From Lytechinus pictus (taxonomy: Eukaryota), in contig NC_087258.1 of assembly GCF_037042905.1 (NCBI RefSeq), positions 24,552,001 through 24,616,000 of the forward strand: a stretch of 64,000 bases of DNA. The letters are read 5' to 3'. Below are positions 1 to 64,000 of this stretch, in pieces (within the stretch, counting starts at the first letter, position 1; the number at the start of each line of letters is the position of its first letter). The notes beneath the pieces were generated by a model that saw only the letters and a list, made by a program, of their open reading frames with translations, ran no database searches and was not told where the DNA came from. The translations under genes were made by a program, and so were the position numbers.

Positions 1-821
1 GTTAATTTATATAGCTATCCTGTTAACGATTACAAAAAATAATTAAAATTTTCCATTCTTTCTTTAGAAAATTCAAAAATTTTCAGCTTGCGCTTCGCGC
101 TCGCATTTTTTGATTGTTGACATATGTAACGCCTTCATGGCTAAGTGCAAGCAGTCCTTAACAGGTACCAGTTCAAAACGTATATAAAAAATTTGTGCTC
201 GCGCTTTGCGCTCGCATTATTAATACTCATCCTTTTCAGGATTTACAAAACATGTATAGAGTGTCTCGTTCAGTAAATATTATAGGACTAAATCTCGAAA
301 TTTTCCGCTCGCACTTCGCGCTCGCATTAATTGTTTACTTATATACCTATTCTGTTTGAGTTACAAAAAGTTCTTAGAATTTCCATTCTTTAGGTGAAAA
401 TGTCAAAAAAAAAATTCAGCTCGCGCTTCGCGCTCGCATTATTTGATTGTTAAATGCTACTTTAATAGGTATCTTGTCCATCAGTTCATTTCTGGTCGCG
501 CTTTGCGTTCGTAGTAATTATTAAGTTGCATACACATCTTTTTCAGGATAACAAACATTGCCCAGAATCAGTTCAAATTTTAGGAAAAAATACATAAACT
601 TATTCCAAAAAAATTAGCTCGCGCTTCGCGCTCGCATCATATAAATAAGGATTATGATATTATATATTAATTTATAAGAATAAAGCTAAGAAGTGACTAA
701 TGAGGACTGCCCCTTCAAAGAAACAAACAAAAATCATCTTCGAGCTGCCAATCGGGGAAAATATGGCTGAAACAAATTTCCGTCCCCCCCCCCCTATTGG
801 CGAAGGCTGGATCTGCCCCTG
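1..821. mobile_element. Right part of a non-autonomous hAT-like element with internal GCTCGCGCTTCGCGCTCGCA array
   Basis: About six motif copies spaced 80-120 bp apart; the element ends in GGATCTGCCCCTG at 821 and is related to 2065-3576. The left end lies outside the window. Confidence 0.65.
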
Positions 822-889
822 TGTCCCCCCTACCTTTTGTGAGAGATTTCCGCCCCTGCGGCTATATGGGACACTTACCTTTACATATT

Positions 890-1477
890 CCCGGGGGGGG
901 GGGCACTTCCATTGACGAGTGGATACCATCATGCGCGATCACGGTAAAGCTCCCTAAACAAGTATTTTCCATATTCTGAAAATACACCCCTTAACCATAT
1001 TGGCGTGTGAAACCGTATTGGTAAAACAAGTATTGGAAACAAAACGATATCCTTGGTAAGTATTTGAACCCCTAAACAAGTACAGCGATATTTTAATTGT
1101 TATATATATGTCACGGACGATCGGTCGTCGGTTTTACCCCGTTTTATATACCTTTACCTACGTCATTGGGTATACGACCCCATGCACCTCCCACACCTCG
1201 CGCAAATCGGACTTTAAACACGTTGTGTTGATTGTTGGGGCAAAAAGTACATCCTTTGTTAAACATTTTTGTCTTGTATACCCTCGCATATTTGACCCTT
1301 AACACGTAGCTTTCAGTGCGAAAGAGATATACCCTTTTTCATTATTTTAGTGTTTTTGACATCCTTATTACGTTACGTACGTAACGTGCCCTATCTTGAA
1401 AAAGACATAATTTTTACGTGTTTTTTTTTGGTCGCGCATGGTATCCACTCGCCAATGCAAGTGCCCCCCCCCCCGAG
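890..1477. mobile_element. MITE with CCCGGGG termini and ~45-bp imperfect TIRs
   Basis: TIRs cccgggg..gcacttccattgacgagtggataccat and atggtatccactcgccaatgcaagtgcccc..cgag; flanked by direct repeat ACATATT (883-889 and 1478-1484). Confidence 0.85.
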
Positions 1478-2064
1478 ACATATTCAAGCAATTCGAACGC
1501 GGCGATTTGGAGATTTATTGTGAAACTGGGGGGGGGGGGCGAGCACAACCCTCATCAGTCATCAGACGGGATTACCATCCATGAGCATGTTTTAATTATG
1601 CTTTCAGAAATATACTATATTTTAATAGGGGTCTCCCCACAAAGGTGGGGGTTAAAAAAATATATGTGACATCCATGAAGAAAGGGAGTTCAGCGTTTCA
1701 TGAAAAGACTTGTCGGAAGACTTTTCCGACAAAAAAACAATTTTTATCCGACAGTTACCATGGAAACGTGCCTCACAGCCAGTCAGAATCAAAGAAAGTA
1801 GTCAGATCTGACAACTTGTCGGACAAAAGATGTTGATGAAAGACACAAGCTTTTAGGTAATTGTTATTTCCCCCCTCTTTTTGGTGTAGGTTTTCTATCT
1901 TCCTTTCTTTTTCTTTTCTTTTCTTTATTGCGCCACGAGCATCTTTTTATGATGGATACCGGAGCATTACAAATGTTCATACTATTATTTATTATTATTA
2001 AACGTCTCCAGAAGGACAATTCCGGTGTCGAACTAAATAGCGCCCCTTTCAGTATAGACATTGT

Positions 2065-3576
2065 CAGTGGCGTAACTACGGGGGGGGGGCATGGGGGGGG
2101 CACGTGCCCCCCCCCCCCCCAATCGGCTGGCCAAAAAAAAAAAAAAAAAAAAAACGGGAGAAAAGGGAGAAAAAGAGGGAGAAGAAAGAAACGTAGTGGG
2201 AAAGAAGAATTTATTGTACATTATAATGTTAAATTATATTATATGTTGTGTTATATTACATAAGAATTATTTTTTTCATAACTTAATGAAACATAATGTG
2301 CTCAGGGCCTATTTGTACATTATTCCTGGTACTAGCATTGTCTGTTTAACGATATATACATGTACAATCATGTTGTACCAAAACGTCCTGTTTTCAAGTC
2401 AATATGCACCAAATATATATCATCGCACTTCGAGTTATTATTGTTTTATGTAGTGACATATGCTTCTTTTCATGACTACTTAAAGTGATAGCCCCATTTT
2501 AAGGTCTGTATATAAAAAAAATCGTGTTCGTGCTTACGTTCGAATTAGTGGATTGATGAGATATGTCTGCTCTTCATGAATTCCTGAAATCGGTCCTTAA
2601 AATGTCTCTTTTTCTAATGTAAATATCAAAAATTTTCAGCTCGCGCTTCGCGCTCGCATCATTTGTTTAGTGAAATAGGTATGGTCATAGTAGATTCCTA
2701 CAAACAAGCCTTAGAATGCCCCTCTTCAGATCTGAATTTCCTATATTTTCAGCTCGCACTTTGCGCTACTGAGATGCGTATGATAACAAAAAGACTACAA
2801 AAAGCTCTTCATGTGTTTGAATGTGGTTCTAACAAAATCAGCAATCGCTTGGCACTCGCATTGGATGACTATGGTGAGATATGTATACTCTTAATGGATT
2901 CAAAACAAGAAATAGTCCCTAAAATGTCCCTGTTTGGGGTCAATATATACAAAATTTTCAGCTCGCGCTTCGCGCTCGCATCATTTTGTACGTGAAATAC
3001 GTATGGTCTCCGTAAATTCCTACAAACAGGCCTTAAAATGCTTCTCTTCAGGTCTGAATTTCCTAAATTTTTAGCTCGCGCTTCGCGCTCGCAATATTTG
3101 ATTAGTGAGATGCGTATTTTAATCATGATTACAATGACTACAAAAGATGTTTCATGTTTTCTAACAAAATCAGCAAGCGCTTGGCACTCAAATTAGATGA
3201 GTATGGTGAGATATGTATTCTCTTATTTGTTTTCTAAAAATAGTCCTAAAACTGTCTCTGTTTGGGGTCAATAAATACAAAAATTTCAGCTTTGTTTGTT
3301 TAGCGAGACAGATACGTATTTTTAATTTTTTATATAATTTCTTATTTTGACCCTTTTTAGGTATGAATTTCAAAAATTTTCAGCTCGCGCTTTGCGCTCG
3401 CATCATTTGATCAGTGAGATACATTACATATCCGTTTAATGGCACAGTCCTTAAAATGTCTCTATATAAGGTCAATAGGCCTATACCTAGTAATTGAGCG
3501 CGCTTTGCGCGCTCACTGAGCGACTCAAAATTTTTGCTGGTGCCCCCCCAATGCCGTGACCCACGGTACGCCACTG
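2065..3576. mobile_element. Non-autonomous hAT-type element with internal tandem array
   Basis: TIR CAGTGGCGTA/TACGCCACTG; perfect 8-bp TSD GACATTGT (2057-2064 and 3577-3584); about eight internal GCTCGCGCTTCGCGCTCGCA-like motifs. Confidence 0.92.
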
Positions 3577-4172
3577 GACATTGTAATCTAGTGTGTTCAT
3601 ATCAACATGAGATGGTCACAGTTTTCGAAGCTTTTTTTTTGCAAGTCTGAACTACAGCACCTTATTCGCCATAATGAGACTAGTCTGTAACCTTTGACTA
3701 AAATGTTGTAGTGGGATGTTTAGGCCTGAGTCCATATTGCTAAAAAAATTAATAGGACCATTTTGAGTAATGAACAGGAGTAATTAAATTTGCATGTTAT
3801 TTTCCACATTCAATTTAGTCTGTGTGAATGGTAAGCCCTATCTTGGCAAGTTTTCATTTTATCCGGTATTCATCCATCGTTAATAAATAATCAAATGAAA
3901 TGAAAATGAAATTAACATTAGATTAATTGAATTATATATAGGGATTTAATAATCCTCTAGCACATATCAGCACCACCGAACTCTTTATACTTGTGATGTA
4001 AGTGTTTTTTTTACTTCAAAATGATCACTCTCTTCGATTTTATTCTGAATAAACAGTCTCCTCTAGGACTATATCTCGTTGTATATTCAAGGGGAAGTTA
4101 ATCCTTCATTACTAACAACATTTTCAAAATGTAAACCAAACATGGGCGCCATCAGTAAATATAAGGTATCCA

Positions 4173-4443
4173 GGGCCCCATCTTACAAAGAGTTACGATT
4201 GATCCGATCAATCGTAACTCTATGGAAATCCATCATTGTCATAATTTTTTCTACAGGAAATTTGCACAATGCCTTTGTAAACAAAGAGAAGCGCAGTGAA
4301 TTTTCAAGAAGCAATAAATGCATGAATATACATCATAGCTAGAAAATATTTTGAACAGACGTGCATAATAGATGTTGATGTTGCTGGCCGTCCATAGTTG
4401 CGATTGATCAGATCATTCGCAACTCTTTGTAATATGGGGCCCC
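4173..4443. mobile_element. Palindromic MITE (PIF/Harbinger-like), copy 1
   Basis: Reads GGGCCCCATCTTACAAAGAGTTACGATTGATC...CAACTCTTTGTAATATGGGGCCC; a closely similar copy lies at 59555-59833. Confidence 0.8.
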
Positions 4444-5550
4444 GATATAACATAACGATTAAAAAATAGGTATTCCTGGACTCGTTTCTACTTTTGTTTT
4501 GGAAAACTTTGTCAAAACAAAATTTTGACCTAAACTATATACATCAACATAGTTAGTGAATGTATCAAAGTCGTCATTTCCCGTCCCTATATATACGCAG
4601 ACGCTGATCCAGGGGGCCGGAGCGCCTCGGCCCCCTTTCTTATTGGCCGAACAAAAAAAAAAAAAAAAAAGAGGCGGAGAGAAAAGGAAGAGAAAAATAG
4701 GAAGGAGAGGAAAACATATTATAAAGAAGAAGAAAACTTTATAGAGTAAGGGGGTGGAGGGAATTAGAAAACAGAAAATCATTCACGTCGCCACAATATA
4801 ATATATAAAGATAAAATTTGCGCTCACTCTTCGCGCTAGCACCGTATACACTTATTTAAAACATATCCTCTTCATTAATTCCTATATAAACAGTCATTAA
4901 AGTTGCTTATTCGGGTCAATATAAAAAAAAAACAGCTCATGGAGTGACAAAAACATCCGTTCATGATAACAAACAATGACATTCCTTTATATTATGTCTA
5001 TATATATACAATAGTTTCAACTTGCGCTTTGCGCTCGCATCATTATTATTTTTTTTTTTTTTAAATGAGAATGTGGAAAATGAATTCAATTCAATATCTC
5101 GTCCTATATGAATATCTATTCTTTTTTCAAAAGTAAAGATATCTTACATATCAACTTCAGTCTTTATGTATTTTATTCGACAATGTCGGATCCACCCATG
5201 TCTATCCGTAGTACTTAATCACAAACGCACATCTCCTCAAGTACCGGACTTACGTCTATATAGTTCTTATTGTTCAAGTGAAAGTTTTCGGTGTTTGCCT
5301 ATAGGACTATAAGGCCAGTCACGCCCGACTCTTTAAACAAAAGCTCGGTTCTGTGAAAGACAGAAATGATGTCAGGCCAGTGCTGGCTAGTACCACGGAC
5401 CTATACAATAGGTCCATGCTGATACCAGGGTATACATGCAAGTTTATTTTAAGGATATCAATTTAAGGGCATTTAAAAGGGAAGTTCGGAACTATTCTGT
5501 AAGCATTTATGAACTAGTTTCTCTGGATAGATGATCAATTATTCGGCCTG

Positions 5551-7864
5551 ATGAAGCAATTAGTTCTACTTCTCCTTCTCGGCTTCGCCGGTTTTTCATC
5601 GGCCCAAGTTTTCGGATTTGGTGGCTGTCCTGAGGTGCGTTTAGCCGAGGACTTCCAGCTTGACCGCTACCTGGGTCGTTGGTATGAAATCACAAAGTTC
5701 TACGCTTCCTTCGAGGCTGGTCTTTCGTGCGTGACGGCCGAGTATCGACCAGGAGATGATGGTCAAATCCTTGTCATCAACACCGGACGAACGCGAGATG
5801 GCGAGGCGACGAGCACCATTCTGGGGGAAATCCTACAACCTAACCCGGACGAAGGAGCAAAGCTGCAGGTCCAATTCTTTAACAGACCTGGTAAGTTTTT
5901 GTTCATCATTCTCACCAACAATACGAGATGTATCTTTTTAAACCGTATTCACATTATTCTAGGGAGTCTAAAATGCGAATTTGATTCTGACGAAGAAAAA
6001 ATAGGAGAAGAATAGAAGAAAAGACAAAAGAGCTAAAATGATATCCTTTTCTGAATATGCCTCTATCACAAATTAGATTTCCATTTTCAAAAAGATTATT
6101 TTTGCTCGATCTTTGATCGCTCGCATTTTTTCATACAGTGTGCCACCTTTTGGCGTGCCCCAGGGCTCACGACTCGGTCCCTTGCTTTTTGCATTATACA
6201 CAAGTAGCCTTATTAATAGCACTCAAAATAATTTTCCCGAAGTTTCTTGTCATTGTTATGCCGACGACACACAATTGTATATATCTTTTAGGCCATCTTC
6301 TATACCTCTGCAGACACAAGTGTTTCAAGGCTAGAACAATGTATCATTTTTATTCGTAGCTGGATGCTCAATAATAATCTGAAATTAAATGATAGCAAAA
6401 GTGAGTTTTTGCTCATTGGCGCCTCACAGCAGATCTCTAAAATTGATATCAACTGTATAAAAATTGGAGTATCCAATGTCAACCCATCTGATACTGCAAG
6501 GAATTTAGGAGTTTATTTTGATACAAACCTCAATATGGAAACCCAAGTCACGGATGTATGCAAATCAACATATTATCTCCTCTATATAACCTTCGGCGCA
6601 TTCGCAAATACTTTGATCAAGAAAGTATCAAACTGGTGGCACATGCTCTGATTACAAGTAAGCTTGACTACTCTAATGGTTTGTTGTTTGGAATGCCTGA
6701 TAATCTTATTTCTAAGTTACAAAGAGTCCAAAATTCATGTGCAAGACTTATCTACCGTGTCCCAAAGTTCAGTTCCACTACACCTCTTCTGAGAGAACTC
6801 CACTGGTTGCCTGTACGTCAAAGAATTTCATTCAAAATTCTGTTAATTGTATATAAATCATTAATCGGTCAAGCCCCACATTACATTACATAATTACACA
6901 AACTTAAAACCCAATCACACAGTCGAAGCCTGCGAAGTTCCACAGATAAATTATTGTTTCAGATCCCATTTCACAAAACAAAAGTCATACTTGGTGATCG
7001 TGCATTTGCACTTGCTGCCCCCCCCCAAAAAAAAATATATATATAAATATATATTTTTAATGTATAAACAGTTCGTTGAAGAACAGAGTAATGTGATGGT
7101 GAAAGTTGTAAAGATCCAAACTTGTTCAATGTTGTATACAATAATTATGAACAAGCATTACTATTTTCACAATGAGGGAGAGGAAGAGTAATTACCTCAG
7201 CCCCTGGCCAGCAATGCACCCAAAAAGAAAAGAAAGAAAGAAAGAAAGAATCAAACAAACAAAACGCAATCTCATTTTGTATACCGATGTTTAAATATTT
7301 CCACCGTCTGTTTTCCATCTTTCAGGGCAAACAGGCGAGTACTGGGTTCTAGATGTGGACTATGACAGTTATGCTCTGGTACACGGATGCACAGAAATCT
7401 TCTTTGGTTGGTTTAACTTCCAAAACAACTGGGTTCTCGCCCGTGATCCGTTCCCGTCTGAAGACGTCATCCAGAATGCTTTGAGAAAGTTTGGAGAACA
7501 GGGCATCAATGTGGACAAGTTCATCAGAGCCGATCAAACGAACTGCGAGACAGAACCACCACGTCCAACAGAGAGGCCTGGTACTTATAGACCACGCCCA
7601 TCCGAAGGCACTGACAGACCACGCCCCTCAGAGGGAACCGACAGGCCACGCCCATCCGAAAATCCTGACACTGAAAGACCACGTCCATCAGAAGGCACTG
7701 ACAGACCACGCCCCTCAGAGGGAACCGACAGGCCACGCCCATCCGAAAATCCTGACACTGAAAGACCACGTCCATCAGAAGGCACTGACAGACCACGCCC
7801 CTCAGAGGGAACCGACAGACCACGCCCTACAGAGCCACCAGCATCTGAAAGACCGCGCCTTTAA
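5551..7864 (+). CDS. Apolipoprotein D-like lipocalin 1 with C-terminal Pro/Arg/acidic tandem repeat; exons 5551-5890 and 7326-7864; 292 aa
   Basis: Signal peptide MKQLVLLLLLGFAGFSSA|Q. Lipocalin motifs YLGRWYEI, YWVLDVDYDSYALVHGC, WVLAR and DQTNC; four Cys in ApoD spacing. Phase-1 intron: GTAAGT donor at 5891, pyrimidine tract + CAG acceptor ending 7325. The spliced frame is open (879 nt) to TAA at 7862-7864. Confidence 0.93.
6139..7019 (+). mobile_element. Degenerate non-LTR retrotransposon (L2/CR1-group) reverse transcriptase fragment in the intron of lipocalin 1
   Basis: Motifs GVPQGSRLGPLLFALY, CYADDTQLY, LKLNDSKSEFL, ARNLGVYFD, LITSKLDYSN, LQRVQNSCARL and LRELHWLPVRQRISFKIL are spread over three frames (frameshifted). 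Confidence 0.92.
7588..7835 (+). repeat. Coding minisatellite: 27+27+33 nt subunits forming an 87-nt higher-order unit, about 2.7 copies
   Basis: Reads (RPRPSEGTD)(RPRPSEGTD)(RPRPSENPDTE) twice, then two more 9-aa units. The two 9-aa subunits use different synonymous codons, and that pattern is preserved between higher-order copies. Confidence 0.95.
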
Positions 7865-8929
7865 GAATTGTAGTCGTTAACATGCGACATCCTACATTGT
7901 ATGATTCCTAGCACTAACGGACAAAGGTCAACATGACCTGAACAAACTGACGAAAATTATCACATTCTATAAATAATGATAGATGAAGAAAAGAAACAAA
8001 AAAGGATGAAAGAAAGAAACAAAAAAATGAACGATCACAAATATTTCAGTTTCATTTTCTGTTTTAAATTTTCCATTTATTTTCAAACATTATCACTTAT
8101 TCTAATTTGTGTTACTCTTCCGTTGTTACCTTTGATATTTTGTATAGCCTCCTTTTCCCTCCTTTTAAACTGTCTCCCGTCTCTCCTTTATATTATAATT
8201 TTGTAATATACGTACTGAAACTAAGTTACGGGGGCTTGCCTCTCATACAAGCTTTGCTTTTCTTGGCAAGCCCCTCCGTTCTGTTTTATATAGTCATTAT
8301 AGTCAAAGTTACTTTAGTTCGCATTAGTTCTCATTGTTTATAACTTACTCCGATTGATGTTGTACTTCAAATTTGACTATGTATTGTTTGATTTTGTTGT
8401 GCTTTGTGAACGGAAAATGAATAAATCTAAATCTAAAATCTAAAAACATAATTATGGGCCCATACCATAAGTCTTAAACACGAGTTTCTAAATGTATCCA
8501 GATCTGCTGTCGTGACTAGCTAGCTGATCCCTGGATTTAAACTTTCAAGGTTCGGTTAATAAGATTTGAATCATAATTATTTGAGATTTGAAAATTTATC
8601 ATTCGGATGAAATTTGAATCCAGAGTCCAACCAGTATAAAACGTGTCCGGTCTGGATTTAGCTTAAATACCTGTAATTTAGAGACATTAATTATTGACAG
8701 AAGGTACAGCGTTTAATGTCACCGTTTGTTATTTTTTTCGACGAAGGGAACCGGTTTTCCTTGAAAAAAATACTTCACTTTTGTTGAGTGCACGTGTCGA
8801 TAGTATGAGATTGTATTAATTTGCTTTGAAGCTTCATAAATAAGTATGAATTAAAGAAACAACTTGGTCAAATTGAAATTGGTATTATCAACTTATTTTC
8901 GCTGGTATTGTTGTATTACGATTCCTTAT

Positions 8930-9088
8930 GCTGCAGTCACATTTCCCCTACGGCGGCCGTACGGCGAGTCGAAAACAGCCGTTTTGTTCATTTTTATTCA
9001 AACTACCTATTGTGTACCTGTACAAAAAATGATAAAACGGCTGTTTTTGACTCGCCGTAAGGCTGCCGTATGGGAAATGTGACTGCGC
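8930..9088. mobile_element. Short palindromic MITE
   Basis: Arm GCAGTCACATTTCCCCTACGGCGGCCGTACGGCGAGTCGAAAACAGCCG pairs with CGGCTGTTTTTGACTCGCCGTAAGGCTGCCGTATGGGAAATGTGACTGC. Confidence 0.8.
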
Positions 9089-10207
9089 CATTGGTGGGTT
9101 GTAATGAGATAATAAGGGGATGTCTCTTTTGTTGACGGAATATTTATGTTTCCATTTTGTACGTTCGAGACCAATTTAGTTCTGAATAGTGTAGGGGCGG
9201 GGTTACAGTGGTGCAATCGTCAGGAAAAGGAGAAAAGGAAAAAGAAGGAAAGAAAGATAAAAGAAAGAAAGAAAAAAAAAGGGAAGCAAAGAAAAAGAAG
9301 AGTGTTTAAAATGAGAATTTGGGTCGCTTAACCAATAGTACCCGTGTTATTCAATTGAGGGGGAGGGGAATAGGTCACATTTTAGGTCGCTTTGCCGCCC
9401 CTATAAAAAATACACTGTAGAATATAAGATAATAAGGGCGCTTTTTCTGGATTAATAACAGTGATTTCTGAACTCAACAAAAAGTTTCTGCCTTGTCACA
9501 CCCAAACTTAAACTTTTACCAGTAGCATAATGGAAGGAAGGAGGAAGGAGAAAAATGCATAAGAAGAATAGGAAGTAGTAGTAGAAGAAAGGGAGTGAGA
9601 GATGGGTGAAATAATAATTATAGAGAACATTATGTGTGTCGGTGTGTAGATGAGTGAGAGAAAGAAAGTGGGAGAGAGAGAGAGAATGAGAGAATTCGGA
9701 GAGAAAGGGGGATTGACAGTGCATGAACTAAAGAAATTGACATTAAGAATAGGAAAGGCCGGGGGTAATGTGGATGAACGAAATTAAGAACAATAGACAA
9801 AAATAAAAAAATCAGATTGATTAAAATTCAACTCAAATAATTAAACTTATTCTGACCATTTTTTAGGCTAGGCCTATATCTAATATATAATTATAGCTCC
9901 CAATGCCCTTGTGATGGATATATTGTATATAAATTGTAGATTTTCGAGTGTATTCGTTTCTTCCTCATTACGTAATCTGATGGCATGTCCCTTGTCTCTT
10001 TAAACCCCCTTTGTCATTCTTTATTGACGGAACATGTTGATGTTTACTTTCCCTTTGTGTACATATCGCTATACGGTACCATACTGTGACAGCGTATGGT
10101 ATAAAAAACGTGACATCAATCGGGGGAGGGGCAAGACTATCTGTGACGTCATTTTCCCAAATTGAATAAATATGATCATGATGATGGGGTAATAGAGTTA
10201 CACAACC

Positions 10208-10598
10208 CAGAGGCCTGTTTCATAAAGAGTTACAACCAGTGGTGGATCAAGGGGGGCATATCCGGCCCGTGCCCCCCTTAAAAGCCATAATCAAAATTTT
10301 AAATGTAAATATGCCGTTCTTACACAAGTGTGCCCCCCCCCCCTTATGTTGCTCATACACAAGTGCGGACTTTTTTTTTTGCTTGTCAATTTTTCCCCGG
10401 GATAATGTGCCCGTGTCTCCCCCCCCCCTCCTGGAAAATCCTGGATCCACCCCTGGCTACAATTATGGTAACTTCGCAATTATGGCAACTACCATGGTAA
10501 CAGGGCTCTCATCAACCCAATCATACTCAAGGTTTCTGTGGGAGTTACAATTATGACAAAGTTACCGTAGTTGTAACTCTTTGTGAAATGGGCCCCAG
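10208..10598. mobile_element. Harbinger-like MITE interrupted by a nested hAT-like MITE (10237-10455)
   Basis: Outer arms TTTCATAAAGAGTTACAAC and GTTGTAACTCTTTGTGAAA; inner element CAGTGGTGGATC..GATCCACCCCTG with degenerate 8-bp TSD GTTACAAC/GCTACAAT. Confidence 0.75.
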
Positions 10599-11647
10599 AT
10601 ATATTTATTTCTTCCAGTTTCTTCCTATTGTTTTTTTACTTATTCCTCCCATTTTTGTCAGATATCCTAGTTCTTGAAAAACCGAAGAGAGGGCAGTCGC
10701 CCCAGGTCCTTTTATCGCCGCCCCCTGGGGATTGATATTTTCAATCGATATCAGAAGAATTCAGTTTTGGGTTTACTAAAAAAAAGGGGGGGTCTTTAAA
10801 TTGAATATTTTTCAGGACATAATCAAGCATTGCAACAAGAAATTTGAACAAATCTGCATTCCAGATACTTCGATCAGGGTGGGGCACTGCTATACATATG
10901 GGGGGGGGGGTGTTGTCATGGAATTCGACCTAAATCTAAAAAAGTTCCATGACCGTTAAAAAATAAAAATAAGGAGAAAAAACGAAAAGGAAGGGGAAAA
11001 TGTTAAATTGTGGTTTTATTTTCTGATTATCAAGTCAAATTTTATCACAAATTAAAAATTGCCAATATTTTTACTCGCTCGCGAAGTTTGCCCGCTCGGG
11101 AATTTTTTTAATAAAATTTCGTCACAGACCACATGTTGTGTCCCCCATCTGTAATTTTTTTTGCTCGATATGGATTTTAGAATTCAGTTTTATAGGGAAT
11201 GGAATGTCGAGGAGAGAATTTAGTGCATAGCGGGTACAATATTTGAAGGTGCGATGTGTAATTAGCGATTTCAAATGATTTAGGGCTTTTATATTATTCA
11301 TTTTGAATACTAGTAAACAGTACAGTGGTGCTTTAGTCTATGATAAACGGATTGACATAATTTTCATATCATAAAGATGCCAGATCTCCCTGTGGCCAGT
11401 TACACTAAACTTAGCAATGACCGTAGAACATCTTTCTACGACTGGTTCCATATACTACACTGTACAATCAATCGTGAAAATCAAGCGTACGATCAATCGC
11501 TAACCTTTGTGTAACGGAACCCTTATCATACTGCTCTTCCTTCTCTTTTCTCCCTTCTTTTTTTTCACCTCTTTTTCTCGCCCTGTTTCAGGACTTGGAA
11601 ATATCATCAGAAGGTCGCCGCTGCCCCTCCATATATGACACCGCCCT

Positions 11648-11897
11648 GTAAAAAGGCCATGCCAGAGAGCAGGGTTTCAATTTAAAAAAAAAATTAAAAA
11701 CATAGCAATTTTTCTTCATGAAGTTTATTGTAAGCCAATTAAATTAATGTTTGTGTATAAGCTATGTATGTGTCAAAAAGCCATTCCAGAGAGCAGGGTT
11801 CCAATTAAAAAAAACTTTTTAAAAAAGATAGCAATATCTCTTCATGAAGTTTATTGTAAGCCAATTAAAGTCAATGTTTATGTACAAGCTATGTATT
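11648..11897. repeat. Tandem duplication of ~127 bp
   Basis: GCCAT.CCAGAGAGCAGGGTT..CTTCATGAAGTTTATTGTAAGCCAATTAAA..AAGCTATGTAT is present twice. Confidence 0.85.
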
Positions 11898-12309
11898 AAT
11901 ACTCTGACGCCAAATGAGGCAATGTTTCGGCCGAAAAAAGCATTCATTTATGTTCCTTAGTATATGTCTTATTTTGCGTTGGTTTTAGCCTTATTTTTGT
12001 TTTTGCAACTTGTGCTCTTTCCACTTTTTTATAAAGAAAAATGAAGGAAAAAAAAAATGAGTAGTCTAGAAAATATATATATAATCAGAATTAGAATGCA
12101 AACGCCGTAAAAATAAACACCAACCATTGCACATTTGTTATCATAACAAGTTTTATGACATGGGCCCCATAAATATTCTAGAAAGACAGAGGGGAGTGAG
12201 AGAAAGAATGAGAGAGAGAGGGAGAGAGAGAGAGAGAGAGGGAGAGAGAAAGCCTTGAGGGAGAGAGAACATGGAGAATGAAACAGAGAAAAGGAGCAAG
12301 AGAAACAGA

Positions 12310-12689
12310 TACCCCTTTCATAAACCCAATTATGCGGCTAATAGCAGCATAATTTGGTCGTAAAATCGGAGGAGGACCAGAGTTATCCGCATTATTTTGA
12401 TGCTGCAATTATCCGCATAATAGCAGCATCGGGACAAGATTTTGAGTTTATGAACGTATTTCCAAATAATGCGGATAATTGCCATGGTGCGGTCACAAGG
12501 TCACCCTTTTCCAACACAACCGCATCGGAGGGGGCGTGTCCAGTTGTCATGACGATTATCCGCCTTTTTCAGGACGGGCGCTCGTAAAAATAATGCGGAT
12601 CATTTTCGGAGTTTGTGAACGCAATTTTTATTGAATTATCCGCATTACTATTAGGCGGCTAATTGGAGGATAGGTTTATGAAAGGGGTA
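12310..12689. mobile_element. MITE inserted in a (GA)n-rich tract
   Basis: Perfect 17-bp TIR TACCCCTTTCATAAACC/GGTTTATGAAAGGGGTA; internal ATCCGCAT/ATGCGGAT repeats. Confidence 0.85.
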
Positions 12690-37400: not shown

Positions 37401-40400
37401 ACACTGTCTCACCCTTTCTTTTTGTACATCATTCTACCAATCTCAGGCGCTCATCCTTGAACGATTCACCTTTTACTCTGTAGTAGCTACATGTATATCT
37501 CCTTTAAAGTCATCAATTTCATATATGTATGAATATATTATTGGCATTTTTATTATATTTTCACTGTTTTTATCATGCATCTGATTGCGGTTTTGATGCT
37601 GGAGGCAATATGTCTTAGGGTTGTCTGTCTGTATGTCTTTCCATCCCATGTTTGTTTTCATGCATCCAGACATAATTATTACCTGGGGGGTATTCTCGAA
37701 AAGTCTCATAAGTTTCGTCATAACTTTCCTTATAAGTTACCCATTTAATGGAACGCTAATGGACCTCCAAATTCGTATTCTGAAAACTCTATTAGCGCTC
37801 AATTATTCTCCCTTTAGGCCACTCCCCTACTGAGCCAACTTGGCCAATTAAATGCGCTCTTACAACGTAAAATTTTCTACTAGCCCGCAGTGTCTCTTCA
37901 CTTTGCTGGCTTGCAGTGCAGCGCCCAGCTACAGGTGCACTGCGCCACAATCTTGATACAAATAATTTTTGCTGAAAAATAATGCTAAAAGTGTTTGCAT
38001 CAGAGATTAGAGTTTGTTATGTTGTTGAAGTTAACTGTTGTCTTGATCAACTTCAGACTTGCCTGATGCATACACAGAAGAGTCACAGTGACATTCATTT
38101 GACACAGATTTGGGACATAGTGACCTAGGGCCTGTTACACCAAGCATTGCGATGTATTTCAGATATGAAAGAACAGTGCTGATTGGTTCTCGGTCAGTGT
38201 TTTGAACAAAATCTTGATTGGGTATTACCTTTTTGCGAGTAATTGCAAACCTTTGTGTTAGTAAGTATGGAGCAATGGACTGGATTCGATATTTGACCAG
38301 CCACTCCCAAATCTGACAAAGAGGGAAGGTTCTCTCAAAAAGGCCCAAATAATTATTTGGTCTTCAAAAGGGGAAAATAATCTGAAAGGGGGTCTCGAAG
38401 ATTTCATTTGATAAATGTGAATGTTTTTTGTTGTTGTAATTTGTAAAGATAAATAAAAGATGAGAGTATCTTTGATGCCATTTTTTCCTTACTGCTTAGA
38501 AGTTTCACCAATATTACACAGTGTGCTCACCTGATGCTTGAGGGAGCGCTTACTTCAAACTTTTTTTTCTCCTTAGTTTTTTATGCTCTCATTGAGTTTC
38601 ATTTACATGTACATTCAATCAAGTTATTAAATGGTTATTGTTGATCAATTTCACAAGTGATATATCAATTTAAAGCTTAGGATGTGCCTCTATCCTTGAA
38701 ACTAAATCAAAAACAAAAAATTCATCTACGACTACTTTCTGTTGGTTTTGGGGTGGCAGGCCACATATGGCAAGGTATTTGTGCTGGAATTAATTCAATA
38801 GTTTTATATTATTTTCCTTTTCAGGAGGGCTTTGAAGATCTAGCACAGCGTTCTCCCAGTGAGGCTCTTGCTTACTTTCTCGTCGAGAGGACACGTCTGT
38901 CTGATAACATAGCCACAGAGAGAAGGAAATCCCTCACCAATGAATCGGCCAAGAATCACCTCGATCAGGTAAAGAATGTCTTTCACTAGAACTAAGATCA
39001 ATTCTAAATGAGATGAAATCAATGTTATGATATGTGATAGGTCTATGGCTTCTTAAAATTGATTTTAGCCACAGAGAGAAGGAAATCCCTCACAAATGAA
39101 TCAGCCAAGAATCACCTTGATCGGGTACACTGATTCACTAAGAGTTAAGATAAATTTTTATTGAGATGAAATCAATGTTAAATCTATGATTTATCGAAAT
39201 TGTTTTTTTTTTTGGTATATTGTCACCCAAATGGGACAAATAAAACAGGGCAAAACAAATATCCAAAGCTCCATCAAGATCACAGCAACATGACATCCAC
39301 AACCATGTCTTTCAATGTCCTTTGATGTACTTAAACCCAGTGTTGAATAATCACCCCTTTTTAGTCAAAACTGTACTTGTAGGCGTAGTTATGCTGTTAG
39401 TCAGTCCACCAAAGTTATACACAAGTTCTCCTTGTCATGTATCAGGTTCAGAGAGATCAGATTGGTAAGCTGGAGAAGGAGAAGATCCACCTGGAGCAGG
39501 AGAACAGGCAGCAGATCCAGCGAGTCAAGGAGCTTGAGCTTGAACTCAAGATGATCAAGAACAGGCTGGAGAAAGAGAAGGAGACGCATCATAAGGAGGT
39601 GGAAAAGGTCCAGAAAAAGGCTGGTAGGTAGCGTAGAATACCTAGTTCTAGCAGGGGTGTGAGAGTTCAGATTTTTATCTGATTTCAGATTTTTTTCATT
39701 TTGATTTTCAGCTTAATTTCAGCTTATTTTTGGCTTTCCTCTGTACAAAAAGTATGGGAGCTCTTTCTATTTCAGACTTTTTCTACAAGTTTCAGCTTTT
39801 TTCAGATCTTTTTATTTGTGACCACTCACACCCCTGTTCTAGGCTAGTTCTAATTTACACTTAGCTTCTTGCAGTTGGAATTCATTTCCAGAAGCTTCTC
39901 GGTAATATTTCATCTAAAGTACAGACAGAAATACGAACAAGGAGAGTAGAAACCAATTTGCAGAAAGGGCATGTACTCTCCTTGTTCGTATTTCTGTCTG
40001 TACTTTAGATGAAAGATTACAGATCAGCTTCTGGGAGTGAATTCCTACTTGGAGATGCTAAGTGTAAATTAGAACTAGGTATTACCACTACAAGTCAAAT
40101 GTCAAAGTACACAGCTAATTATTGGTTTGTACATGTACATTGTACACTTCTTGTCTCTATGCAGTGCGTCCCACAAAAAAGGAAACCCGTTTTCAGAGAT
40201 ACATGTAGGTGTCACAATGATTAATATGTTTTTACTATAAATTTGATACTCCTGGCAAGAGTAAGAGTGGAATCTCGTCTCTCATTTGATACCAACAGAT
40301 TAGCAAATCGTTCACGCATGCCAGATTACAAACAATAAATATCGAGGCATATTAGAAACGATTTGCGCAGAAACTTACGGGTGAATCTGAATCCATTCTC

Positions 40401-43400
40401 ATTTCAAGCAACAGTGAGAGAAGATTAACAAATAATACAAAAGAAACTAATGAGCCAGTCGTCGAATATGCAAGGTCGTCGTATCACCAACCAATCTTGT
40501 CCAATTTTTCTGCGCAACCTGGTTTTGACATTAAAATTTCAAACTTGTCTTGCTCATTAATGCGTGAAGTGGTCGTCTCATATTAGGTATCAAAATAAAG
40601 AGGAATAGTGGAATTATATGATTATGTAAATGAAATATCATAATTCATTTTCCTTTTGATTAAAAAGACATGGGAATTCCTTTTTTTCTGGGACGCACAT
40701 TGTATCTGTCTTTACTGCAGATGAAATATTATGAAGCACATTGCACAATCCTAATGTGATTGATGTGATCGATGAATAAATTATAATAGCATTTGATATG
40801 GTCATCCAAACTTTAAAATCTTAATTATCAAAGTTTTTAAAAATAGTGGTATACATACTAAAATAAAATATTTCAATCTATTTTGAGCCTCCCTGTAGGG
40901 AGTAAAAACAAACTAAATTTGAAATGATAATGTCATCATTAACTGTTATTTGTATGTGATTTGGACTTTACTCCTACCACAAGGCTTGCAGTTGTGCATA
41001 ATTTAGATTTTGGTATTCTTAGCATTATGCCGAGCTGTATAGATAATTGTACCTCTTGGAATTTTCATAGTTAAATGTAACATGCGAATTGTACAAAAAT
41101 CTGGTCATAGCCAGATGGTATACTGTCCGGCAGGCTTTAGTGTAGATTTGAACACTATGGGTGTTGGGTCAAAGGTCGCAGTTCTTGCATATTATTAAGT
41201 ACCCTTATCTTTCTTGCTGTAGATGAACAATTACAGAACAGCTCTGGTGAGGAATCCCAGTTGAGGGAGGCTAAGCGTAAATTAGAACAAGGGCTCACCA
41301 CCATGAAATACCGGTTGAAAACCAGTGAAGAGGAGAAGGAAAAGATAACGAAAGAGGTATGTTTTGAACATCATTTTACACTTTTATTGAATCTTTTTTT
41401 TTTTTTTTTCATGTGCTGAGAACAGACTTTATTAATCTGGCAAGGACGTTCCTGGGTTCCGTAACACAAAACCTAGCAATGATCGTAGAACATTTTTCCA
41501 CGATTGATTCCATTGACTACAATGTACAATCAATCGTGAAAATCAAGCTTACGATCAATTGCTAACCTTTGTGTTACGGGCCTCAGGATCAATATGAGTT
41601 ATGATGAATATTCCTTGCCCATTGATGGTGTGTGTGTGTGTCCATCCATCGTTGGTGGTTCCATTCTATGGGCGATGTCATAGCTCGTCTCACAAACCGA
41701 TTAAGCCATAACACCAAATCCCGTGAAAATTGGCCTTATGGAATCTTCATTGTCAAGTAAACCACTTTCTATTTATCGCTTTCTATGTCTTTGTTTAAAG
41801 ATATAATGTTGTATGCACCTTATTATGTCAATGGCAACAGGACAGACCCACTGTAAAATTCCAGAAAAACTCTATAAACAAATTTTACAAATGAAAAATC
41901 CAACATGGGGCATATTGGCACTCCCCCTTGGGGTTGCATGTAAATTTTTGGGAAATTTATATCTGACTTTGATCATGTGCAATCATTGGCAAGTGAATAG
42001 CTGAATGCGCAGTTATGTTTAATGGGGTCAAGCATGGCTGTGCAGGGGTACATGTACTTCATGGTAGTTGCCATAATGGCAAAGTCAACATCGTTGTAAC
42101 AAAGAATACTTGTAAGTCTGTATGAAGAACAGGCCCCTGTTTAGCAATTGTTTGAAAAATGTGACACTAATGCATTTAGATCCTGAAATATTAAACACTG
42201 TTGGGAAAGATAACAGAACAGAATAGAAAACATGAAAGTCGGTTCATCCTGAACCAAAAACTGTGTATATTACGATAAATAGGGATTGAGGAAAATTAAT
42301 GTTGTTCCTTCACTCATTGAAACAGTATTGATCTTTCAAGTTTTTCTGAGTGAGCACACATTAAAGGCAAGATTGTCAATCATCATATTATAAGGAGATA
42401 TGTTCATACCACATTGTGAGTTTTAGCATTTTTTGTTCACATGTATGTATTTCATTGTGTCCTGACTAACTTTTTGAAAACTTGTGTTTTTACCCTTGAC
42501 AACATTTGTATGTTTTATGTGCTATTTTTGTATGTATTTGATATTCATATTCATTTTATTATTTTTCTTCATTAAAGAAATTAAAAATTATCTACTCACA
42601 CAGTAATAATAATAAATACAGCATTTATTATGCGTTATCTACATACTTTTTTAATTATTATTACTGTGTGGGTAGATCATTTTTAATTTCTGGTACATGC
42701 AAAACAAAAATTGTGAACTCAGAATATTTGCAGATTTCTACTTAAAAATGAAGACCCCAAATATCAAGCCCTTTTCTTTCAGTTATTCGTCCCTTATAGG
42801 CTCTGGCTATTGGAGAAGTATTTTAAAGCCACTGCAATAAAAGAGCTTTATAGCATTTTAGCACTTGAAATAGAAATGGGCACAATGCATTAGAGTACTA
42901 ATCCTCCATCATTAAGTCATTCTCAATAGGTTAGTTTGGATTAGTTGGATAACATTGCAATCATTTTATCTGTAATTCCTCCTTATCCTGATGCACCTCG
43001 GAATAGTGTACTAAATAGATGGGCATATTAAATGCTGTACGGTATTTGTTATTATTGTTATTATTTTTATTGTATGGTTGGATCATTGATTTTTAATTTC
43101 TAATACACGCAAAACGAAAATTGGTGAACTCAGAATATTTGTAGAATTCTACTTGAAAATGAAGACCCCAAATATCAAGCCCTTTATTTCACATTAATAA
43201 CAATCCCTTTTAGGCTTAGGCTATCGCAGAAGTACTTTAAAGCCACTGCAATAAAAAGGGCTTTATAGACTTTGAGCACTTGAAATCGAAATGGGCACAA
43301 TGCATTAGAGTACTAATCCTCCATCATTAAGTCAATCCCAATAGGTTAGTTTGGAGTACTTAGTTGGATAACATTGTGTAATCTTTTTAAATGATGATGC

Positions 43401-46400
43401 TTTATTGCACGACAGATATCTGATTCAAATACATTGTATATGTACATGTTCTTTTAGAGTTTAGAGAGTATCGTTAATTGAAAATGTAATAGTCTCCTTG
43501 GTATATTCCTGTTTGATACTTGAAAATGATGGGCTATTTTTAGAATTGGACAGTCATCTTCTCTCTTCTGGGGCCCGTTGCAGAAAGAGTTGCAATCAAT
43601 CCCAACTCTAAAAATCATGTGAAACTTGATTTTCAACCAATCAACAGCGCGCATTTTGGACTTGCGATTGATATTTTGACTTGCGTTTAAACGCAACTCT
43701 TTCTGCAATGGACCCCAGATGTGGTATTGGTAGAATATTAATTGGGGTGGCTGGGGTAGCTATTGGTCATCTGTGCTTCTATTCATCCCTGACCATGATT
43801 AGGGACAAGCCATTGTCCACTCCCCCTTGGTTATTGATTAAATGACCCTTTTCAATTCAAAGCACCACTTGAATGGAAGTAACTGTGCATTATTGAAAAG
43901 AAATTCCTTCGAGTTTGATAGCGCTTTCAAAAAGACAGTGGTTGTTACTCATCCGATCAATATTTGGCTGGACATACATGTACATGTATGTTTGTATGCT
44001 GTACAGAGGAGTTTGCCTGAATCTGTTAAGATTACTACTCATAGATACACAAAGTGGAATCATGTGGAATTTCAATTTGGATTAACTTTTGAGTTTGAAG
44101 ATACCTTTGAACTAGTCAGATTTTTGTGGAACATACTCAATAGCTACATGTACAAGTGTAGTTTTAATTTTGGTTTATGATGCCTTGCCTGGAGATGTCC
44201 TACAGTGTATTTTCAATCGTGCAGTGTGGTATTTATTTTGACATTTCAAGAAAGTGTTGATTATGCCATGCATTTTGGAGGCTGTTTAGATCAAACGAAA
44301 GATCACATTAAGTGCGGCAAGTCAACATTGCAGGCTAAGAGCAACAACTTGATTGGATTTTTAATACCGATTGGCTTTTGCAAGGCATCTATTTATTTCT
44401 GTTTGGAGTGATTTTTTCACCAAAGTGAAAAGGAAAAAAAAAAACATGGCTGCCTACCAAGATAGTAGGGTAAGTGATTAAAAAACAGTTTGATTTTCAA
44501 AATTTTGTTTTGTGTATTTTTTGAAAATGTCTTTCTGTGGAACTACTACCCAAAATACAATGGCCTGTATTCTGAAGTCATGTTCAGCTTGCCTTGGTCT
44601 AACTCTGCTAATTTTATGGGAGCCAAAAACTAAAAAATCCTCCTTATATTGTATATTTCTTACTATTTTGTGTCTGTTTGCTTTCATAATGAATAAAATA
44701 TTTCAGTTATCATTCTCAGACAGTTATAAATGACTTGAGTCTCATAAGAGTTAATAAATTGAACATGTACCAGAGATGTTTGCCTCAATTGGCTCTCCAT
44801 AGTTAAACCACAACTTTAAACCAGGGTTTGATTTAAACCCGAGAATACTGGCCAATATGCTTTAGGTTTAAGCGATATAGGGCCACATCTGCTATAAACA
44901 TTCTACACCAGGGTTACATGAATCACACTCCATTGGTCGTTATTAGATTGAATATCCCTTTTCTTTAAATTTAGGAAGGATGCTTTTTTGTGTCTCCTGA
45001 AAGGAACATGAATCAGAATAATATTTTGCAAATTTTAGTCTGTGATTATAAGACTTTTATCAAGAATATAGATGAAGAATACTAGAGGAGGCAGGGGAGG
45101 AGAAGGAGGATGAGGATGAAGGAGGATGAGGAAAAAAGGAGGAGAGGAGAACGAGAAAGGGAAGAAGGAGAAGATTTACTTCTAATTCGTCTAATGCCAA
45201 TTCGGCCAATTGCCAATTTGTGTACTATCTGTTCTGCCATCAGTTCGTCCACTATCCACATGGTCTAATTGGCAATTCGTCCACTCACCATTTCGTCAAA
45301 TAACGAGTTGGCCCAATAGCAATTTAGTCCATTTGGTCTAATTGGACTAAGTGTTAATTGTGCAAAATAAATATATTAGACCAACTGGTTATGAGACAAA
45401 ATAGTCATAGGCGAAATGGTGATTAGACGAAGTGATGATTGGACCAAATGATTGTTAGAAGAAATGTTGATGGATGGAATGGCATTAGACTATAAAATGA
45501 AAAGTAGACCATGTGAGTGGAGGAGTTGGCAGTAGACGAATTGGCAATTTACCAAGGAGAAAGAGAAGAAGAAAAAGGAGAAAGAGAAGTAGGAGGAAGA
45601 TGAAGGAATAGAAGAAAAGTAGTAGAAGAAGAAGAGGAAGAAGAAGAGAAGGAGATCATAAAAAGCGACTATACAGTGTTTGTATCTTTTGTGATATATG
45701 TGCCATTGTGTGTAGATATGCAGGACTTCACAACAATCTTTTGGTTGTATTGGATTTGGATCTCCCCAGGTAATCTTGCTTGTGGCCTTTCATCATCAAT
45801 CAAACCGACTTATTTTGTAAACTTGATGCTGCCCTCTGTAGTTCTAAAATCATTTTGTCAGTAGTACATAATTGTACATGTACCTATTCAACTATCAGTT
45901 TTCTTTTGAAATAAAATTTGTTACTTAAGGCTATTTTGTGACAGTATCACGAGGATTATTTTCACATTCATATTTTAAGCAAAAAAATAAAAAATATAAA
46001 AACCAAAAAAAAAATTGCCCTGAATATCTACTTTTACATGTTTATTCAAAAAATATTTCAACGAATTATTTTCCTACTATTTAGCTAGAAAGTCTTTCAG
46101 ATGCTTGACTGAGGTTTGTGGGAAATAGCGAAATAAAAAACATTTGAAAATTAGATGCTGAACAATTGTATTTGACATGTTACGCATAGATAGGAAATTA
46201 AAGATAGAAAAAAGTGCTAGTACATGTATATCAAGAGTTAATTTTTTTTTACAATTTTGTGAAACCTAAGTATCAAAATTAATTATTTGTTTTTTCAAAT
46301 CTAAGAGGGAAATTAAACAATACTTTAGAACAGAAAGTGTATTATAGAACAATATCATTTTCAAATATTGACTTGTATTTTTTTACCTTGCTTGAAAATA

Positions 46401-49400
46401 TTTCCTGGTTATAATTATGGTACAAGATTTTCTTGTAAATTAATAAATTACTCATATCTTTATATACCGTTAAAATCTGAATATTAACCAATCAATAAAA
46501 GTCAAATTTGAATTAACTTGTTACATGTACATGTCCACATGCTTTATCCATGCACCTCTGTTATTGGTTTCCTACTCGAGTGCCTCCAAGGCCAATGCAT
46601 ATTAAATGCACTTTAATCATCTCAGCTCAGGCAATTATACTCTGGTTGCCATGGCAGCACTATGCCACTCCGCTGATATTTGAATAGCATGCATTGGAGT
46701 GCTGTGTTTGCTTAGTTAGATCAGAGAATAGAAAGCTCCATTGGCCTGGCTGCATATTTCATGTAATTTCTGACAGGAACAGAATATCAACTCCCACTTT
46801 GTGCTATCAAGAGTAATATTTGTTGATTGGTATCATTGAAGCTCTGATTGTATTTGGTTTGATAATATGTTGGACATGGAATGAAGTATTTGTTGGGTTT
46901 TCTATTAAATGATAAGGTACATGTACATGTATATCATTCAAAATTATTGTAAATAATACAAAACTATTCATAATTATGAATCAGTAACTTATTATGTAAG
47001 AGAGAGAATCAATCTTATCAATTGTAAGTTTGCAAACTATGTACTTGAGTATTGTGCAGAGTGATGTAGCCTACATGTATGTCTCTGTGTAACCAGGCTC
47101 TGGTTACAAAGATGAATGTTTATAATACCCCCCCCCCCGCCCCTTAAGAAAGAGAAAAATAAAAAGGAACAAGTATGGTATTCTATAAATATGTCCTATT
47201 TGAGTATATTCAAGGAGATCTTGATATATTCCCAAACAATTAAACTTTTCTTTGCAAGCTTTGCATTCTTGGTTTTAGTTCAGAGTTGTATGGGCCATTC
47301 CAAACTTCTACTTTTGAATACCTGTATATACAATTGCTAAATTTCCTTTGTCAAGTTTTAGGCCATTGTGCGTAGGCAGGCAAAGAGAAAGACAGAGAGA
47401 GAGAGAGGGAGAGGGGGAGAGATGAGGGGGGGGGGAGACGAATGTAATGTATTTCTTTTCACACAATTCACCCCCTGCAGAGCACTGTATAAAACACTGA
47501 TGGATGTAAATCATCTAAAGAGATCAACGGTAGTGAATTATGATGATTTGCACATTCATTCAAATTTTATGGGATTACCACCCACCTGTTTGCTGGAAAC
47601 ATTGATAATTATGCATATTGTTGAATAAATTGATCATCACTCAGATGAAAGATGGAAGAAAAGGTACGTATTATCTCCTTGGTATAGTGTTTAAGGAAGT
47701 TTGAAAGTATTTTTTTTTTGATGTGGAGAAGTATCAAAGTTCATAATATGCCATACACATAGGAAGGTACATGTCATTGCATAATACAATAATTTTGCAA
47801 TCTATGTTGTTGTATCAATGACAGAAAGACAAGAAATACATGCGAGGTAGGGGAAAATGAAGAGAGTGAGGATAGAGAACAGAAAGGAAGCAAGAAGCCA
47901 TGTATAATCCTGCAATAACTAGGTTTCCCAATGGAATTTATCAGACAGAAAGCACTGACTGTAATGATTTTAATGAGGACCCTTCAGTTTTCAACAGGTT
48001 GTCACAGACTTGCAGATTCCTAAACTTCTATGGCGGAGACGATGCAGAAACCCTCCAACCAATGAATAACTGTCTCAAAGATGTATTGGAATGTTTATAA
48101 ACAATTTCCCAATCTCCTAGAAAAACACTGGAAACTTTGAAAAACGAACGTTTTCACATTTCCTTGAGATAGTTGCCACTTTGCCACAAGGACACCCAGA
48201 CTCGATTGCGAACTGATTTCTTTAGCGAGCTAGAATGATATCACAAACCAGAATCATCCATCAAAACAATAAAACAGAATATGTTATTTCGGGAGAGGAT
48301 TCAATTGCAGTGTTTTCCCCTCTTTTCTATTAAAGCCCACCCACCACGAATGTTACATGTACCCAGGAGTGAGTGGATGCAATGCATGTCTAAACCAGAA
48401 GTAGGCCCATTCCTTTGAGATCGGCTCAGATTGCATTGAGTCTGCTGTGCAAACCCCTCACTCGAGTTAAAGGGTCTGAATGTTCAGCCTAAAATGATTT
48501 GCATACCGAAGGTAGTCTGCTGTGCAAACCCTTCACTTGACTAAAGGGTCTGAATTGCAGCCTACCTCATGCCTTGTGTCCTGAAGGCCCTCTCGCTCAA
48601 CAGCAAGTTTTGTATGTGCTAGTCTTTGCGTGGAGACACACTTGATCAAAGTTTCAATCAGGGTCTGTGCCTGAAGACTAAGACTATACCTAAGGCCCTT
48701 TTGAAACAGCAAGTTTAATATGTGCTATTCTTGTGTGAATACCCACTTGTTGATCAAATTTTCAACCCAGGGTTTTTAGCTTTCATGGTCCTACAGAATG
48801 ATTTCAAACTGCACCTTTTTTCATCATTTCATATTCTGAAAGATATTTATCTTTATGACTGACAAAAATTTGATAGTCTATAAACACAACAAAGCAAAAA
48901 CTGTGATTCAAGAGTAAATAGTGTTGATTGAATACAGTTGATTAAATACAGTGAGATACCCCCTTTTGCAATTATGTCAAATTATTGTTTCAGAAAAGGA
49001 GGAAAAGAGAGAGAGAAAAATGAAGAGAGCTGTGGAGGGAGGGGGACAGATGTCAAATACCTCTTCTTAGGGAAGGATATAAATAAAAGAAAACTAGAGG
49101 CCAATATAAGATGACTTAAAAGCTCTATTGTCAGGACAACCAGGTAGGCTTGCTATAGGTCCATGCTATAATCATAGAGCTTTAGGTCCATGCTATAATC
49201 ATAGAGCTATAGCTCCATGCTATAATCCAGCTTGTTTGACCCAACCCTTTTCAATTGTGAAGAGTTGAAGATTACAGCTTTTTCAATCTTGCAAGGGTCT
49301 AGCCATCATCTATTGAGCCGTGTTTAGACGAGACTAAAATCTATCAAAAACTAGAAAAGAGCGTTTGAAAGCTCCCACAGGGTAGTGAAGCAAATTTGTG

Positions 49401-52400
49401 CGGGTTAGCTGAAAAAGTAGCAAACAACCCCCCAAAAAAATCATATTTTCGCTAGGACAGGAGGGATTTTAAACAAATTTGTTTTGATTGGAAAGACATG
49501 TACATGTAGATGTCTACACATGTAAAGATATTCCCTTGAAATTATGGCTACTTCGTGAAATTATCTCATAATTTTTTTTTAAATAATGAAAAGAAAAGAA
49601 AGATATGTTCAAGCAACCAATTATTAATTTTAGCAGCCAACACTTTGCCTTTATAGACTTATACATGTAGTTGACCTGTCTCCGTGTGAACCTTACTATA
49701 GATCTTCTTGACAAGCTTGAAAGCTTGATAACCCAAGATCTTGTTTGCTATTGTGTTCACATGACAAAGGCTCTTTGTATTTGTCTAACTTTATTGTCTT
49801 CCTGTACTTGAATGGAGTTTAGACTTAGCCCCTCTTCCAGAAAGTATGGCTTGGGTCTAAAGTCTACATCTCCAAGAAATTTAGTGTCGTTCTTTTATGA
49901 TGTTTTGGAATGACTGTTAATATGGCTTGTAGTACTGAAGAGTTTCATCATGCACAGCTACTAAGAGTTGTCACATTGGATTTTTAATTGGACTACTTCA
50001 TCCCTGAACGAATTCAGTAAGTTTTGTGAGAGAATTTCAGATAATGCTGTTCAGTGTCTAGATATTTTAGTCTTTTAGAGGGACCACGTTACAGATTGAT
50101 TTTTTGCTGATTTTCAGTTTTTCTTTTCTTGATAAATTTTTGCCTATTTCTGTTTTGTTTACAAAATATTTCCCTATTAAAAATTGTTTGCCCCAGAAAA
50201 GATGGGAGGGAGGGGGGGGGGTCCTTAAATAACCTGCCTTTGACTTTAAATTTTGTAATGATAACAATACAGCGCAACTCTTTTTTTTTTCACTGTGGAT
50301 CCTTGTCGGATCCATGTTTTCACTGAGACTTCTGATATCTTACACATTCTGTAACCTAGATAATCAGGTATGTGGTTCTGGAGTTATATTAATCAGGGGT
50401 GTGAGAGTTCAGCTTTTTTATAGCTGATTTCAGATTTTTTGGGGTTTTGATTTTCTTCTTCTGATGATGATGAAGTACAGTCCACCGACTGGTGTATTGT
50501 CGTACTATATTTGGCAGGTCCGGTGTGGAGTACATGTATGTACAGTGCCATTTTAAAATATTCTTAAAAGTTACTAATTGCAGCTAAAAAAAGACATGCT
50601 CCTCTCCTAGCGAAGCAGGAAGCTCTCTGTACCTCTTGTTTGAAGAGGCTAACAGAGGTGACATTGGGTCAGGGTTGTAATAAAAAACGTTTTTTATTAA
50701 AAAAAACAAATAAAACGTTTTTTATTGTTTTAAAACGTTTTAAATCGTTTTAAAACGTTTTTTTTTCCAACGAACGATGAAATTTTCTGTAAATCAGTGA
50801 AATTATATACTTAATACAGTATGATTTAAGCTCTTAATGTTGTAAAAACATTTTTGGAGTAAGTAAGAGATGACTACAATTTTTGTTACTGAATTTCCAA
50901 CAGAAAAGTTTATATTTTCCCCAAAATTACTAAATCAATGAAAATTGAATGCCGAAAAAGTAAGTTAACATTTCATAAGTCTATTCCTCATACTTATGAT
51001 GTAGTCTCAGGTTTTTTAGTCTTCTCAATCTAGGGGGTGAGAAGAATTTGTACAATGTAAGAAAATGACATAATCTATAGACTATAGGCTTTCAAAGCTT
51101 AATTTCATTTACTCAATATGCTTTATTTCATTTTAATCAATTATACCAATTTTAAGTAATAATAATAAATGTCCGCTTTTAAATAGTGCTTAATATATCG
51201 GAATGACGTGTCTAAACGCTTTAAAGATTTATTATTACCCCAGACATCGGATTCAATTAGTCATTCCCGCACACAATATGTATGCACATCCTCCACTCCC
51301 TGGGTAATATTCCAGTCAGTCGCCAGTGAGGCGCACACAGTACTGGACAAGCTACAATGACTTTTACATCCTACCGGGCACCCATAGATGCATGAAATAC
51401 ACCATTGGGTTTAAATCTATAAATATTAGGCCCTTGAACTGCTTATTTCTTTAATTGAGGAATTCTGATTAAATTGTTTTTTAATATTTGTTTTAACTGT
51501 TTTTTTTTTACATATTCCTTATCTACAGTTTTGTGGTTACTTTGGGGTTTTTTTAAGGAAATTGTTGGCAATAATTTTGGCAAAAATATTGATACAGATA
51601 AAAATGTTTGCGAAAATTTGCATTGGCTTTATACATGTACATGAAAATCACGATATTGAGCAATTCTGGTCTGAAATGCACTTGTGTAATATTACGGAGC
51701 TATTAATGTGTTGATAGCTCCATGGTAATATAACTGCATATCCATGCATGAATAAAAAAATATTCTTGAACGGTATGGTGTTGCCCTGTTGTGCTTATGG
51801 ATTTATCATATAAATTTTAAGGGGGACATTACGGTCCCCTGGGAGTGTTAGAGTTATAGGTAAAGTCCACCCTAGAAAAAAGTTGATTTGAATCAGTAGA
51901 AAAATTCAACCAAGCATAATGCTAAAAATTTCATCGAAATCGGATGTAAAATAAGAAAGTTATGACATTGTAAAGTTTCGCTTATTTTTCACAAAACATA
52001 ACTCGGTGATGTGCAAATAAGATAGTTGATAATGTCCCTCACTCACTATTTCTTTTGTGTTTTTTTAATTGTTTGAAAAATACAATATTTCAATATTTAC
52101 AGATTTTATAATAATGACCAACTTGACTGAACCAAAAAATGTTGAAACAATGGTAGTTCCACACATGTTCAGGGAGGAAAAAAAGTTTTGCTAGCTGTCT
52201 TAGCTGATTATCTTATACTGAATTAAATTACTTTTCTTCATCTTTACGAAGCGCAAAGTTTTACCTACTTTTGTGTGTACCTCAAGGTTACAATGTCAGT
52301 TATATAGTCTATTTGAAACATATTATTATGTTTGTGCAACAATTCCATTTCATTCAAGTACTACTATTACATATTTGAGCTCATTTTAAATAGTGTTTCT

Positions 52401-55400
52401 TTCCTTGTCTAAAAGTGAGCACAACACTCAGATGTGTGTTAAAATGAGAATTTTCTTAAATATGGATTGATGTGCACAATTTAACAGGAGGAAAGGAACA
52501 TGACAAAGCATTGGAGAAAGGGAGAATAAGGGGGTTTGAGAGAGTAGAAAAAGAGTGGTGTTGAGAAAGAGATTTAGTTACAAGAAAATGATAAACCACT
52601 TTAAAAATAAAAGTATGAAAAATAAATTCATGTAAAATCACATCCATGCACATTTATAACACACAAGTCTATGAGGTGTTTTAAAACACGTTTTTTTTGT
52701 AAAAAAAACGGGTGTTTTAAAACGCGTTTTAAAACATGTTTTAAAACACACCGTTTAAAACGCGCCAACCCTGCATTGGGTAGTTAATTTTCAGCTTCAT
52801 TTCAGCTTATTTTAGTTTTCCTCTGTACAAAAACGATGGGAGCTCTTTCTGTTTCAGCTTTTTTTCAACACTCTTCAGCCTTTTTCAGATCTTTTTATTT
52901 GTGACCATCCGCACCCCTGATTAATGTATAATGTATTAATGACCTTGGAATGTTGCATTTTATTGCAAGATTTGTTTGACATTTTTTTGCCATCAAGGTT
53001 TTTAAAAAATATGAAGACAGTTGACCAGTATATATCTTGACTACCACCACCAATAACAAACAACACCAGCACCACCAACACTAACACCATCACTAGAATA
53101 TAATATTGATATTAATTGGAATCATTATTAAATTAGTAAAAAAAAAGCGTATTAGACCAGTTTAAGATACTTAAAGAGAAGCTAATCCTATTTCTGCTAA
53201 ATTGTTTTAAAGTGTCTACAGTTAAGCAAAAATATTGATTACCCATGTTTGATTAATGACATTGATAAGAGTAAAATATTTCCCTTGGGGTTTTTCTTTT
53301 ATTTCCTCTCAAACCAGTGAACCTCTTGACGTTCACTTCTTTGAATTCACAGAGAATTATCCATTGATTTTGACTATGATTAGAACAATAAAGATTAAAT
53401 TCTCTGCTAGCTAGACTTTGCATTGTTTTGTGTTACACTGTAGCTCACATTGAGGTCACACTGGGGCCTGGGAGATCTAAGCGTATTGTTGACATTGTTA
53501 TTTGTTACGCTTGGTCTGAGGCAAAAATCAATATTACAGTTGACTTCTACCAGCATCGAAGTGACTCCTATCCACGTGCATGTACTGTACTGGGCACATT
53601 ATATCGACATGGATATATCATGGACTTTCTTGGTGTTCATAGGCTGCTGTTAATTAGTGTAGACGTCTTTCTTTCGACGGTGTGAAAACTGTGATTTAGT
53701 GTGATTTTGGAAAATTTCTTCCTCATTCCTGCTTCGTGGTGGTATGTACAAATTGCACACTGTAATTGATATTCGGTTAGAATGACTTTGAGGTGATGCT
53801 GCCTTGCATATTGTACATACAGTATGTCAGTGTACATGTATTTGAGCTGGATATTTGACGTTATTATCTACTAGAATAAATAGTGTTTAAGCGATGCATT
53901 AAACATGCGTACAACGTGTACGTATAATGAATGCAATGCGATGTGCAGCATAGAGCACAATGATTCTCAAAAGACGTCATAATGAACTACGTGTATTAAA
54001 GTCATATTTCAACGATCAAATTTGATCTTACGAAGTGATGATGCCATGTGACATGACTTGCTCAATCAAATTTCTCACTTTCTTTAGGGGAGGGGGTTGG
54101 ATAGATGATGATGGCTTTATTTCATGGAATACCAGAAATATTTCACTTGCTACATATGGCCAATATTCCACTCATCTGTGATTCGTGGAATATTTCCCCA
54201 AACTCTTCAAATATTTCTGGTATTCCATTCTGAGCCATCCAATATAATATAAATATCATTCACTACAATGAGGATTGTTTTTTAGTTGTTGTTTTTGGCA
54301 TGGGAAAGTCGTAATGGTATTAGATAATTTTCATAGACCTATAGAATTTACATTTGAGAATGTACATTTAAGAGATTCCCTTTAACATTTGAGCACCTGA
54401 TCAGGGCACATGTACTTGTACATGTAGCTGTGCAAAAAGCCAAGGTAAAGTTCTTATAATATTCAGAGATGCCACCCTTTAGGCTTTTGCCTGACTTTAG
54501 GCCCTGACAACTTCCCTATAGATTCAGGCATTTTAAGGCTTTCTATTGTACTTCACAATGCTGCCTTTACCATATTCCACCTTCTTTCAGTCCCAGTGAG
54601 TCAAACCAACTGGCACTCCTGATTGTGGTTATTAGTGATGAACGTCTTTAATTTAACACTTCCATAGTCTGTGTTTGTGGAAACTTGAAGGGGGCGTCGT
54701 GGTTTAGTGGTTAAGACCCTCATCTTTCAATCTGAGGGACGTGGGTTTGATTCCAAGCCATGACGTATTTTACTTGAGCAAGAGATTTACCCACATAGTG
54801 CTGCACTCAACCCAGGTGAGGTAAATGGGTACCGGCAGGAAGTGATTCATCAAAAAGCTTTGAGCATCGGAATCGGTAGACTAGCTTTAATAGCCAGGGT
54901 AATATAGTAGCACCTTGGGCACCTAACAAGGTGGATATGTGCGCTATATATCCTATATCATTTTATTTTATTACTTGTACAGGTTAGAATTCAATTGTAA
55001 GATCATTTTCCATCTTGTCCTATTTTGTGTTTGCACAAACCAGGTGAAAGAGCTAACAGAAAGCTTGGACGTTGAGAGGAAACGACGGTCGTCTTACGAA
55101 GGAACGATCATCAAGCTGAAACACCTGCTCGATACCAATCGTAAAACCATCTCAACAATCGAGGTAATCAAGCAAATTTTGTTACATATTTCATGCTCTA
55201 ACGATGTTGTTTACATGCACTTGTCATTTGTCACTTCCAGTTTTAGTATGTAGGGGAGAAAGAACAAGCCATTTTCAGCTTTGTAAGGGATGTGTCCATA
55301 CTTTTTGAGAATTTGTGTGCTTGTAATGAAAATTAAGAACGGGTATACAAATGAACTGTTTGTTATTGTAGGCTATGCTAAAAGTACCTTTTATAAAATC

Positions 55401-58400
55401 TTCAGGTGTGTTTATATAAAAAGTCTGTGTTCACAATAATCCAGTAAAACTTTAATGTATTTTCATCACCAAATAGTGTACAGCTGTCTCAAAATGCAAA
55501 TATCATTGTATACATTATCTGTATAAGAGATCAGGGCCTTATTTCATAAAAAAACTGCTCCAATAGCCTCTCTTGCTGGAATATCACCTTTCATTGGAAG
55601 GGCCAATCAAAAAGCAGAATTCTCACTCTTGTCATGGTAACTGGCTTTCCAGCAAGACTTGCTATCTTAGCAGTTTTGTGCCGCCATCCCTCATCTAAAA
55701 CCCCAGTACAAACCCCCAAAAGCAGAATGGCTGATGAAAACTTTTTATGCAATGGGGCCCTGATTTGTAATTTTTGTCTCGCCTGCATAGCAGAGCGAGA
55801 CTATAGGCGCCGCTTTTCCGACGGCGACGGCGGCGGCGTCAACATCAAATCTTAACCTAAGGTTAAGTTTTTGAAATGACATCATAACTTAGAAAGTATA
55901 TGGACCTAGTTCATGAAACTTGGACATAAGGTTAATCAAGTATTACTGAACATCCTGCCCGAGTTTCAGGTCACATGACCAAGGTCAAAGGTCATTTAGG
56001 GTCAATGAACTTAGACCATGTTGGGAAAATTATTTTCAAAATCTTAACCGAAGGTTAAGTTTTTGAAATGACATCATAACTTAGAAAGTATATGGACCTA
56101 GTTCATGAAACTTGGGCATAAGGTTAATCAAGTATTAGTGAACATCCTGCCTGAGTTTCAGGTCACATGACCAAGGTCAAAGGTCATTTAGGGTCAATGA
56201 ACTTTGGCCAAGTTGGGGGTATTTGTTGAATTACCATCATAACTTTAAAAATTTATGGATTTAGTTCATGAAACTTGGACATTAGGTTAATCAAGTACCA
56301 CTGAATATCCTGTGCGAGTATCAGGTCACATGACCATGGTCAATGGTCATTTAAGGTTAATAAACTTTTGCCGTGTTGGGGGTATATGTTAAATTACCAT
56401 CCTAACTCTGAAAGTTTATGGATCTAGTTCATAAAACTTGGACATAAGAGTAATCAAGTATCACTGAACATCCTGTACAAGTTTCAGGTCACATGACCAT
56501 GGTCAAAGGTCATTAAAGGTCAATGAACTTTGGCCGTGTTGGGGGTATTTGTTGAATTACCATCCTAACTCTGAAGTTTATGGATCTAGTTCATAAAACT
56601 TGGGATATAAGAGTAATCAAGCATCACTGAACATCCCCTGTGAGTTTCAGGTCACAAAACCAAGTCAAAGGTCAGTTAAGGTCAATAAACTTAGGCCATG
56701 TTGGGGTAATTGTTGAAGTGCCATCATAACTTTGAAAGTTTATGGATAGAGTGAATGAAATGTGGACATGGGTGTAGTTGACAGTCTTAAGTCTCCGTTC
56801 AAATGTCATTTATGGTCAATGAACGTGGTATTATGTCATTATATGAATTATGTTTTTGTGAATGATTATTTTATATTTGTTTTCAAAGTTAGCACTGCTG
56901 CTATATTAAATTGCGTAATGCAGGCGAGACTGCCAGAGGCGTTCCACTTGTTGATATTATTCCTCACACCGACTCCAATATGCTCTCTTTCTCTCTCTCA
57001 ATATACGATCCGAGCAAGACATTATTATTTTTTTCGTAACAAATTGCATTTTGCATCAAATATGATATTTCCAAGTAGTAAAATGATTTTATTTGAAGTT
57101 TGGCATAATGCTACAAATTCATACTAAAATCAGAATTCTGTTCTGCTGCAAGCTTTGGTGTCAGTTGAAAGTCCAAATTGGTTCAAAGTCGCAGCCTATG
57201 ATAATGCCATTACAATTTGGAGTTGACTTTGTCTTTATTTCTACAAAGAGGCTCTAAACTAGACTGGAATCTTGATCTTAGCATTTTCACCATTTTTCAG
57301 TACTTGTATCGTATTTATAGGTTTGAATGTTTATATTAATTGCTCTTCAATACAATTTTGTTGAAAATCAAATCGCGATGGATTGTGAAGTGTGCACTGG
57401 GCTCTGTACTCCCTTTGTAATTGCGTTGAGGTGTTTGGTTGTAATAGGGATACACCCCAGGAGGGGGTACTTGAGAGGGATATACGCATTGATTTTTTTC
57501 ATGCTGACTTGGAAAGTATAGTCGAACCCATCCAAATAAGATTTGACACCTGACATCCAATCTCTTGTCTCACCAACAATATAGCCAAATTAATGTGAAA
57601 ACCCAAAACATTGAGAAAGGTTCAAATGTCTGAATCATGCTTCCTGAAATCTAAAGCATGAATAGCGGAACTTAACAGTTGAAGGACCTGCTTGGCATTT
57701 GTAACAATGAAGAAAGACATTTGAATAAATTAGATTTTACTCAATTGTAGATCTGTATTACCGTTTTTAACTTGTACTACTGTACATGCATACATGTATT
57801 TGTATGTCGTACTTGGCAGAAGTAATCTTGAATTTACCATACATGTGTTTTGTTCGGCTGAAATCCTTTACTCCTTTAACAAGACCTTAAATTGAGTAAT
57901 TATTTTGCAAATGAACTTTATGATTCATGTATTAAATTATATAAACTTTGATTGCCTGAAATCTCATACCATTTTAGTATAACATTTTCTTTGGTGACCA
58001 TTGAGTACCATAATTCATTATGCAAAGCCCATTCAATTCATAAAAAAAACTTTGAAATTTGATTGATTTTCTATAATTTCTGTGTGTTATATACAGGAGG
58101 AGAAGGAGACATTGAATGTTGAGAAGAAATCGCTGGAGCAGAAGTTTGAACTACTGAAGAAGGATGTACAGGAATTCAAAGCCCAAGAAAAGCAAACTGT
58201 GACAAAAACTGTAAGTTTTTTTATATTAATGTTTCTCACCCTGGCATTGCTTAATATTTGTGCTTAACTGATAGATACTGTATCTCTCAACATTGTAAAT
58301 GTAGTTTTATTTCTCATACTGTCAAAATATAAAATGACAATCATTTCATATCGAACATTAAGGGGAATTCTTTTGTTGTCTCCCATTGGTAAAAATTTCC

Positions 58401-61400
58401 CTTATTGTTGATACATTACCTCTTAACGTCTGCCGTATGTAATATACCCATTGGTCTCCCAGGGGCTTTTCTGACATTGATTCTTTTTTTTTTTATGTTT
58501 TGCCAATTTAAATAATAAAAGCTGATAATGTAAGGCTATGAATGATTCATTCTTTCCAACACTCCTGTTGCCCATTTCAGGAGACTTCAACTGCAGGAGA
58601 TCTGAATACTATCAAACTCCAGGAGGAGATAAAGCGGCTCCAGAAGCAGAACGAGACGTGCGTGAGCCGTCTTGAGGACACCATGATATCCTTGGAGAGC
58701 GAGAAGATGAAGTGCAGGGAGCTGGAGCGGAAGCTCTCCACCACGGAGGAGAAGTGGGAGCTGGTCGTCAAGCGTTACCGTGACAACGAGAAACAACTGA
58801 ACAGCAAGGTAGGGCCACATGGCTTTCTTTATCATCTGGGATGTTCTGGTGATCACTTTTTAAAAAGAAATTGCTAAAAAGACTTCTGGGGAGTGTTTCC
58901 TGAAACAAATAGGTCAGTGCTTTTCACTGATGAATGTTATAAGCTACTGAAATCCTTGCACATGATTGGCTCAGAACAAACCAGTCAATCAAAATCACAG
59001 AAAAGATACTTTATGAAACACTACCTTGTGCATGTCCAAAATCCCTGTTTTATGAAGAACTTATGATTGCGACAACTTTTTCATTGCGGTAACTCACATT
59101 TTTTGTCGGGTCCAACTGTCAATGTAAAATTGATTTTTTCAAAATACCTTTAATAATTGACAATTCATTTTGATAATTGTAAATTCTTTTTTAAATGATC
59201 TCGAGAGTGTACTTATGGGAAAGTCCACCCAGAAAATCAATTTATTTTATAATGGAAACAGAAACATTGAAGGAAATTTTCATGCATCCTGAACTATTGA
59301 AAAGACAAACTTTTTCTTATCTACAACTCTTGAATGGGAAAAAAATATATTGGACTATTAAACTTAGAAAAATATGTACTTTGGAATATTTCCACAGAGA
59401 TGAGCTTGTTTTTGTTACCAACTTATATTTGAAGTTGCTGTTATTGACATTCGGTTCTTTTTGCTTGAAAGAATACTTTCAATATTGGATTTAAAGGAAA
59501 AGATAAGATTTATAAGGTAGGTATAAATGTCTAGGACTTGCTAAGGAAAGATCTGGGCCCCGTCTTACAAAGAGTTACGATTGATCCAATCAATCGTAAC
59601 TCTATGGAAATCCATCACTGTCATAATTTTTTCTACATAAAATTTTCAAAATATCCTTTGTAAACAAAGGCGAACAAACCAAATTTTCAAGAAAACAGTG
59701 AATTTACATGTATGTAATTTACGTCATATCTAGAAAACATTTTGAACATTCAGGCATTTTAAATGTTGATGTTGCTGGCCGTCCATAGTTGTGATTGATT
59801 GGATCAATCGTAACTCTTTGTAAGACGGGGCCCTGATATCTGGGTCTTTTCTATTTTTTTTTAAAATTTCACCCCGGGATTCTTCACACTATTGACTGAG
59901 GGGAAGGGAAGGTTTCTCCCAATCTTAATCTTTTACGATCAATCAACTGCTTGCACCTGTCTCTGAATCTCAGAGAGAATATCGCAGTCATACAAAGTGT
60001 GAACATAGTTGTGGATGCCATGTTATCCTGCACCGTACTTGTATCCCCCCCTCCTCGGACAATAGTGTGAATGAAGAGCATAGTGCACAAGAAGAGTTCG
60101 TGATAGAGAATTTTTTATCCTGCTCCATATTTCCCTTCCCCTCGGATAATAGTGTGAACAGAAAGCATAGTGCGAAAGATGAGTCAGTGATGAGAGAAGT
60201 TTTAATCCTGCACCATATTCCCTTCCCCTCGGATAATAGTGTGAACAGAAAGCATAGTGCACAAGAAGAGTCGGTGATAGAGAAGTTTTTATCCTGCACC
60301 ATATTTCCCTTCCCCTCGGATAATAGTGTGAACAGAAAGCATAGTGCGCAAGAAGAGTCATTGATGAGAGAAGTTTTTATCCTACTGCATATTTTTCCTC
60401 CCCTCAAATAATTGTGTGAACAGAAAACATAGTGCACAAGGAGAGTCATTGATGAGAGAAGTTTTTATCCTGCACCATATTTCCCCTCCCCTCGGATAAT
60501 AGTGTGAACAGAAAACATAGTGCACAAGGAGAGTCATTGATGAGAGAAGTTTTTATCCTGCTCCATATTTTTCCTCCCCTCGGATACTAACTAGTGTGAA
60601 CAGAGCGTAGAGTGCACAAAGAGAATTATTGAGGAGGGTTTTTGTAGACTTTTCGTTGAGGTGACAAGTTTTTTGTTTTTTAATGTTGAATTTTCTCTCT
60701 ATTTTATATGCATGTATAGTATACTGTACTTTCTGAAAGAAAAATCTGGTAATCGGGACTCTGGTACATGTATGATGTTTTCTGATTTTGAATTTCCACA
60801 TGTTTTTTCCATATTAATTTTGTATTTTGATTGTTGTATTTGATTGATTGATGGAGTGAATACTGTATTTGGGCAAGGTGTGTCTTACATTCTTGTATGT
60901 ACATGTATACGATTCATAGAGCTGTGACTTGTGGTAAGGAAGGGGTTGCTGTTACGTGTACATTGTAGAACAAATTCCTGTCTATGGGGTTTTAATAGGC
61001 TAAGGAAGAAAAATGTGTCAGATATATAGTTATTTAATTTATTTTACTAAAGAGCCTTACAATGACCCATGTTTTCCATGTGAAACCCATAGAGTAAAGA
61101 AGCCTTCTAAATTTTTTCTTCATTGTAGGTTTGTCCCTATATAAAAAGTTATACAACTAGACTGTATAGCATAGAATGGGCCTCGTATACAAAATTAATC
61201 TTAAACCTCAAATATTGTTCAGGACTGTTATTCTTGTTCTACATTGAATCAAGTATGCATTTTATAAACATGACTATAGACAAGTTATGTCAATCTGAAG
61301 TGTAAGATATGCTCTTCCAACTGTATTTATAAACAAAACCCTCAAACTTCATTTTGATTCACTTCGTTATGGCTTAACTGGGCCAATCACAAAAGATAAT

Positions 61401-63161
61401 CCAATAATTGATGTAAGAAAACTACAACGTAATTGCATGTCTGTCTGTGAACCATTATTAGAGAAACCCTCTGGAGCATTGTTCAGGGTTTGTGTTGGTG
61501 CCAGTAATGGCTGATGACACTCAACGCTCAGGGCTTCCAATGGGGAAACTCTGTAAAGTCATTCATGGATATGGGCCTTAAATGGCACTCTTTTTAGAGC
61601 ATGGCTTAATGTTTTTGATGGTGCCCTATAATAGCTGTTGACACTTAATGCGCAGTGGTTCCAGATTTGTTAATAGGCCATAAAAGCCAATTGGTCATAC
61701 ATGTAGATGATTTGGATATGGGCCTGCTGACATTATGTAAAACTGGTCCAACGACTTCAACATCTTTGTTATCCTATTATTTGAACTCTTGATGCGTAGA
61801 GTTAATAGATGTAAAATAAATAGGTCGTAGAACGAATGGTTGAAGATCATTCGGAGATTGTTGATACTACATGTAGATGAAGGTTTAACTTTTCTTCGGA
61901 CCTGAATATTTTGTTGTTTCCTTTCAGTTGGACATCCTTAGCCACGAACTGGATGGCTCTAAGACAATGATCTCTAACAGTCAGCTAGATATTCTCAAGT
62001 TACAAGCAGAAAACAAAAGGGTAAGTTTGATAATGTTTGTGTCATTTGAGATGTTGAGATAGTGTGGGGTGTGAATATTTTTAACAATTTACAGAAATGA
62101 TAGGTCGCTACATATTGTGTCAAGAATCTTCTATCTTCTGTCTATCAAAATTTGATAGGCCTATTTTTCACAATCTTGAGAAATTGAGATTTTTGGTGTA
62201 AATATTTCAAATAGAAATGATAGTTGTGTCAAGACTGTTATGCAAGTCAAAATTGGATATTTCTTGGATACAACAATTGCCTTTTCTTCCTTCATGCTGC
62301 TATTTGACTTATGTACACCAACAATGCTGACGTTTTTACAGATATAATGAAACAAATCACAGGAAAGTTTAAGGCACATATTAAAAACTTTTTGAAAACT
62401 ATTCATTCTCCTTCAAAAATCATAGATAATGATCATTTAAAGAAATAATAGTCGCAGTAGAGTAAAAATCGGCTTCAAGTTGCAGCTGATGATGACATTA
62501 CAATTTGGAATAAAATTTGCTTTTATTCCTACAGGGAGGCTCAAACTAGATTGAATTTCGAATTCAGTAGTCCTACTACTATTCTAAACTCTGATTGTAC
62601 GACAGTACGACAATACGCCAGACGATGGCCTGCACTTATAGAGAAGAAGAAGAAGATTGCTAAGATTTCATTGGTTGGAATGTTCATATCAAATGTTATT
62701 TACACTTTCTTGGAAATTCAAATTGCAATAAATTGTGTGCCGGGATTTACATGTAGTACACTAATTAAGATCAATGGTGATTTGAGCTTAATTGATTTGA
62801 ACCTATCGCAGCTCTTTGTAAGACAGAGCCATGAATGTTATAACGGCACTTTATACATAGCAAAGGAGCTTTAACGGTTTTGTCCTCTTTATGTTTGGGT
62901 TGATAGATTTTGAATACCTCCAGCTCCGAGAGGGAAAAGTTTGAGGAGCAGCTCAAGGTGGAGCAGAGCTTCCTCGGCAAGGAGGTGGGCCGTCACAGGG
63001 AGACCATCGGAGACCTGGAGCGCTTGGTGGAGGGACTGAAGAAGGATCGGGACGTACTGGCCCATGAGCTCCAGGCGATGATCAGCAAGGAGCAGAAGCA
63101 CAAGGAGTGGCTGGGGTCTGTGGACCTTCTGGAGAAACAGAATAGGGAAATTTCTGATAAG
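34584..63161 (+). CDS. CCDC30: Long coiled-coil protein, CCDC30-like, 3'-incomplete. Exons 34584-34754, 36042-36200, 38825-38968, 39446-39623, 41223-41356, 55044-55163, 58097-58210, 58581-58808, 61928-62020, 62907-63161
   Basis: Ten AG/GT-bounded exons join in one open frame (1596 nt; intron phases 0,0,0,1,0,0,0,0,0) and encode E/K/L/Q-rich heptads. The N-terminal blocks LWKLY..QAEEMKEVELYVENIRKLSEEREALTQEFEAENE and EG..LA..SPSEALAYFLVERTRL match my recollection of long CCDC30-family proteins. The exon structure is well supported, the symbol less so. An acceptor at 34578-34579 implies an upstream exon. Confidence 0.8.
35100..35435. repeat. Interspersed repeat made of short TTCGTCTAA/TTGGTCTAA units, inverted in the second half
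   Basis: A homologous copy at about 45175-45553 is inserted in a GAA/GGA-rich tract. Confidence 0.75.
35595..35830 (-). mobile_element. L2-like LINE 3' end fragment
   Basis: The minus strand reads GDRAFACAAPKL, the L2 ORF2 C-terminal motif, followed by a GCGCTATATAAAT-type tail. Confidence 0.6.
39652..39836. mobile_element. 185-bp MITE with 6-bp TSD
   Basis: TIR CAGGGGTGTGAG/CTCACACCCCTG; TTCTAG on both sides (39646-39651 and 39837-39842). Confidence 0.88.
39844..40078. repeat. Intronic inverted repeat (~105-bp arms, 25-nt loop) derived from a copy of the 5' end of exon 41223-41356
   Basis: Perfect 41-bp inner stem (39908-39948 with 39974-40014); outer arms CTAGTTCTAATTTACACTTAGC and GCTAAGTGTAAATTAGAACTAG. 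Confidence 0.92.
42662..43376. repeat. Local direct duplication of ~300 bp (about 42662-42957 and 43070-43376)
   Basis: Both copies contain GAACTCAGAATATTTG..GAAGACCCCAAATATCAAGCCC..GGGCACAATGCATTAGAGTACTAATCCTCCATCATTAAGTCA..GGATAACATTG. Confidence 0.9.
46645..46658. promoter_or_regulatory. RFX X-box-like motif in the largest CCDC30-like intron
   Basis: GTTGCCATGGCAGC matches the palindromic X-box GTTGCCATGGCAAC at 13 of 14 positions and lies in non-repetitive-looking sequence. Confidence 0.45.
50394..52919. mobile_element. Second copy of the 185-bp MITE, split by nested insertions
   Basis: Left part (50394-50455) and right part (~52786-52919) match 39652-39836; 6-bp TSD ATTAAT on both sides. 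Confidence 0.85.
50670..52773. mobile_element. Non-autonomous hAT element (nested)
   Basis: TIR CAGGGTTG/CAACCCTG; perfect 8-bp TSD CATTGGGT (50662-50669 and 52774-52781); subterminal AAAACGTTTT-type repeats at both ends. Confidence 0.9.
54690..54970 (+). mobile_element. tRNA-derived SINE, near full length
   Basis: Head has A box TGGTTTAGTGG, anticodon-like arm CCCTCATCTTTCAATCTGAGGG and B box GGTTTGATTCC. Body ACCCAGGTGAGGTAAATGGGTACCGGCAGG. The tail GCACCTAACAAGGTGGATATGTGCGC also occurs at about 15600-15710 (+) and 21925-21982 (-). Confidence 0.85.
55771..56952 (+). mobile_element. Helentron/HINE (DINE-1-like) non-autonomous element carrying about 5.5 tandem ~163-bp units
   Basis: Starts in a T run. 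The 5' subTIR GTCTCGCCTGCAT has an adjacent inverted GCGAGAC, and the 3' subTIR ATGCAGGCGAGAC lies about 20 nt from the TT end. Unit marker CATC(A/C)TAACT recurs at 55880, 56072, 56235, 56398, 56561 and 56722. Confidence 0.8.
59555..59833. mobile_element. Palindromic MITE (PIF/Harbinger-like), copy 2
   Basis: Long TIRs GGGCCCCGTCTTACAAAGAGTTACGATTGATCCAATCAATC and the reverse complement; homologous to 4173-4443. Confidence 0.85.
60020..60640. repeat. Minisatellite, about 7 copies of a ~87-bp unit
   Basis: The unit ATCCTGCACCATATTTCCCTTCCCCTCGGATAATAGTGTGAACAGAAAGCATAGTGCACAAGAAGAGTC.. recurs near 60024, 60117, 60205, 60291, 60378, 60467 and 60555. Confidence 0.93.
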
Positions 63162-64000
63162 GTAGGTCCAGTAGAAGATTTTTTATTCAGGATTGTAGCT
63201 TTAAAATTTGTAAATATCAGGTTTTTTAGCTTTAATACAAGGACTTGATTGGCTCTAGAGACTTTCTAGAGAAACAGAATAGAGAACTATCGGATAAGGT
63301 AGGTCCAATTAAAGATTTCATTCAGAATATAAACACTAGTTCTTACATGTAGAATTTATGGAGCGGAAGCAGAAGCAGTGGCGGGGCTCAGTGGACCTTC
63401 TTGAGTAACAGAATAAAGAAATTTCTTATAGGGTGGGTCCAAATAGAAGATTTCATTCAGAACGTTAGCACTACATATAGGTCTTTGAAGCGTCAGCTTC
63501 TTACGTGTAGCTTTTGATTATTTATTGAGACTATAGTTTACAGAGAGTTGATTGTCTCTGTAGACCTTTGCGAAAACAGAAACGGGAACCCCCTGATAAG
63601 GTTATTTCAATAAAGGATTCAAAGCAAGGTAAATGAGGGATGGCATGGGGGTGGGGAGAGGGGGATGTAGGGGGGTTACGGGGTAAAAAAACCCAGAGAG
63701 AATCGAAAGTGGAAAACCAAATTAAGAAGACGTGTAACTGTAGAAAAGAATCACACTGGAACACAGGCACACACTCGCACACAGGCACACCCAAACAGAG
63801 AATATTTGCCTCAGAGAGATTCTAAATGAGTAGAAGAGAGAGTTATAAAAAGACCAAAAAAAAAGGTGATAAATTCGACAAATTTGAAATGGACAGTAGA
63901 AGCAAGGTGCAAGGTGGAGAAAATACTGAATCGAAGATTTATAATAAACGATGATCCATCATTCGATCAATTAGCAGGTGTTTTCATGTCCAGTCAAGAA

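What the first reader, a model, noticed from the sequence alone, without database searches (positions are those of the whole stretch)
7552..7864. Lipocalin fused to a higher-order RPRPSEGTD/RPRPSENPDTE polyampholyte repeat
Seen: about a third of lipocalin 1 is a charge-alternating, Pro-rich repeat arranged A-B-C-A-B-C-A-B (27/27/33 nt). A and B encode the same peptide with different codons, while the 87-nt units are nearly identical. This indicates an old 9-aa repeat kept at protein level and then recently amplified as a trimer. Known: typical ApoD proteins end a few residues after the last Cys. Inference: a disordered tether or mineral/matrix-binding tail with many Ser/Thr modification sites, probably length-polymorphic.
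Basis: partly seen in the sequence, partly recalled or inferred. Interest (0 to 1): 0.75.

Follow-up and report, generated by a model that had tools for sequence, protein, structure and literature searches.

The report
Sea urchin lipocalin with repeat tail
A secreted apolipoprotein-D-like lipid carrier of the sea urchin Lytechinus pictus ends in a real, transcribed, selectively preserved and length-variable proline/arginine-rich repeat tail, and its purple-urchin counterpart was found by mass spectrometry inside larval skeletal spicules, so the tail may tie a lipocalin to the biomineral matrix.

Summary
Window 5551-5890 plus 7326-7864 encode a 292-aa secreted ApoD-like lipocalin of Lytechinus pictus (identical to XP_054768135.2). 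Its last 105 residues are a tandem array, A-B-C-A-B-C-A-B at 27/27/33 nt (7589-7816). A and B encode the same nonapeptide with 5 synonymous and 0 replacement differences (P about 7.5e-4). The 87-nt units are 98-100% identical.

Spliced RNA contigs from three independent studies run into the repeat and out into the 3' UTR without a mismatch.

The interpretation needs correction:
- This is not a fusion. It is an in-exon expansion of an ancestral 11-aa C-terminal motif (RPRPSExPxT[DE]), present from 1 to 13 copies in other echinoids.
- The A-B-C arrangement predates the L. pictus / L. variegatus split.
- Only the last 87-nt gain is recent: a 263-aa L. pictus variant lacks exactly one unit.

Tail dN/dS (0.05-0.30) is as low as in the lipocalin domain.

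The 333-aa S. purpuratus ortholog (Sp-Apod) is listed in the published larval spicule-matrix proteome. It ran there near 55-60 kDa, so the tail was still attached. That gives indirect support to the matrix-binding guess.

The function in L. pictus is untested. I rate this a new variant of a known kind, of moderate interest.

The parts
5551..5890 (+). Exon 1: start codon, signal peptide and the N-terminal half of the lipocalin domain (phase-1 end)
   Evidence: ORF and GT donor at 5891. Pfam Lipocalin_2 E 3.3e-14. Spliced contigs join 5889/5890 to 7325/7326 in runs X1, X5 and X9. The model reproduces XP_054768135.2.
5891..7325 (+). Intron 1 (GT..AG), carrying a reverse-transcriptase fragment of a retroelement at about 6113-6331
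   Evidence: Joint 'skips 1435, GT..AG' in three runs. RVT_1 E 1.5e-9.
7326..7546 (+). Exon 2, first part: C-terminal half of the lipocalin domain up to the last conserved Cys (C187)
   Evidence: Pfam Lipocalin E 3.3e-6 on exon 2 alone, and 80.7 bits on the whole protein. The alignment to human ApoD 2hzq ends here.
7547..7588 (+). Tail leader ETE-PPRPTERPGTY: a degenerate first 11-aa unit, present in all echinoid relatives
   Evidence: E190-P191-P192-x-P194 are invariant in the 9-protein alignment.
7589..7816 (+). Higher-order repeat A-B-C-A-B-C-A-B (27/27/33 nt; RPRPSEGTD, RPRPSEGTD, RPRPSENPDTE)
   Evidence: TRF period 87, 98% matches. Unit table. A versus B: 5 synonymous and 0 replacement differences. 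The collapsed unitigs 7615-7720 and 7778-7818 in RNA contigs fit this structure.
7817..7864 (+). Terminal variant unit RPRPTEPPASE, then RPRL and stop codon TAA
   Evidence: The same terminal unit is present in both L. variegatus genes.
7865..8121 (+). 3' untranslated region, as far as RNA contigs cover it
   Evidence: Contigs 7789-8090 (X1), 7789-8121 (X5) and 7789-7933 (X9).

Best explanation
The stretch is the 3' part of exon 2 of a two-exon gene for a secreted apolipoprotein-D/Lazarillo-type lipocalin of Lytechinus pictus.

Shown:
- The gene is spliced and transcribed with the repeat included.
- The tail is translated in this frame and kept under purifying selection as strong as that on the lipocalin fold.
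- It arose by tandem amplification of the subfamily's own 11-residue C-terminal motif (core RPRPSE).
- Copy number changes in register with the repeat: 1 to 13 units among echinoids, and 263 versus 292 aa within L. pictus. Unequal exchange or replication slippage is the likely cause.

Inferred mechanism:
- The tail is an extended, disordered, polyproline-II-rich, well-mixed polyampholyte.
- It resists trypsin-like proteases, because every Arg but the last is followed by Pro.
- It is probably O-glycosylated on its Thr-x-x-Pro sites.
- It acts as the module that holds the lipid-binding barrel in the extracellular or skeletal matrix of the larva. The 333-aa S. purpuratus ortholog is occluded in cleaned larval spicules with its tail attached.
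- Repeat number would set reach or valency.
For: - Gene model and identity: (human ApoD E 5.8e-24, four aligned Cys).
- Transcription: the exon 1-exon 2 joint and zero-mismatch contigs into and out of the repeat in three studies. The unitig breaks at 7633, 7615-7720 and 7789 sit exactly where a k=31 graph of this repeat must break. In X9 the depths flank:U2:U1 are 12.8:28.5:45.2, against 1:2:3 expected.
- Selection: A versus B has 5 silent and 0 replacement changes, P about 7.5e-4. Up to 6 different DNA versions encode RPRPSE within one gene. Tail omega is 0.05-0.30 versus domain omega 0.24-0.30, at dS 0.12-0.24, between L. pictus and two L. variegatus genes.
- Age and variability. The tail-bearing subfamily is one clade, support 100/99.
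- Composition: Pro 26%, Arg 21%, fraction of charged residues 0.43, net charge -0.01, kappa about 0.08, 12 TxxP, no dibasic site. 21 of 22 Arg are followed by Pro.
- Matrix: Glean3_04885 Sp-Apod (333 aa, 38.17 kDa) is in the intracrystalline spicule matrix with 4 unique peptides that occur together only in P0067. It is scored '++' in spicule and '-' in spine, test and tooth (PMC2909932). It was found in gel slices 7-8, beside the 59- and 69-kDa proteins. A 38.5-kDa protein ran in slices 10-15 and 23-kDa proteins in 12-15.
Against: - No data place the L. pictus protein in spicules or in skeletogenic cells.
- The spicule proteome lists over 200 proteins, many of them cytosolic or membrane proteins, so presence does not prove a role.
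- No tail peptide was seen. That is expected, since the tail has no tryptic sites, but it leaves the tail's presence resting on gel position alone.
- The Lytechinus tail is net neutral whereas the S. purpuratus tail is acidic (pI 4.75). A simple calcium- or carbonate-binding charge mechanism is therefore not conserved.
- A PMC cis-regulatory-module supplement has no ApoD entry.
- One RNA run of the species shows no reads on the exons (X23).
- The AlphaFold model was uninformative.
Confidence: 0.5

Rival explanations
1. The tail is a generic hydrated spacer or 'entropic bristle', probably glycosylated. It raises solubility, hydrodynamic size and protease resistance of a circulating or egg/larval lipid carrier and has no specific role in biomineral. 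The spicule-matrix detection would then be passive entrapment.
For: The composition is that of a well-mixed strong polyampholyte with 26% Pro. Net charge differs between genera. The spicule proteome contains many bystander proteins. The P. lividus gonad transcriptome reports an ApoD transcript higher in ovary, though which paralog is unknown.
Against: The exact hexapeptide RPRPSE, not just the composition, is kept across Strongylocentrotus, Lytechinus and two further taxa while its codons drift. Sp-Apod was among the top third by emPAI and was spicule-specific among four skeletal matrices.
Confidence: 0.3
2. The tail is a neutral, tolerated low-complexity expansion with no function. It is kept only because slippage regenerates it.
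For: Copy number changes freely between species, paralogs and probably alleles. Paralogs with one or two units exist (P0005, P0004, P0006).
Against: Omega of 0.05-0.30 in the tail equals that of the folded domain. The all-silent A/B divergence has P about 7.5e-4. The A/B codon signatures are conserved between species, which argues against mere recent slippage. The frame stays open in every taxon.
Confidence: 0.07
3. The tail is a precursor of released short peptides (RPRPSEGTD-type), by analogy with multi-copy peptide precursors or Pro/Arg-rich antimicrobial peptides.
For: Tandem identical peptide units. RPRP motifs recall Pro/Arg-rich peptides (own knowledge).
Against: There are no dibasic or furin-type sites. 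Every Arg is followed by Pro, so trypsin-like enzymes and the dibasic-site processing enzymes that make multi-copy peptide precursors have no site to cut. The units are net neutral, not cationic. The S. purpuratus protein ran well above the size of a tail-less domain.
Confidence: 0.03
4. The repeat is an assembly artefact or is not part of the mature mRNA.
For: None found. Short-read contigs cannot span the array, so the exact copy number in any one RNA sample is not directly read.
Against: Three independent studies give zero-mismatch contigs entering and leaving the array, with graph breaks exactly as predicted. RefSeq proteins of two assemblies and of L. variegatus carry the same structure.
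Confidence: 0.01

Closest known systems
Human apolipoprotein D (PDB 2hzq) and the ApoD/Lazarillo clade of lipocalins
   Same: Best solved-structure match, E 5.8e-24, over residues 21-188. G-x-W motif, four aligned Cys and a signal peptide. Tandem gene clusters are also known for ApoD in teleosts (PMC6325677).
   Different: ApoD ends a few residues after the last Cys, and grasshopper Lazarillo ends in a hydrophobic GPI signal (own knowledge). Here 105 hydrophilic repeat residues follow, with no hydrophobic C-terminus.
Sp-Apod (Glean3_04885 = XP_001183266.1) of Strongylocentrotus purpuratus
   Same: Member of the same subfamily, 69% identical in the domain. Same RPRPSE-core tail. Identified in the larval spicule matrix (PMC2909932).
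   Different: 13 units of 11 aa (EEPETE/EEPGTD types), net acidic tail, and no 9-aa units or A-B-C order. I found no paper that mentions its tail.
Sea urchin spicule matrix proteins of the SM50 group (SM50, SM32, SM37, PM27)
   Same: Same architecture: a secreted globular domain followed by Pro-rich tandem repeats. Occluded in larval spicules (PMC2909932).
   Different: Those carry a C-type lectin domain and different repeats (Gly/Pro/Asn/Gln-rich by own knowledge). The lipocalin tail is a charge-alternating Arg/Glu/Asp repeat. No homology.
Pro-rich rigid spacers such as the TonB (Glu-Pro)n-(Lys-Pro)n region, or mucin-type PTS domains (own knowledge)
   Same: Alternating charged residue and Pro, expected extended polyproline-II conformation, Thr/Ser beside Pro as O-glycosylation context.
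   Different: No sequence relation. Ser+Thr is only 20%, lower than in typical mucin domains. The cellular setting is different.

Membership tests
Lipocalin family, ApoD/Lazarillo clade | Lipocalin domain profile above the curated threshold | tested here: met
   PF08212 80.7 bits (cut-off 24) and PF00061 55.8 bits (cut-off 23) on the 292-aa protein.
Lipocalin family, ApoD/Lazarillo clade | Closest solved relative is ApoD, with the G-x-W motif and the four Cys of the two ApoD disulfides aligned | tested here: met
   2hzq_A E 5.8e-24. The alignment shows GRWYEI against GRWYEI, and Cys at query positions 26, 60, 135 and 187 opposite ApoD Cys.
Lipocalin family, ApoD/Lazarillo clade | Eight-stranded beta-barrel fold | tested here: inconclusive
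   The AlphaFold2 model from a 9-sequence alignment has mean pLDDT 37.5 and cannot be used.
Lipocalin family, ApoD/Lazarillo clade | Binding of a small hydrophobic ligand | not testable with these tools
   Needs biochemistry.
Sea urchin spicule matrix proteins (occluded matrix proteins) | Protein recovered from the intracrystalline matrix of cleaned spicules | tested here: inconclusive
   Met for the S. purpuratus ortholog: 4 peptides unique to P0067, scored '++'. No data for L. pictus.
Sea urchin spicule matrix proteins (SM50/SM30 families) | C-type lectin-like domain | tested here: not met
   Only lipocalin domains were found.
Sea urchin spicule matrix proteins | Expression in skeletogenic primary mesenchyme cells | not tested
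   No ApoD entry in the supplements of PMC5859501. Those supplements are not a full expression table. The Alx1-type site count in the window equals chance.
Mucin-like O-glycosylated PTS domain | High Pro/Thr/Ser content with glycosylated Thr/Ser | tested here: inconclusive
   Pro 26%, Ser+Thr 20%, 12 TxxP and 10 P[ST] sites. The ortholog migrates about 15-20 kDa above its mass. Glycans were not measured.
Pro/Arg-rich antimicrobial peptide precursors | Net cationic units flanked by processing sites | tested here: not met
   Net charge per residue -0.01, no dibasic sites, every Arg followed by Pro.
GPI-anchored Lazarillo-type tail | Hydrophobic C-terminal GPI signal | tested here: not met
   The tail ends ERPRL. 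Mean hydropathy of the tail is -2.3.

The most novel reading that the evidence does not exclude
The RPRPSE repeat array is a previously unrecognised biomineral-targeting module. It carries a lipid-binding lipocalin into the forming calcite spicule, for instance at the membrane/amorphous-carbonate interface. Its copy number varies between and within species and tunes occlusion or skeletal growth. This would be a lipocalin-based counterpart, evolved independently, of the lectin-plus-Pro-repeat SM50 proteins.
Probability: 0.2. Interest if true: 0.7.

Novelty: new variant of a known kind. Interest (0 to 1): 0.5.

Why it matters
Lipocalins are usually compact barrels. A conserved, length-variable disordered tail is an unusual addition, and I found no description of it in the papers searched, although the proteins sit in public databases.

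The link to the larval spicule matrix of S. purpuratus suggests that a lipid carrier belongs to the echinoid skeletal toolkit. It also suggests that its repeat tail is a second, independent case of a globular domain joined to a Pro-rich repeat in spicule proteins.

The locus is also a clean small example of a higher-order coding repeat. Silent-site drift, purifying selection and recent unit gain can be told apart within it.

L. pictus can be bred and gene-edited in the laboratory (own knowledge), so a tail deletion is a practical experiment.

Tried and rejected
1. AlphaFold2 on the 9-sequence alignment gave pLDDT 37.5 throughout. It is unusable for either the barrel or disorder, so I ran no fold search.
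2. A tail-only phmmer against 1.84 billion representatives gave 54 hits. Only the Lytechinus cluster is related. The other 53 are unrelated periodic low-complexity proteins without the RPRPSEGTD-type unit; only P0020 has any RPRP at all, in a different repeat. A word-based search with the S. purpuratus tail added only bacterial low-complexity hits.
3. Exact look-ups of the 263-aa and the older 292-aa L. pictus proteins found no contig. I therefore cannot tell whether the 263-aa form is an allele (haplotig) or a second locus of the older assembly. The present assembly has a single copy.
4. Paper searches by accession numbers, peptide motifs, Sp-Apod/SPU_004885, and lipocalin or ApoD plus sea urchin terms found nothing on the tail. 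Test/spine supplements and the tooth paper's main text have no ApoD entry.
5. Supplements of PMC5859501 have no ApoD entry. An L. variegatus embryo table lists only a different cluster member.
6. An Alx1-type palindrome scan gave 5 sites against 4.8 expected, so no signal.
7. The antimicrobial-peptide, GPI-anchor and kinase-motif (S-x-E, S/T-x-x-D/E) readings are rejected on sequence.
8. The raw RNA run X23 gave no reads on the exons, with only about 6% of the run read. This is uninformative about tissue.
Full report
**What is there**

The window is sea urchin DNA. The region holds a two-exon gene: exon 1 at 5551-5890, a GT..AG intron at 5891-7325, and exon 2 at 7326-7864. The spliced product is 292 aa and is letter for letter RefSeq XP_054768135.2, 'apolipoprotein D-like [Lytechinus pictus]'.

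Pfam places a lipocalin domain at residues 36-186 (Lipocalin_2, 80.7 bits). The best solved relative is human ApoD (2hzq, E 5.8e-24). It aligns with residues 21-188 and shares the G-x-W motif and all four Cys. The N-terminus looks like a signal peptide; this is read by eye and from where mature ApoD starts in the alignment.

The gene is the first of four tandem lipocalin genes in the window. The other three end 17-27 residues after the last Cys, and two of those short ends are acidic.

**The repeat**

Tandem Repeats Finder gives 7589-7827 with period 87, 2.7 copies, 98% matches. Nested within it is a period-27 reading at 70%.

Parsed by codon, the tail reads as follows:
- a leader, ETE-PPRPTERPGTY;
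- units A, B, C, A, B, C, A, B (RPRPSEGTD, RPRPSEGTD, RPRPSENPDTE);
- a variant unit, RPRPTEPPASE;
- RPRL, then the stop.

A and B differ at five third positions and at no replacement site. Nei-Gojobori counts are 5 differences on 7.3 silent sites and 0 on 19.7 replacement sites. In simulation, five random changes are all silent with P about 7.5e-4. Units 2 and 3 are identical, and unit 1 differs from unit 2 at two silent sites.

**Is it expressed, and is the assembly right?**

Contigs from four public runs were laid on 5400-8300. Three runs from three separate studies, one of them an oligo-dT marine metatranscriptome, each hold:
- a contig joining 5889/5890 to 7325/7326 and running on to 7633;
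- a 106-nt contig at 7615-7720 with raised depth;
- a contig from 7789 into the 3' UTR, reaching 8090-8121 in X1 and X5 and 7933 in X9.

The two contigs that bear on the repeat, the spliced contig and the 106-nt contig, have no mismatch within exon 2.

These break points are exactly what a k=31 graph must produce. Position 7603 is the last base that sets unit 1 apart from units 2 and 3, and 7819 is the first base specific to the terminal unit.

In X9 the depths of flank, long unitig and short unitig are 12.8, 28.5 and 45.2. The assembled array predicts a 1:2:3 ratio.

No joint inside exon 2 was seen. The repeat is therefore in the mature mRNA and is not an assembly artefact.

In X1 the long unitig is 3.7 times the flank. 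This may hint at longer alleles but is not reliable. A fourth run (X23, raw RNA reads, about 6% sampled) had no reads on the exons.

**Relatives**

Protein searches found the following.

| Source | Protein | Length (aa) | Tail |
|---|---|---|---|
| L. variegatus | P0002 | 286 | long |
| L. variegatus | P0008 | 263 | long |
| S. purpuratus | P0067 | 333 | 13 units of 11 aa, RPRPSEEPETE / RPRPSEEPGTD |
| S. purpuratus | P0005 | 197 | one unit |
| Unidentified echinoid, metatranscriptome or run assembly | P0003 | 261 | 6.5 units of 11 aa |
| Unidentified echinoid | P0004 | 207 | two units |
| Unidentified echinoid | P0006 | 204 | one and a half units |

The last three tails were read.

On a tree of the lipocalin domain, all tail-bearing and short-tail forms make one clade (support 100/99), apart from the window's other three lipocalins.

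The ancestral element is therefore an 11-residue C-terminal motif with the core RPRPSE. It has been amplified independently and to different extents in several lineages. The Lytechinus 9-residue A and B units are shortened derivatives.

The tail lies in the same exon as the end of the barrel. This is an internal expansion, not a fusion.

**Timing**

The L. variegatus locus (L001) carries two tail-bearing genes in tandem:
- the upstream gene reads A B C A B plus the terminal unit;
- the downstream gene reads X C A B C A B plus the terminal unit.

The A-type and B-type codon signatures are the same as in L. pictus. The A/B distinction and the A-B-C order are thus older than the species split.

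The L. pictus 5' flank, gene and near 3' flank match the upstream L. variegatus gene best, at 85-91% identity. The distal 3' flank continues into the region downstream of the second gene. dS points the same way: 0.119 to the upstream copy and 0.180 to the downstream copy.

The upstream L. variegatus gene has the 263-aa arrangement. So does XP_054768140.1, a second L. pictus protein from an earlier annotation. That protein differs from the window's protein by two residues in the domain and by the absence of exactly one A-B-C unit.

The present assembly has only one copy. The extra 87 nt in the window is thus a recent gain, consistent with the 100% identity of units 2 and 3. L. pictus holds at least two length forms, either allelic or very recently duplicated.

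**Selection**

Between L. pictus and the two L. variegatus genes, the alignable tail has omega 0.05-0.30 at dS 0.15-0.24. The lipocalin domain has omega 0.24-0.30.

Within single genes, RPRPSE is written in up to six different DNA versions. The peptide, not the DNA, is what is conserved.

**Properties**

The 105-residue tail has the following composition and features:
- Pro 26%, Arg 21%, Glu 14%, Thr 11%, Ser 9%, Asp 8%;
- fraction of charged residues 0.43, net charge -0.01 per residue, kappa about 0.08, which makes it a well-mixed strong polyampholyte;
- 12 Thr-x-x-Pro and 10 Pro-Ser/Thr sites;
- no N-glycosylation sequon, no dibasic site, no S-x-E motif.

Twenty-one of 22 Arg are followed by Pro, and the same holds in every relative. 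The tail therefore offers no site to trypsin-like proteases.

Extended polyproline-II conformation and O-glycosylation are inferences from general knowledge, not measurements.

**Function: the literature link**

The supplementary tables of Mann et al. 2010 (PMC2909932) list Glean3_04885, 'Sp-Apod/similar to apolipoprotein D', at 333 aa and 38.17 kDa. The sample was the intracrystalline matrix of hypochlorite-cleaned S. purpuratus larval spicules.
- It was identified by four unique peptides at 16% coverage, with emPAI 9.0.
- It is scored '++' (top third by abundance) in spicule.
- It is absent from spine, test and tooth.
- All four peptides occur together only in P0067, the 333-aa tail-bearing protein.
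- All four lie in the barrel. That is expected, because the tail has no tryptic sites.

It was found in gel slices 7-8 of 16. The same gels give these reference points.

| Protein | Mass (kDa) | Gel slices |
|---|---|---|
| Acetylcholinesterase | 69 | 5-7 |
| Copine A | 59 | 6-8 |
| Sp-Apod | 38.2 | 7-8 |
| YP30-like | 38.5 | 10-15 |
| Sorcin | 23 | 12-13 |
| Cyclophilin | 24 | 13-15 |

The protein therefore still carried its tail; the barrel alone is 19 kDa. It also migrated some 15-20 kDa too slowly, as Pro-rich charged or glycosylated chains do.

This is the only functional evidence. It concerns the ortholog, and a proteome of over 200 proteins includes bystanders. The presence of the L. 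pictus transcript in oligo-dT marine metatranscriptomes fits a planktonic larval source but does not prove one.

**Verdict**

- it is an expansion, not a fusion;
- the old unit is 11 aa;
- the A-B-C order is ancient, with only the last unit gain recent.

The best reading is a secreted ApoD-type lipocalin whose conserved, protease-resistant, disordered repeat tail ties it to the larval extracellular or skeletal matrix. I hold the functional part at about 50%. The main rival is a generic glycosylated spacer on a lipid carrier (about 30%). Neutral expansion, peptide precursor and artefact are unlikely.

I found no paper describing the tail, so I rate it a new variant of a known kind, of moderate interest.

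Noticed in passing
window 6113-6331 (+), within intron 1: A reverse-transcriptase fragment (Pfam RVT_1, E 1.5e-9) of a retroelement sits in the lipocalin intron. RNA and other contigs at 6145-7012 match it only at 90-97% identity, so they come from other copies of the element.
   Followed up: partly
window 13418-14655, 18518-20253, 24249-27226: Three further tandem lipocalin genes, 33-47% identical to the first. They end 17-27 residues after the last Cys. Two of the short ends are acidic (DDNDDEDG and EGEEEIDDGTGEGSD). No RPRPSE motif.
   Followed up: partly
L001 3863-6248 and 10001-11978 (L. variegatus) versus window 4687-9300: L. variegatus has two tail-bearing genes where this L. pictus assembly has one. 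The L. pictus gene and its near flanks match the upstream copy, and the distal 3' flank matches the region after the downstream copy. This suggests either loss of one copy by unequal exchange in L. pictus or a collapsed assembly.
   Followed up: partly
G000:C19:7493241-7494156 (-): A fifth lipocalin locus on another chromosome-scale contig, 44-47% identical to the first gene, with an in-frame TAG inside the exon 2 match. It may be a pseudogene or the TAG may mark an intron boundary.
   Followed up: no
window 5355-5550: The spliced contig of run X5 extends more than 190 nt upstream of the start codon, beyond 5400. That of run X1 starts at 5537. This suggests two transcription starts or read-through.
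   Followed up: no
window 7615-7720: In run X1 the collapsed repeat unitig has 3.7 times the depth of the flanking exon, against 2.2-2.3 in X5 and X9. The X1 animals may carry alleles with more 87-nt units.
   Followed up: no
P0001 (older XP_054768135.1): The precomputed Pfam list names PF27509.1 for this protein. The local Pfam copy gave no such hit at E up to 10, so I could not identify that family.
   Followed up: partly
P0068 (S. purpuratus XP_011680315.1, 173 aa): A third S. purpuratus model has the exon 1 part of the barrel followed directly by garbled tail-like text (PGTDRPRPSEEPGTD). It looks like a mis-spliced or frame-shifted prediction of the same or a sister gene.
   Followed up: no
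L. variegatus NC_054753.1:17941269-17944160 (from PMC13200730, supplement 3): Another ApoD-like gene just beyond the fetched locus is listed with expression values of about 200-320 in embryo samples. Members of this cluster are therefore strongly expressed in embryos.
   Followed up: no

What the first reader, a model, noticed from the sequence alone, without database searches (positions are those of the whole stretch)
39844..41356. Pseudo-exon locked in a hairpin whose antisense arm is also complementary to the real downstream exon
Seen: 39990-40090 is a diverged copy of the acceptor and 5' half of exon 41223-41356 (TAG|ATGAAAGATTACAGATCAGC..GCTAAGTGTAAATTAGAACTAGG versus TAG|ATGAACAATTACAGAACAGC..GCTAAGCGTAAATTAGAACAAGG). 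If spliced at 40009 it reads DERLQISFWE-stop. Directly upstream is an inverted copy, and the perfect 41-bp part of the stem covers exactly the pyrimidine tract and AG while the outer arms have diverged. A third acceptor remnant (CTGTCTTTACTGCAG|ATGAAA) lies near 40720. Inference: the RNA hairpin masks a poison acceptor, and the antisense arm could alternatively pair with the true exon, giving a competing-structure splicing switch. Gene conversion near the loop is the neutral alternative.
Basis: partly seen in the sequence, partly recalled or inferred. Interest (0 to 1): 0.7.

Follow-up and report, generated by a model that had tools for sequence, protein, structure and literature searches.

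The report
Lineage-specific hairpin over decayed exon copy
In an intron of a sea-urchin coiled-coil gene (CCDC30 orthologue), a dead partial copy of the next exon has been duplicated in reverse right beside itself, so the RNA should fold into a very stable 105-bp hairpin. The sister species has the dead copy but not the reverse copy, so this looks like replication debris rather than a splicing switch.

Summary
Arms 39844-39948 and 39974-40078 form a 105-nt inverted repeat (90% complementary, 25-nt loop; RNA MFE -155.5 kcal/mol, z = -19.6). The right arm is a decayed direct copy of the acceptor and 5' half of exon 41223-41356, with an in-frame TGA. A third remnant lies at 40705-40731.

The gene is the CCDC30 orthologue of Lytechinus pictus, and the feature lies in intron 4.

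L. variegatus has the pseudo-exon (same TGA) and the third remnant in direct orientation. It has no inverted arm and no unusual structure (z = -0.86). S. purpuratus has no copies at all. The hairpin is therefore a single-copy inverted duplication found only in L. pictus among the species compared. It has a 4-nt microhomology at its outer junction and was later hit by a young MITE.

The proposed switch is thermodynamically implausible. In a 1.8-kb fold the left arm pairs only with the right arm, and forcing it onto the real exon costs 101 kcal/mol.

Arm differences are clustered in the middle (P = 2.5e-4). Both pseudo-splice sites therefore lie in perfect duplex. This fits arm homogenisation by template switching but does not exclude selection for masking.

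RNA reads were too sparse to test splicing or editing. Verdict: real, mostly neutral, modest interest.

The parts
39446..39623 (+). Exon 4 of the CCDC30 orthologue; donor GT at 39624-25
   Evidence: Spliced translation equals NCBI L. pictus model P0045 and matches L. variegatus and S. purpuratus proteins. RNA reads cover it at 3-6x on the + strand.
39637..39650 (+). Outermost piece of the left (antisense) arm, now cut off by MITE1. AATA at 39637-40 is the junction microhomology.
   Evidence: Perfect 14-nt complement of 40070-40083 (I9). L. variegatus reads gtagaataTGATAT here, with no inverted copy.
39652..39836 (.). MITE1: 185-bp hAT-like MITE inserted into the left arm, with TSD TTCTAG at 39646-51 and 39837-42
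   Evidence: More than 1000 candidate copies in the genome at 97-99% identity. Other copies have 6-8 bp TSDs. Absent from the L. variegatus orthologous site.
39844..39948 (+). Left arm: reverse-complement copy of the pseudo-acceptor and pseudo-exon
   Evidence: No counterpart in L. variegatus or S. purpuratus.
39949..39973 (+). Loop. Its first 14 nt (GAAACCAATTTGCA) are still part of the inverted copy; AGGGCATG is ancestral intron.
   Evidence: Comparison with L017:7296-7325.
39974..40078 (+). Right arm: ancestral direct partial copy of exon 5. Pyrimidine tract, AG at 40007-08, pseudo-exon 40009-40078, TGA at 40038-40, weak donor GTATTA at 40079.
   Evidence: Orthologous copy in L. variegatus at L017:7319-7407 plus 7631-7665, with the same TGA.
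40160..40702 (.). MITE2 (about 545 bp, TA TSD) separating the pseudo-exon from the third remnant
   Evidence: About 1000 candidate copies at 83-87% identity matching 40157-40705. Absent at the L. variegatus site.
40705..40731 (+). Third remnant: acceptor-like TCTGTCTTTACTGCAG plus ATGAAATATTA, a decayed second direct copy
   Evidence: 89% complementary to the left arm (I4). Conserved in L. variegatus at L017:7752-7778 (D1). Faint similarity continues to about 40790.
41223..41356 (+). Real exon 5. 41243-41291 is the part complementary to the left arm.
   Evidence: Single copy in the genome at blastn sensitivity.

Best explanation
This is a single-copy inverted duplication, seen in L. pictus only, of an already dead partial duplicate of exon 5. 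It lies in intron 4 of the Lytechinus pictus CCDC30 orthologue. The inferred history has five steps. (1) After the split from the Strongylocentrotus lineage, the 3' end of intron 4 plus the 5' half of exon 5 was duplicated twice in direct orientation into intron 4, and both copies decayed (shown). (2) Near or after the L. pictus / L. variegatus split, about 130 nt of the first copy was copied in reverse just upstream. The likely cause is a replication template switch using the 4-nt microhomology AATA/TATT (mechanism inferred). (3) A 16-nt deletion shortened the loop (inferred). (4) Arm-to-arm template switching or gene conversion re-homogenised the inner 41 bp and outer 22 bp (inferred). (5) MITE2, and very recently MITE1, inserted (shown). 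In the pre-mRNA the two arms almost certainly fold into a long hairpin as soon as they are transcribed. That incidentally buries the pseudo-exon's splice sites. There is no evidence that this is needed or that it regulates exon 5. Complementarity of the left arm to the real exon is a by-product of descent.
For: The hairpin is real and very stable. It is single-copy in the 812-Mb genome, so it is not a TE family. L. variegatus intron 4 has the pseudo-exon (same TGA) and the third remnant in direct orientation. It has no inverted repeat, and its fold z-score is -0.86. S. purpuratus intron 4 (about 650 nt) has no copy at all. The junction reads gtagAATA|cctag in L. pictus against gtagAATAtgatat in L. 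variegatus. Only 3 of the 11 arm differences are G-U and the other 8 break pairing; both arms changed, about 6 on the left and 3 on the right when polarised with L. variegatus and the real exons. A young MITE (97-99% identical to its family) and an 11-nt bulge are tolerated in the outer stem. The alternative pairing with exon 5 is 101 kcal/mol worse. The NCBI model P0045 joins 39623 to 41223 directly. Inverted repeats with arms of 40 nt or more occur about once per 5 kb in this window. Template switching is documented to create long hairpins and to homogenise imperfect inverted-repeat arms (PMC8794818, PMC5453318, PMC13100816 abstracts).
Against: The arm differences are significantly clustered: P(span<=42) = 2.5e-4 and P(inner run>=41) = 0.003. 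The two perfect segments coincide with the pseudo-acceptor and the donor-proximal exon end, which is also what selection for masking would give. In the middle 42 nt the arms differ more (11) than the right arm differs from L. variegatus (6). The duplication could therefore predate the species split and have been lost in L. variegatus. No third Lytechinus-level genome was available to polarise gain against loss. No usable RNA evidence was obtained.
Confidence: 0.7

Rival explanations
1. Static masking. The inverted copy was retained because the hairpin hides both splice sites of a poison pseudo-exon (70 nt, in-frame TGA) and so prevents wasteful NMD isoforms. It is a constitutive silencer, not a switch.
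For: The perfect 41-bp inner duplex covers the pyrimidine tract and AG. The perfect 22-bp outer duplex covers the exon end next to the donor. Mismatches are confined to the exon middle. Hairpin pair probability is 0.91 in context. L. variegatus, which lacks the hairpin, has the pseudo-exon broken by its own 223-bp MITE-like insertion. Sea urchins have large populations in which weak selection can act (general knowledge).
Against: The ancestor and L. variegatus carry the pseudo-acceptor unmasked. The pseudo-donor is weak, matching 5 of 9 positions of CAG|GTAAGT and lacking +5G, against 6-8 of 9 for this gene's real donors (read). Eight of 11 arm differences break pairs. A MITE insertion and an 11-nt bulge in the outer stem are tolerated. 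Clustering is equally explained by template-switch homogenisation (PMC13100816).
Confidence: 0.15
2. Competing-structure switch. The left arm alternates between the pseudo-exon and the real exon 5, or the third remnant, as a docking site with three selectors, and so tunes exon 5 inclusion.
For: The left arm is formally complementary to three targets: 90% over 105 nt, 89% over 27 nt and 76% over 49 nt. The left arm and exon 5 form a -78 kcal/mol duplex in isolation. Ivanov and Pervouchine 2018 (PMC6071210) proposed that duplications create docking/selector sets.
Against: The local hairpin wins by 101 kcal/mol. It has a 25-nt loop against a 1.3-kb distance and forms before exon 5 is transcribed. 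The duplicate 'exons' are dead, with TGA and TAA in frame. The structure is not conserved in L. variegatus or S. purpuratus. Skipping exon 5 (134 nt) would shift the reading frame. No isoform lacking it was seen in the L. pictus, L. variegatus and S. purpuratus proteins inspected.
Confidence: 0.03
3. dsRNA substrate. The hairpin is processed into endo-siRNAs (hpRNA-like) or edited by ADAR. The outer left arm (39844-39865) is 20/22 complementary to exon 5 (41266-41287), which would allow self-targeting of the host mRNA.
For: There is a perfect 41-bp duplex and a 22-bp perfect outer duplex. Generic miRNA-precursor models match the stem below threshold. Drosophila hpRNAs arise by inverted duplication of their targets (own knowledge). 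Template switching can create new miRNAs (PMC10710096).
Against: No small-RNA or editing data are available. Rfam hits are all far below gathering scores, fall on both strands and belong to unrelated families, so they reflect only 'a perfect hairpin'. Intronic read depth was about zero, so no A>G signal could be assessed. The structure is not conserved.
Confidence: 0.05
4. Assembly artefact: a fold-back chimera from long-read sequencing.
For: Palindromic duplications with short spacers are a known artefact class (own knowledge). No DNA reads were laid here.
Against: The arms differ at 11 of 105 positions and by an 11-nt indel. One arm carries a MITE with a proper TSD. The loop holds sequence present only in inverted form. 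Artefactual fold-backs give identical arms.
Confidence: 0.02

Closest known systems
Template-switch / inverted-duplication origin of hairpins (Loytynoja & Goldman 2017, PMC5453318; Monttinen & Loytynoja 2022, PMC8794818; de novo miRNAs, PMC10710096)
   Same: A reverse-complement copy of adjacent sequence appears in one lineage and creates a long, near-perfect stem in one step. There is microhomology at the junction, and later homogenisation of the arms is possible.
   Different: The arm is about 130 nt, much longer than typical short template-switch events. The copied sequence is an exon remnant with splice signals. No functional RNA product is shown.
Docking-site / selector competing structures at tandemly duplicated, mutually exclusive exons (Dscam, 14-3-3 xi, ATE1; evolutionary model of Ivanov & Pervouchine 2018, PMC6071210)
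   Same: There are tandem partial duplicates of an exon with its upstream intron. One upstream element is complementary to all copies.
   Different: The duplicates are truncated and carry stops. Pairing covers the exon itself rather than intronic selectors. Energies are hugely unequal (-150 against -78 kcal/mol). The direct copies came first and the 'docking' copy later. It is not conserved even in the sister species.
Splice-site sequestration by local stem-loops (e.g. MAPT exon 10 5'ss hairpin, SMN2 TSL2; review PMC11802352)
   Same: A local stem contains a splice site and is expected to hinder U2AF or U1 access.
   Different: Those stems are short (about 6-20 bp), conserved and experimentally validated on real exons. 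This one is 105 bp, species-specific and untested, and sits on a pseudo-exon.
Intronic inverted-repeat TEs (inverted Alus, MITEs) forming dsRNA
   Same: A long intronic dsRNA stem, common in this genome at about one inverted repeat of 40 nt or more per 5 kb in the window.
   Different: This hairpin is single-copy, derived from the host exon, and has no TIR/TSD signature of its own.

Membership tests
Docking/selector mutually exclusive exon cluster | Two or more intact homologous exons of compatible length and phase that are alternatively included | tested here: not met
   Pseudo-exon 40009-40078 is 70 nt with TGA at 40038-40. The L. variegatus third copy has TAA after 4 codons. Only 41223-41356 is in the proteins.
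Docking/selector mutually exclusive exon cluster | One docking element complementary to several selectors | tested here: met
   Left arm against right arm 90%/105 nt, third remnant 89%/27 nt, exon 5 76%/49 nt.
Docking/selector mutually exclusive exon cluster | Alternative pairings of comparable stability, so that either can form | tested here: not met
   Duplexes are -150.4 against -78.2 kcal/mol. In the 1.8-kb fold, 97/105 positions pair with the right arm and 0 with exon 5. Blocking the right arm costs 101 kcal/mol.
Docking/selector mutually exclusive exon cluster | Conservation of the complementary elements across related species | tested here: not met
   No inverted arm in L. variegatus. 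No copies in S. purpuratus.
Splice-site-sequestering stem-loop | A stable stem that includes the splice site | tested here: met
   AG 40007-08 lies inside the perfect 41-bp stem and the exon end 40057-40078 inside the perfect 22-bp stem. Mean pair probability is 0.91. Prediction only.
Splice-site-sequestering stem-loop | Splice-site use changes when the stem is disrupted and is restored by compensatory changes | not testable with these tools
   Needs a minigene or in-vivo mutagenesis.
Poison (NMD) exon | Inclusion seen in transcripts | tested here: inconclusive
   Exon depth was only 2-6x, and no junction rows for this gene appeared among those shown. NCBI model P0045 skips it. No truncated product turned up in the protein search.
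Template-switch / inverted duplication | Reverse-complement copy adjacent to its source, absent from the sister lineage | tested here: met
Template-switch / inverted duplication | Microhomology at the switch point | tested here: met
   AATA (39637-40) equals the reverse complement of TATT (40080-83) and is also the ancestral intron sequence gtagAATAtgat in L. variegatus. Four nt is short, so this is suggestive only.
MITE / foldback transposon | Many genomic copies with TIRs and TSDs | tested here: not met
   The hairpin matches only itself in the 812-Mb genome. MITE1 and MITE2, by contrast, have about 1000 candidates each.
miRNA / hpRNA precursor | Match to a curated family, or small-RNA reads from the stem | tested here: not met
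   Only sub-threshold, mutually inconsistent Rfam miRNA hits on both strands (24-56 bits against gathering scores of 63-107). Small-RNA reads were not testable.

The most novel reading that the evidence does not exclude
The hairpin is a newly evolved, selected silencer. A template-switch inverted duplication was fixed in L. pictus because it locks both splice sites of a poison pseudo-exon in perfect duplex (41 bp over the acceptor, 22 bp at the donor end) while the exon middle drifts. It would be a snapshot of how exon-duplication debris acquires a docking-like element complementary to all copies, the first step of the Ivanov-Pervouchine route to structure-controlled exon choice.
Probability: 0.12. 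Interest if true: 0.55.

Novelty: new member of a known kind. Interest (0 to 1): 0.25.

Why it matters
If it is neutral, it is a clean, datable example of how replication template switching turns exon-duplication debris into a 105-bp RNA hairpin within one species. It also warns that complementarity between an intronic element and a real exon can be pure ancestry. If the masking reading were true, it would show a species-specific RNA structure evolving to silence a cryptic poison exon. It would also give an early intermediate for docking/selector architectures, testable in a sea urchin that is amenable to transgenesis. Nothing here suggests a new kind of mechanism.

Tried and rejected
1. RNA reads. 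Three rRNA-depleted runs of organism A and one cDNA run of organism B were laid on 38600-44500 at 90% likeness. Output was dominated by MITE copies, with exon depth only 2-6x and unique intron depth near 0. There is therefore no test of 39623>40009 junctions, exon skipping or A-to-I editing.
2. The Pfam Taxilin hit on exon 1 (19 bits) was misleading. The true taxilin gene is on contig C4, and this gene is CCDC30/DUF4686.
3. The look-up of encoding contigs gave nothing for L. pictus proteins or for L. variegatus isoform X2. Isoform X1 worked.
4. I searched for truncated protein products ending in the pseudo-exon. Only the normal NCBI model was found, so this is uninformative.
5. I tested whether the diverged middle of the left arm was converted from another paralogue. 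Its derived states match the third remnant at 2 sites and the real exon at 1 site, so there is no single donor. Rejected.
6. A transposable-element origin of the hairpin is rejected, because it is single-copy.
7. The Rfam scan gave only generic sub-threshold miRNA-hairpin hits.
8. Earlier scan findings held nothing relevant.
9. No third Lytechinus-level genome was reachable, so gain in L. pictus against loss in L. variegatus remains open.
Full report
**What is there**

The window carries a multi-exon coiled-coil gene on the + strand. Exons 1-5 are 34584-34754, 36042-36200, 38825-38968, 39446-39623 and 41223-41356, and the next exon is at about 55044-55181.

- A whole-library search with exon 1 found a 1061-aa S. 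purpuratus protein. Its relatives carry PF15742 (DUF4686) and are named CCDC30 in vertebrates.
- The spliced exons 1-5 are identical to the NCBI Lytechinus pictus model P0045.
- Downstream exons are identical to L. pictus P0029 and differ from L. variegatus at several residues.
- The window is therefore L. pictus, and the finding lies in intron 4 (39624-41222) of its CCDC30 orthologue.

**Check of the observation**

- The repeat finder gives arms 39844-39948 and 39974-40078: 105 nt, 90% complementary, with 25 nt between them.
- Folded as RNA, the region gives -155.5 kcal/mol against -59.3 +/- 4.9 for shuffles (z = -19.6).
- The right arm is a direct diverged copy of the pyrimidine tract, AG and 5' half of exon 5.
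- Joined to exon 4 at 40009 it reads DERLQISFWE-TGA.
- It ends in a weak donor, CTAG|GTATTA. This matches 5 of 9 consensus positions, against 6-8 of 9 for the gene's real donors.
- A third remnant at 40705-40731 is 89% complementary to the left arm.

- The 11 non-Watson-Crick positions all lie in 39866-39907. Both the inner 41 bp and the outer 22 bp are perfect.
- This clustering is non-random, P(span<=42) = 2.5e-4.
- Only 3 of the 11 are G-U.
- The left arm continues past an 11-nt bulge and a 185-bp MITE (39652-39836, TSD TTCTAG) to 39637-39650, which pairs with 40070-40083.

**Repeats around it**

- The hairpin matches nothing else in the 812-Mb genome, so it is not a transposon.
- MITE1 has more than 1000 candidate copies at 97-99% identity. 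It is therefore a very recent insertion into the left arm.
- MITE2 (about 40160-40702, TA TSD, roughly 1000 candidates at 83-87%) separates the pseudo-exon from the third remnant.
- Inverted repeats with arms of 40 nt or more and spacers of 600 nt or less occur 12 times in the 64-kb window. Intronic hairpins as such are common here.

**Comparative evidence**

The L. variegatus locus (L017, GCA_018143015.1) aligns to the window at 76-91% in introns.

- Its intron 4 holds the pseudo-exon in direct orientation. The acceptor is ctttag|ATAAAAGATTAC at L017:7353/7354, with the same in-frame TGA.
- That pseudo-exon is split by its own 223-bp MITE-like insertion.
- The third remnant is also present (L017:7752-7778).
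- There is no inverted arm, no MITE1 and no MITE2. The region folds no better than shuffles (z = -0.86).
- S. purpuratus intron 4 is about 650 nt and has no copy of exon 5.

The direct partial duplications therefore arose in the Lytechinus lineage before the two species split. The inverted copy is present only in L. pictus.

The junctions look like this.

- At the outer junction L. pictus reads gtagAATA|CCTAGTTCTA and L. variegatus reads gtagAATAtgatatAGGGCGTG. AATA is also the reverse complement of TATT at the end of the source, which gives a 4-nt microhomology.
- The first 14 nt of the loop are the reverse complement of TGCTAATTGGTTTC. L. variegatus has this in direct orientation just upstream of the stem, while the L. 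pictus right copy has lost it, together with an adjacent TA, in a 16-nt deletion.
- This pattern fits a replication template switch or inverted duplication followed by a small deletion. Template switching is documented to create long hairpins in one step and to homogenise imperfect arms (PMC5453318, PMC8794818, PMC13100816).

**Timing**

I polarised the arm differences with L. variegatus and the real exons.

- About 6 changes fall on the left arm, 3 on the right, and 2 are unclear.
- In the middle 42 nt the arms differ at 11 sites, while the right arm differs from L. variegatus at 6.
- The inner 41 bp share at least one derived change.

The simplest reading is a duplication about as old as the species split, with later re-homogenisation of both ends. 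Loss of the arm in L. variegatus cannot be excluded without another close genome.

**Does it act as a switch?**

- In isolation the left arm pairs with the right arm at -150.4 kcal/mol and with the exon-5 region at -78.2 kcal/mol.
- In a fold of 39600-41400, 97 of 105 left-arm positions pair with the right arm and none with exon 5 (mean pair probability 0.91).
- Only when the right arm is forbidden to pair do 43 positions pair with 41243-41291, at a cost of 101 kcal/mol.
- The local partner is 25 nt away and is transcribed 1.2 kb before exon 5.

A competing-structure switch is therefore not credible without an active unwinding factor. The complementarity to exon 5 follows from descent.

**Does it mask a poison exon?**

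Physically it should, because both pseudo-splice sites lie in perfect duplex. That coincidence is the one point in favour of selection.

Several points count against it.

- The same pseudo-acceptor is unmasked in L. variegatus and was unmasked in the ancestor.
- The pseudo-donor is weak.
- Most arm differences break pairs.
- A MITE and a bulge are tolerated in the outer stem.
- Homogenisation by template switching explains perfect segments next to the loop.

**RNA evidence**

- Reads from four runs showed low + strand expression of exons 3-5 (2-6x).
- Unique intron depth was essentially zero, and there were large pile-ups on MITEs.
- No junction rows for this gene were among those shown.
- The NCBI model joins 39623 to 41223.
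- No truncated product was found.
- Rfam gave only generic sub-threshold miRNA-hairpin hits on both strands.

**Verdict**

The best explanation (about 0.7) is a neutral, L. pictus-only inverted duplication of exon-duplication debris that incidentally forms a hairpin. Static masking remains possible (about 0.15). The competing-structure switch is very unlikely (about 0.03). It is a new example of a known kind and of modest interest.

Noticed in passing
window 34584-41416 and 55044 onward: NCBI's L. pictus annotation splits the CCDC30 orthologue into two models. 'Beta-taxilin-like' (P0045, 282 aa) is exons 1-5 plus read-through into intron 5 (41357-41416). 'CCDC30-like' (P0029, 882 aa) starts at the exon near 55044. 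L. variegatus (1136 aa) and S. purpuratus (1128 aa) have one gene spanning both, and the 13.7-kb intron 5 is the likely cause.
   Followed up: partly
window 39652-39836: A 185-bp MITE with TIR CAGGGGTGTGAGAG and 6-8 bp TSDs. It has more than 1000 candidate copies at 97-99% identity, so it appears recently active in L. pictus. It is abundant in RNA reads of both organism labels.
   Followed up: partly
window 40160-40702: An older MITE-like element of about 545 bp with a TA target duplication and TIR ...GTGCGTCCCA. It has about 1000 candidates at 83-87% identity and is absent at the orthologous L. variegatus site.
   Followed up: partly
L017:7408-7630: L. variegatus has its own 223-bp MITE-like insertion (TIR GGGGCATTGCAAGA / TCTTGCAACACCCC) inside the orthologous pseudo-exon. 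It separates the pseudo-acceptor from the pseudo-donor.
   Followed up: partly
window 39485 and 39535: Every RNA read in all four runs differs from the reference here: A>G (Ile to Val) and T>G (synonymous). Both are the L. variegatus states. This is a reference minor allele or a haplotype difference, not editing, because organism B shows it too.
   Followed up: no
window 41459-41580 and 43570-43708: Strong read pile-ups (200-1300x) with heterogeneous loose ends mark further repeat families (TIR-like GGGGCC...GTTGCAGAAAGAGTTGCAATCAAT). Several opposite-strand joints around 41491-41587 point to hairpin-type copies.
   Followed up: no
L017:7277-7325: In L. variegatus the first nucleotides of intron 4 (AGAGTAGAA) are complementary to TTCTACTCT just upstream of the pseudo-acceptor. 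A short pre-existing inverted repeat like this could have seeded the template switch in the L. pictus lineage.
   Followed up: no
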